Shown: positions 1-64,000 of the stretch, piece after piece
Numbering within the stretch: the first letter of the stretch is position 1
Layout of the letters: every line of letters starts with the position of its first letter
Source of the DNA: Trichosphaerium sp. ATCC 40318
Lineage: Eukaryota > Protista > Tubulinea
Direction of reading: 5' to 3'
DNA length: 64,000 bases
Assembly: GCA_038496445.1 (NCBI GenBank)
Contig: JALMLS010000440.1
Span: 248,001-312,000 of the forward strand
The notes under the pieces: generated by a model
What the model saw: only the letters and a program-made list of their open reading frames with translations
Told to the model about the DNA's origin: nothing
Database searches by the model: none
Made by a program: the position numbers and the translations under genes

Positions 1-2283
1 GTTCCAATGAAAGTTTGCAAAGTTGGTGATGAAAGAGTACTGGCAAGAACTGTTAGAATTCAGTTGTTCTAGATAAAATACGTACCTGAGTATTATATTA
101 GAGACTATGTACGGGATATAATTATCGTCTTTGAGAAATACAAGCTCTTGGTGAGATGCTGGTTTAATCATTGTTCGACGTAGTAATCTAAGAAAAAAAT
201 GAGAAACTTTTTTTTCTGAAGTGTACCCAAAGTCAGGCGCCAAGTGTGTTAGTCTTTGAAGCGTTTTAGAATCTTCATCACCATCTTTTAGTTATGTAAG
301 TATGAAATATAAAAACGGAGGTAATAGCATCATACCTTTGGCTTCACGAATTAAAGCAAAATATTCTTGAGAGTATGAAACTTCAATGGGTTTATGAGTT
401 TTCTTATCGTAAGTCAATATAACTCTTTTAAATCTGATTGATTCGTTTTTTATAGATTCTTCAATAACGTAAATGAGATTCATAAAAGCGTGAAACTTAG
501 CATTGCTAAAGAGCTGTTAATAGACCAAAAAAAAGAACGAAGAAAAAAAGAGGAAATTACAAAAATGTATTTTTTCCTTCACAGAAAGCATTCATACAAC
601 ACGGTTAAACTCAAATTTTATACTAAGTTCTTGTGTACAAAACTTTGAAGTGTTTGTTTGTATAGTACAATGTTCGGTTGTGACAAAAAAAAGGAGTAAA
701 AACAGAAAGAAAATAAAAAATTGATAAAAAAGAGTGTACCCTTTTGCGTAGTTACAAGCCATAAGCTCTAAAACGTTGTCTTTTAGCCTAAACCCTATTT
801 CAGATTTATCTTCCGATGCTTGAAGAAACATTCCAGTTTTCCATATTGATCTTGTCGTATATTGTCCCAAACAAATGACTCTATGTTGTAATCTTACAAA
901 AGTCTTTTCAGATAAATCAGATTGAAAAGTCCATTGACGTCCAGTTATATGAGCACCATGTGAATGTGATTTTTCTACATTAAACATACTGAAATCTCTT
1001 GATGGTTTAGGTGGTAAGAAGAAAGGCATGAATACAACAACATCCTGTACAGTAGATATAAACGAACTTAAATATAAAACTTCTTTATCCAATAAAATCT
1101 CAAAAATAGCATCCTTAAGAGTTTCCAATTGTGATACTTTAAGACCTTTTAATTTACTTCTAATACCTTGAAGCCATAATATAGGTACTGGATTCTCCCC
1201 AAAACTTGTCACAAGTTGAGAAAAAAGCATCAAAAGAAGAGTAGGTTCCAAGATAATCAAATGCCTTTTTCTGTTTTGAACTATATATCCCGATTCTTCA
1301 AGCTTATCAATAAGTGTACGTAGGTAAGATAGATCATAAGATAACTCCTCACAATGATCCTCAAACGCCTGAGTGCTTATACTAGCTCTATCTCGCTTAA
1401 GGGATAAAATCTTTTTCAGGATTTTCGAAAACTCTTGACGTGCTGATGACATTGCATATTCTATCAGATTTTGTATCAAACTCTTGAAAAACCTTTTTCC
1501 TTTTCTTATTGCCAAAAAATCAACTTGTTGTTTTTCGAATTTCACAGTTATTGCTGTCAACTCTTTACTAGCATATTTTCTACCCGTTAAATCACATGCA
1601 ATAATATGAGCGTTAGGAACCAAATCACTTTTAATCACGTGTCAGTGGCGTCGAGAGAACAAAAAACGAAAAACTGGACCAGTTTTTTTTAAATAAAGCG
1701 TTATTTGTACCGTATTGACTGTAAACGTGCGTCAAGCCATCCGGATAATACATCGCTTTCGTCATAAAAAACAACATAAACGCCGTCATTATTTATGAAT
1801 AAATGAGCCACAGGCCACTCAAAGTCGCTTAAACATGTGCATTCGAGCGTAATCTAAACGAAACAAATAATTTTAGAACGTCTGGTTTTGTGTGTACTCT
1901 AAACGTTCCGATTTACGTACCCTGTCGTTTAGTTCGAGCTCGAAAGACGCACGTGATAAACCAACACCGCGTTGTCCTACCTTCGACCAGTTAAAAGTAT
2001 CAAGAAGCTCCTAACGCGAGTTAAGAGCCAAGTAGGTGGAGTAAATGAAGAAGCATGCGGTTTAAGATTGATATTAGTTTAGATTGTTCTACTCTTTCGG
2101 ACGTACATCCGCTCTTGATATTATCACTAATCTAGCACAAATACCACCAGCTAATTGAGAAATACTCTAAAAGGAATAAACAAATGAAATCGTTTCTTTT
2201 ACACCACGTGATTAACATGTATTAGTTCTTACCCTTGATGTATTCAATATATACGCCGCAGAATTCTCTCTCGATACAGCCAT
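1..2283 (-). CDS. Roco-like Roc-COR protein with degenerate GTPase motifs (multi-exon, runs off the left edge)
   Basis: Spliced from ATG 2283. The exon at about 1710-1853 gives AHLFINNDGVYVVFYD...WLDARLQSIR, followed by DLVPNAHIIACD (Roc core pattern HxFFxxxxxYxxVxD...WLxSI...PxAxII). The ORF 592-1638 has COR-like motifs LEESGYIV...IILEPTLL, MPFFLP and TFVRLQHR...IWKTG. A downstream exon has LAPDFG, typical of the end of COR. Confidence 0.65.
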
Positions 2284-2779
2284 AGTTTAGCTCCTTTTTG
2301 TAAATGAAACTCACTTATTAACGTATTACGTTACAGCGTTGCCGAGATATCTGAAAATGGTTTGAAGATGCTACTTTGTTACAGTAAAACAAAAGTTCGT
2401 TGAAAGTCTTTGGAATAATTGTGTTTTTCGTTGTACAAAATTCTGGTGATTTAGTGAAAAATACACAATGTAAACGTGCCTCGCCTAAGTACCACAAAGA
2501 TTAAGTACATGGCAGAGGCCACAAAAAATACTAATTGCACATTGTAATATATTATTTGTAACACCGATGAAGATGTTGGTCGTTTAGTAACCAACCATGC
2601 AATGTAGATAGCAATATTTGAAGTGATACTGGTTTTTTGTCGGAACATTAACTTCATTACAACTATACCAATAGTACAACACGTGACCTTTAAACCCACT
2701 CATCTAACTACAACTAATATTTCTACATGTTCACCAGTTCAAACTTGAGGATGTGCAAAAGGTTGCCATGCGCTTTGGG

Positions 2780-3445
2780 TTACATGTTCGCCAGTTTACA
2801 TACTTTAACAATACTTTTTGTATGCTCCACTTGTTTACCGTTGACGTAATTACACGACTTATACAACGTTCCATCTATTGACCAAAACTTTTCCTCCCCC
2901 TGTTTTTTACCGTTGATGTAATTACACGACTTACACAACGTTCCATCAACTGTCCAAAACTTTTCCTCCCCCTGTTTTATACTATTGACGTAATAAGCCT
3001 GCTCAACTAACTGGCCATTGTTATGCCACTTCCTGTACTTCCCTTCTATTTTACCATTGATATATATGTAATGCCTGTACAATAGGGCATTTGAATGCCA
3101 CTCACTGTACGCCCCTTCTAGTTTACCATTAATGTAATTACACTGAGTTGACAATTGCCCACTAGAATACCAATACTTGTATTCTCCATCTTGTTTACCA
3201 TTGATGTAAGAAACCTGCTTCCATAATTGGCCACTGGCATACCTTTTTTGCCATTTTCCATGCTTTTCCAAGTCGCTGTCAAACCTAGTCACCATTGCGG
3301 CCCATTTTGAAAGAAGTGGCCAACATTTATAGAGTACTGTATCCAAATCTATGATATTCAGCTGAATCTCCACTGGGAGTTGTAGTAGACGACAGTTTAT
3401 CGGTTCTGTAGTAAATCTGTCTATATTGTTTGTTACGTGCGTCAT
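2780..3445 (-). CDS. F-box-like / MORN-variant repeat protein (intronless)
   Basis: N-terminal LLQLPVEIQLNII F-box-like motif, then about six 24-aa repeats (GxYxxWyxxGqLxxxxxYiNGkxe). The last two repeats are a near-exact 72-bp tandem duplication. Confidence 0.85.
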   Translation of the reverse strand: MTHVTNNIDRFTTEPINCRLLQLPVEIQLNIIDLDTVLYKCWPLLSKWAAMVTRFDSDLEKHGKWQKRYASGQLWKQVSYINGKQDGEYKYWYSSGQLSTQCNYINGKLEGAYSEWHSNALLYRHYIYINGKIEGKYRKWHNNGQLVEQAYYVNSIKQGEEKFWTVDGTLCKSCNYINGKKQGEEKFWSIDGTLYKSCNYVNGKQVEHTKSIVKVCKLANM

Positions 3446-3961
3446 TTAATGATATTTGTAGGAAGAGTTGTTTTGGTGAAGGCGATACTGTAAGATTTTA
3501 GGCCAAATAAAATAGTTGACTAAAGTCTTTCAACATTCTCAGAAATTTCTGTGATGCAGAAAATAAAAATAGTTGATTACAGTCACAAGAATCACGTTTT
3601 GCAAATTTCAGCCTGCACAGATGCGGCTGATAACTCGGTAAATATGGCAATCTACTCGCGACTTTGTTGGTCAGCGTTAAACCGCAATGTGGTACGGAGT
3701 CCGTAAACTTTGCACATCATTCTTGCGCGCTAGGTTATGGTCGACATTGCCACTGCGGCACCACATGCCTGCTTAGTATGCAACATTTTGTGTCTTGGAA
3801 GCAGTAGAAACACAAATATGTTAACACGTGTATACAAGTAAATAATACAACATGGTACGCAGGGTTTTGTTATTACATTTTTAATCATCTACAACTTTTC
3901 TTTTAACTGTAAAAAAAGAACCTCTTCTTGTGTCGAAAAAATAAAGAGAAACACTAAATTA

Positions 3962-5716
3962 TCACAAATCATCATTATTATCATCCTCACCGTTTTTACT
4001 TATTTTTGAGTCATGACGAACTTCAACAATCCTAGAATAAACGAATTAAGTATTTGTTCATTGTTTGGATAAAACCAATCTATTTTCAATTTGTGTTCCT
4101 TGGCACTCAAAAAAATCCTTTAACGTATATCGCACGTGTTGATAACAACGTAGTATAGTATTTCAATTGATAAAAAAAGTATTGTTGTGGTGACAAAAGG
4201 AGAGATAGAAGAAGAACGAAATAGGCTTGATACCCAAAAAAAAAAACAAGTAACGTACTTTAAGTAAAAGTCTATGCCTAGTACAAACAGTGTAGCAAGA
4301 AGTAGTGGAAATCCTTTTGTGTATGCATCTTCAAGCTCATCTTTTACTTCATCTGAGAACTCAACACTCTTATCACATTCGAATCGAGTAAAGTTTTTTA
4401 AGTACGGTCCTGTTGTGTTTAATAGAAATAGTTGAAATATCTCTTTTCCTCCACACGCCAATAACCCTTCTTCATCATTTGATGATATTCCTTTACATGT
4501 TTCAAAACACTTTAGGTCCGTTTTACCAAACCCGGTACAATTAGATGTATCTTGTCTAGTTAAGCCATTCTAGAGGAGCAAACGTTAACTTGAAGTTGCC
4601 AACACAAAAAAGGAGGAAAAAAAAAAGAAGCAAGGATATTCACGAAGGGTACGTACTATTACTCTGTTATCAATACCGGCATCACTTGTATCAAAAGTTA
4701 AGAATATAGCAACAACCAGTGCTGTCAGAATCCTAGAGGAATGTAGTTGTTAGTAAAGTTCAAAACAATAAAACTTGTAAAAACATTAAAAAAAAAACCC
4801 CTAACTGACTTACAATAGTACAGGCATTGTTATACAATCAAACCATGTAGAACATTCATTACAACCTTTTCTTATTTTTCGTGCAGTTGGAGTTTCCTAA
4901 AAGCAATATATGATAAGATTGGGATGTCAACAAAACTCGAATTCTCTGAACACAACTGGTACAAAAAAAAAACACTTTAAAAAAATATGTACTTTTCTTC
5001 CACAACAACGCCTGCGGTAATGAAACCTTATGACGAGAAGCGAAGCTATCAGAAAGAGGCTCACAGCTATAAAATCAAGTATAAAGAAAGCCCAGATTAA
5101 CCACAAAGAGTTTCTTTTCGCGAACTTGTCACCAAGAATCGCTACGTTTTCTGTATTATTACACGTTCCTACAAGCGTAGCGTTAGAAAACAAGGCCTTA
5201 TGATTTTGTAGAGCAACGCGATTGTTTTCAAAATCTCGTTTTCGGCCAAAGTTACAAAGAAAAGATTCTGGGGATTAAAAAACGTACTCGACGCTATTTC
5301 TTCTAGTGTAGGGCATAAATCTATCTGGTTTTTGCCCAAAGATCCTTATCGAAGCCCAATTAGTACTAATTCGACTCGCTTTATTCGTATTCTAGAGCTA
5401 TATGTAACGTACCGTATGTACATACGTCGTCTACGAACTCAAGGTCTTCCAGAAGTAATTCGCTTGGATTTTCAACAATGAATAGCCAAAGTGATATAAT
5501 ACCAACGATTATGCCAACTACTAGAGATATAACGCTTAAACACATCCGAATCAATTTCGGTGGATGACAACAACACCCACATTCTGGAAAGCAGTTCGCA
5601 AATCGCTCAGTAGCGTTATCTTTATGTTGTTTAACCCATGAGGTAGCTTTTTTAGGCGCTTCGCCTAGTCTAGTCTTTAAGCTCTTAGTTGGCTCGCTTG
5701 AAGCATCGGTTGCCAT
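3962..5716 (-). CDS. Hypothetical 4-TM membrane protein with Cys-rich large loop (multi-exon)
   Basis: ATG 5716 (MATDASSEP). Four hydrophobic segments lie in ORFs 5381-5743, 4927-5193, short exons at about 4660-4900 and ORF 4120-4461. The loop before TM4 is Cys-rich (CTGF...CFETCKG...ACGG...FECD). The acidic tail ends GEDDNNDDL-stop at 3962. Confidence 0.6.
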
Positions 5717-6129
5717 CAAATAGCAAGCACCTTTGTCGTACAATCGTTATCAGCCACAAATATGCAGTTGTAGCCAGAAAACTGACAATTTCCAAAACAT
5801 GACCCAAAAAAGCCAAAAACAAAAAAATCAACCAAGAATTCTTCAACAATCTGCTCATTTGCTCTTGGACTGTTTGCCCGCTTTTGTTGAGGTCCACGCG
5901 CTTACGCTGGGATAGTGCGAAATAGTGGTATGGCGCTTGCGTCTTTACTGAGGGCAGCAGCATCGCTTTTGAGACTGTTCCAAAATTCAGTAATTGCTAA
6001 TGATACATAGCTTTAAAAACAGAACCATACTACAGCTACTTCATCTACTATCGATAAAATAAGTTTTTGATCGTACATAGAAGTTCTTGTCACGTGTATT
6101 CATACGTTTGATAACCAAAGTTAAACAAG

Positions 6130-6610
6130 AAATAAGGATGCACAAAAAAAGGTTTGTATTTACACTCCATTTTACGTATATTAGTACAAATTCTTGTTTG
6201 CTTAGTGGAACTTGACTTTGTTTGGTCACTGCCGGAAGGTTGCATCATCCAAATATGGAGCTGGAGTAGTAAGGTAGAAAAAGTGAATTGTTGGTGCAAA
6301 ATACTGAGTTCTATCAGAAATACTCGCAATGCGATGGTTGCTAAAGTGCAGTAATCCCTATATTAGTATTGTGATACCAATATAGCGTATACAACTTTTA
6401 CAAGTAGCCCACCAATCTTCCAACACGTTTTGTTCAAAAAAGTAAAAATATTGTTGCATACAATGTCAAGGACTGAGCTGAAAGTGAAGAATAAGTACCA
6501 TACTAGAATATATCCGATTAAGTTCTCAGTGACATCAGCTATGTAAACATGGAAAAAATAAAATAGCAATACTAGCGCCAATAAATCAATCCGTAAACCA
6601 TTCTTTGAAA
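6130..6610 (-). pseudogene. Decayed 3' fragment paralogous to the PA-7TM gene at 11744-13862
   Basis: ENLIGYILVWYLFFTFSSVLDI|LHIWMMQ matches DNPVGYVIVWYSFFMFSSVLDL|LQIWMVQ, including the intron position. IGASIAILFF (compare VGASSFAILFF) lies in a different frame, implying a frameshift. No upstream exons were found. Confidence 0.5.
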
Positions 6611-6651
6611 ACCATTTGGTCATTGTTCCACAAACTGTGTACCACCCTGTA

Positions 6652-8199
6652 ATGGAGCCTCCAAATGAGTACGTCTGGTTTTATACATATTTTAGTGCAC
6701 TTGGGCAGCTATCGAACAATAGTTGTACAAACAACATTAAAGCCTTCCTACTCATTTAAAAATATCTGAAAACGCGTATTACAACACTTTTAACAGATTT
6801 GTACTTGTTTCGGCCATTTTCGTTCAAAACGTACTATAAACGCTGGTGTACACTAATTAACGTTAATAGAGATCACCAAACGACGCTTTTAAGCCTACCG
6901 AACGAAATTATTACGAAAATCTTATCTCATTGCCCTAAACGGTTAAATCTATTAAAAACTTGCTGGTTATTCAATTGTATCATTGATCACGTTGGTATTG
7001 ATGGATTTATTACACTTCATACAGGAGATGAATGTAAAGCTTTCTCCAAGAGCCCAATGCTTGGTATAGCACCAGTAACGGTACGTGATATTCGATTTAG
7101 TTAAAATCTACTGGAAATCAAGTTTGCTTTTTTGGTTTTTGAGGGTCACGTGGTGGATGAATAATGATTAAATAAGTACCATGCTGAATCCAATTTAACT
7201 TTGAAAGTATACTGAGAGCAAAGAGATGTTTTAGTGGACGTTAGACCTGTTACCAACAAAAAACGACATTTTGTTAGCCATTTTTCAGGTTGTACACAGT
7301 CACGTATCTTATGGACTTCAACACAATTAGTCATTCCTTTTTTATCACTTTGAAACGCTTCCCATGCTTATTTTAGACATCTATTCAATACCCAGGGTTG
7401 TTTAAAAAACACGTGACTCCCGAAAAAAGTCATAACATTTTAGCTCTTTTTAGATATTTTTTTGGTTGTTTTTGTTATTCACGTGCGCTTATAAATGTAT
7501 CGATATTTACTTGTTTTTAAGCTCTCTGGTTCTCATACTCCCTTTGGATTTTGGCACGATATCGCTTCTAGAGTAAACGTATTTACAGGGCTTAAAGTGA
7601 TTGAGTTTAATAGCGTTGAATTAACTAATTCTGGTCTGAGATCACTACAAGGTGTAAAGACATTAATACTTAATCAATGTAATTCAATATCCGATGGAGG
7701 TCTAAGATGTCTTCAGGGTATCCGTACGCTAGTTATATTTGGTTGTCAAGGTATCACACATGAAGGTATATCACCAATGGCTCAAAGTTTACATGAACTA
7801 AAACTCAATAATTCGGCAATTTGTAATGACGGTCTCGAAGACATTATCAAACAAGCAGTTAAGTTACAGACCATTACACTTGGTGAAAACAATGGAATTA
7901 ATACAGGGTGTGTCCACGCGCTTTCAAATATACATACAATTCATTTTGAGTGGAGTGATTGCGTTAGAGATCGTGTGATGCATTTTCTTTCAAAAGTTCA
8001 TACAATCACTTTTAATCAATGTGCACAGTTGACTCCACGTGGTATTTCAAATCTATCTGGAGTTCAATACATTCGTTTAAGGGATTGTTATCTTGCAGGA
8101 AATGGTAGTGTATTGGAGTCTGACTATTCAATAATTACAAAAGACGAGGGAGGGTTTAAAGTAGTTGTACTTACTCGTAATACCAAAGATGATTGGTAG
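6652..8199 (+). CDS. F-box / leucine-rich repeat protein (spliced)
   Basis: ATG 6652 (MEPPN) splices in frame to DHQTTLLSLPNEIITKILSH (F-box). The last exon (ORF 7495-8199) has LRRs of the LxGVxTLxLxxCxxIxDxG type. Confidence 0.75.
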
Positions 8200-8465
8200 T
8201 AGTCTTCTGCTTTGATGTGAAGTACAAGAAATAAATAGATTTTTAGCACAAGTGTTCGCGCACTGGCTTGCCTCTATTTGCTACTCATGTTCTAGCTTTT
8301 CAGCTTGCTTTATTATAACTTAGCATAGGACTGTATATGACTCTTGTGTCCTTTGGTACAGAGACTAATAATAAACCAAATGCTGTTAACTTTTCTTGAA
8401 GTTTTATTGAACAGGTCGAATAGTCCTCGTGTTTCTTTCCAGTGCGAAGTTGTTTAAAGGTATAG

Positions 8466-9632
8466 CTACATGACTGGAGACAATCTTCTTATACATTGAT
8501 CTCTATCAGGAGGCATGGTTGGAGGTTCAGGTTGTACAAAAAGCATTGAAGAAATACTGTCAACAAGGAAAGGAATTAAACTAAAAAAAGTGATATCCTC
8601 TGTACTGATATCCAAAGAAAAATAATTTACATTCGAAATCCCTATAATTACATTATCCGAGATTGCCGTCATGTCTAAGTGTACCAATAAAAAGTAAGAA
8701 CAAGCAAGAAAAAACAAAGAAAAACGTAAATAATCTAAAAAAACATGTGCTTACCGAAAACACCTAAGGATGGTGCAGGAAAGTCCAATAGCTTCTCAAG
8801 GGCACAAGTAGATAAAGTATAAATACCCAATTTTTGACGTCCAGCAATGTACATTTTGTCTCCAACTATCTCCACTGGGTAACAGTAATTAGCAATGATT
8901 AGGTCCGGACATAGCATAAATTGTTTTACAAAAAATTCAATTTACATCACAGTTAGTTCACTACAAATTGCAGGTTCAAATGAACGCTTGTGTGTATTGT
9001 CGCAAGAGCCAACAGACTAAAGCGAAATAATAACGAAGCTTGGCACTTTCCAAATGGCACCCAATAAATACTGAAGTTGTTTTTATAAACTCCGTACATG
9101 CTGGTGTGGTTCCAATTTGTGATATATCCACTTCACAAACAACCTCAGTAAAGTCACAACCTGTAATCTTACGAATAGAAGTCCCAATAATGCCATATAT
9201 TTCTTGTGTATCTCGTCTCGCTGCCAAATTAATAGTAACACCAGTAGCAGCACAAAACAGCTATATGAACAGAAAATAGTTAGTTCAGACATGAATATTT
9301 AAGTACTACGGTAATTAATACCTTTTCATCACATGTGAACGGATCTACATGTACAATCTCATCAAACGGTTTTAAAACAAGTGTATTTGTTGATCGTAAA
9401 TAAGTCATAGAATTTGGCTGATTAAAGTTTGAGCAGGCTAAAGTGAGGTGGTTATAAGCATCATAATAAAGAGTAGAATAATATTACTTTGTAAAATGAC
9501 ATTTATATCACTCATTGATCTTATCTCGAACCCGCCAAGGTTGTGGTTAATTATATAAGCATCAGTGACTTGTCCGAGTACTGTGTAGGTTGTATACAAA
9601 AATAGGTAGAATAAGATAGCTGTAGCCTTCAT
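8466..9632 (-). CDS. Hypothetical secreted protein (multi-exon, beta-strand rich)
   Basis: Signal peptide MKATAILFYLFLYTTYTVLG, followed by successive exon-sized ORFs on the minus strand separated by GT-AG introns. The 3' end is uncertain and no family was recognised. Confidence 0.55.
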
Positions 9633-11321
9633 TTTGTGATGGTTACAACTTATTAACTACCTACTTACCTTATACTACAAATCTCGTAAAATCACGTGTG
9701 ATTTTTCTTTTCACGACATTCTCGTCGCTCTTAACTCTATAAACTCCGAATCATTGAAGTGCTCAAATAATCTGTTTAAAACATTTTGCTACCACAACAG
9801 CTATAGAATTACAGAGGTTGGCTATGGTTAACAAACTGTAAGCAATTGTAAAATACAATATGATCACTAGTTTCGTTTATGCATACATTGTTTGTTTCCC
9901 AAACACTGGTGTAGTGATGTACCTACCATAGATTAATATAAATTAATACAAGATTCCGGTACCTATGTATAGCCTTTAGGCAGGTAAGGCAAGCAAACTT
10001 GTATTCTTTTGGCTTGGTACTTAGAACTTTGTCGAAGTGATAGCTTAAAAAGCCAACAAGCAATGGCTGTAACTTGCGTACCAGGTGTGACTAACCAATC
10101 TGAACCATACATACTGATCATCTGCTGAGGCGCAAGGATCATGTGGGAAATCCCAAAACTGTGGTAGTAGTCACGTGTACCAATCTCAGGAGCGATTTTC
10201 ATCACAAAAAAAGTGCATTGACAGAAGTGTCAGATCTTGCTAGATCTGCTAAAAGTGCTAGAAACTCACTTAGCCGTTGGGTATAGCGACTTACTTTGTG
10301 ATGTATGGTTGCACGTTATTACCTTACCTAGCCTAGTAAACTGGTATCTGGTATCACAGTTTGCTTCAATGAGGGTTCACTGGATAGTATAATAAAGTTT
10401 GCTTACAGGCCTAATATTTTGCCAAAACGTTGGAAATTGTTCTACTAAAATTAATACAAGTTTTCGGATAGGTTTTCTGTTGCTCTGCAACTTACTCCTT
10501 CGCCTACACCTGTATACGAAAAAAGGCAAAATTAAAAAAAAAACCAAGTGTCTTGGTTCTATTTTCAAAATGTCATGTTCAGTAATTGTATCATGTGCGC
10601 CCTACAAAAAAGAAATGTCAAAATATTTCCATGGCCACCACGCAATTTGTTCAAAATGACTCAAGCTTAAAAACCCAAAGTCGTTCAACTTCCCTACTAC
10701 GAAAGACAGAAATTATGGGACGGCATAGGGTGTAATTCTGAATTTTTTCCCGTTGGTCAACATGCTTGGAATTCTGGTATATAATAGGAGGATTATTGAA
10801 TAATTTTTGAGCAAATACCAGGTTTTTAACAACAACACAGAAGATCGAAAATCATGCTACAAAAACCTCGTAGTTATGTGTTTTACATTAATGGTTGAGC
10901 TTTTTATAACATGATTTTTGGTGTTTTTTCGATAAAAAAAAAACAAGTTCTAAAATTAAACCACAAAGATGAGTAAAGCATCTCATATATTACGCAATGA
11001 ATCCGAGCTCCATGAGTCTATTTGGGACATGCTGGGGTTTCCAAAAGCGTTCTAAAATGTCAGTTGATTAAATGGGAAAAAAGCGATGTCCTTTTGGTTT
11101 GAGTTATCCTTTTTGGAGAACGTGTCACAATATTCTACGTTTGTTAGATATAGATTAGATTTAACTTTAACTCGTATAAAGGCACTTTCTTGTCGTAGAG
11201 ATTATCTTATTGGACAGAATATGTACTTGAACAACACTTACAGAGAGCAAAACAGTTTTAACTCTCCAGGAATGACGTCTTTAGTTGCAGTATATGGGCA
11301 TACATCCTAGTATTGGCAGTC

Positions 11322-11397
11322 ACTCACAAACATCCTTCTGAAGCACATTTTTTATAACTGTTGGTAAAAAATGTGCTTCAGAAGGATGTTTGTGAGT
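11322..11397. repeat. Perfect 33-bp inverted repeat with 10-nt loop
   Basis: actcacaaacatccttctgaagcacatttttta (11322-11354) is the exact reverse complement of 11365-11397. The loop is taactgttgg. Confidence 0.9.
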
Positions 11398-11743
11398 TGA
11401 TTGGGCCCTTAAGAGTGGAAAAACAGTTTGCCGAGTGTCTAACTACTCCGAGGCACTCCGAAACGGAAAAGTCTTTTGATGTTGTTAATGCGTAGTTCTC
11501 AACTACGTTAAGATGGCATTAGCGTACAAAAGTAGTAAATATTTTTCGCGGGCTCGGGCTAATTACGTCACAAATGCTGCAGCAACGCCTATTTTGTCAA
11601 GAAGTAGTTTGACTGCCTTTTTGGCGTTCTGTAACATAGACATCATTTTAGTTAGAGCTAACACTTCGTTTGTTAAATTTGTTTAATAAGATTAGGTTGT
11701 GATTTGATAAGTGATGTTCCGAAAAGATTTTGGTGTGCTAAGA

Positions 11744-13862
11744 ATGAAAAGAGTAGCTACTGAAGTTTTTTTACTGCTGGCTTTCTGCCTGAATATTAGC
11801 GCCACTCTCGTAGTTATAGACAGCAATGAAGAACCTATGGAGCTTGCTCCAATTAAATTTAGAAAAAATTCTATCACGTGGAACTTTACAGGCGTTGTAT
11901 TAGTTCCAGAGACTGCTACGAACTTCTCAGGCAAGTAAAGGCGGAATTGCCAATGACGTGCCTGTAATTCTAAGTTCTGTTTTACAGGCAAACTGGTGAT
12001 GCTAGCTGAGCGTGGAGAACCTCAAGAGCCACTTTTAATGCGCATTCAAAGAGGTGGAGCTTTAGGAATTATATCAAGGACAAAGGCGCCTGGGAAAGGA
12101 GAATTTGAGATACATTTTGGTAACGATGACATTTTCGTGAGTATCGAAGACATTTTCTACTCTCATACAGCGAGGGGTATCCCGACTCATAAAACTTAAA
12201 CTGCCTAAAACCTTGGCACCACATAATAGATAACAACATTATAAGGGGCAATATCTTTTTTCTTTTTCTTTGCGCGAGATTTAATCGCCAAACTCCTTGT
12301 GGTATACAGATTGAATGCACTTCAAACACTATGTGGCGCCCGCTACCAATGTTTCAAGAAGCAGTTTAAGTTGTACGAGTCGGGATACTCCGCTGTATCA
12401 GGAGGTAGATTTGGTTGAAAAACACGTGTTTTTTGTAATGAGGGTATTTTTAGATTCCTCTTGGTGAAGTTGATGCTAGTTTTGATTTTGATCTTTTGGT
12501 CGCTAATGGATCTTTTCTTGTTGATGCTATACCTGACGGTAATGTATGGGTGGATACACTGGGTAGTAGTTGGATGATTGTATGGCTCGTAACTATTATT
12601 ACCGTCAACTTCAGTGCACTTGGATACGCATTGTACACGTGCGTAGTAATTAAAATATGCGATTATTGTTTACCAGTCTTCATAGGTTGTATCTCCTTAA
12701 GGTATATGAGCGTTGTCATATCAAGTCTGTACCGATAGTATGTGTTGTTTTGTCAATGTTCGCTATTATATGTCGTCTTATACTGCATGGCACGTAGTTG
12801 TTTTTTAGTATCTTTAAGCTTGCTAACCTATTGTTTCAAATAGCTGTCGACCCTTTTGGTAGCTTTAAAGTTTATCCCTTTTTTATTGTGAGGTCTGCGT
12901 TTACTATTAGTTTGACATTCTCGTGCGTCCAATCATAAACAAAGGCCACTATCTAATTTATTCATTAGTGTAACTTGTTCGGTTTTGGTGGCTTTGTTCT
13001 GGTACTGTGTAATGAAACTAAACTACTGGAAACTAACAAACAGATATAGGCATCAAGTTCTCGCAAGGAAAGATCTCAAAGTTAGGAACTATTTGACAAA
13101 AACTCAATACGTTTTCTACGGATACTTTGCTGTACTGATGCTCATTACCCTCTTTAACTCAATGGCTCCATTTATCTCGGATAAGAGAGGTTTTTCTACG
13201 GTTTCCTCTGCACTTCTTGTACGCGTCATTCAATCTATTTATAGAGCTTTAGATTTCTCAGTCTCTGTAGGTCCTCACAATACTTGCAGCGTTGATATAC
13301 TGCCTCGTTATCGCGGGTATTATTTTGGCAAAGCTGAGACTTGGTGTAGAAGATGGTCAAAGTAGGAAAATGGCTTTGAAAGTAAGCGGAAACAACCCGA
13401 TACACTTTATTAAATGGTTTTTTGTAGGTACTTTATCGAATACTTGTTGTTGGAGCTTCGAGTTTTGCTATTCTGTTTTTCTTTGGGCTTTCAATTACTT
13501 CTGTTTCAGATAACCCTGTAGGTTATGTAATCGTATGGTACTCTTTCTTTATGTTTAGCTCTGTACTTGACTTGGTACGTCGTTTTAAAAGTCACGTGAT
13601 ACTACAAGAGCTGCCCTCTTTTTAAAGAATACTCGCCATGTTCATGTACATGTAGTTCTAAGGGTGACATGAAAGCTTTTCAACTGCAACAGTATTCGTT
13701 TTTCTAATTCTTTTTGTTTAGCTACAGATTTGGATGGTACAGAAGTCTCAGCAAAAGACAACAACTAGCTTTTCTAACAAGAGCGGAGACAAAAATAGTA
13801 CAATTCCCACCAAGACTAAAGACGTTGTAGGGTCACCTGAAACAACTCTTGTACTTACTTAA
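11744..13862 (+). CDS. Signal peptide + PA-like ectodomain + about 7-TM receptor-like protein (multi-exon)
   Basis: Signal-like MKRVATEVFLLLAFCLNISA. PA-domain pattern GKLVML...RIQRGGALGII...IPLGEV. Then DGNVWVDTLGS and about seven hydrophobic segments (including AVDPFG and LVALFWY), with a Ser/Thr/Lys tail ending at TAA 13862. Confidence 0.7.
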
Positions 13863-14624
13863 ATAAAACTGCCATACAAGTTGAAACTTCGTTTTCTCAC
13901 TTTTGTTAATGAGCAACAAAAATACAAACACTTAATTACTATTGTTGTTAGACACCACTTCGAGATTATTAGAACTAGCCTCAAGTGAGAGCTACCTTGT
14001 TTTGTAAGCAATCGCGACGATTACAATATAGATGTTCTGATTTCTAGATAATTTCGCGGATGGTTTTTAGCTAATACCGTGATTTTCTTGCTCAATGGAG
14101 CTATGAATGGTCTAGTGCGCTCTTTTCAGTGTCAGGCTACATGTTTTGACACTGTCATTTTGATTGGTAGACGGTTTTTTCGAGTATTGCCTTTTGTTTT
14201 AACAACGAATGATGTCGACATTTTTTTTTTTGTCACGTGATTTTTGATTTTAAGGTGTTTTGCTATGTAGGTCGTAAAGCGCGGCGAGTTTGGATACGAG
14301 AAGGAAATATTGATACAGATATTGGGTCTCTTGTGGCTGATATTTACTTCAATGATACTACTACGAACGGATACGTAATAGAGCGTTGGGCTATTTATTC
14401 GGTTCACATATCCAAACTTAATTTATTTTTATTTTCAAATATCACAACATCTCCAGTGTCGCCAAAGGAAAAAAAACACTTGTCACGTGATAACAGAGTC
14501 GCACATTACATAACTTGTGTACTACAAGAACTTTCTTGTGCACTCTTATGTAAAAACATGTCGAACATTCTTTACACTTTTCAAACAGCACCTTTCGTGA
14601 CGACTTTCCTTCTTCAACTCTAAT

Positions 14625-17600
14625 ATGGAATTAAAGTGGTTATGTATATTTCTTACGTTGTATCTCACCGTATTAGCACACCCTGGGTATATCTAACTAA
14701 CATTAAAAATAAGTAACGCTTTCTCTTAGATACCGCTCTACGCCCTTTGCACCAGCAGGATTCGATTGTGCTGCGCGTAAATTGGCGTACAAATACGCAT
14801 TACAACAGCAAGGCTTTAGAGGAAACTTGAAGTACGCCTAGTTTTACACTTCCGGTACTCAAACTGACACCCCTGACAGGTCAGTATTCGATGCTCTTGA
14901 ACTACACACTCTATGCGGTGTACCGGACATTAAGGATATCAAGGCGAAACCAACACGTGCTTTTGGGTCTTCAAAAGCAGAAAAAAAGTTTTTTGTTTCG
15001 CCAACAGGGTATAAAACACGTGGCAAATTGTGGAACAATATTTTTATCCGGAATCTCAGTTTTCCGCATATGCCTTTCATCTCTGAAGGTCATCTAATAC
15101 AACTTAGGTCTGACAGTAATCCTGGGACGCTAGAGAAGCCTTTCAGGACAATAAATGAAGCTGTTGTCAAAGCTAGAAGCATTTCTGGAGGCGTTGAGAT
15201 CTTATTGAGGGAGGTACATTAAACAAATACTGTGATTCACTCTGTTTGCTGAGTTGCTTACAAGGGCGTATATTACCTTCAAAAGACGCTGTCTCTATCT
15301 ACCTCGGATTCAGACATCACCTTTGCTAGCTACAACAGTACGCACAGTTCAAAGTACATGTTCCTGCTTTAATGCATTCATGCCTAGACGAAAATGCTGA
15401 GATAAACGGTGGTATTCCTCTTCCAGATCTCACCTGGAAGCCTTATAAAGTAGATAAAACGATGAACATTTACGTAGCTGATTTAAGCAGTTACAATATT
15501 ACAACGCTTCCTGGGTTCAGGTATGACTAGGCATATCCTTCGTTGATTGTTTATGCTGATCACTTTCTTCACAGGGTAAACGGTAGGAGAGCAATCCGTG
15601 CTCGGCATCCAAATGCAAATCCAGAACTAGATATATTTCCAACTGGTTGGATTAGTTCAGTGAGTCATTCTATACCTCAACAACGGCTATTTAGCCACGT
15701 GTATATAAAGATCTGCTAATATTTTTTACTAGGCACAAGAGTGGCTTGCACCAAAAAAATATGCTCCAGCAACAACACAAATTAACAAAGAATACTCAAG
15801 GACATACCAAACAGAGTTTCAAGTAAGTTAACGAAAAGAAAGTTGTAAAAAAACGCAGTACTTGCTGTGTATTTCCTAGCTAATATTTGTAGAACTGGAC
15901 CATTGGTATTGATGGAGCATGTTCTATATATACACCTCCAGAAAGTTATTGGTGTTCTAGCGCTCTTTCTGGTGGCGGTGCTGAGCCATTCAAACTGCCA
16001 TCTGGTGTGGTGTACAATGAAAACACCTTTTCAAGTAAGTCTCGTGCTCAACCCTTAGTTTTACTAACTTACTCTTCCAAGATGGTCCATGGGCGGATCC
16101 TTCGGATGCTGTATTACACGTATTTAGACCTAATCATTGGTCACTGTACGGGAATTTTTTAAAAACCGTGTTCGGACTAACGACTTAAAAAGGTGGATGT
16201 TTGAACTTGCTTCTTATGATGCAAAGACACGAACAATAAAGTTCGGAAAAGGCGGTTTCCAGGTTCTCCTTGTTTTAAAACAATCCGTATATTAATCAAC
16301 TATTAAAGGGAGCACGTGGAAATAATAAAGGAGCTGATTGGTACATCGAAAATGTGTTCGAAGAGTTGGACTATCCAAACGAATATTACTTCAATACTAC
16401 AACAAAGCAACTGTACTTTTTCTTCAATGGTAGGGTGTCAAACACTTTCGCTCGTGTACTCATATTGATCTCTTTTGTATAGGGACCGGAGCACCACCAA
16501 GTGATACAAAGTTTGAAGCGACTAATCTCAAGACTCTTATTAGTGTAGTCGGTACTCAACAAGATCCAGTACGAAATGTGGCTTTCAAAGGGCTTCATTT
16601 CGCGAATACTGCATATACTTTTATGGACCCTCATGGCGTCCCATCAGGTAACTGCTTGTTCAAGCGCTCAATCCTTAATATTAAAATTTAGGCGGTGATT
16701 GGGGACTTCAAAGAATGGGCGCAGTTTTCTTACAAGGAACGGAAAAAGCTACAGTTTCATCTTGTCATTTTGAAGGTCTAGACGGAAACGCTCTTTTCTT
16801 GTCTGGCTATGTAAGGAACACAACTATATCTAAAAACGAGTTTGTATGGATTGGTGATACTGCAATGGCTGCGTGGGGTTTTACAAAAGGTATAGATGGT
16901 ACAGACGGTAGGCAGCCTCGCTATACCTTAATCGAAGAAAACTTGATTCATGAATACGGTATTTGGGAAAAACAGTCAGCAGCCTGGTTTCAAGGAAAGG
17001 CTTGCCTGACAACTATAAGAGGTATCTCCTCCACTGTCACATTATTTCTTTTCATGACGTTATAATCACTATACTCATAGGTAACATATTCTTTAATGGT
17101 CCGAGAGCTGGTATCAACTTTAATGATGGATTTGGAGGTGGAAACGAAGTCGCACGTGATAAAATAAAATGTCGCACCCTCTTTCCTAATTTTTTCTTAA
17201 TAATAGACAGAAAATTTGCTGTTTAATCAATGCAGAGAGTCTAGTGACCATGGTCCGTTCAATTCATGGGATAGACAGGTTTGTAGATAAGTCAAATGAA
17301 TTTAAATGCTAACCAATTTCTCAGCCATTCTTAACGAAGGTTGCCACTGGAAAACCTTCATTGATACCTGCTTACAACGAAATACATAGAAACTTCATTA
17401 TTGGTAACTACGGGTACTGTATTAACTCATACACTTTTGTCATTCATTAATATCTTTAGGTCTTCTATGTGCGTTGATAATGATGACGGAAGCTCTTGGT
17501 ACAAGATACATGATAACTTTGAAGTATACGGAGGACACAAGAGTAATTTTGGAGGACACAACAAATTCACTTACAACTCCTTACAAGCTTACGTACAATT

Positions 17601-18093
17601 ATACGGTGGACAATGTTTAGGAAGTAAAAGCATCGTATGTCGAAGCTTGTTCCTCTATCCAAGCTAAATAAGTTTTTGTAGGATAAGGCTGGGTATGTTG
17701 AAGGGTACTGGAACAACACGTGCATCCAATTCATTACAACTCCATACATTGACATATACCATTGTGATCTAAATGCCAAAGACGTACATCAACACCTTAA
17801 CTTAACCCTTCAGTTAAGTCTAACTCCTATGCTTTCTAGACCTTACCTAACACTTACAATAATACGATTTATAATAAGCTTGGTAAAGCAGAGGTTAGAT
17901 GTACTAAAACAGAATATGACTTAGCTCAGTGGCAAAAACTAGGATTTGTACGTGTTGTTAACATTTCGCTTGGTTCTTTGAACCGTTTCTTAATGTTAAA
18001 TACCTCTAGGAGCAAGGGACGAAAGTTTATGAACTTCCAACTAACGCTCAAGTTATCGCGTGGGCACAAAAGCTTTTGTCGATTGAAGACTAA
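14625..18093 (+). CDS. Secreted right-handed parallel beta-helix protein (GH141-like / pectin-lyase fold), about 19 exons
   Basis: Signal peptide; FFVSPTGSDSNPGTLEKPFRTI (DUF1565-type start); RARHPN; WYIENVFEELDYPNEYYF; GIWEKQSA; NGPRAGINFNDGFGGGN; RESSDHGPFNSWDRQ; DNDDGSS. Stop TAA at 18093. Confidence 0.85.
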
Positions 18094-18597
18094 ATAAATA
18101 CATGGATTTTGAGCTTGTTTCAAAATCGGAATGTTCCTTTCATACGTACCAAATAATAGTTCAGTAATTCTCTACATTTGCTTCGCATTTACCTTTATAT
18201 TTTGTAAGGCTGTACGCTACTTTTATATTCTAAAAACTCCACTTCTTGTTGAACTGTAGGTATAAAGCATTCCATCTCTCTTCGAGAAAGACCGAGACGC
18301 CGAATCACTCCCGAAAGTGTCGGACTTAGTAATCATGTCACGTGATGGAGAAATATTTTCGTTGAACTTCCTTGTGTTTTGTATTTGCTGTTATGATTAG
18401 TGTTAAAAACAAGCATTGGTAGTTTTAGAAGAACTACTACTTAGCGCATCATGTTACATCATGGTATACTTCTGCAGTTTAAGCGAAAATATGTTTAAGG
18501 CTACTTTGCTGAAGCCTTTAAGACACTCCGAAAATCATCATTATACAAAAACAACACTAACAGTAAACCTAAAATATCACTACTATAACAAACAAAC

Positions 18598-19563
18598 ATG
18601 TCTGATAAGGATAAGAAATCAAAGAAAGACAAGGTACTAAACAACATTACTTCTTTGTTAAACATCAATTCTGAGCAAGTAGTATCAAAACAACCTCAAA
18701 ATAGCCTCAAAATACAAGGCTATTGACGGAGCTTTAATTAAAACGTGAATGACACGTGCTATTTTTATTTTATCGATTTCGCCTGCACTACCACTTATAA
18801 AATCGGGCTAAACTCCGGAGTGTTTTGAGCAACGTGTACAGACGCTCTTTTTTTTTCTCCTTTTTTTTTTCTTATCTTTTTTACAGTCAACACCAATACA
18901 GACAAGGGGACACTACTTCGGGCCTGATGCTATTGGAGGCGTGTACGGCGATTTAAAAACTCTTAAAGATGGGGTGGACAGTAGCGATACTGTAGTTGCT
19001 CCTGTTGGGTATTGGTACGATAAAACTAAAATAAATAAGCACAAGTATTCTTTCTTACACTTATAGGCCCTTCCACTTGTTTAAAACTGCAAGTCGTGCT
19101 TCTCCAGAATACGGATTTATAATGATATACGCGCAGAAAGATGGTGACCACGTTGACAATGCTCTTATGGTGATTTATGAAGGAGCAAAGGGTACTAAGC
19201 CAAAAGTCAAGTACAAGTATTTAACAAAGACTGTGTTAGGTCCTATTGGACAACCAACTCATTGTATTCCTCTTATTCTACGAGGTGATAAACAATGGAC
19301 AATGGGTAAACTATCAAACAAGACTTCAAAAGATCAAGTAAGATTATATGCACGTGATCCAGACGGCAAAGGTATGAACTTTATTAATTTTATGACATCC
19401 TCAAAATGTCTGTTCAGGAACAACTCCATGCTTTGGTGTTGGTAGAAAGCACTTGAATGAATTTGCACATCTACTAAAGCCTTATGTTCGTGTAATTACA
19501 AAGGACAGAAAAAAGCAGCTTGGTGTTGCTTTAGAAACATTTGATGATCCCTCACTTCAATGA
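18598..19563 (+). CDS. Hypothetical protein, about 190 aa, 4 exons
   Basis: ATG 18598 (MSDKDKKSKKDK) and canonical introns join STPIQTRGHYFGP..., ORF 19077-19370 and a last exon ending FDDPSLQ-TGA. No family was recognised. Confidence 0.6.
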
Positions 19564-19850
19564 GCTATAAAGTGTTTGAACACCCAATAAATAACAACTA
19601 TTCAATGTCTTAGCACTTTTTCAATATGACAGTTCACTGGCGCTTTATGTATGTCTCTACCATTATCTCACAAGCTCAACCAAATGGTGTATTATGATGA
19701 TTATCTTTATTTTGAATCAAAACACTAGTAAAAAGATAGTGGAACAAATGTGATCATCTCTGGCTTTCATGTACTATTTTGGTGGTGCAACTGTCGGCGA
19801 GTATATTTCAGACTTACGAGTTGGTGATAAAAGGTATAAAAGGTGTTTTT

Positions 19851-20483
19851 TTATGGTTTTTGTCGAAAATCCAAACCTGATAACTTGTCCCGTATAATTT
19901 TATGAACACCCAAAAGTGATTTCATACCTTCATATGTAATACCTTCATAACAATGGCTGACATCAATAGTATGAACACCTAATAGTGACTTTATGCCTTC
20001 ATCTGTAATACCCTGACACCACCTGAGATAAATACTATGAACACCTGAAAGTGACTTTATACCTTCATCTGTAATACCACCGCAACCACTGAGGTTGATT
20101 GAATGAACACCTGAAAGTGACTTTATGCCTTCATCTGTAATACCCTCACACCAACTAAGACATATTGTATGTACACCAGAAAGAGATTTTAGATCTTCAT
20201 TTGTAATAACCTTACACTCACGGAGATCAATGGTATGAACTCCAGCAAATCTTGTTAATGTGCCTTCATAAATGGGTAAGATTCTGATTTTTGTATGCCT
20301 TAGAGTGCTACTATGTTTTAATAGCACTTCTGCTTGTTCTACAGATGAAATTGTAACACTGTCGTATCCAACAATATCATGAATGATGGAAGCGAGACAA
20401 CGGCACGTTTGGCAAGCTTTAAATCGTGCTTTTGTTGTTTGTCGTAAAATATAGGCTAATATCTCTGTAGGTAACTCCAGCAT
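19851..20483 (-). CDS. F-box / LRR protein (intronless)
   Basis: MLELPTEILAYIL F-box, then 22-aa tandem LRRs GVHxIxLxxCxGITDEGIKSL. Confidence 0.9.
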   Translation of the reverse strand: MLELPTEILAYILRQTTKARFKACQTCRCLASIIHDIVGYDSVTISSVEQAEVLLKHSSTLRHTKIRILPIYEGTLTRFAGVHTIDLRECKVITNEDLKSLSGVHTICLSWCEGITDEGIKSLSGVHSINLSGCGGITDEGIKSLSGVHSIYLRWCQGITDEGIKSLLGVHTIDVSHCYEGITYEGMKSLLGVHKIIRDKLSGLDFRQKP

Positions 20484-20960
20484 TGGTGCGCTTGCAAGCG
20501 GGATGTTAGAGGATAGATAGGAGTAATTTAAATTACCTTTGATGTACAGTGAGTGTATGTTGTTTTGACATGTTTAGTGTTGTTAAACAATCAGTCTAAA
20601 CACGTGAAAACTTTGATCTCAGTCTTATTTTGACTCAGCTTTGACCAAGTGATTTAAGCAGTAAACAGACGAAACCAATCCGATGCTTGTGTTGTACTAT
20701 ATACATAACGCGAAATGTGCTCGAATAAAGTCAAGTGAACAACAGTTCCTGAACTATTCTAATTATGTGTTGCATAGCCTGACAGTACTATCCATACATC
20801 AGTGTTTACACTTCTATCTGTGTATAGCATTTACTTCCTGCAATACCTACCACGTGGTGATGGCCTGAACAACTTTAAGTTAGTCTGTATGAAACTAACC
20901 TTATTACACGTTTTACATTTTATTTTTAGACTACACGTGACATAAGTGTATAGCATGTAT

Positions 20961-22378
20961 TCATTCCAAAACAAACCAGACTTCAATCTTTTTTGGGAAC
21001 TCTTTGTCTTTTGACATCTTCACTTTTTTGTATTGTTGTCCCGCTATCTCCTTTTCTTTTCAAGCTATTACCATTCTCCTCATTTATTACCTTTACTGAG
21101 TCTACTAATTTATAATCTCCAACATAAGTACGTAATAAATCAATAACAACAGCACCACAGCCTAATACTTGCCCTAGAAAACGAGTTAACTACAATGTTG
21201 ATTTGAAAAAAAAAGGTGAAAAAAAATCAAAACGTCAACGCTGATACCGATCTAAGCGGTTTTTTCGATTTTAAGGTTAGTGTGTACGTACCCAAGTTAT
21301 TACTAATTGATCTAACATAAGTACCATGAGAAGCACTAACTGTTATTTGAGCAATATTCATTGACTTGTCTTGGTTTTTATCAAAAAAATTATTCCATTT
21401 TTCAATTGTAATGTCTTGACGAAAGTCGCCTTTTACATTAGATAATCTTGTTATAACATGTTCTCTAAGTTTTTCTATACTCCATACTTGTACCCAATCA
21501 AGTGTTATCTCAAATATTTCGATCTGTTTCTTTGGTATAAGGTGTTTTACTTCATCAATTTTACCCAACTTAGCCCAATAAAACAAAGGCTTGCTCTTCA
21601 CACGTACAGACGAGAATGGCGGATATGTTTGTTCATGCTTACCTTTAACTTATTAGTTACAAAAAATATAATTCAGTTCGCTCAAAACAACACGTGACAT
21701 AATCAATGTCAAGCAAAAAAATCGGTTTTTTTCGGTTTTTTTCAAGAAAAAAGTTGTGTACCTGCCATTCCCTCGACATGTTTTGACAGACGTTCTTCAA
21801 AATCGGTCCCACAATCTACGGAGGCACCTACAGACGCATAGCGGTAAGAAACGATGTATTTTTAACGAGAATGGAGCATTCTATTAGTGGCTTGTTAAAA
21901 GCAAGTACAAAGGTGTCGTACCATCTTTAAGAATGCCTAGAACATCATACGTATCCGTAGAAACTCCAAAGGCGCTTTGAAACACATACCTATCAATGAA
22001 TTAGAAATACTCATTTTCGAGCATCTCACGCACTCTTTATCCATTCCTTCGTATTCTTGACGCTTTTTGTTTTCATCGCCAACTAAACAAACCAAAACGC
22101 CTCGTGCCATTGGGTCAAGGCGCCCAGCACATGCTATCTCATGTAGCTTGAATAACGCGCACTTTTGGGTGAGTTTAACGAACCAATTTTCAAATGTTTG
22201 CCATCAACCGTTTTATAATCAGGATTCTTTACTCGGAATGCGTCTATAGTTTGTAGAGGTGTGAACGACACTAAAGAATCATAAATGAGCTTCAAATGCT
22301 TCAAATGCTTCACATTCGTATAAATTAATTACCTGGCTTGTATAAGTTAACTACTGACTCCAAGGTGTTCGCCGCCAT
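20961..22378 (-). CDS. truB: TruB-family tRNA pseudouridine synthase (spliced, atypical motif II)
   Basis: MAANTLESVVNLYKP|..TPLQ (motif I); AGRLDPMARGVL with the catalytic Asp; FGVSTDTYDVLG; QTYPPFSSVRVKSKPLFYWA; SHGTYVRSISNNLG; LLRTYVG. Confidence 0.85.
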
Positions 22379-22601
22379 CGTTAGCGTTGACAGATAAAAG
22401 TCGCAATTAGTCCAAATTAAACAAAGGTTGAAAGCTTCCTAATACTTTTACCAATCGATACCACTATCATAAAACACACGATAGATAGCGTATAATTTAA
22501 TCTATTTATTGTATAATCGTCACCTGTTTTTGCAAAAGGTATTGATCGCTCTGAAGAGCATGTCTTACTTGTAATAGTTTGATTCACAAGCAATTTAGCG
22601 C
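22379..22601. promoter_or_regulatory. Probable bidirectional promoter (truB-like / ACAP-like)
   Basis: 223-bp gap between two divergent start codons; inferred from gene arrangement only. Confidence 0.4.
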
Positions 22602-25890
<3,289 letters not shown>

Positions 25891-26374
25891 AAGAAAAAAA
25901 AAACAACAACCCAAAAAAAAAAGGCAAAAAATACTCCAAAACTACCTCCCCCTATTCTTTGTGTACTTGTAGATAAAACATACTTTATAAACCCAGTAAA
26001 TACAGTATAAAACTATTATCACGTGTTAGTTACTTGCTTATACGTATAGCGTTATCACAACATTTTCTAGCTTACACAACTGAAAATCTGTTCCTCGTAC
26101 GGAAGAATATATCTACCATTTTCTGCACAACAAAAGGAGTAAGTGATTGTGGCGCGTAGAAAACTCAAAATTTTATACTCTAACCTTCCAAAGGTGTAAA
26201 AAAGTGAGAACCTATGGAAATTAAGTAGTCTTTTAGCAAAGGAATCCATTTGTAACCAGTGGCATGTGACAAAGAGTGCATTATTCGAAGTCTGAGAAAC
26301 AAGTTGTAATTTCAGTGAACGGTTTACATTATTTTAAGACACTTTAAACGCCAAACAACAACGCGAACACCTCA

Positions 26375-26623
26375 ATGGATACTTTAAAACAAGATAATAG
26401 CACAGCGTGGGAAAGAAGCTACAACGGCAAGAAGAAGGACCACAGGTGTCGCTACAGTCAACGAAGCAGGCATTACAAACAAGATAAGGTTCGTGGTTGG
26501 CGCCGTAGAGCCGATAGAAAAGCACAACACAGCGTTAGAACACAAACGCGGTCAGCGTTATCTAAACAAGCGATTAAAGATGCCTCTGATATTCCCTTTA
26601 ACAAGTATAAAGCGGGATACTAA
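26375..26623 (+). CDS. Possible small basic protein (82 aa)
   Basis: ATG-initiated intronless Arg/Lys-rich ORF; no homology recognised. Confidence 0.25.
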   Translation: MDTLKQDNSTAWERSYNGKKKDHRCRYSQRSRHYKQDKVRGWRRRADRKAQHSVRTQTRSALSKQAIKDASDIPFNKYKAGY

Positions 26624-27114
26624 CTAAGCACCTGTGAAAAGGGTCTGGAGCATAAAACTTGTATTTCTCATTAAATCTGTACATTAGTCCTCTAGCTCGC
26701 CGTTTGTTCTATCACAGAGTCTACAAAGGGTTGGGTTTCCAACTACAATGTCGTAACCAAATAACGACCAAACAACCGTTACACGTGCGTAAAAGTTACT
26801 GACTGCAGCAACTTAATTGCCACGGTACACTTTGCAAACGCATTGGACACCTGGTTGACTATGGGGAGATAATTTATTGTATCAACAAAGTCGTTTGAAA
26901 TCGGTTTCAAGTGGGATGTCAAAGCATATCAATTCAATCTTAACATCTGTTGTCAGCGTCCAAAAAACCTGTCCTGAAGCATTGTGTAACAGGCGTCACA
27001 ATTACTGCTACTGATGACACAAACCATCCTGCTGTGAAACACTATCATATCGTAGTACACAGAACTACCATGTGCCTAGTTATGCAAAATAATATAGTAT
27101 ACTTTATTTAACAC

Positions 27115-28195
27115 CTATTTTGTGACCTCATAGGTATATCTAATACCCATTGACTTGACAGCCTCTTCTGAAATATTATCACAGTCCAGTACAGTAATAC
27201 TTTTCAGAGATTTCAAGTGCTTCAAGCAATCACCAGTAATCATGTAACAGTCATCTAACACAAGTTGTTCCAGGTTAACTAATGTCTTCAAACCTGAGTT
27301 TGTAAAATCACCATACTCAAGATGAAGATGTTTGACATTAGTCAACGCTTTGATTCAGTCATCCGTAAATGATTGAAGGTTGTTTATAATGCGTACTGTG
27401 TGTACATCACAAAGGTACTCAAGAAATCCATCTTTTCTTGTCGTTCCTTGAATGCCATCATTACTAAATTTAATCTCATGGACACCCTTGAGTGCCTTTA
27501 TTCCTTCAATGCCTAAATTATTGCAATCGTGAAGATGAATGGTGTGAACGCCAGCAAGAGCTTTGATGCCCTTATCTGTCACTTTTGGACCATAAAGATG
27601 AATTGTATGAACACTACCAAGAGCTTCAATACCTTTGTAAGTAACGTCAGTATTTAGAAGACTAATGTAATGAACACTAGCAGAGCTTCAACTCCTTTGT
27701 ATGTAACATTTGTATCATTCAAATAAATCGTATGAACGCCAGCGAGTGCAATCACACCATCATCTGTTACTCTTGTATAACCAAGGTTTATAGAGTGAAC
27801 ACCAGCAAGATATTCAATAGCTTCATCATCAATAGGAGTTTGATAAAGGTTAATTGTATGAACTCCTGCAAGCCATTTAACACCTTTAGCTGATACCTTA
27901 GTTTTACGAAGGTCAATCAAATTGTGTGAACTCCTTTAAATTTTTCCAGAAGATTGTCACCAGGAAACCCTTTAAGTAAATCATTAACTAACCGGATATT
28001 TGTGTGTTTAATGATGCCCTTGTGTTTTATAACTTCAAGTGCTTGCTTGTTTGTTGTTATACTGACGCTATAGTATCCAATGATGTCATGTATGATAGAA
28101 GAAAGGAGATGACATGTTTGACAAGCTTTAAATCGTGCTTTCCTTGTAAACAAGAGAATGCTCGCTATAATCTCTATTGGTAGATCCAATAACAT
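27115..28195 (-). pseudogene. F-box / LRR pseudogene
   Basis: Close paralog of 19851-20483 (KARFKACQTC). It is broken by a 5-nt insertion near 27918, a 1-nt deletion near 27682 and an in-frame TGA at 27355 (FTDD*IKAL, where other repeats read TDxGIKAL). Confidence 0.85.
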
Positions 28196-28814
28196 TGTTT
28201 TAGCAGTCCACTATTGTTTTAGTTAAAATACATTACTGCGTTTTACCGTTTATCCTAGACGTTTGTGAAGTCAGGCTCTATGTCCATGGCTGTGGGAGGC
28301 TTATATCCAAAGAGTACGGAAGAGTGGTTATCGTATTTATTCCCGTGAGATAGTGATCTCCGGGCGGTGTACAAGTGAATCACACTCCTTGAACTCAGCG
28401 GTGTTACATTTTTCACTCTTACAGCTGCGCTTTCCGACAAAAGGAACGGCGAAGACCGTTAATAGCTTGACTGCTACTGAAACGTTCATGTGGACTCTTT
28501 TATAAATTCTAGCCCTTCAAACTTGACAATTCTGCTACAGGTTCTGTCACGTGACATAAGCAAAGTGAGTCTTAAATTCGCTAAAAAGCGTCAATAAATT
28601 AATTACACCACGAACAACAGCTTTGGTATGATCTTAACATGACAATTATCAATTATGCAACTATGTGGTTTTTATTACAATGCAGTTTCCACTTTGTAAA
28701 GCATTGATACGGTCATGTTACTTGTCTTGTAGGCTGTTAACAACATTTATTTGAGCACTCTGAATAAGAATAAAAATGTGTCGTGTACAACATAAGTCAC
28801 GTGACTAAATTGTT

Positions 28815-29738
28815 TTAATTCCAGACTCTGATAAACTTGATACCAGCTGCTTCAACATGCTCTTGTATAATATTTGAATTAAAAGTGGCTTCAATGACTT
28901 TAAGAGATTGCATGTGTTTAAAAAAGTCAGTGTTAATACCAGTACAATGAACCAGCTTAAGGCGTTTAAGGTTACCCAAATTCTTAAACCCTGATCCTGT
29001 TACATTGTAACATTCATACAAGACAAGCCATGTTACATTAGTAAATGCCTTAATTCCTTCATCACTGACTAAGTGAGATCCATGTGAGTTTGGTTCTTTC
29101 AATACAATTGTAGAAGCATTACTAAGGTGGTGAAGATATTCATCTTTTGGGTTTCTTACAATGATGTTATGTACATCTTTAAGTGCTTTAACTCCCTCTG
29201 CAGTTATCCCGAACTTATCACCATTAAAGCTAATATAACGAACACCTGTAAGTGCTTTTAATGAGACATCTGTTAATGATGTATATTCCAAGCTGATTGT
29301 GTGAATATCATTTTTTTGAACTAATGCAAGAATGCCTTTATCTGTAATCTTCGTGTCATCAAGTAGTATTGTATGTACTCCTGATAACTCTTTAAGGCAT
29401 TCATCTGTTACTTTGGTATAAGAAAGCTTTATATTGTGAACACCATCAAGACAAGCCATATCATCAGGTGACACCTGCAAACCCCACACACTTCGAATTT
29501 TTGTGTTTTTAAGCAATGGGCTGCCCTTTAAAACTTGACAATCTGCTGAGGACTGTAATTCGATGCTTACAAAGCCGAGATTATGTCGAATGATGTTGTT
29601 AAAGAGATGGGAGGTTGTGGTGGCGCTAATACGTTGCTTTTTGGGTAAATACCGTAAGATACAAGTTAACGTCTCTGCTGGTAGCGTGGTAATGCTAGCG
29701 ACGCGCTGTGATGACGATTGTTGCTGTTTGTTTTCCAT
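28815..29738 (-). CDS. F-box / LRR protein (intronless)
   Basis: ITTLPAETLTCILRYL F-box, followed by GVHxIxLxxTxxTD LRRs; uninterrupted 307-aa ORF. Confidence 0.9.
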   Translation of the reverse strand: MENKQQQSSSQRVASITTLPAETLTCILRYLPKKQRISATTTSHLFNNIIRHNLGFVSIELQSSADCQVLKGSPLLKNTKIRSVWGLQVSPDDMACLDGVHNIKLSYTKVTDECLKELSGVHTILLDDTKITDKGILALVQKNDIHTISLEYTSLTDVSLKALTGVRYISFNGDKFGITAEGVKALKDVHNIIVRNPKDEYLHHLSNASTIVLKEPNSHGSHLVSDEGIKAFTNVTWLVLYECYNVTGSGFKNLGNLKRLKLVHCTGINTDFFKHMQSLKVIEATFNSNIIQEHVEAAGIKFIRVWN

Positions 29739-30049
29739 AACGTTGTTTGCGATGCCTATCGTGCTTGTAGCTGTTGATCACTAACGACACAAGTGGTTCA
29801 ACCGTGCTGTAGCAAAAACAGACTTTGAGAATTTGGAAGGAACTTGACCGAGTAGAGAACTTCTCTATGAAATTACACTACTTTTTGTTTTTTTTCGAAT
29901 TTTCCATGTTGTATTAACACCTACCATTTCCATACCTCTTATTTTGTATGCCATGATCTAGAAGGGTAAGCATAATATTTTTTGCTGGTTAAAACGAACT
30001 ACATCCTGACAGTGACTTAACAAATTCTAAAAATTGTTTGTTTATTACT

Positions 30050-33000
30050 TTACAAAATAAACGATTGAACTTCTGTTTCAGGTGTCGTTATCAATACATC
30101 ATCAGTGTTAAGTACTGTACGAAGCTGGTCTTGTTCGTATCTATTCTTTTTCTTACGCTGAGCATACCATATTGGTATAGGCATCAGAATGAGAAGAAGA
30201 CCAAGAACACAATATGCAATGATCAAGTAAACTAAAGTGAAAATAAAGTAAGCTGGTAATGTTCGCTTTGTGTTTGAGTTTCAGCGAACCTTTTGTTGTC
30301 AGGAATGTGGTATTCGCACAAGCGGGTTGCCTGTCGTGTCTCCAGAACCATATACTACCAAGCATCTGCAAGGTAATTCGTTAGAGGCAAAAGAGAACGA
30401 AGGTAACATAAACAGAAAAAAAGAGGAATAGTGATTCCGAAACTCGTTTCACGTTCTTTTCTCCACGGTTTGTGAGTGGCTTATTTACGTACCAACCAAA
30501 CAAGAGCAGATGCAAAGCTCAGCGCAAAAGTGATGACTGATATCCTAATTAAAATAAGACTTTGTACGAGTTACAAAACAAATAAAGTTGCCGATTTGAT
30601 TCAAGTCATACCAGCCTTTGTGCATTCTTCCATCTTCTGATTTTTTGCGCCATAGCCGTGGATAATACACGCATCCAAGAGATAATCCCATGAGTAATCC
30701 CATAACAACTTGTATGATACCAGTCACGAGCTGTTAAAGAAAAGGTGTAAGTTCAAAGCACTAAAAAGCATTTTTTTGTGTTTGTACCAGAAATAGTTCT
30801 AATGGTGAACAGCTTGGTTGATATTCTGCAAATACATAGAAAAACCATGCGGCTGATCCAAGTAGTATAGCAAGTATTATCAAATAAGTTATCAACACAC
30901 AACATGTTTGTGCTTTCGAATCTTCAAAAAAACTGTTAGTGGTTTTTTTTGGTTACACTTTGGGTTCTTTTGACGTACTCTTGTCATCTTGTAGTTCTAT
31001 AGAATCCATATCTTTAAATGGTTTAACATCATAAATAGCCAAATCAGCAGTATCAAGCTCTATAGGTAGCTTTGGGTACTTGACACGACCTTTTTTGTCT
31101 AATTTGCTGTCTATAAACAAACATGTCAGAAAAAGCACATAAAAAACACGTGGAAACAACTTGAGGTTTCAAAGTAGTTAAGTAGAAACTAATAAATATC
31201 CGAGTGATGTTGTTTAAAGATTTACAGGAAGATAAAATGTTTTGAGGAGATGATAGAAGAATAGTTTTTTTTTTCATTGTACCTTTTGATACAAGAACAC
31301 TTATTGGCTCTAGTGTGTTATCACCATGTTTGATTACAATCTCATGATCTCCAAATACCTTAGGCTTAAATGTACAACGCATTGTACGATCTTCGCCTTT
31401 AAGAGAGTATTTATCGCTATGCTCTATTTCGTTCTTTGAAGGATCCAAAACTGTGACCTAAAACTTCATCAACAAAAGAGTCTCGTTGACGTAATTCAGG
31501 TTCTAGAAATCTTAACAAGTTTCGTACATGTACATCTCTTGAACTTGATTCTCCTAGTTCAATAACGAAGTAATGAGGTGCTGGCTTCGTTTTTGGTTTC
31601 TCTTCTTGAACAATTGTTAAAAAGAACGAACTAAATACTAGTGTAGCATCACATACCTTCACGATCGAATACAGAGAGTTCCTTTTCTATTGTTTCTCCT
31701 TCATATTCTAAGCTTAAAATATATTTTCCTTGGCTATCTGGAGTGAAAGATAATACAACATCATCACCACTCTTAGAGACCTTAAACAAGTTATTCTCAA
31801 ATTATTCTCGCATCTTGCTACAATTTTTTGGGACCTACCTTAGCTGGGTGGACTTGACCATCTTCGGTCTTTACTAAAGCGGTGACTTCTGATGCGTCAA
31901 TATCGTCTAAAGGTACAATGTCGCCAAAATCGACCGTTTGGCTGACTTCTTGCTCAGCGACCCAAATCTTACTCCCAACCAGTTTAATAGACGGTTCTAG
32001 CTCCTGCTCTGTTTCCGATGGTTCTAAACAAACTATGAGTAAGAGCAAGAGATTTTTTCTTGGTACCTGGCATAGGATGTACTGTAACATCTTCCTTAAG
32101 TAATAGTTCTCCTTTGTAAGAAACAGTAAGTGGTAAAACACCAACAGATTTTGGATGGAACGTCAATCCAACTTGTCCAACTCTATCACTAAAGAGAAGC
32201 ATTAGGATTGAACCACGAGCACAAGGAATACATATCAAGAAGTCGGTTCAAACAAAAGAGTAGCATACGTAGGAGATATAGAAGGATTTGTGATGAGAGG
32301 AATTTCAATGTTGACATTTTCTATTTCAACTGGAAGCACTTCTCCTGTTTTTCTGTTTGTAAATGATATTATTCCATTAACAACAGATCCAGCTACTACA
32401 TCTTCAGGTATACTAGAAGACGCTGTTGCGACTATAAAAAGTAGGTGAGTTTGTGAGCAAAAGCAAAGAGTAAAAGACAGTATGAGAAGAATACAAGAAA
32501 AGTTTTTGCGCGTGGCCTTGGTGGTTAAAAACATTGCTTGAGTCGTACCTATTGTTGGCTTCTTAACTTGAACTTCTGCTGTAACAAGTGGTACACCTTT
32601 TAGAGTTACTGCTAGCTTCCCTTGGCCAGGATTATTCGGAGTTACTTCGAAAGGCACTTTTCCAGTGATGATAGATTCTTCGACTTTACACTCTTGGTCA
32701 TTAAGGAATACTTTAATATCAGCTGCGCTGACATCCATAGCTAATCCAGTCTCACCATCGTTGATAGTAAGAAGACCCTTTTCATCATCTTTGGCTGTAA
32801 GAATTGGAAAACCTGTTGATGGATTTGTTCGATCTGAAGCGAAAGATATCGATGCTTGAGGCATAGGTGGTATTGTTACTTTTGATGTATCAGTCTTTAC
32901 GATATCTCCATCATACTCAAAAGTTACTATCATATCACCTTGTTTCTCTGGTGTTATTGAAACGCTTATTTTGTTATCGGTTGGGACATCAATAAGAATC

Positions 33001-36000
33001 TTTGATTGAGGTTCTGTTGTCACATTTAATTTCTCTGCATCTATTTCGTGAGGTGATTTGTTGATTTCTCTGTGAATACAAGATCTGCAACGTATGTTTT
33101 ACCAACAGTCATCTTATCAGGCAGCGTCGAAGTGACAGAGAGCTCTAAACGCAAAAGTTAAAAATCAAACAAAACAATTTTTGTTTCTTCAGCACCTGTT
33201 TTTGCGTCAACTGCGAATGCTTGAGGCTCAACTTTAGCACCATCATATGTAATGGATACATGGTGAGTTCCTGGGTTAGGAGCTACGAAATCTACTGTAT
33301 CGTTTGTCAGAGTTGTTGGTGTTTCTGGAATGGATATAGCCAGTTTTGATAAATCTATTTTACAAGGTTTTCCGTTCTCTGAGTTTGTTGCTGAAACCTT
33401 TGCAGAAACTTTAGAACCTGTAATAACATCCTCTGGAATATCTAGGGTTATATTTGGTACTAAACAATTGCGTTAGATAAGCTGTACTTCAAAGAAAAGG
33501 TAACCATAATTCGTACATTGAAGCACATCGACATCTTGTTCGAGGATGTTATTCCCTCCGCTTTCTACGATCATCTTCTGTTTACCAGGATTTGTAGGTT
33601 CAAGATCAATAGTGAATGTACCAGGTACATCACCAACAGATAGTTGTACATCATTACCAGAAAGCGAACAAGAAATATCATCCAAGTCTAAAGGTATTGG
33701 TTCTTTTGTCTCTTCATCACTTATTGCAAGTTTTGCATTATACTTATTCTTGGCATACAACCGCTCTGGTAGCTCTACAGAAGCAACAATGACTACATAC
33801 GAATAAGTTAAATATGTCATAATAAATCACGTGATAATTTTTTTAGTTCGTACCTTGTGGTGATTTTGATTCAAAATCCTTTGAAAGAACTTCATCTCCA
33901 TCATAAGAAATGACAAGTTTGTTTGGACCAACTTTTTCTGTAAAAATTTTCAAAGGTACTTCATGAGGAACATCAGAAGATCCAATATCTACATCACCAT
34001 CTTCAAGTGTTGCTTTAACTTTCTCTTTATCAATAGGATATCCTTCATCTGATACTGAGTCCTTCGCCTTTAATACAACCTCAAGAGGAGTACCAGCTAG
34101 ATTATCTGGTACTTCGCACGTGAAAGTTGGTTTTGATTTAGGCGACACGTCTAGTTTGCATGACGCCATTTCTTTATCTTCGTAGTTTACAACAATATCC
34201 ACAGGACCTTCGTCACTTGGCGTTAATGAGACGGAAACCATACCAGGCTTGTCTGGGATTGGTTCTACTTTGACAGGAGTGCCGTTTGAAGTTGTAACTG
34301 ATAGTTTGGACATGTCAATTGGCATTGGATCTCCAGATGCGTTATCTGTTAAAGAAAAGTTTGTAGAGAGTTCTGAACCTGCTTTTGGCTCTTCTGGGAT
34401 ATCTTGGAATGCACCCAAAGGCTCTAAAGGAGAATTAAGTCAGAAAAGTGTTTTTGAGTTCAACGAAAACAAGCTTTCATCGTGTTGGCACTTGCCTTGT
34501 TTGTTGTTTATCTGAATCTCCTTTGACAGTATTTCTTCATTGTCTAGAGTTACCTTTATCGTTGATTTACCAGGTTCGTCAACAGAGAAAGAAACTGGGA
34601 AAGTTCCAAGAGCATCAGAGTCACTAACGTCTATTGTACCATTCTCGATTGTGACATTAATCTTATCTTTTGCAACATCCATAGGTTCCGACTTTATGGC
34701 GTCTACTACGAATAAAGTAGCATTAACAGTATCACCAACTATCAAGTCTTCAGGTATGTCTTCGATTTTAGCGACTGGTTCTTAGTGAGAAAGAATTAAG
34801 TTAACAATAAAGATCTAGTTAAGAAAAGTTTTTCTTGATGGCGTTATCTTTACCTTTTTTGGCTTCGAACGTTATATCCTTGGTACCAATAACAGTTGCT
34901 TCATAGAATACTTCAAGCTTTTTGGTACCATCATTAGTGAATGGCAAAGGTATTTTGAATTCTGAAGGGTTATCGGTTGGAGTACATTCGACATCTTCAT
35001 CGCCAAGTGTGGCTTTGATGTCATCTGATTCCAATCCTGGGAACGGTTCTGTTGATTCTTCATCAACAACTTTGACGATAGCTTCAGCATCTGTGCCTTC
35101 AGCAACTGTATCTGGTGCTGTAAACTCGGCAACAGGAACTACAAATGAGTTAGTACAAATAAAGTTCGAATTGTACCCTTACCTTTCTTTGATACAACAG
35201 GGATTTCTTGAGATAGCACATCAGCATCGTTGTATTTTGCAGAGATTGTGAGAGGTCCAACAGATTCAGGAGTGAACGAGATTGATACTTCATTTGGATG
35301 ATCATCAACAGACTCAACTGTGACTGGAACATCACCAGAAAGAGTGACATTCAAACTATCTTTATCAATGTCCATTGGATCGCCTGATTCTTTGTCTGTC
35401 ATTTGGAGTGTCAGTTGAGATTCGGAACCAGCAATGATCTCATCAGGAGCATCATCAATTGTCATGATTGGTACTAAAATTAACATTAACAAAGTTTGCG
35501 GAAAACAAATGAGATGGTTGTACCTTGTTTCTTTTTAGCATCGAGCTCCTTTGACAATATTTCTTCACCATCATAAGTCACTACTAGTTTGTTGCTGTCT
35601 TCATCAGGGGTGAATGTGAAAGGAACTTGTCCAAGTGTATCAGAATCACCAACTTCAACAGGTTTGTCACCAACAGTGACAGCGAGTTTGTCTTTCTCGA
35701 CTTCCATTGGCGATTCTGTGACTGAATCTACAACCTTCAATGTTGCTTCAACAGGTTCACCAATAGTAAGGGTTTCAGGTAAGCCTTCACAAGTTGCAGA
35801 TGGAGCTTGAGTGATTGATTAGTAAAATAAGAATAAGTACAGTCCTAGGTTACCTTTCTTGTGTTCAAAGTTGATATCTTTTTTACCGATGATGGTTGCT
35901 TCATAGAGAACTGATAGCGTCTTTTTACCTTCTTCAGTGTACTTTAAAGGTATTTTGAATTCTGAAGGATTATCTGTTGGGGTGCAATCGACATCTTCAT

Positions 36001-39000
36001 CACCAAGAGTGGCTTTAATGTCATCTGACGCCAAACCTTCAAATGGTTCTTTGGATTCTTCATCAAGCACTTTGACGATCGCTTCAGACTCTATGCCTTC
36101 AACAACTGTATCTGGTGCTGCAAACTCGGCAACAGGAACTACAAACAGGGTTATTGAAAATTATGGGTTGATGGGAGCTGTAGATGATACCTTTCTTTGA
36201 TACAACAGGTATTTCTTGAGATAACACATCAACGTCGTTGTATTTAGCGGATATGGTGAGAGGCCCAACAGATTCAGGAGTGAACGAGATTGATACTTGA
36301 TTTGGATGATCATCAACAGACTCGACTGTGACTGGTGTATCATCAGAAAGAGATACACTCAAACTATCCTTATCGATGTCTATTGGATCACCTGACTCTT
36401 TGTCTGTCATTTGAAGTGTCAGTTGAGACTCGGAGCCAGCAATGATCTCATCAGGAGCATCATCAATTGTAACGGTTGGCACTAAAATCACGTAAGGGCT
36501 AGAAATCCCCACAGTTCTATGTACCTTGTTTTGGCTTCACTTCAAAGTCTTTTGACAATACCTCTTCACCATCATACGTAACTGTGAGCTTGTTATCTCC
36601 TGCTTCTTCGACAGTGAAAGTGACAGGTGCTTGTCCGAGAGTTTCAGAATCGCCAACTTCAACTGTTCCTTTGTCAACACTAACATCAAGTTTGTAGTTC
36701 TCAATTGGCATTGGAGTATCTGTTACTGAGTCCTTTAGGCTAATTACGACTTTATTAGGCTCTGAGACTATAACATCTTCAGGTAAGTTGTCACAAGAAG
36801 CCACAGGTACTAGGTGTATGTTATGTTTGGTCGGTGTAATTTTTTAAGTACCTTTCTTGTGTTCGAAGTTTACATCTTTTGTTCCAATAACTGTAGCCTC
36901 GTAGAGCACTGATAGCGTTTGTTTGCCTTCTTCAGTGTACTTCAAAGGTATTTTGAACTCTGAGGGGTTATTGGTTGGAGTACATTCGACATCTTCATCA
37001 CCAAGTGTAGCCTTGATATCATCTGATTCCAATCCTGCAAATGGTTCTTTTGATTCTTCATCGAGAACTTTCACGATCGCTTCAGACTCTGTACCTTCAA
37101 CGACTGCGTCTGGTACTGTGAATTCGGTAACAGGAACTAAATAATATTAAACTACAGTATACGTTGTAAACGGTATTAGTGCACCTTTCTTTGATACAAC
37201 AGGAATCTCTTGAGATAGCACATCAGCATCATTGTATTTTGCGGATATTGTAAGAGGTCCAACAGATTCAGGAGTGAATGAGATTGAGACTTCATTTGGA
37301 TGATCATCAACAGACTCAACTGTGACTGGAACATCACCAGAAACAGTAACACTCAAACTATCGTTATCAATGTCCATTGGATCGCCTGATTCCTTGTCTG
37401 TCATTTGGAGTGTCAGTTGTGACTCGGAACCAGCGATGATCTCATCAGGAGCATCATCAATTGTCATGGTTGGTACTAAAATTAACATTAACAAAGTTTG
37501 CGGAAAACAAGTGAGATGCTTGTACCTTGTTTCTTTTTAGCTTCAATCTCCTTTGACAATATTTCTTCACCATCATAAGTTGCTGTTAACTTACTATTAC
37601 CTGGTTCATCAATCGTAACAGTGATAGGAAGTTGTCCAAGTGTATCAGAATCACCAACTTCAACAGGTTTGTCACCAACAGTGACAGCGAGTTTGTCTTT
37701 CTCGACTTCCATTGGCGATTCTGTGACTGAATCTACAACATTTAACGTTGCTTCAACAGGTTCACCGACTGTGAAGACTTCAGGCAATCCTTCGCATGTT
37801 GCAGAAGGTACTAAAGAAATACCATTAATTTTTTCTGCCGTTAACTATCGTATTGTACCTTTCTTGTGTTCAAAGTCTACATCTTTGGTGCCGATGACTG
37901 TAGCCTCATAAAACACTGATAGGGTCTGTTTACCTTCTTCAGTGTACTTTAAAGGTATTTTGAACTCTGAAGGGTTATCGGTTGGAGTACACTCGATGTC
38001 TTCATCACCAAGTGTGGCTTTGATATCATCTGGACCCAAACCTTCAAATGCTTCCTTTGATTCTTCATCAAGAACTTTCACGATGGCGTCAGCATCTGCG
38101 CCTTCAACAACTGTATCTGGTGCTGTAAACTCGGCGACAGGAACTAAAAGGGGTTATTGAAAATTATGGGTTGATAGGTGCTGTGGGTGATACCTTTCTT
38201 TGATACAACAGGTATTTCTTGAGATAACACATCAGCATCATTATATTTTGCGGATATGGTGAGAGGCCCAACAGACTCAGGAGTGAACGAGATTGATACT
38301 TCATTTGGATGATCATCAACAGACTCAACTGTGACTGGAACATCACCAGAAAGAGATACACTCAAACTATCTTTATCAATGTCCATTGGATCGCCTGATT
38401 CCTTATCTGTCATTTGGAGTGTAAGTTGAGACTCGGAACCAGCGATGATCTCATCAGGAGCATCATCAATTGTCATGGTTGGCACTAAAAATAAGTTACA
38501 ATGAAGTCATGTACAAATATGTTCTTACCTTGTTCTGGGTTTGCTTCAAAGGCTTTTGATAATATCTCCTCACCATCGTAAGTAACTGTTAGCTTGTTAT
38601 CGCCCGGTTCATCAATCGTAAAAGTGACAGGAACTTCTCCAAGCGTTTCAGAGTCACCAACTTCAACATTTCCAGAATCAACAGTCACAACAAGTTTATC
38701 TTTCTCGACTTCTAATGGTGACCCAGATACTGTGTCAATAACTTTAACAACAGATTCAATAGGTTGACCAACAATTATATCTTGAGGTAACTCGCATTCA
38801 GCACCAGGAACTAAGAGTGAAGAAAGTGAGTCGAGACGAGAAGTGAAAACCCAAAAAAAATCGAAAAAAAGTTTACCTTTCTTTGCTTCGACATGTATGT
38901 CCTTTGATCCAATTTCATTGTCTTGATAGCTTACAGAAAGCTTCTTATCGCCAGGTTCATTCAGTGGAATACTGACAGTAAACTCCCCAGGGTTATCTGA

Positions 39001-42000
39001 AGGCTCACAAGCTAGATTTTCAGCATCAAGTAGAACTTTGACTTCAGCGGCAGGAATATCCGAAAGTGGCTCATCTGTTGCTGCATCCTTGATAGCAATA
39101 GCTACAATAGCATCTGTTCCTTCTACTAGTTCATCTGGTAGTACAATACTAGCCGTAGGTACTAAAGAAAATGAATTAAAACTCAAACAAGAAGTCGTTC
39201 TTACCTTTCTTAGCAACAACTTTGAGTTCTTTGTTGATAATATCTTCACCGTTGTACTTCGCAGTAATAGTTGTATCACCAACTTTATCAGGCTTGAAAG
39301 ATATCTCTACTTTGCTTGGTTCGCCTTCAACAGGGTCAACAGTAACATCGCTACCATCAGATGTTTCAACGCTCAAGTTTTCTTTGTCAATCTCGATCGC
39401 ATCACCAGACTCCTTGTCTGTGACTTGCATCGTAATTTTAACATCTCCTCCTTCAGTCACTTCTTCAGGACAATCTTCAAAAGCTCCAACAGGGACTAAA
39501 GGAGAAACTTGTTAACAACGAAGACTTGATTTAAGTGAAACTTTTTGAGGTACCCTGTTTCTTCTTTGATGCGATGTCGGTTGATAGAATTTCTTCGCCA
39601 TCATAAGTAGCTTTGAGATTGTTGTCACCTGCTTCATCGATTGTTACAGTGATAGGTACTTCTCCAAGTGTGTCAGAGTCACCGACTTCGACATTTCCGT
39701 TATCAACAGTGACAGCGAGCTTGTCTTTGTCTACTTCCATTGGAGTGTTATCAACTGAATCTACAACCTTCAATGTCGCTTCAAAAGGTTCACCAGCAAG
39801 GATGTCTTCTGGTACGCCTTCACATGTTGCTGATGGAACTTTCTTATGCTTGAAGTCTATGTCTTTTGTACCGATGACGGTTGCCTCATAGAGCACTGAT
39901 AGTGTCTGGTTACCTTCTTCAGTGTATTTCAAAGGTATTTTGAACTCTGAAGGGTTATCGGTTGGAGTACATTCGACGTCTTCATCACCAAGAGTGGCTT
40001 TAATATCATCTGACTCTAATCCTGCAAATGGTTCTTTGGATTCTTCATCGAGCACTTTAACGACAGCTTCAGCATCAGTGCCTTCAACAACTGTATCTGG
40101 TACTGTGAACTCGGCAACAGGAACTACATAAAACTGTCAGTAGCTGTTTTAAAGAGTTAAGTAGTTCTTACCTTTCTTTGCGACAACAGGAATCTCTTGA
40201 GACAACACATCAGCATCATTGTATTTTGCAGATATTGTTAGAGGCCCAACAGAGTCAGGAGTGAACGAGATTGATACTTCATTTGGATGGTCATCAACAG
40301 ATTCGACTGTGACTGGAACATCACCAGAAACAGTGACACTCAAATTATCTTTATCAATGTCCATTGGATCGCCTGACTCTTTATCTGTCATTTGAAGTGT
40401 TAGTTGTGATTCTGAACCAGCGATGATCTCATCAGGTGGATCATCTATCGATAGTGTTGGTACTAAAACGAAGTTAGTGGATCAAAGTATTGTTTGTTTA
40501 TAGAATACCTTTCTTTACTTTAGCTTCGATATCATGAGAAAGTATATCTTCGCCATCATAAGTAGCTTTGAGACTATTATCACCTGCTTCATCGATTGTC
40601 ACTGTGATAGGTACTTCTCCAAGTGTGTCAGAGTCACCAACTTCAACATTTCCGTTATCAACAGTGACAGCAAGCTTGTCTTTGTCTACTTCCATTGGAG
40701 TGTTGTCAACTGAATCTACAACCTTCAATGTCGCTTCAAAAGGTTCACCAGCAAGAATGTCTTCAGGTACGCCTTCACATGTTGCAGAAGGAACTTTCTT
40801 GTGCTTGAAATCTACATCGTTTGTGCCGATGACGGTTGCTTCGTAGAGTACTGATAGTGTTTGGTTACCTTCTTCAGTGTATTTCAAAGGTATTTTGAAC
40901 TCTGAAGGGTTATCTGTTGGAGTACATTCGACATCTTCATCACCAAGTGTGGCTTTAATATCATCTGACTCTAATCCTGGGAACGGCTCTTTTGATTCTT
41001 CATCAAGCACTTTAACGATCGCTTCAGCATCTGCGCCTTCAACAACTGTATCAGGTACTGTAAACTCGGCGACAGGAACTACACAATAATATTAGTAAGG
41101 TTTCTCCAACTGTAGATGTTTACCTTTCTTTGCTACAACAGGTATGTCTTGAGATAGCACATCAGTATCGTTGTATTTTGCGGATATTGTGAGAGGTCCG
41201 ACAGATTCAGGAGTGAATGAGATTGAGACTTCATTTGGATGATCGTCAACAGACTCAACTGTGACTGGAACATCACCAGAAACAGTGACATTCAAACTGT
41301 CTTTATCAATATCCATTGGATCGCCTGACTCTTTATCTGTCATTTGCAAGGTTAACTGTGACTCAGAACCAGCGATGATCTCATCAGGTGGATCATCAAT
41401 CGATAGAGTAGGGACTGTGGTTTTAGTTAGTAAAGTTTTTTTTTTTAGGCTTTTACCTTTCTTTGCTTTTGCTTCTATATCATGGGACAGTATATCTTCG
41501 CCATCATAAGTAGCTTTGAGATTGTTATCACCTGCTTCATCGATTGTTACAGTGATAGGCACTTCTCCAAGTGTGTCAGAGTCACCAACTTCAACATTTC
41601 CGTTATCAACAGTGACAGCGAGCTTGTCTTTGTCTACTTCCATTGGAGTGTTGTCAACGGAATCTACAACCTTCAATGTCGCTTCAAAAGGTTCACCAGC
41701 AAGAATGTCTTCTGGTACGCCTTCACATGTTGCTGATGGAGCTTTCTTGTGTTTGAAGTCTACATCTTTGGTACCGATGACGGTTGCTTCGTAGAGTACT
41801 GATAGTGTTTGGTTACCTTCTTCAGTGTATTTCAAAGGTATTTTGAACTCTGAAGGGTTATCGGTTGGAGTACATTCGACATCTTCATCACCAAGTGTGG
41901 CTTTAATATCATCTGATTCCAATCCTTCAAATGGTTCTTTGGATTCTTCATCAAGTACTTTGACGATTGCTTCAGCATCAGTGCCTTCAACGACTGAATC

Positions 42001-45000
42001 AGGTACTGTAAATTCGGCAACAGGAACTAAAAATAATATTATGTTAAGTGTTTTAAGAATGACAATATGCGTTACCTTTTTTTGCGACAACAGGAATCTC
42101 TTGAGATAATACATCAGCATCGTTGTATTTTGCAGATATTGTTAGAGGTCCAACAGATTCAGGAGTGAATGAGATTGATACTTCATTTGGATGTTCGTCA
42201 ACAGACTCAACTGTGACTGGCGTATCACCAGAAACAGTGACACTCAAATTATCTTTATCGATGTCCATTGGATCGCCTGATTCTTTGTCTGTCATTTGGA
42301 GTGTCAGTTGAGACTCGGAACCAGCGATGATCTCATCTGGCATATCATCAATTGAAACAGTCGGCACTTAACAGCGTAAGTAAGTTTAACAACAGATCAT
42401 TTTATGGTTACCTTGCTTTGGCTTCGCTTGGAACTCTTTAGACATAATTTCCTCGCCATCATAAGTAGCTTTGAGATTATTGTCACCTGCTTCATCAACA
42501 GTAACAGTGAAAGGAACTTGTCCAAGCGTTTCAGAGTCACCGACTTCAACATTTCCTTTATCAACAGTGACAGCGAGCTTATCTTTCTCCACTTCCATTG
42601 GAGACCCTGTCACTTTATCGATAACATCCATGCTCACGCTTACAGGTTCGCCAACAATGACATCTTCTGGTATCTCACATGTGGCGGAAGGCTCTGTTTT
42701 AACAGAAAAGTCAACTTTGGTAAACAAACCAAGATTCCGAGTACCTTTTTTGTGTTCAATAGATAAGTCAGCTTCGCCAATGACTTTATCATCATATGAT
42801 ACAGATAACTTCTTATCACCTGGTTCATCGTTCTTGAGATCGATTTTGAACTCACCAGGAGTATCAGAAGGCTTGCAATCAAGATTTTCATCTCCAAGTG
42901 TTGCTTTAATTTTAGCAGGATCAATGTCATCCATCACCTCTTGTGTTTCTGCGTCTTTTATTGATACTGTAACAGAAGCGTCTTCGCCTTGTTTTAGGAC
43001 ATCAGGAAGCTTAATATCTGCAGTAGGAACTATACAAAGTAAGTCATCAACACAACTTTTTTATCTCTTTATCTAGCTTTTAATTGTGTACCTCTCTTTG
43101 GCTTAACTTCAACTGTATCGTTCAATATTTCTTCTCCGTCGTATGTAGCAACTATATTCTTACTTCCAGGATCATCAAAGGTTATTTTTGCTGCTACTTT
43201 ACTAGAAGAGTCACCATCTTCAAAATCGACATCGTTATCACCAACTTTCAGTTTTAGCTTGTCTTTGTCGATTTCCATATCGTCTCCGGATACTTCATCA
43301 ATGAGACGAAATCCAAGAGGTATCTCAGAACCTGCTTCGATGTCTTCAGGTTTATCATCAACCAAGAGTTTAGGCACTTGAACAGACAGTAAGAAAAACA
43401 TCTTCAAAAAGCATGAACAGAGTTACCTTTTTTAGCGTCCACTGTGAATTCCTGAGAAGCAACTTCTTCATTATTTATAGATACCTTGAGTGTGGCTTTA
43501 CATGGTTCTTCAAAAGATACTGAAATAGGCACTTTGCCTACTTCATCAGAGTCGCCAATATCTAGCTTCCCGTTTTCAAGAGTAACTTCAAAGTTATCTT
43601 TATCAACCTCCATAGGATCTCCAGTGACAGAATCTGAAACGCTAATCGTTGCCTTATATTCTTCTCCAGTAACTATATCGTCTGGTATATCGAATCGTGC
43701 GACAGGTACTAGTTAAATTTATCAGCAACAAATCCACAAGAAAGTAGGTTTTTACCTTTTTTGTGATCAACAGAGAACTCTTTTGTGCCGATCTCTTTAC
43801 CATCGTATGTGATTGAAAGTTTTTTATCGCCTGGATCATTAAAGTTGAGAGGTAAGGAGAACTCTCCAGGGTTATCAGAGGGTTGAACTTCAATATCTTT
43901 TCCATCCAAAGTAACTTTTACTTTGGAAATATCAAAGTCTTCAATATCCTCGTTAGATTCCTCATCTTTAACTGTAAACTTCAACTCTGAATCATCACCT
44001 TGTGTGAGAGTATCGGGTACAGTAACTTCTGCTTTAGGGACTAAAATACAAGATCAATAAACGCGAGAGCAAAAAACGGAGAAAAAGAACAAATTTCTTA
44101 GTTTCTTTGGTACCTTGCTTCTTCGCTACAGCGATATCTTCGTTTAGTATTTCATCGTCATCATATTTGACAACCAATTTCGTATCACCAGGTTCAGTTG
44201 GTTTGAAAGTGAGCACAACTTTTCCTGGTTCATCTGAAGGCTCAATTTGTAGGTCTTCAGCAGGAACGTTTACATTTAATTTATCAATATCAATATCAAG
44301 AGGTTCTCCAGAGCCTTTGTCTTTTACTTGTACAACCATACGAACTGGTTCTCCAGCTAAAGGCTTCTCTGGCTTCTCTACAACATTACCAACAGGTTCT
44401 AGAAGTAATGAGTAAGAAGAGAATGCGCTAAACTTTTTTGTTCACCTTTTTTAGCTTCAACATCTAGCTCAGATTTGCCGATTACTTGGCCATCGTAAGA
44501 CACTTCCAATGGAACCTTTCCTCCTTTATCCAAATTGAGAGGTATTTTAAACTCTCCTGGGACATCAGAAGGCTCACATTGGATATCTTTACCATCAAGA
44601 GTAACTTTAATCTTTGACGGATCAAAATCTTCCAAAGGTTCTGAAGTATTTGCGTCTTTGACATTGAATGTTACTGAACCATCTTGACCTTGAGTCAACG
44701 AATCTGGAACATCAAATGACGCTGTAGGCTCTAAAATACGAAAACGTATGAGAACGATAACTTCGTTAAAAATATGAAACACGTGATATTTTTTTTGTTT
44801 ACCTGGCTCAGGTTGAACGTCTATTGTTTCTTTTGCTATTGGCTTTCCATCATAAGATATAGTCACTGTCTCAGCTCCTGGATTCTCTATTTCGAAAGGT
44901 ATTTTAAATTCACCAGGTACATCAGTAGGTTCAATCTTAACTTCTCTATCTCCAATAGAAACTGTCAACTTTTCACTTTTTTCAAATGGTTTTCCAGTGT

Positions 45001-47257
45001 TAGGGTTTGTGAGGTTTACTTTTATCTCCTGTGGTGTACCAGTTATAAACTCTTTGGGTGGATCGCTTATTTTAGCGAGAGGTTCTGAAGGTAAAAGTTA
45101 ATAGATATCAAATACAAGCACAAAGATTGAGTTACAAAGAAATCCTTTCGTACGTGTCTCAGGTACTGTAAATGTTGAAGATAACATCTCATCATCTCCG
45201 TAATTAACTTTAATACTAGACTCTCCGCTTTCTTGAGGAACAAATTCAATAGCGTATTCGCCTTCGCCTTCTAAAGGTAGTATCTTTACTTCTCCTTTTG
45301 AAGGTACGCTAACTTTGATTTTATCCAAGTCTGGTTTGAAAGGTTTGCCATCTTCCTTGTTTGCAAACTTGACAACGCATTTTACAGGAGAATCTTCATT
45401 AAGATCCTCAGGTAAGGCTTCCAGCGTAGCAGAAGGCACTAGTCAAACATTAAAAAATAGCAAAACGTTGAAGAATAAGATACAAAAGAAGTCGGATTCC
45501 GTGCCTATTTTAGGTGCTGGCGGTTCAGCTTTAGGTTCTTCTGGAGCCTTTTCTGTTTCTTTTTCTTCTTTGGAATCATCTCCTCCTTCGTCAGCTTGAA
45601 CCTCAGCGTTTTTAAAGTAAGCCAAATATGTAGCCATAGCCAAATCATCGGGATGATCTACGATATCTTCTGGCTGTAAAATACTTGGTATGCCAAACTT
45701 ATTCTTGGCAATTTCCATGGCCCTATAGTAAATATTAGTTAACAACGACCACTTGTCTCCTCAGAGAAAATATATAGAGCCATTGCGAGATAGACAAAGC
45801 GACACAAAAGTTCAACAAAAAAAATAACAAAACCAAGTACCGAGCAACATCTTTGTACGCATCTCCCTAGTGTTGTTATTAGTGAATAAAATATATTAAC
45901 GCGTTTGGTTACCGTCATTCCAGACAACGGACATGACCCTTTTTGTAAACTATCTACTAGCGCTGTAAGAGCTTTAGCATCACTCCATCTAATAAAACAA
46001 TTAGAAAATAAAGCTACTTTTTTGGATGAATAAAGCGCACCCTTTTTTGAAGCTAGTCACTTCAACAGGATAATCTAAAAATTATTAACACATGCTACGT
46101 ATAGTAGTGTTTATTTTTTAACCTTTGATCTGTTCTTTGATCCATCTGTAATTTTGTTAGAGGCGAAAAAATTAACGACGTTTTTTTTTTCTTTTCAAAA
46201 CACGTACGCAAGCAATGCGTCTTTGACTTGTTTCGCATTTTTTCCTTTACCTCCCTACGTCAATCATTAATATTTAAAATATCTCGCGTTCCATCTTTAA
46301 AAAATATGGACGTACTTTTGACACGTGATAACGAAGTATAAGAGTCCTGTAGATGTCAGAAAATTTAACAATAAAAACGTGTTAAACAAAAAAACTCCTC
46401 ATTACCAGATTAACCCAAGAACAAGACTTTCCTTGCCGTCATGAATATCCTCTCCTCCTATATTCACAGTACGAATACCTTGATCCTCAATGAACTTGAG
46501 AGCCTAGTTTACGCATCAGGAAAATATAGTTGGAACGCGGTACAGCCACAAAACGTTTTTGTACAATTTTTTTCGGAGTTTTTTTATTCAAAAACAAAAA
46601 CGCCGATCGCGTGGTTCTTGACGCTCAGTAGATTATGATACCCTTTACTAAGAATGGACAACAAAATAAAGAAAAAAAATATCACGTGATACAAAAAAAA
46701 AGATTGTACCACTAAAAAACGCCAAGACATCAAAAACAAGCCAAAGAAGGCGTGACATGTCGAAATAAAACAAAAACAAAAACACAAAAAAAAAAACTCT
46801 TCACCGTACAATGTTTATATTCTCAATCATCTGAAACTTCATACGTGGCTTCTTACTATACCTTGGAAGAGGCTTATCTGATATTTCCTAAAAGATATCG
46901 GTAACGGACTTGACAGTTTTATCAAAGAAGCACTGTCAAGATAACAAGGTACTTACGCCTAGAAGCTCTAATAATTTAACACCACTTTTTAAATCTTCTA
47001 CCAAATCTTTTATAGCAACATCTTCACCTAGCTCGCTCATATGGGTGTTACACCATCCTTTAAACGCCTAAAAAAAAAGGTTTAAACAATCACGTGAGTA
47101 TCCACGAGGTGGAACAAAAAAAAGATCGATAACGTAGTTAGGAAAGCGGGAAACTGTTTAATACGATCCATAATGGAAGCGCGGTAAAAAACGCGGTTTA
47201 AAGAATACTTACGTTCTTCTGGGATCGTATCCAAGCATTTGGATCTTTTTGCGCCAT
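30050..47257 (-). CDS. Giant filamin-like protein: CH1-CH2 actin-binding domain, about 40 Ig-like modules, C-terminal 4-TM domain
   Basis: WIRSQKN|AFKGWCNTHM...DLKSGVKLLELL...NIGGEDIHDGKESLVLGLIW|TLILRYH (CH1). WSDAKALTALVD...FGIPSILQPEDIVDHPDDLAMATYLAYF (CH2). About 95-aa acidic modules, mostly one per phase-1 exon. In-frame canonical splices lead into four hydrophobic helices and a stop at 30050. One apparent 1-nt frameshift near 33060. Confidence 0.85.
34130..44041 (-). repeat. Three-module (about 1 kb period) coding super-repeat inside the filamin-like gene
   Basis: Recurring order X (DDIKATLGDEDVECTPTDNPSEFKIPL), Y (KDKLAVTV...VEVGDSDTLG), Z (PDEIIAGSESQLTLQMTDKESGDP). About ten cycles, near-identical in the core 34850-42370. 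Confidence 0.9.
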
Positions 47258-47762
47258 ATTTGGGCGTAAAAAAAATAAACTAGAGGTGCTGTTGGTAAAG
47301 TGGCTTTTGTGGAAATGAAGAATAAGAAACGGAAAAAAATGTGATTTCCAAATATCAGAAAAAAAAAAAACTCCTACTGACACGTGCTGAGTATGAGCTC
47401 ACCAAAGCAAATAACCCAATAAACAATACTGTAGTAGTACAAATACTTATAAACAAAGCCAAGAAATGACAACAGAAGCACATTGAAGGTGAGACCTGAA
47501 TGATGCAATGGACTTAACTCCACAATGGAATTCTCAACGACAGTGGCACCTACACCAGCTTCCAACTAACATACTTTACATCATCTCAGCAGCCATAGCA
47601 GCTCTACCAGTTGCCAAAATTGCAAGCAGTCTCGTGATAAGAAGCAAACCGATTTTGAACCTGAGCATTTTCAAGAATGAGGCAAAAACTCAAAATTGAA
47701 GCATACTGTCAACAAGTACGAACTACAGAATACAGTGTAAAAATTAGTTTGTGATTTATTAA

Positions 47763-49134
47763 TCAAATGTCTGATTGATCCCAAAAGGAGTTGGCACATA
47801 ATGGATCCAAAGTACATTCGAATCTATCATGACAAAATACAGCACATACATTATCAACACAGTTGGATGCAAAAATACAATCATTTTCTTGAACAAGACG
47901 AAAGCATCTTGCATGACTTTGACAACTTGTTTGAACAGGTACTGTTGGATCCACGTTGATTGACGATAATGTTGGTGGCTCACAGAATGCTGCTGTGCCT
48001 TGCCTGTAAAAAGGACGGTAAGTATTATCACTTGACCATTCATACGTACACAGAACTACCTTCATTTGAACGAATTGGAGGATCTTCTCTGGCGTCTGTC
48101 ACAATCGCTGCTCCGATATTATCAATTTGACCAGCACCAACCATACCTACAATGACACTACAAGATACTTCTTCGTTTTCATCAAGAGTTGCTGTAAAAC
48201 CAATAGCACCATCACGGGCAATAGATGATGCTACATTTATACAATGAAGCGAAGATGAATCAATAACAGCAATAGATGTATCAAAAGCGAGAGTGGCAAT
48301 GATATTCTCAGTTGTTGCTGGTAATGAGTTGTAGTTTTGACACAGGACTCGTATTTCGATTTTGTCACCCACACTCAATTCTTGAAGATCTATTTCACCA
48401 ACAGATGATATTGAATGCCTAGATTAATGTTAAATCGCATCGGTTTGATTAGATACATACCAACAAGATACAATCGGTTGAGAGCATATGTAATCGAACG
48501 AAGTATCTGTTCCATGTCGAATGGTGTGTATTTCTACTTGAACAAGATCTACTGATTCAAGTGTAGCAGCTTGATTACCATAAGGTATGCATACATCAAC
48601 TCCAGGAGGCATAAATATGTATTCCGATACTAGCTCAGAAAGGGTAACTATTTTGAAAATGAATTCACTAAAGATTGACTCTTTAAAGATAGCTCTTATA
48701 TCTATAACACCATCATTGCGAATAATATGAAAATTGTAACAACCTGTAGTTGAGGTTAGGTAAACTTCACTTTTAGATCAACGCACTGGCTCCGTTTTGA
48801 AGGAAGTTGATTGGATTTTGCAAAGTATCTACAAGTTGAGTACCACCAGCGTATCTTAGAGTACAAGATCCATTTACCCCAACGCCATTATTAATAGCAA
48901 AATTGGCTCCACTCGTGAAAACACAACTAAAAAAACTATCTATACCGACGCTATCATACTTTGCTGTTGTAACCCTCACACCTCCAACAATAGAGCTTAT
49001 AATTAAATTAGAGCTTCTTGAAGGGGTGTCAAGAGTTGCTTCTACTGTAGAAGGGAAGTCAAACGGTCCATTTGAATGGCGTGTATAGCTGTCACAATAA
49101 ATACGAAGAAACATAGAGTGAGTGTTTGATACAT
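47763..49134 (-). CDS. Secreted protein copy A1: variable N-domain + DUF11-like Ig domain + Cys-rich tail (apparent 1-nt frameshift near 49066)
   Basis: Signal peptide MYQTLTLCFFVFIVTAIHA; 4 exons; VGDKIEIRV.CQN...TLDENEEVSCSV...GQIDNIGA...DP...SNEGS (DUF11-like); tail CQSHARC...CIFASNCVDNVCAVFC...CANSFWDQSDI. Confidence 0.75.
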
Positions 49135-49753
49135 CACACGTGTGTTTTGATCTATTTTTGGTTTTTACTTTGCTTTCACAATTTAAGATATTGCATCGCG
49201 GTATTGGGGAAGTTCCTTATCAAATACTTGCGAAACATAGCTACAAAAGTCATGTTCCATTTGATAATAATGAAGAATGTAGCTACTTTTCTTGTGGTAT
49301 CATGTTCCATGTTATAGTAAACTGGTGGTTGAAAACAGCAGTTTGAAACGTTTGTAAGAAAAACGAGAGGAATCACTGTAACCATATTTTAAGTATCTTT
49401 ATAGTTAGTGTAAAAGGGAATGGCAAAGTGGGAAGGCGGTTTGGTGCTCACAATCTGTTGTGAGTTTCTCAGATTACAGCGGTGCGTATTACGTTCCTTT
49501 GCTGCTCTTAGTTTTCAACTGGAAAGCAGAAAAATAACTTTACATTTCGTTTATCTTGCCTTGAAGAAGTTCTCAACAACATTTTCCCTTACCCTTTCTA
49601 TGGAATTGTAACAGTTGTAGAGAACGAGTTTAGCGTTCTTATGTCAGGGAAGTACCGAAGACAGTAGGTGTAACACATTCCAATCTATGCTGTATCTTGA
49701 AATAAACTGTGAACCAAAAAAACTCAAAACCAAAAATAGACTAAACACACGTG
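49135..49753. promoter_or_regulatory. Shared divergent promoter of pair A1/B1
   Basis: 619-bp gap between divergent ATGs. CACGTG lies within 3 nt of each ATG and the ends are imperfect inverted repeats. Conserved in the second pair. Confidence 0.6.
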
Positions 49754-51140
49754 ATGTACCAAACAGTCGCTCTTTGTTTTTTCGTATTCACAGTAATTAC
49801 AGCAATCCACACCTTTCAAATAGACCCCTTTAATGTAACCTCTTCTACTGTGGCTAGCCCTAATAATCCAAGTACAGTCAATACCGTTTTTGATGTGTCT
49901 ATTGCTGGAGGAAAGCGTGATTTGATGGCAACATTGCTTCAGGGACAAGTTGAAGAGCTAAAACTTCACTGTGACATAGCCTTCAATACTATCATTGAGC
50001 TCTGATTTGACTGTACAAGGAAATTGTACAGTTGTCTATTCTGGAATTGATTTATTAAATCCTCGAATGCCAACGCCAATAAACTTTCTTCAAAATGGAG
50101 CTAGTACGTTGTCATTATATTTTTTCTTTGAATGAAGTATTTACTTTACATGCTAAGGCTGCTTCAACTTTCGTATTATTACAAACGATAATGGAGTAGG
50201 ATTGAGAGGCCAGTTTTGGGATTCACTTTCACCTCATGTCGTCACTCTTTCGCATCAGCTCACCATACCAATTAGTTCTGCTATAGATGTATGTATACCG
50301 TTTGGAAATGAAGCAAGCCTCCTCGCATCAGTAGATAGAGTAGAACTTGCCTTGGAAGGTTCAATACATTTTGATGGGGCAGTACAAAACATGTGCTCTC
50401 AACCGATTGTATCTTGTTGGTATGTACTCAAGAGAAATGATGAGCGATCTAACACCAAAATAGGCATACAATAGTGGCCATTGGCGAAGCAGATCTTCAA
50501 GAATTGAATGTTGGTGATCAAATCACAATACTAGTTGCCTGTAAAAACTACAACTCATTACCAGCAACAACTGAGAATATCATTGCCACTCTCGCTTTTG
50601 ATACATCTATTGCTGTTATCGATTCATCTCAGTACTGTGTTCATCGACTGCAATTTCTAGAATCGCAATTGGAGGTGTTCTTGCTTTTACAGCAACTCTT
50701 GATGAAAACGAAGAAGTATTTTGTACTGCAGTATTTGATTTGGTTGGTCCTGGTCAAGTTGATAATATCGGAGCAGCAATTGTTACAGACGCCAGAGAAG
50801 ATCCTCCAATTCGTTCAAATGAAGGTAGTTCTGTGTATGTAAAATACTATTTGAATGGTCAAGTGATAATACTTACCGTCCATTTTATAGGCAAGGCACA
50901 ACAGCATTCTGTGAGCCACCAACATTATCGTCAATCAACGTGGGAGGTCAAGATCCAACAGTACCTGTTCAAACAAGTTGTCAAAGTCATGCAAGATGCT
51001 TTCGTCTTGTTCAAGAAAATGATTGTATTTTTGCATCCAACTGTGTTGATAATGTATGTGCTGTATTTTGTCATGATAGATTTGAATGTATTTTGGATCC
51101 ATTATGTGCCAACTCCTTTTGGGATCAATCAGACATTTGA
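49754..51140 (+). CDS. Secreted protein copy B1 (two apparent frameshifts near 49990 and 50640; possible pseudogene or consensus error)
   Basis: Same exon structure as the other copies; SIAGGKRDL N-domain; DUF11-like exon; Cys-rich tail ending WDQSDI. Confidence 0.7.
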
Positions 51141-51353
51141 TTTAATAAATCACAAAGCTATTTCACATTGTAGTATGTACTTGTTGATAATATGCTTCAA
51201 TTTTGACAGTCATACCAGTAATAAACCATTAACTATTCATACTCTGTTAATGACTACTCAACAAAGGTAGTTTGAACATTTACAAACAAGTTGAACGATT
51301 TTCATAAAATGATGCACAATTACTTAAAGGATCTTTCACATTTTCTTCAAAAC

Positions 51354-51890
51354 AGATCCTTTTGTTGTCCCTTCTATTGTAACGACCTGACAAGTATCCC
51401 ATTACCTTTCTTGGAATCCCTATCACGTTTTTCTACATCCTTGGCATCACTTGATATCTCCAATCCTTTTGATCAACGACAAATGAATCTCAAGCTATTG
51501 GAAGAGCTTACAGGTACGAACTCAAACATCAAAACCATTAGTCTTTTTTTTTTTTGCCACCAACTTTTGACAATTTATGGTCGTGTGGGACGTTCTTGTG
51601 GCTCGTTTTGTTGTCAAGAATACGTTAGAACATGAGCATGTTTTAAACTACAAGAGGAAGAAAGCAAAAGGTAGAGACAAAGCGTGAATGAAACCAAAAA
51701 ACAACATTTAACTTTTTTCTTGTTATAGATGCTTCTAGCTCACCAAAGAAACAATCAAAGAAATCAAGAGCTGTTCTTGTAAGAACAAGAAGATTTGGTA
51801 CTTTAATGGCAAGTAGTGGTATATTACCATTCAGCATTCAAGGCTTTGTTGGCGGACAAGCAATAATTTTCTTATTGGAAAAAACTAAAT
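51354..51890 (+). pseudogene. Possible LRR (RNI-like) gene fragment
   Basis: STSLASLDISNPF-like LRR segment bounded by splice-like sites. No start codon or coherent continuation was found. Confidence 0.3.
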
Positions 51891-52114
51891 AAAAAACCAA
51901 GATGTAAAAGTTGATTTTTCTTTCGCTTCACGTATCTCGCCTTGCAACTATGATTATTGCCAATCAGATGCTCCCTGTTTCTGATTTCAGGATGACATAA
52001 TATTCTCTCTACAGGTAGTTATTTTTATTTCACCGACCCTACACCTTAGTAACATACAATGTCCTGCTAATTCTGTTTTTATTTTACCTAACTTTGCACA
52101 ATACCTCTTTTTTT

Positions 52115-54009
52115 TCATATCTCATTATCTTCACTCAGTGGGGGCAAGACGTCTTCGTCTTCAGCATTCATGTCAACAACATTCATGTATTTGCTCATGT
52201 CTGGTACACCAGTTCTTGCTTCACGTGATGATAGCACATTTCTTCTAGACGACTTTGTTATTGGTATTCCTGTCCTTACTTCAAATGGTCGTAGTGCATT
52301 ATTCCAACGCGGCATTTTCTTTGTTCGTGGTATTCCTGTCCTTGTTTCTCCGAATTTTGAGGGTTTGTTTTGGTTGTTAGTTTTTTTATGCTGTCTTTGT
52401 AACTCAGCAGCCTCAGCTAATAAGGCATCTTTGTCCTCGATCAATAGCTCATCATCTTCACTCAGTGGGGGCAAGACGTCTTCATCTTCAACATTCATAT
52501 TATCAACATTCATGTATTTGCTCATGATTACTGCCATTATTTCACTCCTTGTTAGTGGTAAACCAGTAAAATTCTTGACAAACTTTGTGTAGGGAATACC
52601 AGTCTCGATTTCAAATGCATTCAATCCAGATAACATATCCTCGATGGGGAACTCAGGCTTTGTTTCAGGAACACCACTCTCAAGTTCAGTGTTGTTCATC
52701 AATGTCAAGTTTGGTTCTTTTCTCCTGCTTCTATTTTTCTTTTGAGGTCGAGATTTCTTTTCTGGCATCATACCACGCATACCCTTTGTGTGAAGTTCGT
52801 TGGGTACTTGCCTATCGGTGCAAACCTAAACAGAATAAAGTCAGAAACGAGAACTCAAAACAACTTTGGCATAACAATTCTAAATTTGTATACCTCATGC
52901 CAAACAGTTATCCTTGGTTTGTTTCCATACTGTATTCTATGATTACCAGGTGGTATGGCTTTATTCGAAGCTTTTTCCGTAGCATAACCACACCACAATA
53001 CAGCGCACATGGGCGGTATGTCAATCCACTCATCATCTTGAGGGTCATGGAGTTGTAAGCCTTTCGTGTTTGACCCTAGGTTTAAAGCAAACAACCCTGG
53101 GTCGTAGTGTGCGATACAATTCATTGGAGGGACTGTGCGCTTCTACAAAAATGAGTAAGATAAAGAGAACGTGGTTTATTGTCATTATTGTAAACAAAGG
53201 TAGACGTACCTCGTTGTTGTAATAGTGAGCGAAATCAAGCATGCCATAGTTTGGTTTTTTTGAGTCGGTTTCGAGCATTGGTAGAGTTACACGCTGGCTT
53301 AACTCCTTTACTGAGCATCCAAATAATGTACTAGATGTTGCTTCCATAATTTGGTGAAGAACATCGTCCATCATTACTGAGAGAGGAGAAAGTGTAGCTT
53401 GTAGTTCCTGAGGGTAAAGAGACTTTTCAATGTAACTGAAAAAAAAAACAAGTCAGTTATTTGTGCGACACAACTGTACTTTTGAACATACCTTCCAGTA
53501 AGAATACGAAAGCTCTCTTTATGTGGAACAGCTAGAACATAGATTTAGTATCTCAAAAAGCCAGTGGATAGAAACAATTGAAAGGAACTTTTTTTGTGGA
53601 TATTTTCACGAAAATAAATTTACGGTTCAAAAAATCAGTGAAATGAACGGCCTGTCTTTGGTTTGTGGATACGTACGGTTATATCCCATTACCGTTGGGT
53701 AGTGGTATGTCTCTTTGTATTTTTTATCCTTGGAAAAGAAGCGTTCTGCAGCTTTCATGCTTTCCTTTGCCATTGTATTCATACGCTTGTTTAACTTAAA
53801 TACAGCCCATCCACGGCGTTTAAGGATCTTGTGGAGTCTATTTATTTCATTTTGATCCTTTTTTAGGACTTTATCTATTTCAATAGCTGGTTCATTTGAC
53901 TACAGGCCATGTTAGTTGTAAAACAACGAATTCAGAGTTTTAACGCTAAACGTAGACGCACCAAACTGCCTCCTTGACCTGAAAATGATGTTGATTGGCT
54001 CGTATTCAT
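52115..54009 (-). CDS. 2-oxoglutarate/Fe(II) oxygenase (IPNS-like fold) with repetitive C-terminal tail
   Basis: RRGWAVFKL...AERFF N-domain; facial triad AHYDPG...GNHRI; GLQL; KPRITVW 2OG-binding Arg; in-frame splice to the 221-aa tail ORF 52115-52780. Confidence 0.85.
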
Positions 54010-54209
54010 GTTATCTAAAACTCAGAATGAAAAAAATAACACTTTAGCTCAGAACAGTATTCACGTAAACGAGCCGGCAACTTTCGCACCAACGCACACG
54101 CCTTTTTTTTTTATTATACTTCTTAGGAGTGATAGACTTTGTGTTGTGGATGTGGTGTTAAAACAATATCACTAGAAGCATTTACAGAATTTATTCCACT
54201 CTACCATAA

Positions 54210-54421
54210 TAGATATGGCAGAAATACCGTATGTACCGATCTCGGGCTGAAACGAAAAAAACGGTTCATAAACGGTTCAAACGGTGCGCTGCCACAAAAA
54301 CCTTAGTGAAAAATTTTAGGTTCACTGAATGAAGAACACAGTCTTGTTCTGCACCGCGGTTCGGACTAAAACCGAAGTCAAATGAAAACGGACCGGTATT
54401 AGACCGGTATTTGCCACTTTA
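54210..54421. mobile_element. hAT-type MITE (212 bp)
   Basis: 8-bp direct repeat TACCATAA at 54202-54209 and 54422-54429. Imperfect terminal inverted repeats tagatatggcagaaataccg / cggtatttgccacttta. Several internal AAACGG and ACCG motifs. Confidence 0.75.
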
Positions 54422-54490
54422 TACCATAATGCTCTGTCAACAAGTACGAACTGCAGAATTCAGTGTAAAAATAACTTGTGATTTATTAAA

Positions 54491-55868
54491 TCAAACGTCT
54501 GATTGATCCCAAAAGGAGTTGGCACACAATGGATCCAAAGTACATTCAAATCTATCATGACAAAATACAGCACATACATTATCGACACAGTTGGATGCAA
54601 AAATACAATCATTTTCTTGAACAAGACGAAAGCATCTTGCATGACTTTGACAACTTGTTTGAACAGGTATTGTTGGATCTTGACCTCCCACATTGATTGA
54701 CGATAATATTGGTGGGTCACAGAATGCTGCTGTGCCTTGCCTATAAAATGAACATTAAGTATTGTCACTTGACCATTCAAATAGCATTTTACGTACACAG
54801 AACTACCTTCATTTGAACGAATTGGAGGATCTTCTCTGGCGTCTGTCACAATTGCTGCTCCGATATTATCAATTTGACCAGGACCAACCATACCTACAAT
54901 GACACTACAAGATACTTCTTCATTTTCATCAAGAGTTGCTGTAAAAGCAAGAACACCTCCAATTGCGATTCTTGACTTTGTGTTTACACACACCAGTGAG
55001 GATGAATCGATAACAGCAATAGATGTATCAAAAGCGAGAGTGGCAATGATATTCTCAGTAGTTGCTGGTAATGAGTTGTAGTTTCGACACGTGACTTGTA
55101 TTTCGATTTTGTCACCCACACTCAATTCTTGAAGATCTATTTCACCAATAGATGATATTGTATGCCTAGTTTGGTGTTAGATCGCTCATCATTTCTCTTG
55201 AGTACATACCAACAAGATACAATCGGTTGAGAGCACATGTTTTGTACAACCACATCACTAGCTATTGAACCTTCCAAGGCAAGTTCTACTCTATCTACAG
55301 ATCCAAGGTGGCTTGCTTCATTCCCAAACGGTATACATACATCTAGCGCAGGACCATTTCTGATTGGTATGGTGAGCTGATGCAAAAGAGTAACGACATG
55401 AGGTGAAAGTGAATCCCAAAACTGGCCTCTCAATCCTAGTCTATTATCGTTTTCAATAATACGAAAGTTGAAGCAGCCTAACCTCTTGTTAATACTTCAT
55501 CCAAAGAAAAAATATAATGACAACGTACTAGCTCCATTTTGAAGAAAGTTTATTGGCGTTGGCATTCGAGGATTTAATAAATCAATACCGGAATAGACAA
55601 CTGTACAATTTCCAAGAGCACCAGTATCAGAGCTCAATGATAGCCCACCGAACAACGTTCTACAGCGAACTTGTACTGCCCCTGACATTGTTGCTATCAA
55701 ATCACGCTTTCCTCCAGCAATAGACGCGTCAAAAATGGAAATGATTGTTTTTGGATTGTCAGTGTTAGCGATTGTATCAGAAGCTACATTAAAGGGATCT
55801 ACTTGAAAGGTGTGGATTGCTGTAATTACTGCGAATATGAAAAAACAAAGAGTGACTGTTTGATACAT
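54491..55868 (-). CDS. Secreted protein copy B2 (apparently intact)
   Basis: Signal peptide MYQTVTLCFFIFAVITAIHT; ORFs 55497-55871, 55137-55433, 54460-55125 and 54491-54691 join through three GT-AG introns. Confidence 0.8.
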
Positions 55869-56510
55869 CACGTGTGTTTAGTCTATTTTTGGTTTTGAGG
55901 TTTTTTTGGTTCACAGTTTATTTCAAGATACAGCAACATAGATTGGAATGTGTTACACCTACTGTCTTCGGTACTTCCTTGACATAAGAACGCTAAAACT
56001 CGTTCTCTACAACTGTTATAATTCCATAGAAGGGTAAGGGAAAATGTTGTTGAGAACTTCTTCAAGGCAAAGTGATATCCGAAATGTAAACGACCTTGTA
56101 AAGTTATTTTCCTGCTTTCCAGTTGAAAACTAAGAGCAGCAAAGGAACGTAATACGCACCGCTGTAATCTGAGAACTCACAACAGATTGTGAGCACCAAA
56201 CCGCCTTCCCACTTTGCTCATTCCCTTTACACTAACTATACAGATACTTAAAATATGGTTACAGTGATTCCTCGTTTTTCTTCTTACAAACGTTTCAAAC
56301 TGCTGTTTTCACCAGTTTAGTATAAGATGGAACGCGAAACAACAAGAAAAGTAGCTACATTCTTCAGTGTTATCAAAATGGAACATGACTTTAGTAGCTA
56401 TGTTTCGCAAGTATTTGATAAGGAACTTCCCCAATACCGCGATACAATATCTTGCTTAAATTGTGAACCCAAAAGTAAAAACCAAAAATAGATCAAAACA
56501 CACGTGGGTG
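55869..56510. promoter_or_regulatory. Shared divergent promoter of pair B2/A2
   Basis: Inverted copy of 49135-49753, with CACGTG next to both ATGs. Confidence 0.6.
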
Positions 56511-57899
56511 ATGTCTCAAACACTCACTCTATGTTTCTTTGTATTCATTGGTACTGCGATACATGCTTTTCAAATAGATCCTTTTGAAGTACCTTCTATT
56601 GTAACAGCAACTCCTGACGACACTCCAAAAACACTCATTGTATTTTCAAATGCTATTGTTGGAAACGTGCGTATTGTTACAGCGAAGTACAGTGGTTTCG
56701 ATCCATTGGGTGAGTTTTCTTGTGGGATTGGATTGAACTCCGGCAACTTTTTTATTGCTAATGGCATTGCGGATAATGGAACTTGTATTCTTAGATATGC
56801 TGGTGGCACTCAACCTGAAGATACCCTGACAAATCCAATCAACTTCCTTCAAAACGGCGCTAGTACGTTGTTAACCTAAAAGTGAAGTTTATGCTAAATC
56901 AATGATAGGTTGTTACAACTTTCATATTTCCCTCAATGACGGTATTTTCGAAGCGAGAGCTCATTTTCGAGATTCATTCACAGATGAAATAGTTACCCTT
57001 TCTGAGCTAGTATCTGTTTTCTTATTTATGCCTCCTGGAGTTGATGTATGTATTCCTTATGGTAATCAAGCTGGTAAACTTGAAGCTGTAGATCTTGTAG
57101 AAGTAGAAATACGTTCTGTTCAATATAGGACAGATGCTGCGTTCAGTTACATATGCTCTCAACCGATTGTATCTTGTTGGTATGTACTGAAAGAGAAATG
57201 ATGAGTGATCTAACACCAAACTAGGCATACAATATCATCTATTGGTGAAATAGATCTTCAAGAATTGAGTGTGGGTGACAAAATCGAAATACGAGTCACG
57301 TGTAAAAACTACAACTCATTACCAGCAACAACTGAGAATATCATTGCCACTCTCGCTTTTGATACATCTATTGCTGTCATTGATTCATCTTCGCTTCATT
57401 GTATAAATGTAGCATCATCTATTGCCCGTGATGGTGCTATTGGTTTTACAGCAACTCTTGATGAAAACGAAGAAGTATCTTGTAGTGTCATTGTAGGTAT
57501 GGTTGGTCCTGGTCAAATTGATAATATCGGAGCAGCAATTGTGACAGATGCCAGAGAAGATCCTCCAATTCGTTCAAATGAAGGTAGTTCTGTGTACGTA
57601 AAATGCTATTTGAATGGTCAAGTGACAATACTTAATGTTCATTTTATAGGCAAGGCACAGCAGCATTCTGTGAGCCACCAATATTATCGTCAATCAATGT
57701 GGGAGGTCAAGATCCAACAATACCTGTTCAAACAAGTTGTCAAAGTCATGCAAGATGCTTTCGTCTTGTTCAAGAAAATGATTGTATTTTTGCATCAAAC
57801 TGTGTTGATAATGTATGTGCTGTATTTTGTCATGATAGATTTGAATGTACTTTGGATCCATTGTGTGCCAACTCCTTTTGGGATCAATCAGATATCTAA
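56511..57899 (+). CDS. Secreted protein copy A2 (apparently intact)
   Basis: Signal peptide MSQTLTLCFFVFIGTAIHA; ORFs 56463-56879, 56902-57201, 57265-57972 and 57699-57899 join through three introns. Confidence 0.8.
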
Positions 57900-58373
57900 T
57901 TTAATAAACATTTATTATTACAAAACAATCTACTACTTTTATATTATGTTAATGAAGCCTCTCAACATGTAAGGTGGTTATTTAACACAACTGAACAGGT
58001 GAACTTTTATTGTTAATGATAGCAACTACTGGTAATGCCCTCATACGAATTAACGGTTTAAAATTATTATTATAAGTTGTATAACAGTGGTTTAGTACCT
58101 GAAAAATGGCAAGCCGGCCTTATAAAGAAATCTTGTAACCTATCACCCAACACTGAGTCTACTGCTCTCATTGTAATGAAAACAAAATGGATTATACAAA
58201 CTAGTTGAATGATACAGAAAACACGTGTTTCGGTATCTCACAAGTGACGAGGATCAGCAGTGAAAACGACAGTACTCAGCACATTTTAGGTATAGAGTGA
58301 ACCACAATTGAATCCGAACAACTTATCCGAAGTCAAATGTGGTAAACAAAAAAAAAACTACAAAGTATTTGCT

Positions 58374-59560
58374 ATGTTGTCGGTTGTTGCTATTTTTGTA
58401 GCTTTGTTTATCGTTTACATATTTTTTATACGTCGTACACGTAAAAGGATAAAAGGTCCTCCGGGTGAGCCTATACTTGGTAACATCAGGGAGTTTATAA
58501 GACAACCAACCGGTAATATACGCTACCAGCTACTGGAGAAGGTACTAGAAGCGTTAGATGTTGTTTTTGAATGACTTACGACAGTTAGTGGCGTAAACAG
58601 TATGGAGATGTCTATGAAATCTCCCTACTCGGCAGACAGCTTGTAGTGGTGTCTGACGCAGATGACATACGTTACATACTTAACGATCGACCTGGAGATT
58701 TTATTGCTCCGCCTATGTCTCCAAACGTGCTACGGGTACGTAATATGACTATTTTAGTACTTTACAAGCGTATAAGCTAACCTGTGGGTGCTAGGAACTT
58801 TCCACTAATGGGATGATGGCGACAGTTACAGGACCTCGTTGGAAGCGTTTAAGAAAAGCCGTTGCGCCATCATTTACAAAGGCAATACTCAGAAAGAACT
58901 TTAAACAGATATTTGACGTGTTTACTGAAATGATGGAAAAATGGCACGTGCTCGCCAAAACTGGAGAAGTTGTGTCTGATTTGTACAATCACACTTCTCA
59001 ATCTACTCTTGAAGTTATTTCCAGGACTACCCTCGGTATGCGTCCTTCTTTACTAGGTAAGAAAGATTTCGGAAAATACAGCGGTTGGCAAGCTGACATA
59101 TTGATTAGATGAAAAACAAAACCTCAGGTTCCGTGAAGCCTTGGCTATTCTGTTTTCCACAATATTTAAGAGAGGTAACTCGCCTTGGCCGTACTGGAAG
59201 ATTCCATACTGTAAACCCCAAGTACGCATATCAGGTGATCACATTCTGAAGCTAGTGTCACTAACAGACTACAAAAAGAAAGAAGCTTTTTTAGAAAACG
59301 AACTCAAAGAATTTGTAAATCCGTTCATTCAAAACGCTATTGATACCGCAAAAAAGAACGTACTGGAAGGCAAAGAACCATCTAACTTAGTAGAGGTAAA
59401 GCAGTGTTTTCTGTTTATTATTGTACTCCACTAATGACTTAAAAAGGCAATTGTTGATCACTCTGGCTGGACTGACGAAGAACTTTTTTCCAATTTAATC
59501 GGGTTGTATATCTCTATGCGCTGAATAGCTAAAAGAGGATTTCCGATACTCCGAATAGTG
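58374..59560 (+). pseudogene. Cytochrome P450, 5' half only (breaks off at the I-helix)
   Basis: N-terminal anchor and PPGEPILGN hinge; KQYGDVY; WKRLRKAVAPSF (C-helix WxxxR); TLEVISRTTL; ends TDEELFSNLIG. No AGxxTT, ExxR or FxxGxRxCxG motif follows in the window. Confidence 0.8.
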
Positions 59561-62500
59561 TTAAACAACTTTAAACACACTGTAGAAACGCTACCTGCAA
59601 GTACAGCTCATAATGTTGAGAATAAAAAAAACGGTTTGTGGTTCACACGTGTTTCATATTTTACAAGGTCTAAGTGCTTCAAACATGAACTTCTTGTAGA
59701 GCGTAGGGTTTTTATGGCCTCTAAAGTGCAGTTGAACGAAGGTACGGAACCGAAAAACGCTAAATAATGAAAGATGTCTTCAATGGGTTTATACTCCTTC
59801 GGAATAGTACCACACTCATGTTTACGCGTAAAATAAGATACCAATCTACTTTAAGCTTCCCAATTAGCTCGTCTAATGTAAATTGTTGATAGATCCTAAT
59901 GAATGGCCTCTCGTTAGCTGGCGTAATCATAGCTGTGCTTGGGATGCTGTATACACAGGTTTACATTCTGTTGGTGATAACGTACATTTTTTGAAGCTGC
60001 AAGTGGATTTACACGTGCTAGGTGTTTCCTACTCTTTCAGTGCTTTTGAGAGATCCAAGCACAGAAAATAAAGAATTATTCATTAAACAGTTTTTGGCTG
60101 ATCTCTATGAACGTTTTCCGAAGGAGAAAAAGAAGATTGAAGTGGCATATATCAAACAACGTTCTGGCATATATTCAACACTATTCAATGTCGATGCTGT
60201 TCATGAGTTTGTGCAACAACAATGTCTTGCTTTTCATGCGACCTATGAGTATGATGTACAATGCAACTGTGAAGGTATTGTGCCCATATTTATAGCTATA
60301 ACATTGCATAGAATACCAAACAAAACCTGTGTTTGTTTTTGCACCTAGAAGCGTCCAACACAATTTTGAAGAATGGGTAAACAAGAAAATTGGCAGAGCT
60401 TCAAACTGCAAAACATGTCGCTATGGTGGTTCCAAAGAAATCAAGGCATACAATATCTCAACATTACAGTGCTTACACAATTATAGGCTATTACTTTGCC
60501 GTTGTTACTTACAGTACTGCCAAAGAATGATTTCAATGACATTCCAGAGTTGTTTATGCATAACAAACAGTACTAACATAATTGTGGTTTCATTTAACTT
60601 TACATAGTGAGTGGAAAGCACAGTACATAATTATGTGGCAGCCAAATCCAAAACATTTTACATGTTACGTCAGCACCAACAGCGGTTGGTGGTTTGTGGA
60701 TAACATGAAAAACCCAACTATTGGTGTTAAATCAAACCCATGTTTGTTTTTTTTGACAAATTAATAGTTGACAACTGTAGGGACAAATACAAAAGTGCAT
60801 GGTGATGGGTGGAGAGTTCAGCGTGTAATATACAAATGTGATAATCCATATAAAGTCACTTTGGATGTCAAACATAGTCACAACATTCACACCACCAAAA
60901 GAAGTACTATTCAAATAGACTTGCTTGATGAGCCCAACAGTTCTGATTCTATGTTTGTACCCACCAACAACAATAGCAATGAGCATGATGAGGCTTTTTC
61001 AGTTGAAAATAAAGAGACGGCTAAAGCTACAATATTTGTTCCTGGTCCAAAACACAAGAGCATTTCTATTGTTGTTGTACTTGGTAGACGAAGGGCCTTG
61101 TGGTTTGAAAAGGCTGTGTGTATTATGACATTTTTCAATAGCTAAGTTGTTCTAGGGCAATAGAAAGTGGATTGTACGGGTGAAGATGACAATTAGTAAC
61201 AAAACTTGTGTACACGATATGTGGGAAATAGAAGCAAAAGAAATAACTGGCTTTAAGAGAGCATTTAAAGAATGGAAAGCCCAGCAGGACACTATTTCTA
61301 AAGTACGTGATAAAAAGCTATGTGTAACTACTTACATGAATTGGATTACTGGGCACAACAACGAAACACTTAAACAGCTTAACCAACAGCCACTCAAGCA
61401 CATAAATGCCAAAGATATACTTGATATAGAGTCTAGTAATAACGCTGTCTGGGCGCACTCTTATCCTCCTTCCATACGTGATGCAGTAAAACAGTGGTTA
61501 CACCCATTATTTCAAATGGTTAAACGGTGTTCAAATCAAGGTGGTAAATGTGGTTTTATTGCTTTAATAGTTTGTAGGTTATAGAACACTTCCAAACGAT
61601 CTTCGAGAACAGTACAATGCACTTAAAAAATACAATCTAATCAAGTATACACACAACATGCAAAACAAAACAGTAGAGTTCTATCCAGGTACATTATAAG
61701 GTTCTGTCATTTTATATTAAGTAATGAAAGATGTGGTCTCAACTAGCTGGTACAAAAACAAGGTGTTAAAGACAAAAAGGAGGCTTAAAAAGGCTGAAGA
61801 AAATGGCATTACCACATTGGAGTCATTGCAAGCACATATTGATGTGAAGAAGTATGTTGCTTCTTGTAACAAAAAAAAACATCATAAATGGACATGTGCT
61901 GGTTCTTGGAATATGGAAGGCATTGAACATTACTTTGGTGTGTTGTTAACAATGAAGTTGTCTCCACAGTTTACTCTTAGCGATTTTTGGAGTACTGATA
62001 CAAAATTTGGGAATATAGGCATGTTTATTTAATGTTGCGTAACAAAGTATTATTAACATACCATTAATAGCTATAAAAACAAGTTGTACAAAAGAGCAAT
62101 GGCAAGAACTCACAAAACAAATTGACTACCAGCCTTTAGAGGTCCAACGGTATGTGAAATAATCTATGAGTGCTAAAGGATGTAGCTTACTGAATTCAAC
62201 TATTAAAAAAAACTTTAATCCCGGAATATTGTCGTGTTTGGATGAAACTGTACTACCAGAGCAAGTACGATGTTGATTACAATGCATTTTGACTTTGTGT
62301 AGAAATATGGTTCACTTGTTTTTGTTCACGTAAACCAGTTAAAGAGGGCTTTTGGGTTTTTGAATTATGTTTTAAGGTACATGGTGATAACTTTAGCATA
62401 TTAATATTAAGATAGAATGGTAAGCACGTTTGGCCCTGGATATTGGAAATGCGATTTGGAGAAAGTACTATTCCACCATCTCACATGGCACATTATATAG

Positions 62501-63900
62501 CATCACAAATACTCAAAAAAGACAACACAAAGCGTATAACTATAGCAACTGACTCGTACTACACTACACCAATCATTTCTAAGCTTTTAGATGATGACAG
62601 ATTTAAGTTTGTTGGCTTGATGAGTTCCAAAAAAGCACCAAATATGATAAACCATTTGCGACAAGTAAGTAACCATTTGGCGAAATTCCTTAAGCTTGTT
62701 AGATGCTTCCCAACAACGGTGTGGGAGCCCATTGTTGGGTTTATGATGCTGACACTATAAACAATGGTTCTGTTGTTTGTGCTGGTATGTTCAAAGACAT
62801 AAAAGCACATGTTGCGTACATATCAAACATTGGCAATCCAACTGTTTTTGTATCAAGCAAAAAACCAACCAAATCAGATAAAAAAGCTGTAAACAAGCCA
62901 GAACCAGTACACGCATATTCAGAACTGAAGAACTGCTGTGATATTTTCAACAGATTGTCTGTAATACTTTGTTTTATGCCATTGACTGTTTTTAGTGTGC
63001 TTAAGTACAAACGTATCCATTCCACAAAACACACACGTTGGACCACAGCTTTATTGGCAGCATACTTGTACATAGTTATTGTATGGCTACACTAATGAGT
63101 TTAGTGATTTGTTTCTTGCTTCATCTTTTTGCTGGTATTCAATGCTGAATCCTACTTCAATAAGTTATCCCATGTACATGAACCAAGTTGCAGATCTGTT
63201 GTTGAAACTCACTTCCAAAAGACCTTACACTATACGCCAGCGAAAGCCATCATGCTCACAGTGTAGGTATGCATTTTAAACAACACATAAGCCTATTGTT
63301 TTATCTAATTCTCTTTAAGAGAGTGGCATAAAAAACTATCAATTGATGCACACAAGCAAAGAAAGCCATCAAGGTCATCAAAACGATTAAGATGTACAAC
63401 CACAACTGTACAAGAACCACCAACCAAGCGACAGTGTGTGAAACATGCTTTATTACACCCTACACACCAGCCAATTAAGATGAAAACCAAATCAAACAAA
63501 CGAAGTCATGAACTTTTGTCGCTTTCACAATCAGATTACCATCAGCATTTACGCCAGCTAAAGTATTCAAATTGTTCTAGAAGAGCTTGCAAAAATAGGA
63601 ATAGGACACTGTAATATTCCTTCTCGTATGTATCTAACAACTGTAGGTTTTGCAGTGGATGCCCTATGTATCGGCAATGGGTTACAATTGATGGAAAAAC
63701 AAAGCTTGTTACCATTCCACAGTTTTATTGTACAAAATGCTTTTACAAGTGCCACTAGATTGTATACATTGGTATAGATAATATCCCATACTAAACACTT
63801 GTATTTGGGGCTTCTGTAGTATAGGAGAAGCATTTTGTGTAACTGAGGAAGGCGGGTTACACCTAACTATTTGTTTTAGGTAGAATGCTGTTGTATTTAA
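59561..63900 (+). mobile_element. piggyBac-like DNA transposon (termini not resolved)
   Basis: Begins where P450 homology stops (TTAA at 59561 and 59571) and contains a piggyBac-type transposase. No convincing TIR pair was found by eye. Confidence 0.6.
59714..63758 (+). CDS. Spliced piggyBac-type (DDE_Tnp_1_7-like) transposase with N-terminal USP-like cysteine protease region
   Basis: YFGVLLTM...DFWSTD..FGN; D1 SCLDET; RKP; D2 IATDSYYTT; D3 AYSELKNCCDIFNR; RW; C-terminal Cys-rich CSRRAC...FCSGC...YCTKCFYKCH-stop at 63758. Upstream exons give WRNHSCAWD and KHFTCYV...WWFVDNM. A single-gene model is inferred. Confidence 0.7.
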
Positions 63901-64000
63901 CTTCTCTACTTGTTTTGTGAGCTGTACTGAGGTGTTGTCTAAATGTGTTATGTACTTTCATGGTTTGTATCAACGGTAAAATAGCCTATGTGTGATTTGA

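Follow-up and report, generated by a model that had tools for sequence, protein, structure and literature searches.

A single minus-strand gene in the window analysed here (the whole stretch of DNA, 64,000 nucleotides) is likely to encode an integral-membrane filamin that links actin to a membrane. It runs from an ATG at 47257 to a TAA at 30052-30050 (complete coding region 30050-47257), comprises 56 exons in a single open frame from ATG through stop, and predicts a protein of 4,496 aa, 486 kDa and pI 4.2. By its sequence, this one protein would probably tie the actin skeleton directly to the membrane. A preliminary description had placed a CH1-CH2 head, about 40 Ig-like modules and a four-helix membrane tail, roughly 4,500 aa altogether, in one gene over the same interval, and the present gene model, with 42 modules, bears this out.

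From position 35261 down, the model is based on transcript contigs. The introns between modules are all predicted to be of phase 1. Four introns of the rod are stop-free and were excluded from the coding sequence of the 4,496-aa model; a 4,573-aa model in which they were counted as coding was rejected. One base is missing from the window at 33059-33062. All three transcript sources covering the site (X1, X2 and X4) carry one extra letter, which restores the frame; the codon is ACC, AGC or AAC in the transcripts and is given as X in the protein model.

The actin-binding head was delineated using Pfam and PDB matches. Exons 1 to 5 (46316-47257, with hand-curated splice sites) carry the start codon and CH1, which matches alpha-actinin CH1 in the PDB, and exons 6 to 10 (45484-46254) carry CH2 and an acidic linker of Glu/Lys/Pro type that leads on to the rod. 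The Pfam CH profile (PF00307) matches three exons: 47067-46957 (E 8.6e-6, profile positions 7-42) and 46503-46408 (E 0.0048, positions 68-100), which together make up CH1, and 45751-45485 (E 5.3e-5, positions 67-106), which represents CH2. PDB sequence matches of the head are the actin-binding domains of alpha-actinin, filamin and spectrin, those of CH2 being spectrin, filamin-B and alpha-actinin. Two CH2 micro-exons (23 and 34 nt) were positioned by their match to the general filamin CH2 pattern. The Pfam and PDB matches thus identify a tandem calponin-homology actin-binding domain at the N-terminus, as in filamins. The N-terminus is hydrophilic and lacks a signal peptide. Head and rod appear to be continuous in one gene, in view of a frame that stays open, an intron of 45 nt and the same intron phase throughout.

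Searched with an HMM made from the gene's own modules, the rod resolves into 42 modules that follow each other directly, each about 95 aa long. With the four stop-free introns taken out, they cover the entire rod, and no gap between them exceeds 21 aa. Pfam Filamin (PF00630) matches the rod with E values of 1.4e-8 and 4.9e-6, and a profile of 27 modules matches filamin A/B/C in a PDB search. One module, modelled with AlphaFold (pLDDT 89.6), has its best PDB matches in the filamin domains of Lin-41 and TRIM3, in FLNA Ig10 and in rod domains 5-6 of Dictyostelium. Among the atlas neighbours of the modules are filamin, GEX2 and invasin Ig clusters. Pfam, PDB profile and fold concur in a filamin/ABP280-type Ig-repeat rod. 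It is strongly acidic (21% D+E, net charge about -506).

Along the rod, three zones can be distinguished. Modules 1-9 (42412-45438) are mutually divergent and were recognized by the gene's own HMM as well as by Pfam Filamin (E 4.9e-6). Modules 10-32 (34854-42366) form super-repeat units of three modules and about 950-1,010 nt, as seen in module and DNA identity. Module identity within this array is about 70% at offsets of 3, 6 and 9 versus about 29% otherwise, A-type modules reaching up to 96%. Whole units are 75-87% identical in DNA while their introns have mostly diverged, and one divergent unit (modules 19-21) interrupts the array. The period exceeds the limit of TRF, which lists no repeats here. 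Modules 33-42 (31283-34774) are divergent and split by extra introns, every joint being present in transcript contigs. The last rod exon (31284-31457) matches Pfam Filamin with E 0.0011; the last module is degenerate, its Filamin match covering the second half only.

Rod and membrane anchor are one transcription unit. Transcript contigs were examined across 29800-35700, and spliced contigs from four public runs (3,916, 2,194, 1,747 and 563 nt) continue from the rod through all the tail exons, with GT-AG introns at the joints. They link the last ~1,290 rod codons to the tail and end 14 nt beyond an AATAAA signal, which lies at 30046-30041. The junction of rod and linker is spanned in this way, as are all five joints within the membrane domain. 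At the joint 31283/31110, up to four studies supply a crossing contig, the shorter arm of which covers 45 to 132 letters. Both joins predicted earlier from the sequence, VSK/DSKLDKK at 31283/31110 and DDK/NSKAQT at 30979/30921, recur identically in contigs of the four runs, the latter across an intron of 57 nt (GTACGT...TTGAAG). One contig, X4, extends from 30027 to 33146, beginning inside the rod. It carries what appears to be the complement of a SMART cDNA primer, marking it as cDNA. Since the spliced contigs span rod to every tail exon and end past the AATAAA, the outcome named in the preliminary description as fatal to its proposal, that is membrane exons forming a separate gene or a rod transcript ending upstream of 31110, is ruled out.

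Hydrophobic segments number four in the complete protein, all of them within its last 190 aa, where hydropathy peaks at 2.2-2.7 as against a maximum of 1.42 elsewhere. Filamins lack membrane-spanning segments; here four helices are found in the rod's own transcript. The four-helix domain (residues 4310-4496 of the model) is coded by six short exons. A linker exon of 44 aa (30979-31110), both of whose joints occur in four runs, leads from the last Ig module to helix 1. The next exon (30788-30921; hydropathy 2.55, transcript-supported joints, three of three substitutions synonymous) contains helix 1 and outer loop 1 with the motif YQPSC. Transcripts, hydropathy and substitutions support the following exon (30612-30730), with helix 2 and a basic, presumably cytosolic loop (PRLWRKKSEDGRMHKG). 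Two exons, 30544-30493 and 30365-30290 (together spanning 30290-30544), contribute helix 3 and outer loop 2, with RQPAC and an NTT sequon, and the last exon (30053-30231) encodes helix 4 and a 38-aa tail, predicted to be cytosolic, starting YAQRKKKNR; transcripts, sequence and hydropathy agree on all three. The domain may be built of two similar hairpins, each with LGS.WF in the helix and QP.C in the outer loop. The single Cys reported for each presumed outer loop is present. Lys and Arg residues number 13 on the presumed cytosolic segments versus 3 on the outer loops. The lack of a signal peptide, the cytosolic type of CH head, the even number of helices and this distribution of basic residues all fit the proposal that both termini lie in the cytosol.

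The anchor could be assigned to no family in the searches made. Searched singly in Pfam, the anchor exons gave nothing above threshold, the result for L_HMGIC_fpl on one of them staying at 15.3 bits against a cut-off of 25.2 (E 0.024). Atlas look-alikes of single anchor exons were generic single-pass proteins only, at no more than 0.80. The helix-1 exon, a short query of 44 aa, had no matches among protein representatives; the last exon yielded no candidates in the homologous-protein search, and none of its 600 pattern matches in the metagenome scan was confirmed. TMEM272, whose domain the anchor had been said to resemble, occurs in the literature searched as an uncharacterised gene name only. 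For the rod, the homologous-protein search, whose length window falls short of a 4,500-aa relative, returned 57 candidates for the two-module exon 33855-34421 and 2,152 for the three-module stretch 41125-42024, none significant in either case. Two plain open reading frames of the window were sought among recorded encoding contigs, and there was no record of either. All protein-library searches and the metagenome scan were blank, and the only relative seen is a very close species. In transcripts of this close relative, 36 of the 40 listed differences are synonymous and four non-synonymous; in the linker and membrane exons, all eight listed differences are synonymous. The gene, membrane exons included, is under purifying selection, as judged from these substitutions.

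In the mechanism that we propose, the N-terminal tandem CH domain would bind F-actin. Behind it would come a strongly acidic cytosolic rod; with about 42 filamin-type Ig modules of roughly 3.5-4 nm each, its contour length would be some 150 nm. The C-terminal four-helix bundle would be inserted in the membrane with the rod and the short basic tail both on the cytosolic side, and the two short loops, with one Cys each and an N-glycosylation sequon in one, would face the outside or a lumen. As head, rod and anchor are combined in one protein, the membrane would be coupled to actin filaments directly and have no need of the adaptor contacts on which ordinary filamins rely. Judging from this architecture, the protein is probably a long connector of membrane and actin cortex that works as a tether, a spacer or an extensible spring.

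Which membrane is concerned bears on the chief alternative, in which the protein positions organelles as an analogue of nesprin or interaptin in the nuclear envelope, the ER or the contractile-vacuole membrane and not in the plasma membrane. We consider this a serious possibility, though a less than even one. The protein shares its overall logic with nesprins, which have a CH-CH head, a long rod and a C-terminal membrane anchor (PMC3296292), and with Dictyostelium interaptin, which associates with internal membranes (PMC2148174), and loops bearing Cys and NTT would suit a lumen equally well. However, the KASH-type single helix with its short lumenal tail is absent, the four helices are predicted to leave the C-terminus in the cytosol, and no sequence feature indicates a particular membrane. 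Plasma membrane and internal membrane are about equally likely as the anchor site. An anchor in optional use, with a soluble giant filamin as the main product and the membrane form as a minor splice variant, is unlikely. An in-frame stop does lie just within the 57-nt intron (30978-30922), read-through of which would add eight codons before terminating (…DDKSTSKEPKV), and contigs, which do not trace a single molecule along the entire gene, drop rare variants such as unspliced or anchor-skipping isoforms. Yet all contigs over the site are spliced, in four runs, the spliced form alone reaches the AATAAA and the contig end, and the eight synonymous differences out of eight speak for purifying selection on the membrane exons.

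It is highly improbable that the model, or chimeras among the contigs, falsely joined a soluble filamin gene to a neighbouring small four-helix gene. The joint 31283/31110 is bridged independently in contigs of up to four studies, the frame is maintained over every joint, the linker exon lacks a start context and no contig begins between rod and anchor, even if the 172-nt intron ahead of the linker exon is the longest of the 3' half and the X4 cDNA begins within the rod, at 33146. The GEX2 and invasin Ig clusters among the atlas look-alikes could also bring to mind an extracellular Ig array, a surface adhesin with the four helices as its stalk. This reading is scarcely credible, given a hydrophilic N-terminus without signal peptide, a CH-CH actin-binding domain, which is cytosolic, and a charge distribution that sets the rod side in the cytosol; export of 4,300 aa ahead of helix 1 would moreover be implausible.

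The literature searched contains no membrane-integral filamin, and the design of CH head, filamin rod and four-helix anchor is described in no paper found. We tentatively suggest, as a possibility short of an even chance, that half-megadalton filamins form a small family in this amoeba lineage, wired to the membrane by an unclassified four-helix domain, which would space and couple membrane and cortex without adaptors and represent a third independent solution. If true, it would stand beside the spectrin-based and coiled-coil-based membrane-actin giants, as an Ig-rod addition to the few giants with a CH head and a terminal membrane anchor (nesprins, interaptin). A natural filamin with an integral anchor would mean that gene fusion can make the membrane link permanent, and it would offer a one-protein system for force transfer by Ig-domain springs from membrane to cortex in amoeboid cells. 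It also brings to attention a four-helix domain without family assignment. The claim concerns one lineage and an unclassified anchor; membrane localisation and mechanical role are predictions.

Filamins are soluble crosslinkers that reach membranes only via partners such as integrins. Like human FLNA/B/C, C. elegans FLN-1/2 and Dictyostelium ABP-120, the present protein combines a tandem CH domain with a filamin-type Ig rod, and its module fold resembles FLNA Ig10 and rod domains 5-6 of the Dictyostelium gelation factor. It differs from these filamins in having 42 modules instead of 6 to 24, a three-module super-repeat and high acidity. Where ordinary filamins end in a free dimerising repeat and contact membranes by binding receptor tails, four built-in membrane helices are found here. 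A tandem CH actin-binding domain at the N-terminus and, after it, a filamin-type Ig rod make up the established filamin arrangement (PMC3143143).

Among anchors, MARVEL, claudin/PMP22/LHFPL, MS4A and TMEM272-like proteins likewise comprise about 150 aa with four helices, cytosolic ends and short outer loops. Helix 2 aligns, below threshold, with a later part of the L_HMGIC_fpl profile. The protein lacks the long, Cys-rich first loop that is typical of the claudin type.

Nesprins tie membrane to actin by a CH-CH head, a long rod and a C-terminal membrane anchor (PMC3296292), a plan that giant nesprin-1/2, ANC-1 and MSP-300 share with the protein described here. Its rod, however, is made of 42 Ig modules instead of the spectrin repeats of KASH proteins, and its anchor has four helices and a predicted cytosolic C-terminus as opposed to one helix and a short lumenal KASH peptide; a KASH-like ending, sought by reading the sequence, was not found, four helices and a 38-aa basic/acidic tail standing in its place. 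By these features it is an analogue of the KASH/nesprin proteins and not a member. The convergent nesprin-like Ig tether of the preliminary description is partly supported: one transcription unit is established, the topology with both ends cytosolic fits and, given an Ig rod and no KASH-type tail, it is fair to speak of a nesprin-like design made of filamin modules. Interaptin (abpD) of Dictyostelium, of the alpha-actinin superfamily, pairs a CH-CH head with a membrane-association segment at its C-terminus (PMC2148174). It is amoebozoan too, but much smaller; its rod is a coiled coil and it has one hydrophobic stretch, where the present protein has an Ig rod and four helices.

The window has the AT-rich composition of eukaryotic DNA (GC 0.33-0.41), and scanning its minus strand from 47257 to 30050 revealed a long run of stop-free segments of about 95 amino acids each, with a 'VP..' start and a '..KK' end common to all. 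The final gene model comprises 56 exons and encodes a protein of 4,496 amino acids (486 kDa, pI 4.2). It was assembled in three parts. The 3' part (35261 downward) follows joints present in transcript contigs, the rod (45438-35183) was obtained by a shortest-path search over GT..AG introns, and the head exons, two of them micro-exons (23 and 34 nt), were curated manually so that, once joined, they give a complete CH1-CH2. Head and rod upstream of 35261 are predictions, the transcript contigs having been aligned over 29800-35700.

Contigs from four public runs were aligned to that interval. The longest spliced contig per run measures 3,916, 2,194, 1,747 and 563 nt, respectively, and shorter pieces were present in every run. 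On the minus strand, these contigs connect the rod to the linker exon (30979-31110) at joint 31283|31110 and continue through joints 30979|30921, 30788|30730, 30611|30543, 30493|30365 and 30290|30231, all with GT..AG boundaries. The rod-to-linker joint is covered by 132 letters on the shorter side in three contigs and by 45 in the fourth. Both joins proposed in the preliminary description (VSK|DSKLDKK and the one following DDK) are identical to joints in the spliced contigs. The anchor exons do not form a separate gene, nor does the rod transcript stop upstream of 31110, because spliced contigs bridge rod, linker and anchor exons. Alongside this single transcription unit, there may be a minor read-through isoform ending 8 codons inside the 30978-30922 intron, as contigs demonstrate the presence, not the absence, of forms.

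One base is lacking within a coding exon at 33059-33062. Three transcript sources restore the frame, and the restored codon varies by source (ACC, AGC or AAC). A polymorphic base was probably lost in the assembly, and a pseudogene reading was therefore rejected. Contigs of run X4, and those of runs X2 and X8, which come from a very close relative, were compared with the window. Among the 40 best-supported differences listed, which are scattered, 36 are synonymous in the model frame and 4 non-synonymous, supporting the reading frame of the model. In the linker and membrane exons all eight listed differences are synonymous, so the anchor is being preserved at the protein level.

At its 3' end, the X4 contig stops at 30027, 14 nt beyond the AATAAA that comes after the stop codon. 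Beyond 33146 it carries what we take to be the complement of a SMART cDNA primer, and it therefore derives from cDNA. The cDNA may be truncated at its 5' end at 33146; alternatively, transcription may start there within the gene, in which case a short form would consist of five Ig modules plus the anchor. Contigs of two runs also bridge a GC-AG intron (donor GCAAGT, 34424-34495) between two rod exons. Just 3' of the gene end lies a single-exon ORF of 307 amino acids (28815-29738, minus strand) with weak F-box and leucine-rich-repeat matches.

In the head, exons 2 and 4 match positions 7-42 and 68-100 of the Pfam CH profile, and exon 10 matches positions 67-106 in a second CH domain. PDB matches for CH1 were to the CH1 of alpha-actinins, and those for CH2 to spectrin, filamin-B and alpha-actinin CH2. 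The assembled head, for example at LGLIWTLILRY, presumably closely resembles the filamin actin-binding domain, a likeness that serves as a lead rather than a test. F-actin binding is the established activity of such tandem CH domains.

Among the stop-free segments, those in the middle and towards the 3' end match the Pfam Filamin/ABP280 repeat (PF00630; E 1.4e-8 and 4.9e-6). An HMM made from 21 single-module exons detected 42 modules tiling residues 271 to ~4260, where the preliminary description gave about 40 Ig-like modules. A 27-module profile gave PDB matches to filamin A, B and C. One module modelled with AlphaFold (pLDDT 89.6) has seven strands, and its best structural matches are the Lin-41 and TRIM3 filamin domains, FLNA Ig10 and Dictyostelium gelation-factor rod domains 5-6; in the atlas, the neighbours of a three-module stretch are Ig clusters of filamin, GEX2 and invasin. 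The rod is strongly acidic (856 D+E vs 350 K+R). The super-repeat spanning modules 10-32 (34854-42366) has a period of three modules and is broken once, by a divergent unit (modules 19-21), with module identity of ~70% at offsets 3, 6 and 9 vs ~29% otherwise; for the 97-aa module type, protein identity reaches 96%. The units share 75-87% DNA identity and most of their introns have diverged, so the duplications are not very recent and the coding parts were kept. One unit pair (38484 and 36481) retains a similar intron.

All rod introns chosen by the shortest-path search are 42-73 nt long, in phase 1 and positioned between '..KK' and 'VP..'. Four predicted inter-module introns on the minus strand (44731-44802, 72 nt; 42694-42744, 51 nt; 41415-41456, 42 nt; 38811-38876, 66 nt) are stop-free multiples of three, about the number expected by chance. 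Coding status was rejected and they were taken out of the model because they have GTAAA or GTACT donors and AG acceptors and share the module boundary and phase of the other introns. Retention of any one would leave the frame intact and add 14-24 residues.

Only four hydropathy peaks above 1.6 occur in the whole protein (2.2-2.7), all within the last 190 amino acids; elsewhere the maximum is 1.42. K+R counts are 2 in the segment before helix 1, 0 in loop 1 (AEYQPSCSPLE), 6 in loop 2 (PRLWRKKSEDGRMHKG), 3 in loop 3 (RHDRQPACANTTFLTTK), which also carries an NTT sequon, and 5 at the tail start (YAQRKKKNRYEQDQL). There is no signal peptide, and the head is of cytosolic type. This sequence pattern fits a predicted topology in which both termini lie inside while loops 1 and 3 face outward. 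The two hairpins (30290-30921) are alike, their helices sharing LGS.WF and their outer loops QP.C; their local score of 40 (27 +/- 5.5 for shuffles, 2.6% of which reach it) is only suggestive of an internal duplication. Exon by exon, the anchor retrieved only L_HMGIC_fpl from Pfam (15.3 bits vs a cut-off of 25.2), and its single exons found only generic single-pass look-alikes in the atlas. Kinship with TMEM272, as put forward in the preliminary description, would be a candidate reading of the domain.

Length-filtered searches of protein libraries and metagenomes with short exons yielded no confirmed relatives, which says little on the occurrence of the design elsewhere, and exact look-ups of two sequences gave no match. 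No description of a membrane-integral filamin was found in the full-text literature, the coverage of which is incomplete.

It is likely that this single gene encodes a membrane-anchored, actin-linked tether. Filamin Ig rods are flexible chains that bear force, with modules of ~3.5-4 nm each. In the simplest reading, the protein would be a permanent tether from membrane to actin with a contour length of ~150 nm for 42 modules. The strongly negative charge should hold the rod extended, clear of the acidic inner leaflet. The anchored membrane could equally well be the plasma membrane or an internal one.

The individual parts are already known, as is the logic of CH head, rod and anchor; the fusion of an Ig rod to a four-helix anchor appears to be new, as does the anchor domain itself. 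Ordinary filamins combine an actin-binding domain with Ig repeats (PMC3143143), as does the Trichosphaerium protein, which has a predicted integral anchor in addition. Nesprin-1 (PMC3296292) and interaptin (PMC2148174), CH-headed giants that tie membrane to actin through a C-terminal anchor, share head and anchor position with the Trichosphaerium protein, whose rod, however, is of the filamin type.

Follow-up and report, generated by a model that had tools for sequence, protein, structure and literature searches.

Two nested inverted gene pairs of the amoeba Trichosphaerium, probably shaped by duplication and patchy gene conversion

Known systems and the amoeba locus

In the ampliconic palindromes of primate sex chromosomes, inverted arms surround a unique spacer, and gene conversion homogenises coding and non-coding DNA alike. 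In the VSG genes of trypanosomes and the VSP genes of Giardia, a variable outer domain is joined to a constant inner part, and the paralogs are clustered and include mosaic copies. The tgrB/tgrC pairs are made of diverging genes on one promoter, are present as 1-9 pairs per genome and undergo frequent duplication, recombination and inversion (PMC12745789). A cluster of four homologous genes that can be compared with each of these systems was found in Trichosphaerium sp. ATCC 40318, in a window of 64,000 nucleotides (the whole stretch of DNA analysed, from contig JALMLS010000440.1), to which all coordinates below refer.

The likeness to Dictyostelium tgrB1/tgrC1 is one of arrangement, since here too extracellular beta-sandwich paralogs stand in diverging pairs on one promoter, as the tgr pairs are defined, and several pairs share a locus through duplication, recombination and inversion, with some copies broken (PMC12745789; PMC12142906). 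However, the Dictyostelium Tgr proteins are polymorphic and transmembrane (PMC12745789; PMC12142906), whereas the amoeba proteins are without anchor, without Pfam domain and with dN/dS below 1. No sequence relationship to the Tgr family was seen: Pfam gave no IPT/TIG match, and a whole-library HMMER search returned only the amoeba's own family. In comparison with the primate palindromes, the arms are short (3.4 kb) and patchily homogenised, the N-domain exons being 57-76% identical, and every arm consists in turn of an inverted pair. A variable N-terminal domain, a conserved C-terminal part, clustered paralogs and mosaic copies are shared with the VSG and VSP genes, but the amoeba proteins are predicted to be secreted rather than anchored, have different folds and come without evidence of exclusive expression or switching. 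As regards bacterial fibrillar adhesins and PEP-CTERM proteins, the likeness concerns the modelled fold only, with a CBM-like jelly-roll head followed by an adhesin-type Ig-like domain, whereas the eukaryotic host, the introns, a family-specific Cys-rich tail and the lack of a DUF11 or CBM sequence match set the amoeba genes apart. Inverted repeats flanking a segment, as in a programmed inversion switch of the shufflon/invertase type, are present; a dedicated recombinase was not found in the middle ORFs, and the assembly contains no contig with the locus in an alternative orientation.

Geometry of the locus and gene models

A sequence-only reading had proposed two head-to-head pairs, A1<- ->B1 and B2<- ->A2, and this order and orientation of four homologous genes were borne out by the gene models and the repeat search. 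A1 (47763-49134, reverse strand) is followed by B1 (49754-51140, forward strand), a middle segment of 3.25 kb, B2 (54491-55868, reverse strand) and A2 (56511-57899, forward strand). The same reading held for the pairs themselves, each of which is an inverted repeat through near-identical 3' halves (191 nt at 99% for A1/B1 and 718 nt at 94% for B2/A2), and for their mutual relation. The left arm of the 3.43-kb inverted duplication (47755-51188; A1, common promoter, B1) and the right arm (54437-57908; B2, common promoter, A2) were delimited by inverted repeats (I2-I25 for the left arm) and by local alignment of the former to the reverse complement of the latter. Along this alignment of about 3.43 kb (47755-51188 against 57908-54437), identity is mosaic, at 57-99% per 100 columns, and the overall difference is about 12%. 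In the assembly, the pairs are mutually inverted copies whose likeness goes far beyond chance. Both borders of each arm mark an abrupt end of homology, with unique sequence beyond them, in the outer flanks as in the middle. The diverging genes of each pair have in common an intergenic region of about 620 bp, with ATGs at 49134(-)/49754(+) and at 55868(-)/56511(+). The region of A1 and B1 (49135-49753), a putative bidirectional promoter, is 96.6% identical in substitutions (JC 0.035) to that of B2 and A2 (55869-56510), and transcript L031 starts 21 nt upstream of the B1 ATG. Between 47000 and 58500, neither Rfam families nor tRNA genes were detected.

The middle segment (51189-54436) is without inverted homology, and its earlier description as a bare spacer of 3.2 kb does not hold, as it carries two unrelated expressed genes and a dispersed repeat; a paralogous copy of both genes is found on contig C66 at 79-84% identity. 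One gene (51480-51909, forward strand) is small, of unassigned function, and spliced at an intron (51669-51726) with GT..AG borders seen in contigs of runs X2 and X4. The other (52070-53782, reverse strand, 5' end approximate, introns 52824-52891 and 53143-53209) is 2OG-Fe(II) oxygenase-like (Pfam PF03171, E 6.5e-7), with a repeat-bearing acidic tail and an internal 83-nt direct repeat (D6), and is expressed, as a 1193-nt spliced contig in run X1. The oxygenase domain is the only one matched by Pfam in the segment, and no recombinase was seen among its ORFs. Next to the right arm, some 20 nt away from its inner edge, a two-part repeat resembling a deleted transposon-like element is found (54206-54417). 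Its copies, 74-87% identical, number in the dozens and are spread over many contigs; in copies elsewhere its two parts are about 560 nt apart.

The four genes are paralogs of 4 exons and about 410 aa each, and the predicted exon junctions agree with those in public transcripts. The three introns of A1 (exons 49134-48787, 48743-48461, 48418-48050 and 48003-47763) are exactly those used by a spliced contig of run X3, and the first exon of B1 (49754-50103, 50158-50419, 50464-50834 and 50891-51140) is contained in JGI transcript L031. This transcript also equals exon 2 of B2 (55868-55529, 55477-55210, 55165-54797 and 54740-54491) at 268/268, and transcript L032 equals exons 1-2 of A2 (56511-56862, 56909-57179, 57225-57593 and 57650-57899) at 402/402. 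In the assembly, B2 (408 aa) and A2 (413 aa) alone are open throughout, the frame of A1 being broken by a 1-nt deletion at 49066/49067 and that of B1 by the loss of 2 nt (49987/49988) and the gain of 2 nt at 50630-50631. In transcripts of the same species, the first exons of A1 and B1 have intact frames: an extra letter behind 49066 in a second X3 contig restores that of A1, and L031 is identical to the B1 first exon at 348/350 with 2 extra nt. The breaks may be real null alleles or consensus errors, and a firm call of a pseudogene pair was dropped because of these intact first exons.

Proteins, family and expression

Each of the four proteins starts with a signal-like hydrophobic N-terminus, followed by a variable N-domain (about 185 aa), a conserved beta-sandwich domain (about 145 aa) and a tail of about 60 aa with 10 Cys, an order of parts that agrees with the sequence-only reading. 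Neither a TM nor a GPI signal is predicted, since no hydrophobic stretch follows the N-terminal signal-like segment and the C-terminus is hydrophilic and Cys-rich, as judged by inspection of the translations. The term DUF11-like, previously given to the beta-sandwich domain, found no sequence support, with no match to Pfam DUF11 (PF01345) at E up to 10 on exons, full-length proteins and 21 domain sequences of family members, whereas it agrees with the adhesin-type Ig-like fold and with the nearest language-model feature clusters, which carry DUF11 at 0.81 and serve as a lead only. The exons and full-length proteins matched no CBM family in Pfam, transcripts P0001/P0002 no family at E up to 10, including IPT/TIG, and across exons, transcript-derived proteins, 8 relatives and the 21 domain sequences only low-complexity extensin-like stalks were recognised. 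In the PDB, sequence searches starting from one protein and from a profile found no match. The searches were based on the single exons and on the database proteins P0001/P0002, and joined exons served for translation, dN/dS and alignment.

AF2 models reached pLDDT values of 85.7 and, for the N-domain model, 93.2. Foldseek with the whole model returned only multi-domain noise (TM 0.2-0.3), and the domain-wise VIA comparison was informative instead. The N-domain is modelled as a beta-jelly-roll that resembles, at middling Z, CBM29 (Z 10.1), CBM11 (9.2) and CBM61, CBM6 and CBM8 (8.3-8.6), with further matches to tail-spike domains (N-domain set, Z 8-10) and to a bacterial PEP-CTERM protein cluster (atlas TM 0.84). 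The model of residues 202-349 resembles bMG10 (alpha-2-macroglobulin MG10), CLIPPER, antigen I/II and pilin domains (Z 10-11.6, rmsd 2.5-3.1, 115-127 aligned), and some relatives in the family have mucin-like stalks or a TM anchor. The family encodes all-beta, disulfide-rich proteins that are probably secreted and lectin- or adhesin-like, a reading of function drawn from fold likeness at middling Z and from the stalked or TM-anchored relatives.

Exon-wise searches of the amoeba's own genome gave matches at 45, 27, 33 and 14 places, and at least 30-45 loci belong to the family, some of them single and others in direct tandem, convergent or divergent. A and B are sister paralogs, A+B being monophyletic in both the E2 and the E3 trees, and a second head-to-head pair, on contig C45, has the same pattern (98% versus 76-80%). 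Among 1.84 billion protein representatives, the whole-library HMMER search found 9 cluster representatives, all of the same family, and no relatives outside this organism; scanning of metagenome contigs for further transcripts yielded no confirmed relative. The sources that were looked up (P0001, P0002, P0005, P0007 and P0008) are all JGI sample 3300016894, the remaining representatives being labelled MMETSP or JGI, and this sample is of the same species as the genome, as P0008 maps at 98-100% in most exon pieces. A control transcript differs from the genome by 3 mismatches and 0 indels in 2021 nt (0.15%). The family, which is undescribed and without a Pfam family, is apparently restricted to this amoeba, as judged from sequence comparison.

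A-type and B-type mRNAs are both present in one transcriptome (JGI transcripts P0001/P0002), and spliced contigs of the locus occur in three independent studies, the public-run evidence consisting of Logan contigs with 8-13% of the stretch's words. Each of the four genes is represented by first- or second-exon sequence (A1 in X3, A2 in L032, B1 exon 1 and B2 exon 2 in L031). Two JGI transcripts are mosaics of genomic copies, and in one of them, T031, 446 of 447 variable columns match the letter of some genomic copy; such mosaics could be assembler chimeras or real recombinant alleles. The expressed first exons differ from the assembled ones by 2 SNPs and an indel in 350 nt for B1 and by 1 SNP and an indel in 263 nt for A1, against 0.15% for the control, in few sources and in contigs only.

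Divergence, gene conversion and competing explanations

The contrast between variable N-terminal and constant C-terminal halves is real, as dS is saturated in the former and low in the latter. Between A and B, dS amounts to 0.8-1.9 in exons 1-2 and to 0.02-0.28 in exons 3-4, values that are noisy in short, indel-rich exons, and the A-B tree distance in E2 is about 10 times that in E3. Between the arms, the JC distance of 0.035 in the promoter stands against a dS of 0.26-0.55 in exon 1 and of 0.13-0.55 in the N-domain exons, and the N-domain exons share about 57-76% identity, in contrast to 90-99% in the 3' halves. Near-identity among the copies extends over the promoter, introns 2 and 3 and exons 3 and 4, in contrast to the old N-domain exons; between A2 and B2, the divergence of introns 2 and 3 is 0-7%. 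As far as the end of exon 2, informative sites favour A1A2|B1B2 (143 against 11), and grouping by pair follows in intron 3 and exon 4. Non-coding DNA is hence homogenised together with coding DNA, and the tracts cut across the gene history, as in palindromes subject to conversion. Additionally, dN/dS lies at 0.1-0.9 across all comparisons, never above 1, with 0.57-0.63 for A1 versus A2. Because the synonymous sites of the N-halves are saturated, the N-domains appear old rather than hypermutated. CDR-like hypermutation as the main cause was rejected, since divergence is as great at synonymous as at non-synonymous sites, with dN/dS below 1, and so was the capture of a common 3' half by a distant paralog, since A and B are sisters in both trees. 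Hypervariability is patchy in places, for example between B1 and B2 around 49935-49990, and could have another cause.

The locus is probably the product of two rounds of inverted duplication and patchy gene conversion in an organism-specific, probably lectin- or adhesin-like family, that is, of an ordinary gene-family process. A first inverted duplication would have given the diverging A/B pair on one promoter, and a second one, of the 3.4-kb pair, the palindrome around a unique segment with two unrelated genes. Non-allelic gene conversion, within and between pairs, would then have repeatedly homogenised the promoter and the 3' half, while the N-domain exons would escape it either because selection keeps them apart or because they are too diverged to pair. 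The proteins would most likely bind glycans or particles outside the cell, be it prey, substrate or other cells, with specificity residing in the N-domain and the constant half acting as a shared scaffold or for attachment. The middle could be flipped when the inverted arms recombine, which would be a by-product and not a designed switch.

An assembly artefact, in which the arms would be haplotypes or a fold-back wrongly joined, is very improbable. Near-duplicate small contigs resembling haplotigs do occur in the assembly (C402/C279, C433/C98, C446/C104 and C272/C127); however, the arm difference and N-domain dS given above far outrun the genome-transcriptome difference of the control gene, and a fold-back should be near-perfect and without spacer, whereas this palindrome has sharp edges, unique flanks and two expressed genes in a unique middle. 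Transcripts also represent all four copies, and one sample, S3, contains an A1 contig together with an A2-like 5' end. Decay of the left pair, with only B2 and A2 functional in this strain and the locus a half-dead segmental duplication, is possible though doubtful. None of the three frame breaks falls in a homopolymer, the majority of singleton changes lies in B1 exon 3 (37 in columns 801-1200), and the assembly is otherwise free of indels against transcripts, as the control shows; on the other hand, A1 is spliced normally, the A1 and B1 first exons are intact in transcripts, the A1-A2 dN/dS is not 1, and errors of consensus or polishing are more to be expected in a repeat of four copies than in a control gene.

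The sequence-only reading had favoured a co-expressed, two-component recognition or adhesion system like TgrB1/TgrC1, in which the nested inverted repeats shuffle N-domains onto constant halves. Such a system appears improbable here. The diverging pairs with their common region and the presence of A and B mRNAs in one sample agree with it, but A and B are sister paralogs, and the same architecture is found in about 30 other paralogs, also single or tandem. Extracellular proteins with an adhesin or lectin look by fold are likewise as expected, whereas the membrane anchor and the IPT/TIG domain of Tgr, or any other Pfam domain, are absent. N-domains kept different while the DNA around them is homogenised would fit selection on recognition; nevertheless, dN/dS is below 1 everywhere. 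The mosaic transcripts, and expressed A1 and B1 versions that differ from the assembled ones more than the control gene does, would also suit this explanation, although the origin of all but one of the 447 T031 letters from genomic copies is expected of chimeric short-read assembly across 80-nt identical stretches. The proposed swapping of N-domains by inversion is not supported: it would alter almost nothing, since the 3' halves are already so similar, their exchange has no evident consequence, and no recombinase was seen among the ORFs of the middle. By analogy with tgrB/tgrC, the cluster might still serve a marine amoeba in the recognition of self/non-self or of prey, with selection keeping binding domains different and recombination, including nested-repeat inversions, making new allele combinations; the chance of this is slim, and if it were true, the mosaic transcripts and differing expressed alleles would be its first traces.

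As it stands, the cluster has probably been shaped by duplication and gene conversion, which is a well-known process, and represents neither a new kind of system nor a demonstrated switch. It offers a clean small example of tract-limited concerted evolution, in which a promoter 96.6% identical between the arms adjoins a first exon at about 57-76%. The apparently undescribed family would join a CBM-like head to an Ig-like domain of adhesin type and a tail rich in Cys, and, if selection keeps the N-domain differences, it would merit a search for the molecules by which free-living amoebae recognise prey, substrate or kin.

Gene Models and the Segment between the Arms

The window is eukaryotic DNA, with about 37% G+C and short introns, and between 47.7 and 57.9 kb it carries four homologous genes, arranged as A1 (minus strand), B1 (plus), a middle segment, B2 (minus) and A2 (plus). 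Four-exon models were built by placing starts, splice sites and stops from conserved landmarks, giving introns of 42–56 nt that begin with GTAYGT (GTGCGT in one of them). The frame is open throughout in A2 (56511–57899, plus strand, 413 aa) and in B2 (55868–54491, minus strand, 408 aa). A1 (49134–47763, minus strand) carries a 1-nt deletion at 49066/49067, directly past the signal-like segment, whereas B1 (49754–51140, plus strand) lacks 2 nt in exon 1 (49987/49988) and has 2 inserted nt in exon 3 (50630–50631). In the last exons of all four genes (A2: 57650–57899), a frame shifted by one base from the Cys-rich one is open throughout and would encode a hydrophobic stretch; splice phase and transcripts identify the Cys-rich frame as the one in use. 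The inverted duplication pairs 47755–51188 with 57908–54437, at an identity per 100 columns of 57% to 99%, and homology is abruptly lost at all four arm ends. The arrangement of four homologous genes as two inverted pairs, noted in the sequence-only reading, is real, with corrections.

One of these concerns the middle segment (51189–54436), previously described as a spacer, which in fact holds two genes and a dispersed repeat. A 2OG-Fe(II) oxygenase-like gene (52070–53782, minus strand; PF03171, E 6.5e-7) is expressed, as a 1193-nt contig of the public run X1 has introns 52824–52891 and 53143–53209 removed; its tail contains an 83-nt direct repeat at 52117 and 52444. A small gene of unknown function (51480–51909, plus strand), with a single GT..AG intron, was found in runs X2 and X4 at high contig depth. 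Both of these unrelated genes are expressed, and paralogues of the two, at 79–84% identity and in unchanged order, lie elsewhere in the assembly (G000:C66:243522-246545). Additionally, a two-part repeat at 54206–54417, separated by about 20 nt from the right arm's inner end, has dozens of genomic copies at 74–87% identity; since its parts lie about 560 nt apart elsewhere, the copy here resembles a transposon-like element that has lost its interior, and it might be related to the origin of the duplication. A 531-nt high-depth contig (record 13 of X4) joins 49095–49171 to 51480–51909, with an A2-like 5′ UTR and start and the small middle gene on opposite strands and 74 unplaced letters between them, and is probably a contig chimera.

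Transcripts and Frame Breaks

A word search with exon 3 retrieved two proteins, P0001 and P0002, both from one JGI sample, whose contigs (1036 and 1275 nt) have no introns and thus represent mRNAs, with exon junctions exactly as predicted. Of these two transcripts, L032 was identical to A2 along exons 1–2 (402/402), while L031 matched B1 in exon 1 (348/350, plus two extra nucleotides that keep the frame open) and B2 in exon 2 (268/268), its exon 3 resembling that of B2 and its exon 4 that of B1. All but one of the variable letters of both transcripts are found in some copy among the four genomic genes, and the switch points fall where the copies agree completely for about 80 nt. Thus, the simplest reading of the mosaics is chimeric short-read assembly, although they could also represent a recombinant allele.

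Logan contigs from four runs belonging to three studies were aligned to 47600–53599. In run X3, one contig of A1 had all three predicted introns spliced out, and a second one presented A1 exon 1 with one extra letter behind 49066, restoring the frame. As a control, the JGI transcript of the family protein P0008 was compared with its genomic locus on contig C23, revealing three mismatches and no indels in 2021 nt, which indicated that the JGI sample and the genome come from the same species and that the assembly is generally indel-free. The frame breaks of A1 and B1 could be either real, as null alleles carried by the haplotype that was assembled, or errors of the consensus confined to this repeat with its four copies.

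Family Distribution and Predicted Folds

In the genome itself, matches to A2 exon 3 were found at 45 places, to exon 2 at 33, to exon 4 at 27 and to exon 1 at 14, with order and spacing conserved at many loci. Family members are found alone, in direct tandem (C2, C127), convergently (C98) and divergently (C45, C71, C5, C155). Near-identical inverted duplicates of family members were observed at G000:C71:162613-172682 (divergent) and G000:C98:133141-145920 (convergent), and the small contigs C433, C402, C446 and C272, which duplicate segments of C98, C279, C104 and C127, are possible haplotigs. No Pfam family was detected in any member searched, and HMMER against 1.84 billion protein representatives returned nine proteins, of which all those traced to a source belong to the same MMETSP/JGI sample, with MMETSP or JGI labels on the rest. 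These proteins constitute a new family, seen in the searched databases only in this organism. Some relatives bear Thr/Pro-rich stalks and one a C-terminal transmembrane helix. P0007 (1092 aa) combines the N-terminal two-domain module with a long stalk of this kind, and P0008 (G000:C23:363906-366497) adds to these a transmembrane helix and a short cytoplasmic tail, indicating that the module also occurs in a cell-surface-anchored form.

An AlphaFold2 model of P0002, for which family exons and relatives were aligned as input, reached a pLDDT of 85.7, mostly above 90 for residues 21–350, with poor confidence in the Cys-rich tail. The N-domain (about residues 20–205; pLDDT 93.2 when modelled alone) is predicted to form a jelly roll, with carbohydrate-binding modules and phage receptor-binding domains as best solved matches (Z 8–10). 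In the ESM Atlas, its closest match was a bacterial PEP-CTERM sorting-domain protein cluster (TM 0.84; 180/187 residues superposed, rmsd 2.5), with no detectable sequence similarity between the two; common descent or transfer might underlie this modelled likeness. The model of residues 202–349 matched the bacterial alpha-2-macroglobulin MG10 domain, the CLIPPER adhesin domain, antigen I/II and pilin domains (Z 10–11.6), and the nearest language-model clusters carry DUF11 (score 0.81, a lead only). Thus, "DUF11-like" is adequate as a description of the fold, but lacks support as a family assignment.

Probable Inverted Duplication and Gene Conversion

Synonymous divergence (dS) between A and B was 0.8–1.9 in exons 1–2 and 0.02–0.28 in exons 3–4, with dN/dS of 0.1–0.9 across all exons. 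Four-taxon sites favoured A1A2|B1B2 by 143 to 11 as far as the final 30 nt of exon 2; exon 3 contains a 100-nt A/B-specific island (A2: 57362–57460), and in intron 3, exon 4 and the 3′ UTR the site patterns group by pair. Introns 2 and 3 share the homogenisation of the exons, and between the arms the promoters show a JC distance of only 0.035, versus a dS of 0.26–0.55 in the adjoining first exons. A and B are sisters in the trees of exon 2 (84/90) and exon 3 (100/100), their distance being about ten times greater in the former. In a second head-to-head pair of this family, on another contig (L035, G000:C45:28300-34000), complementarity reaches 98% in the 3′ parts (405 and 227 nt) but only 76–80% in the 5′ parts, repeating the constant-3′/variable-5′ pattern of the A/B genes. 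Taken together, the saturated 5′ and low 3′ divergence, the homogenised introns and promoters and the likeness to this pair point to local inverted duplications, which would have been followed by tract-limited gene conversion sparing the N-domain exons. Such exons could have escaped conversion either through selection for difference or through divergence itself.

It could be argued that the arms are haplotypes mis-joined during assembly. However, this is unlikely, since arm divergence is far above the genome–transcriptome baseline, the arms are sharp-ended and unique expressed genes are enclosed between them. The sequence-only reading had proposed a two-component recognition system resembling tgrB1/tgrC1, in which inversion would swap N-domains. 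The tgrB/tgrC locus consists of diverging pairs on one promoter and duplicates, recombines and inverts (PMC12745789). The A/B locus is alike in geometry, and support for the proposed system goes no further than this geometry and co-expression; the A/B genes differ from tgrB/tgrC in having no anchor and in sequence, so that tgr membership was not sustained. The nested repeats could in principle mediate inversion, but the 3′ halves traded in this way are almost the same to begin with; no other version of the locus was found in its own assembly. In its behaviour, this new family resembles what is known of gene families in inverted duplications.

Follow-up and report, generated by a model that had tools for sequence, protein, structure and literature searches.

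Near-identical promoters beside divergent first exons: a probable mosaic of ages left by gene conversion in two head-to-head gene pairs of a marine amoeba

Why should a protein-coding exon differ far more between gene copies than the noncoding promoter beside it? The question is raised by a locus within a 64-kb stretch of DNA (the whole stretch that was analyzed, here called the window), in which four 4-exon genes form two head-to-head pairs, A1(-)/B1(+) and B2(-)/A2(+). Pair 1 (A1/B1; unit 1) and pair 2 (B2/A2; unit 2) are an inverted duplication of each other, and their elements are located as follows.

47763 to 49134, minus strand: gene A1; exons 49134-48787, 48743-48461, 48418-48050, and 48003-47763; frame broken
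48461 to 49105, minus strand: putatively old segment of A1 that has escaped conversion; it starts near codon 10 and includes intron 1 and exon 2
49135 to 49753, no strand: bidirectional promoter and 5'UTRs of pair 1 (A1/B1), 619 bp
49754 to 51140, plus strand: gene B1; exons 49754-50103, 50158-50419, 50464-50834, and 50891-51140; two frameshifts
51141 to 54490, no strand: spacer between the inverted units, 3.3 kb, unique, with no similarity between the units
54491 to 55868, minus strand: gene B2, intact, 408 codons; exons 55868-55529, 55477-55210, 55165-54797, and 54740-54491
55869 to 56510, no strand: bidirectional promoter and 5'UTRs of pair 2 (B2/A2), 642 bp
56511 to 57899, plus strand: gene A2, intact, 413 codons; exons 56511-56862, 56909-57179, 57225-57593, and 57650-57899
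56540 to 57179, plus strand: putatively old block of A2, the counterpart of the A1 block, encoding the N-terminal jelly-roll domain

The exon model of A1, with GT..AG splice sites, was obtained by alignment transfer from A2, the introns of which are 46, 45, and 56 nt long. In B2, every exon is open, with phases 1, 2, and 2 and GT..AG sites. An Rfam search of the whole 64-kb window gave no match.

When positions 49135 to 49753 were aligned with the reverse complement of positions 55869 to 56510, the two promoters differed by 26 substitutions in 613 aligned bases (p = 0.042, i.e., 4.2%; K = 0.044) and by 13 indel events, one of them of 12 bases, and shared identical runs of up to 64, 50, and 42 bases. 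A1 and A2 are nearly identical in the 5'UTR (97%) and exon 3 (98%) but not in exon 1 (71%), intron 1 (74%), exon 2 (81%), or intron 2 (69%; 48460-48419 in A1). B1 and B2 are 84% identical in exon 1 and 86% identical in intron 1, and the 5'UTRs neighboring exon 1 are 97 to 100% identical in the two comparisons. The contrast described in the initial annotation, i.e., near-identical promoters with long identical runs beside a divergent exon 1 (26/613 versus 29% in the A pair and 16% in the B pair), was thus confirmed. The variable patches that had been quoted were all found as written, and the PINFLQNGA motif and the cysteine positions are fixed in all four copies.

That annotation attributed the contrast to strong diversifying selection or to targeted diversification of ligand-binding loops. 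However, the silent sites have diverged as well. Based on the NG86, LWL85, and ML estimators of dN and dS, the dS of exon 1 is 0.49 to 0.60 in the A pair and 0.22 to 0.24 in the B pair (overall ranges, 0.45 to 0.60 and 0.20 to 0.24), and the silent divergence of exon 1 is 5 to 10 times that of the promoter (3 to 10 times when silent sites and intron 1 are taken together). Fourfold sites of exons 1 and 2 differ at 12 of 59 positions (20%) in the A pair, or at 10 of 31 (32%) in exon 1 only, and at 10 of 72 positions (14%) in the B pair, compared with 26/613 in the promoter (P = 3e-5 for A and 0.0024 for B). The corresponding comparison of synonymous differences in exons 1 and 2 with the promoter differences gave P values of 3e-19 (A) and 5e-6 (B). 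Even in the conserved frames of A exon 1, where dN/dS is 0.15, dS is ~0.6. In the 3' exons 3 and 4 of the A pair, by contrast, only 3 of 87 fourfold sites differ, and silent changes in codons for identical amino acids are found in 9 of 192 codons there versus 25 of 126 in exons 1 and 2 (P = 2.8e-5). The silent divergence is thus significantly unequal between segments. Since silent sites have diverged too, the proposed diversification fails to explain the contrast between exon and promoter. What the data largely show is the refuting case that had been set out beforehand, with an equally high dS and a recently converted promoter: given the divergence of silent sites and intron 1, it is the promoter and the 3' half that look recently homogenized by gene conversion.

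The relationships among the four genes change along their length. Introns 2 and 3 together with exons 3 and 4 are 87 to 100% identical between the A and B types, whereas exons 1 and 2 are only 56 to 60% identical. Informative sites that group the genes by type number 62 in exon 1, 9 in intron 1, and 62 in exon 2; in exons 1 and 2, 124 sites group by type (A|B) versus 6 by unit. In intron 3 and exon 4, 8 sites group the genes by physical partner, i.e., by unit, versus none by type, so that the 3' end pairs each gene with its head-to-head partner. The copies are therefore mosaics, displaying near-identical noncoding segments, incongruent segment trees, and unequal silent divergence, by which conversion is recognized. 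Because introns 2 and 3 are homogenized across gene types, conversion operates at the locus.

The most probable history begins with one head-to-head gene pair that underwent inverted duplication, after which the four copies have evolved partly in concert by gene conversion. Recent tracts would have homogenized the ~620-bp promoter and the first ~30 coding bases, as well as the 3' half of the genes, which begins at the end of exon 2, runs to the stop codon, and is alike even between A-type and B-type genes. The N-domain-coding block would have escaped conversion, and it retains a much older divergence, not only at replacement sites but equally at silent and intronic ones. Since this block keeps its old divergence, the contrast between exon and promoter is probably in the main a mosaic of ages, with a promoter of unusually young age beside an exon that has not evolved unusually fast. 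In this block, purifying selection acts on the signal peptide and the structural frames, and the jelly-roll core changes at a rate close to neutral or a little above it, in keeping with a putative binding domain under relaxed or moderately diversifying selection. What bars conversion from the block is presumably either selection or sequence divergence. The copies could be old duplicates, or older sequence could have been imported into the block after a young duplication. Two copies per type do not separate time from local mutation rate: the silent-site pattern would be the same if mutation were raised throughout the region from exon 1 to intron 2.

The similarity of the promoters could instead mean that the duplication is old throughout and that the whole 620-bp bidirectional region has been held by strong purifying selection and not by conversion. 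The longest identical runs and a common core motif, which adjoins both start codons in the promoters, would fit this explanation. However, the promoters (K = 0.044) have diverged as much as the silent sites of exon 3, a converted segment, in A1 and A2 (dS, 0.035 to 0.044), the 13 indel events fall within the 613 aligned bases, and introns 2 and 3 are homogenized too, even between gene types. The promoter similarity thus probably reflects young age and not strong constraint, and we regard purifying selection as a very improbable explanation.

How much of the protein-level difference is due to selection? In the core of the mature N-domain (~65 codons, the bounds of which were chosen after the data had been seen and the patch alignments of which contain indels), dN/dS is 1.19 to 1.65 in the A pair and 1.03 to 1.19 in the B pair, or about 1.0 to 1.65 overall by the three methods. 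The excess of dN over dS is not significant (Fisher P = 0.30 for A and 0.35 for B), suggesting relaxed or mildly diversifying selection, and for exon 1 as a whole dN/dS is 0.57 to 0.87. The window-wise comparison of dN/dS with promoter divergence that had been recommended gave values of up to about 2 to 2.7 in single 24-codon windows, yet dS was also far above the promoter divergence. In the B pair, the core pN (0.29) exceeds the 14% change at fourfold sites, and the variable positions of the A and B pairs coincide more often than expected (29 observed versus 18 expected; P = 2e-4). The same regions of the N-domain are thus under relaxed constraint or moderate diversifying selection in both pairs. 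The description of the patches as CDR-like was borne out in part: amino acid differences of the A pair affect 49% of predicted-loop positions versus 32% of strand positions (P = 0.04), but about one-third of the strand residues differ as well, and in the B pair the enrichment (31% versus 22%) is not significant.

These values leave some room for strong positive selection on ligand-binding loops as the main reason why exon 1 differs more than the promoter. The core dN/dS, the highest windows, the coinciding positions with some enrichment in loops, and the predicted CBM-like binding fold of the N-domain all point in that direction, and a core dN/dS of 1.0 to 1.65, a high value for a folded domain, suggests a possible contribution of positive selection to the difference between the proteins. 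As the main cause, it is unlikely. Selection on amino acids cannot yield silent and intron 1 divergence several times that of the promoter, and changes are spread evenly over the first, second, and third codon positions (51:47:53 in the A pair and 29:25:29 in the B pair). Together with the lack of significance and the lower values for whole exon 1, this means that strong diversifying selection on exon 1 is not demonstrated.

Targeted or programmed diversification, the other proposal, would act either by local hypermutation or by using the broken unit 1 as silent donor cassettes for an expressed unit 2. Both genes of unit 1 are indeed frameshifted in the assembly and both genes of unit 2 are intact, gene conversion is clearly active at the locus, and silent and intron sites are raised in the 5' block. 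However, the mutation spectrum carries no hypermutation signature in the form of a base or strand bias: all base pairs change, and the ratio of transitions to transversions is 72:79 in the A pair and 41:42 in the B pair. With an unbiased spectrum, equal codon positions, and similar numbers of transitions and transversions, nothing points to targeting. The patches are also precisely the parts that are not exchanged between the copies. A whole-genome DNA search of the 70-Mb assembly with the promoter and the exon 1-2 block returned only the two units themselves, with no third copy or cassette, and an outside donor for the patches is thus unsupported.

Transcripts from an independent data set bear on the same question. 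Two of them, L031 and L032 (proteins P0001 and P0013), represented the spliced product in searches and fold predictions, and the genomic exons were searched individually. L031 is identical to exons 1 and 2 of A2 over 405 of 405 bases, across the splice junction, and L032 corresponds to exon 1 of B1 with two substitutions and the 2-base indel. The patches are therefore stable, the transcripts matching the genomic sequence almost base for base (identical or 99% identical in the patches), and exon 1 of B1 is transcribed. The 3' parts of L031 and L032 are identical to each other and form a patchwork of the genomic copies, which is probably due to assembly collapse. Elsewhere in the family, the young duplicates L013/L016 and L022/L015/L021 are uniformly 96 to 99% identical, exon 1 included; recent duplicates thus do not display the excess divergence of exon 1. 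These results speak against targeted diversification of the patches, and we consider it extremely improbable.

The frameshifts of unit 1 raise the further possibility that A1 and B1 are dead and that the excess in exon 1 is free drift. The two B1 frameshifts that had been assigned to variable patches are real in the assembly: 2 bases are missing at the margin of the exon 1 patch (49987/49988), and 2 extra bases are present near 50630, within the exon 3 patch. A1 has a 1-base deletion at 49067/49066, directly after the signal peptide, which was missed in the initial reading. B1 carries 36 substitutions in exon 3 that are unique to this copy, and the unit 1 genes have somewhat more unique changes in exons 1 and 2 (31 + 20 in A1 versus 22 + 12 in A2; 13 + 3 in B1 versus 10 + 2 in B2). 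Drift, however, cannot outrun the neutral rate of the adjacent promoter unless the promoter has been converted. In the same comparisons, the exon 1 frames have a dN/dS of 0.15 to 0.29, indicating constraint on both copies during most of the time over which they diverged. Exons 2 to 4 of A1 are open, and L032 lacks the 2-base deletion and carries B1 exon 1 in an open frame. Pseudogene decay is therefore quite improbable as the source of the excess, and an age mosaic created by conversion is preferred.

In the encoded proteins, a signal peptide is followed by a CBM-like jelly-roll N-domain (exons 1 and 2); exon 3 encodes a DUF11/CnaB-like Ig domain, and exon 4 encodes a Cys-rich tail. AF2 models of the whole protein and of the isolated N-domain had mean pLDDT values of 82 and 86, respectively. 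The predicted N-domain fold resembles beta-jelly-roll CBMs (CBM11, 17, 28, 29, 6, and 4) and phage receptor-binding domains, with CBMs making up most of the match list (VIA Z, 8 to 10.2, in the middling range of the tool; 121 to 150 aligned residues). Unlike in CBMs proper, the resemblance is at the level of the predicted fold only, as no Pfam or PDB sequence match places the N-domain in a CBM sequence family. The predicted fold of the middle domain matched CnaB pilin, MG, and DUF11-type Ig folds (Z, 10 to 11.7), and phmmer matched the exon 3 domain to bacterial DUF11/DUF7933 "conserved repeat" proteins (E = 8e-9 and 9e-5). The nearest known counterparts of the exon 3 domain are thus these bacterial repeats and the Ig domains of CnaB-type pilins or adhesins. 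Unlike DUF11 repeats, the exon 3 domain is single, not in an array, and lies in a eukaryotic intron-containing gene. Pfam searches of all exon ORFs and P0013 gave no family; for the exon 3 ORF and P0013, this holds for E values of up to 1, DUF11 (PF01345) included. PDB sequence-profile searches with both domains were blank. The neighbors of the exon 3 domain in a protein atlas were DUF11 clusters (score, 0.81), which is a lead only.

A homologous-protein search returned only two transcript-derived proteins, both from the same organism; the same search with B2 exon 1 alone gave no match, and a search of metagenome contigs with P0013 found no relative. In the genome, the exon 3 domain has at least 45 matches. 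The head-to-head pair L007/L004 has a diverged 5' half (63 to 79%) and a homogenized 3' half (93 to 100%), and at least two head-to-head pairs, the present locus and the C45 pair, carry diverged heads on homogenized bodies. The locus thus documents a large, lineage-specific, lectin- or adhesin-like family of secreted proteins in a marine amoeba, with a CBM-like head on a DUF11/CnaB-like stalk and without a Pfam match. On the basis of the predicted folds, the proteins are probably sugar binding, and glycan binding may reside in the N-domain. With this architecture, and with diverged heads on homogenized bodies in at least two pairs, the family is a sensible candidate for the recognition of prey or surface glycans.

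The genetic mechanism at the locus is of an ordinary, known kind. In the silkmoth chorion family, segments of gene pairs are kept alike by gene conversion. As at the present locus, the genes of each pair have one short bidirectional promoter in common, the pairs exist in duplicate, and some segments stay alike and others diverge; the differences are that the protein family and organism are not the same, that only two pairs occur here, and that the homogenized parts are the promoter and the 3' domains. The chorion A/B pairs are transcribed divergently from a short common bidirectional promoter (PMC4639761). In Dictyostelium, tgrB1/tgrC1 genes form head-to-head pairs with a common promoter, gene conversion, and pseudogene pairs, and they encode IPT/TIG-repeat transmembrane proteins with proven kin recognition and extreme population polymorphism (PMC13648343). 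Both families are amoebozoan and extracellular, with head-to-head pairs (many of them in the tgr family), common promoters, broken duplicate pairs, and mosaicism attributed to interlocus conversion. Unlike Tgr proteins, those studied here combine a CBM-like jelly-roll with a DUF11-like Ig domain and have no transmembrane segment, and no sequence relationship to the tgr family was found.

It is conceivable, if distinctly doubtful, that the family is a recognition system in which coexpressed A and B partners have glycan- or ligand-binding jelly-roll heads kept different by selection that removes conversion tracts, and a common stalk, tail, and promoter maintained by conversion. If true, a marine amoeba would have a germline "variable head, constant body" design, serving prey or kin recognition by a logic comparable to that of tgrB1/tgrC1 or lectin repertoires. 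More generally, neither selection nor programmed diversification need underlie a coding exon that looks "hypervariable" beside a near-identical promoter; under active gene conversion, the similar parts are the unusual ones, as revealed by silent sites and introns.

The spacer between the two units contains a minus-strand gene that is 2OG-Fe(II) oxygenase-like (Pfam PF03171, E = 6.5e-7, for 52855-53124 on that strand), along with an acidic repeat ORF (direct repeat D6).

The window DNA is AT rich (~36% G+C) and eukaryotic, and it corresponds to positions 248001 to 312000 of contig C48 in a 70-Mb assembly. Between 47.7 and 57.9 kb it contains four related genes of two types, A and B, arranged as two head-to-head pairs, A1(-)/B1(+) (unit 1) and B2(-)/A2(+) (unit 2). 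The pairs are inverted copies flanking a unique 3.3-kb spacer. The A2 gene model was read from the sequence, and those of B2, A1, and B1 were carried over from A2 by alignment. All four genes consist of four exons (phases 1, 2, and 2) separated by introns of 42 to 56 nt, with GT..AG at every splice site:

56511-56862, 56909-57179, 57225-57593, and 57650-57899, + strand, A2 exons
55868-55529, 55477-55210, 55165-54797, and 54740-54491, - strand, B2 exons
49134-48787, 48743-48461, 48418-48050, and 48003-47763, - strand, A1 exons
49754-50103, 50158-50419, 50464-50834, and 50891-51140, + strand, B1 exons

The three splice junctions were all confirmed by JGI-sample transcripts L031 (protein P0001) and L032 (protein P0013), which also showed transcription of A2 exons 1 and 2 and of B1 exon 1. 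These transcripts have an identical 3' part of 635 bases (L031, 402 to 1036; L032, 641 to 1275) and different 5' halves (A2 type versus B1/B2 type); the common part is a mosaic of the four genomic copies, probably produced by transcriptome-assembly collapse of near-identical paralogues. Both genes of each pair are preceded by the same motif, mirror oriented, AAAACCAAAAATAGA..AAACACACGTG and then the ATG, which is probably a core promoter or 5'UTR element common to the family:

49135-49170 and 49720-49753, mirror motif of unit 1
55869-55900 and 56480-56510, mirror motif of unit 2

The initial annotation described exon 1 as far more diverged than the promoter, i.e., the bidirectional stretch and 5'UTRs between the partners of a pair. 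This description is correct, and the excess is far beyond chance. Across 613 aligned positions, the promoters (619 versus 642 bp) show 26 differences (p = 0.042; K = 0.044); 13 indel events also separate them, and the longest stretch of identity spans 64 bases. The quoted peptide patches, which are variable stretches between the conserved frames of exon 1, were all found, and PINFLQNGA and the cysteines are indeed fixed.

Identity between the two copies of each gene type, by segment (A1-A2; B1-B2)
5'UTR: 97%; 100%
Exon 1: 71%; 84%
Intron 1: 74%; 86%
Exon 2: 81%; 92%
Intron 2: 69%; 98%
Exon 3: 98%; 86%
Intron 3: 87%; 89%
Exon 4: 96%; 96%

The contrast had been attributed to strong diversifying selection or targeted diversification of ligand-binding loops. 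When dN/dS was considered together with promoter divergence, the protein divergence of exon 1 proved to be real, but silent sites, decisively, were diverged as well. For exon 1, dN and dS (NG86) are 0.33 and 0.49 in the A pair and 0.19 and 0.22 in the B pair, and dN/dS (NG86, LWL85, and ML) is 0.57 to 0.76 and 0.79 to 0.87, respectively. In the exon 1 frames (signal peptide and C-terminal frame), dS is 0.55 to 0.62 and dN/dS 0.15 to 0.17 for the A pair, and dS is 0.12 and dN/dS 0.27 to 0.29 for the B pair; since the A frames align unambiguously, misalignment does not account for their high dS. Fourfold-degenerate sites in exons 1 and 2 are changed at 12 of 59 positions in A (10 of 31 in exon 1) and at 10 of 72 in B, and those in exons 3 and 4 at 3 of 87 and 9 of 79, respectively; the excess in exons 1 and 2 over the promoter is significant for both A (P = 3e-5) and B (P = 0.0024). 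Fourfold third positions have changed at an equal rate in codons with the amino acid kept and in those with it altered. The differences are spread evenly over codon positions 1, 2, and 3 (51:47:53 in A and 29:25:29 in B), and transitions and transversions (72:79 in A and 41:42 in B) involve every base pair. Because silent and intronic divergence is beyond the reach of selection on amino acids, the exon 1 and promoter segments must differ in age or in mutation input, as judged from two copies per type.

Starting ~30 bases before the end of exon 2 and continuing to the stop codon, the four genes are near identical, introns 2 and 3 included, and the A and B types are only 56% to 60% identical in exons 1 and 2. 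Most informative sites in exon 1 (62 versus 4), intron 1 (9 versus 0), and exon 2 (62 versus 2) link genes of one type rather than genes of one unit; in intron 3 and exon 4, eight sites join a gene with its head-to-head partner and none join genes by type. The promoter K is the same as the silent-site divergence between A1 and A2 in exon 3 (0.035 to 0.044), and strong constraint on the promoter is disfavored because of its many indels. In the A genes, the young tract stops ~30 bases inside the coding sequence and restarts at the start of exon 3, with an old block of ~680 bp in between. Together, these patterns are evidence of gene conversion between the copies. In mechanism, the locus is an ordinary case of partial concerted evolution in gene pairs that are duplicated and transcribed divergently, a phenomenon of a known kind. 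Silkmoth chorion gene pairs, also duplicated and divergently transcribed, reportedly evolve in a comparable manner. Another comparable case of partial concerted evolution in divergently transcribed pairs is that of the Dictyostelium tgr genes (PMC13648343).

Ongoing diversification is not visible in the patches, as independent transcripts match them nearly base for base: 405 of 405 bases are the same for the A2 patches, and B1 exon 1 has two substitutions in 374 bases plus an indel. No further copy of the block comprising the promoter and exons 1 and 2 was found in the 70-Mb assembly beyond the two units, and thus no cassette that could have donated the patches from outside was identified there. 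A search of the same assembly with the exon 3 domain gave at least 45 matches. Among them, the young duplicates L013/L016 (contig C71) and L022/L015/L021 (C98/C433) form two sets that are uniformly 96% to 99% identical over the promoter, exon 1, and the rest; thus, no family-wide process accelerates exon 1. The C45 head-to-head pair L007/L004 resembles A versus B, being 63% to 79% identical in the 5' half and 93% to 100% in the 3' half. Family members are often clustered (L004, L006, and L007 on C45; L008/L014 on C2; and those on C71 and C98/C433), and at least two pairs are head to head.

Selection was also assessed in the core of the mature N-domain (the N-domain being the product of exons 1 and 2), defined as alignment columns 24 to 92, the boundaries of which were chosen after data inspection. 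Here, dN/dS is 1.29 to 1.65 in A and 1.03 to 1.19 in B, with neither ratio exceeding 1 significantly (P = 0.30 and 0.35). The positions variable in the A and B pairs coincide more often than expected (29 observed versus 18 expected; P = 2e-4). Some 24-codon windows have a ratio of at least 2, resting on very few sites. Differences in the A pair are modestly enriched in predicted loops over strands (49% versus 32% of positions; P = 0.04), and many strand residues also differ; enrichment in predicted loops was not significant for the B pair. Since the frames are clearly constrained in the same comparisons, the near-neutral rate of the core is a property of the domain and not merely pseudogene drift. 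These data suggest relaxed constraint, and possibly some diversifying selection, on a putative binding domain.

In this assembly, the unit 2 genes are intact, with 413 codons in A2 and 408 in B2, and both unit 1 genes are disrupted by frameshifts. The one in A1, which was absent from the initial annotation, is a 1-base deletion at 49067/49066 directly after the signal peptide. Of the two in B1, one is the loss of two bases at 49987/49988 (exon 1) and the other a surplus of two bases near 50630 (exon 3). In L032, which derives from an independent data set, B1 exon 1 contains both bases, has an open frame, and differs by two substitutions; the exon 1 lesion is therefore strain specific, allelic, or an assembly error.

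The predicted fold of P0013 has a mean pLDDT of 82 (~90 across residues 21 to 350), and that of the N-domain alone has a pLDDT of 86. The N-domain is predicted to be a beta-jelly-roll, with carbohydrate-binding modules and phage receptor-binding domains as the nearest structures (Z, 8 to 10.2), and the exon 3 domain is modeled as an Ig-like sandwich similar to the CnaB domains of pilins and to macroglobulin MG domains (Z, 10 to 11.7). The latter also gave weak phmmer matches to bacterial DUF11/DUF7933 repeat proteins, and its protein-atlas neighbors are DUF11, which is a lead only. Neither domain had a sequence match in Pfam or among solved structures in searches run exon by exon, with database transcripts standing in for the spliced protein. 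Distant relatives have a Pro/Thr-rich mucin-like stalk, one of them with a membrane anchor; in the window genes, the C terminus is instead a short Cys-rich tail, modeled with low confidence. The protein family is new and lineage specific, and its predicted fold and architecture point to a secreted lectin- or adhesin-like role. The family-wide N-domain motif GGRRDL is GGKRDL in the B genes and GGVRVT or GNVRIV in the A genes, and the first Cys of the NGC-C family motif is missing from all four window genes.

About 56660-56690, replaced GGRRDL site in A2 exon 1
About 48975-48945, replaced GGRRDL site in A1 exon 1

The 3.5-kb inverted repeats around the spacer (51141-54490) could in principle allow its inversion. 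Two features lie within the spacer and one just downstream of A2:

52855-53124, - strand, 2OG-Fe(II) oxygenase-like gene (Pfam E = 6.5e-7)
52115-52780, acidic ORF containing an 83-base direct repeat (spacing, 327 bases)
58308-59434 and beyond, cytochrome P450 exons downstream of A2 (Pfam PF00067; E = 4e-8)

Follow-up and report, generated by a model that had tools for sequence, protein, structure and literature searches.

In the amoeba Trichosphaerium sp. ATCC 40318, a 64,000-nucleotide stretch of contig JALMLS010000440.1 (hereafter the window) carries a gene whose product appears, from its sequence, to be an active-looking 2OG-Fe(II) oxygenase of the IPNS type (PF03171), in a so far uncharacterised branch that spans eukaryotes and giant viruses. 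This family is marked by a short linear motif, [FY]-E-x-x-[ST]-G-[IV]-P-x-[ST]-K, which a disordered linker of varying length connects to the catalytic core. Our tentative reading, held with slightly less than even confidence and resting on structural models, is that the motif stays tethered to the enzyme and docks back on it, serving as a lid, a gate or a pseudosubstrate, and that it has been multiplied in Amoebozoa.

The oxygenase gene lies on the minus strand (54009..52115) and comprises six exons and 498 codons. Exon 1 (53962..54009; 16 codons, ATG at 54009) shows no signal peptide on reading of its sequence, and an RNA contig that reaches upstream to 54036 joins 53962 to 53899. Exon 2 (53677..53899) encodes the N-terminal part of the oxygenase (family profile positions 16-84, E 2.5e-15) and is bounded by the RNA joints 53899/53962 and 53531/53677. 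Exon 3 (53492..53531; profile 87-98; RNA joints 53531/53677 and 53435/53492) encodes VPHKESFRILTG, a near-invariant strand of the family, and is followed by exon 4 (53210..53435; profile 101-169, E 3e-16; RNA joints 53435/53492 and 53142/53210). Exon 5 (52894..53142; profile 172-253, E 1e-29; RNA joints on both sides) encodes the catalytic core, and exon 6 (52115..52825), as defined by its translation and an RNA contig of 1193 nt, completes the catalytic domain (VCTDRQ...) and continues through the disordered tail to the stop codon (52117-52115). The six exons are colinear on the family profile, and all five introns are confirmed by spliced RNA contigs. In particular, the 1193-nt contig alone covers 52070-52823 and is joined to exons 5 and 4, which places the catalytic exons and the whole tail on one spliced transcript. 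The gene is expressed and its tail is included in the mRNA, which settles a concern of the preliminary description that the tail might lie outside the transcript.

Searches with the window protein were run exon by exon, and structure prediction was carried out on homologs in its place. Exon 5 by itself matches PF03171 at 31.3 bits against a cut-off of 23 (E 2.7e-7). Its HYD and the distal histidine in NHRIQ align to the invariant family columns H176, D178 and H232 of the Fe(II) facial triad HxD...H, and PRITVW aligns to the invariant R246 column of the Arg-x-Ser/Thr that binds the C5 carboxylate of 2OG. The catalytic domain is intact, as had been read from the letters. Pfam DIOX_N was not matched in the exon-wise Pfam search, no family was matched in an NCBIfam search with four homologs, and a PDB sequence search with the tail found nothing. 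Two candidate matches were discarded: a sub-threshold Pfam match of the tail to a transposase HTH (E 0.13), and the designed Kelch proteins that topped the PDB sequence matches of exon 5, which lacked a matched stretch and were taken as summed noise. Sequence identity to solved IPNS-type members is only 13-20%, and the best PDB sequence match is an uncharacterised Shewanella protein (E 1.7e-10). Models of the homologs P0018 and P0005, with overall pLDDT of 91 and 78, have a double-stranded beta-helix core with the IPNS/DOXC N-terminal extension, and models of homologs match DAO, T7H, DAOCS and their kin at Z 22-24 over about 240-260 residues, with an rmsd of about 3 Å.

The tail, of about 220-236 residues, carries E-x-x-[ST]-G-[IVL]-P-x-T-K six times, once in truncated form and otherwise intact, all read from the translated minus strand. 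They are ELESGVPETK (copy 1, 52658..52687), EIETGIPYTK (copy 2, 52583..52612), the weaker form KNFTGLPLTR (copy 3, 52547..52576), which has no counterpart in the sister gene C66, ETRTGIPRTK (copy 4, 52319..52348), EVRTGIPITK (copy 5, 52253..52282) and EARTGVP followed by DMS from a duplicated segment (copy 6, 52193..52222), the counterpart of the last in C66 being EARTGVPPTK. The pattern [ST]G[IVL]P.[ST][KR] occurs five times in the 236-residue tail, and 200,000 composition-preserving shuffles never gave more than one occurrence, with 64 of the shuffles showing a single hit. Six motifs had been described, and all six strings are found in the translation of the last exon, but the sixth (EARTGVP/DMSK) is a truncated copy, because an 83-nt duplicate starts inside it and brings a stop codon shortly after. 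The source copy of this duplicate (52444..52526, minus strand; direct repeat family D6) encodes the acidic segment MSKYMNV...EDEDVLPPLSED, and the second copy (52117..52199, minus strand) supplies the present C-terminus and stop codon and replaces about 400 nt of a C66-like tail. The two near-identical acidic segments and the direct DNA repeat were thus both recovered as described, the repeat (52117-52199 and 52444-52526) being 83 nt long at 92% identity. Among the family, the copies in the window are the least canonical: the residue after IP is E, Y, R or I instead of P or M, and one copy is truncated.

Two motif-bearing paralogs in the same genome help to place this tail. The C66 sister gene has eight motif copies, reads EARTGVPPTK at the truncation point and then continues with three further copies, and contains a 34-residue unit twice; its blastn match with the window is interrupted between 52095 and 52202. 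The C8 paralog has five copies, with spacers that are unalignable with those of the window and a catalytic exon that is 71% identical. Across the 70-Mb genome, the strict DNA pattern TG[IV]PxTK has 15 matches, 12 of which fall in the tails of these three oxygenase paralogs, against five for a reversed-pattern control. The other three (C3, C58, C63) sit in open frames that are short or unrelated, match the control level and were set aside. Relatives without the motif are found at C23, C99/C348 and C37/C27 in the same genome and as P0036 and P0011 elsewhere; a GIPYTK string downstream of the C37 paralog is no instance of the family motif but part of a ubiquitin-like exon. As for the surroundings, inverted repeat arms (50651-51182 and 54449-54980) flank the window gene, which does lie inside an inverted locus as first noted, but the link is positional only: C66 shares only 51480-54173 with the window and lacks inverted flanks.

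The motif copies evolve in a manner quite distinct from the sequence around them. At the seven core motif positions, 105 pairs of copies give a pS of 0.545 and a pN of 0.062, against 0.71 and 0.71 in the flanks, with the same result within and between genes; copies within one gene give 0.58 versus 0.07 in the core and 0.68 versus 0.70 in the flanks. Since pS far exceeds pN in the core while the two are equal in the flanks, each motif copy is kept by selection, and the initial impression of a conserved motif between unconserved spacers holds. Between the window and C66, dN/dS is 0.11 in the catalytic exons and 0.65 to 1.0 in the tail. Of ten strain differences in the tail, nine alter the protein, and none of these nine amino-acid polymorphisms falls in a core position.

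The motif is not confined to this amoeba. A profile of the motif alone, run against 1.84 billion proteins, recovered a fragment of a homologous oxygenase with the same kind of tail, and word searches seeded from this match yielded about 35 relatives, nearly all of which have a variable linker and then, at the C-terminal end, one to five copies of [FY]E..[ST]GIP.[ST]K. These come from Rhizamoeba, Paramoeba, soil metatranscriptomes, rotifers (in a degenerate form) and giant viruses. The family as defined here consists of P0002-P0044, the window gene, C66 and C8, and is recognised by at least one E-x-x-x-G-[IVLM]-P-x-[ST]-K placed, after a variable linker, C-terminal to W-[HY]-E-[IV]-C-T...Q; the window gene has five intact copies after VCTDRQ. 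In the family alignment the E, G, I, P and K of the motif are each at least 90% conserved, which nearly matches the iron ligands. Copy number varies from five or six in the window and eight in C66 to five in C8, five in Rhizamoeba and four in Paramoeba, and the majority of members, viral ones included, carry a single C-terminal copy. Recurrence of the motif in variable number, which the preliminary description had made a test of its proposal, is thus found both in the paralogs and in the roughly 35 homologs. A further match to the motif profile, P0003, has a different repeat (DEAIPLSKSE) and no oxygenase domain and was not counted as a relative. With the C66 tail as query, a word-indexed search of proteins 178-567 residues long gave no match at E <= 0.01, and a full-text literature search found no motif strings in the context of such oxygenases.

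Two homologs modelled with AlphaFold2 suggest what the motif may do. The linker of P0018 has pLDDT 60-66, whereas its motif block at 281-290 reaches 91 and forms a helix at 281-288. In P0005, one of three copies rises to pLDDT 77 and the other two stay below 45; this docked copy is the one aligned to the family column, and the docking signal in P0005 therefore comes from the alignment. Structural alignments to DAOCS, ANS, H6H, HSL1 and T7H, with low-confidence stretches trimmed, extend as far as the motif in the models and the last residues of the reference chains. Such alignments give first and last aligned residues only, from which the superposition was read. The ordered motif copy thus appears, in the models, to sit at the place of the C-terminal segment of IPNS-type enzymes. 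In IPNS, DAOCS and ACC oxidase, a C-terminal element orders over the active-site mouth. Within the IPNS subfamily, the C-terminal helix and the residues after it become ordered upon ligand binding and gate the site (PMC13083874). A check of motif docking by AlphaFold had been proposed, and it gave one copy ordered against the catalytic domain in both homologs, so that a repeated docking or autoinhibitory motif, initially offered as an alternative, is the reading that the modelled superposition now favours. A two-chain prediction pairing P0005 residues 1-300 with residues 150-215 of the window tail scored 0.01, a value obtained without controls and given no weight in either direction.

Phrased as a mechanism, self-docking would proceed one copy at a time. 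A single motif copy would fold into a short helix plus turn and dock back onto the catalytic domain, either its own or that of a sister molecule, at the place taken by the extreme C-terminal segment in related enzymes, over the active-site mouth. Acting there as a lid or a pseudosubstrate, it may gate the active site or complete it, and several equivalent tethered ligands would compete for the one site, which could raise its occupancy or permit docking in trans. The effect of docking, the reason for the multiplication and the substrate of the enzyme are what we infer here. Some points weigh against this reading: a lid is needed only once, and selection on redundant copies should relax, yet all are conserved, which fits a substrate or a multivalent external ligand at least as well; the relatives without the motif and the uncanonical copies of the window gene also speak against it.

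If the motif were a substrate, in cis or in trans, Pro, Lys or Ile would be hydroxylated in each copy, and the enzyme would be fused to its own multi-site substrate, which is not released; the modified tail might then carry a signal, such as a switch that responds to oxygen or 2OG, or receive further modifications. A peptide substrate would also sit where docking is predicted, over the active-site mouth, and this proposal gains from the purifying selection on every copy, from the near confinement of the motif to these enzymes within the genome and from its repeated independent multiplication (in this amoeba, in Rhizamoeba with five copies and in Paramoeba with four), which suits a multi-site substrate. 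We nevertheless consider it rather unlikely, since most members, those of giant viruses included, have a single copy and hence one turnover per molecule, the fold belongs to the IPNS-type clade of small-molecule enzymes and differs from that of known protein hydroxylases, and the helix-capping G, like the invariant E and K, looks more like a binding determinant than a hydroxylation site. A broader version, to which we give a similarly small chance, is that the whole family, in Amoebozoa and giant viruses alike, is self-hydroxylating with the tethered motif as true substrate, the amoebozoan multi-copy tails being multi-site substrates that would report oxygen/2OG availability through their oxidation state or feed a peptide product. 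One may also argue that self-docking is an artefact of prediction and that the motif is a short linear motif for a conserved eukaryotic partner outside the enzyme, so that the tail would localise or scaffold it and extra copies would add avidity. The end-binding domain of EB1 is the candidate, its known ligand being [ST]-x-[IL]-P in basic, Ser/Pro-rich surroundings: TGIP and TGLP in copies 2-5 match this core, basic residues follow several copies, multivalent motifs of such kind are common in disordered tails like this one, and giant viruses often copy host interaction motifs. The conserved unit, however, is ten residues long with an invariant acidic residue, and acidic residues close to SxIP weaken EB1 binding; conservation of Glu at -4 reaches at least 90%, and the sequence around copies 1 and 2 is acidic. 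In addition, Val replaces Ile/Leu in several copies (in the window, copies 1 and 6), no other protein family of the genome contains the strict motif beyond chance, and AlphaFold2 orders the motif against the enzyme itself. An external partner of this kind thus seems distinctly unlikely.

The tail had originally been proposed as a multi-core precursor modified in cis and released, and repeated, conserved short units behind a modifying enzyme, in copy numbers that vary among relatives, do recall a RiPP-like fusion in which core peptides are modified and then excised as small products. Eukaryotic precedents for fusions of enzyme and core exist in the borosins and the BURP-domain cyclases. This proposal gained no positive support, and we now regard it as extremely unlikely: no conserved cleavage site flanks the copies (TK is followed by K, R, S, P, V or F), no column outside the ten-residue motif is conserved in the flanks of 16-18 aligned copies, the spacers run from 12 to about 80 residues and are unalignable, exon 1 encodes no signal peptide, and no protease or tailoring gene common to the sister loci C48 and C66 was found. 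Furthermore, viral and many cellular members have one copy at the extreme C-terminus, and the long non-motif segments of the tail would be wasteful in a precursor. A more deflationary view holds that the extra copies have no function of their own, one needed motif having been copied by slippage or unequal exchange in a fast-evolving low-complexity tail. The tail dN/dS of 0.65 to 1.0, the recent unit duplications (the doubled 34-residue unit of C66 and the 83-nt copy in the window), the predominance of protein-altering strain differences (9/10) and the continued expression of a window gene that lost three copies and had one truncated all speak for it. Against this, copies within a gene have diverged at most synonymous sites while retaining the seven core residues, all nine amino-acid polymorphisms leave the core positions untouched, and multiplication recurred independently in three amoebozoan lineages, so we consider purely neutral expansion very unlikely.

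Comparison with known systems sets the self-docking reading in context. The family shares the HxD...H triad and the RxS/T arginine with IPNS-type (DOXC-like, PF03171) enzymes such as DAOCS, IPNS, ACC oxidase, anthocyanidin synthase, hyoscyamine 6-hydroxylase, T7H and TraH. Unlike in these, the C-terminal element is set apart from the core by 10 to more than 100 disordered linker residues, has shrunk to a ten-residue motif and can occur up to eight times; we know of no solved or described IPNS-type member with such a linker-detached, multi-copy C-terminal motif. Borosin (OphMA-type) and BURP-domain fusions likewise combine a modifying enzyme and short C-terminal peptide units in one polypeptide, but their enzymes are a SAM methyltransferase and a copper BURP domain, whereas only PF03171 was found here. 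Their cores are modified and released, whereas in the present system, known from sequence and models, no release signals were found, and its motif is family-wide in otherwise ordinary-looking oxygenases, mostly as a single copy. Several equivalent short motifs on a disordered chain serving a single folded site recall the allovalency of Sic1-Cdc4, and a regulatory peptide within the same molecule recalls the tethered pseudosubstrates of kinases, the binding here being predicted in both cases; to our knowledge, these concepts from signalling proteins have not been described for 2OG oxygenases. The SxIP motifs by which microtubule plus-end trackers bind EB1 also contain a [ST]-x-[IL]-P core, lie in disordered and partly basic sequence and are frequently repeated, but here an invariant Glu stands four residues before the Gly, [ST]-K is conserved after the core, Val occupies the Ile position in several copies, and the motif is restricted to one enzyme family.

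The 2OG oxygenases are among the best-studied enzyme superfamilies, and there is still debate over the way in which their mobile C-terminal segments link the binding of substrate to the activation of oxygen. In the present family, this kind of segment seems to have become an independent motif of ten residues, flexibly tethered and conserved in amoebae and giant viruses alike. Hence it would offer a natural system for testing the lid as a tethered ligand and for asking what multivalency adds. If the motif is instead the substrate, the family would represent a new type of self-modifying enzyme and a new class of enzyme-substrate fusion among 2OG oxygenases. On either reading, the motif would provide a diagnostic signature for the hundreds of protist and viral proteins of this family that lack annotation.

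The window is eukaryotic DNA of 34-40% GC, and its 2OG-Fe(II) oxygenase gene, read on the minus strand between 54200 and 52000, comprises six exons separated by GT..AG introns of 56-145 nt. Exons 1 to 4 lie at 54009-53962, 53899-53677, 53531-53492 and 53435-53210; exon 5 (53142-52894) carries HYD, NHRIQ and PRITVW and matches Pfam PF03171 (E 2.7e-7), and exon 6 (52825-52115) encodes the end of the catalytic domain, from VCTDRQ, followed by a tail of about 220 residues, in a coding sequence of 498 codons. Contigs that had been assembled from public runs under the same species label were compared with window 51600-54400. Their joints at 53899/53962, 53531/53677, 53435/53492, 53142/53210 and 52823/52892 (52825/52894 after a +2 offset of the cut), all CT..AC on the plus strand and hence GT..AG for a minus-strand gene, agree exactly with the five predicted introns. 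A 1193-nt RNA contig starts at 53349, takes in exons 4 and 5 and the whole of exon 6, and ends at 52070, 45 nt beyond the stop codon, where adaptor sequence starts; a second spans the joint of exons 1 and 2 and extends to 54036. The contigs show 13 differences from the window in all and hence represent another strain or allele. Spliced RNA through all of exon 6 confirms that the tail is part of the transcript, as the preliminary description had presumed.

Translation of the tail recovers six copies, the last one truncated, of the ten-residue motif E-x-x-[ST]-G-[IVL]-P-x-T-K and the two near-identical acidic segments listed in that description, the latter being an 83-nt direct repeat (52117-52199 and 52444-52526, 92% identical). 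The tail has five matches to the pattern [ST]G[IVL]P.[ST][KR], compared with one at most in any of 200,000 shuffles, and the gene, strings and repeat stand as first observed. A basic cluster, PEKKSRPQKKNRSRRKEP, at the start of the tail (52712-52765, minus strand) looks like a nuclear localisation signal; it is kept in the sister gene on contig C66 but not in the paralog on contig C8.

These two tailed paralogs were found by six-frame searches of the 70-Mb assembly. In the sister gene, identity to the window is 98% in the catalytic exon and 69% in those parts of the tail that can be aligned; the tail has eight copies (e.g. EGRTGIPPTK, EDITGIPPTK and EMFTGVPPTK). The catalytic exon of the more distant C8 gene is 71% identical; its tail has five copies (ETRTGIPPTK, EVRTGIPPTK, EIRTGIPPTK, a GVPQTK form and EAKTGIPPSK). 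An extra intron precedes the last two of these, and the C8 spacers are without resemblance to those of the window. A degenerate DNA pattern for TG[IV]PxTK has 15 matches genome-wide, compared with five for the reversed-pattern control; 12 fall in the tails of these three genes, and the remaining three lie in short or unrelated frames. No motif was found within 1.5 kb downstream of the catalytic exon in the more distant paralogs on C23, C99/C348 and C37/C27. The C99/C348 and C37/C27 loci are near-identical pairs on different contigs, which suggests uncollapsed haplotypes or recent large-scale duplication in the assembly. A ubiquitin-like exon (…GIPYTKMRLFFEGRII…; ~1060-1120 of locus L010, minus strand) follows the C37 oxygenase paralog at a distance of about 380 nt, and the likeness of its GIP string to the motif is due to chance.

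Comparison with the sister gene explains the arrangement that the preliminary description gives as two triplets of motifs with an acidic segment behind each. The match between the two genes breaks between 52095 and 52202, where C66 has about 400 nt that complete copy six and add three copies more, and the window instead has an 83-nt duplicate of the acidic segment lying upstream in its own tail, with the stop codon directly after it. The breakpoint lies inside a motif (EARTGVP joined to DMSK in the window, EARTGVPPTK in C66). Thus, the two-block pattern is present, but by this comparison it is the product of one recent tail-shortening rearrangement, without designed periodicity.

Homology between the window and C66 (G000:C66:243522-246545) is confined to 51480-54173, a 2.7-kb segment of 79-84% nucleotide identity that holds the oxygenase and a small convergent neighbour; the inverted flanks are not common to both loci. 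Since this segment alone is shared and almost exactly fits the gap that separates the inner inverted arms (51182 and 54449), the oxygenase gene looks like a passenger in the palindrome centre rather than a member of the inverted gene pairs. Its central position in the inverted locus holds, but the link to that locus is one of position alone; the C66 copy is without inverted flanks. The neighbour, a small spliced gene on the plus strand (51577-51965, starting MVVWDVLVARFVVKNT...), converges on the oxygenase 3' end, shows a GT..AG joint at 51668/51727 in the RNA contigs and is kept beside both copies.

The window protein belongs to the PF03171 superfamily by its triad, Arg and Pfam score, and no NCBIfam model matched four homologs from the motif-tailed branch. 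A word-indexed search of proteins of 178-567 residues with the C66 tail found no match at E <= 0.01, and a literature search did not find the motif strings in the context of such oxygenases. A motif profile (30 columns, 16 copies) was run as the exhaustive search against 1.84 billion cluster representatives, and three proteins passed E 0.001: P0002, from a soil-sample cDNA-like contig, is the C-terminal half of a homologous oxygenase with GIPPTK, GIPMSK and GIPMTK in its tail; P0001 is a tail fragment with five copies; P0003 is an unrelated repeat protein. Word searches seeded with P0002 and with P0005, a full-length relative, gave about 35 relatives of 200-460 residues, a sample that under-represents the range and copy-number distribution of the family. 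Nearly all end in a variable linker and one to five copies of [FY]E..[ST]GIP[MPITQ][ST]K, so the motif does recur in homologs, as the preliminary description would have it. They include Rhizamoeba saxonica (five copies, GMPVSK form), a Paramoeba transcriptome (four copies), a Barrevirus genome bin and Adineta rotifers with a degenerate YGLASSK form; P0039 of Adineta steineri (420 aa) has EISYGLASSKA twice, so that copy number changes outside Amoebozoa as well. The large clade of 300-350-residue proteins is at least partly giant-virus encoded, as a member on a 167-kb contig has the major capsid gene of an NCLDV three genes away. On this contig (ENA contig_33776; locus L021, 8001-16305), the neighbours of the motif-tailed oxygenase P0027 also include a PTH2 peptidyl-tRNA hydrolase, a 1400-residue VWA-ankyrin protein and a second, P4H-type 2OG oxygenase (PF13640). 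The window exons are colinear with the family profile (exons 2 to 6 at columns 16-84, 87-98, 101-169, 172-253 and 254-332), and in a 31-sequence alignment the motif E, G, I, P and K are at least 90% conserved, on par with the iron ligands. The motif-tailed oxygenases form an unannotated branch of the PF03171 superfamily.

Selection acts on the motif copies individually. Comparison of the window with C66 gives dS 0.14 and dN/dS 0.11 for the catalytic exons; in the tail, dN/dS is 0.65 for the first 86 codons and reaches about 1.0 beyond them. Over 105 copy pairs, pS is 0.545 and pN 0.062 at the seven core positions (E, [ST], G, [IV], P, T, K), 0.66 and 0.56 at the three variable positions, and 0.71 and 0.71 in the flanks, with equal figures for copies within a gene and for C8 versus the window and C66 genes. 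Hence the copies are old, and purifying selection maintains every one of them amid drifting surroundings. In the RNA contigs (runs X1/X2), nine of ten differences from the window tail (52115-52825) are non-synonymous and none falls at a core motif position, and one of three in the catalytic exons alters the protein; selection on the tail spacers may be diversifying and not simply relaxed.

AlphaFold2, supplied with the family alignment, was run on the homologs P0018 and P0005 in place of the window protein, to which such stand-ins are about 43% identical in the core exon. The model of P0018 (one copy in 297 residues) is confident in the core and drops to pLDDT 60-66 in the linker, and the motif block 281-290 rises to 91, with a helix (281-288) capped by Gly. 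In P0005 (three copies in 432 residues), which is closer to the window protein than any other full-length relative, only the copy aligned with the family column rises (pLDDT 77, helix 377-385), the other two staying below 45. Both models have an IPNS/DOXC-type fold (Z 22-24, rmsd ~3 Å to solved enzymes), matching auxin dioxygenase, T7H, DAOCS, ANS, H6H, GA2ox and EFE, from all of which the family is remote by sequence. Even after low-confidence stretches were trimmed, many alignments still reach motif residues (297 in P0018, 390-404 in P0005) and, in the same alignments, the last chain residues of the partner (DAOCS 307-311, ANS 339-349, H6H 336-345, HSL1 ~350), which places the copy predicted to dock where related enzymes have their outermost C-terminal segment. 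In IPNS, DAOCS and ACC oxidase, the C-terminus folds over the active site or reaches into it. In the IPNS subfamily, the C-terminal helix and the following residues order on ligand binding and serve as a gate (PMC13083874).

This placement, together with known gating, suggests that the C-terminal element of related enzymes became a tethered short linear motif, of which one copy at a time would dock on a catalytic domain as lid, gate or pseudosubstrate, a reading from the models that we hold tentatively, at slightly less than an even chance. A lid is required only once, yet selection acts on every copy, and at least three amoebozoan lineages have each multiplied the motif. If the motif docks, a flexible chain with several equivalent ligands might raise occupancy of a single site, or the copies might dock in trans on sister or paralogous enzymes. 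Selection on every copy and recurrent multiplication also fit with hydroxylation of each copy as a substrate, but the single copy of most members would allow one turnover per molecule and the fold is of small-molecule type, and we consider this unlikely.

The SxIP-like core could instead make the motif a ligand of an external partner such as EB1; the invariant Glu, the Val in several copies, the restriction to one enzyme family and the predicted self-docking all argue against this and leave it distinctly improbable. Still harder to sustain is a purely neutral expansion of copies, which the pS/pN contrast contradicts. The preliminary proposal of released, RiPP-like multi-core peptides was not upheld and seems very remote, as the motifs are without flanking cleavage signals, the protein is without a signal peptide and tailoring neighbours are not shared.

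If the docked-motif reading is right, IPNS-type enzymes with a mobile C-terminus would offer the nearest likeness to the presumed working of the window protein, from which its family would differ in having that element detached, reduced to ten residues and repeated.
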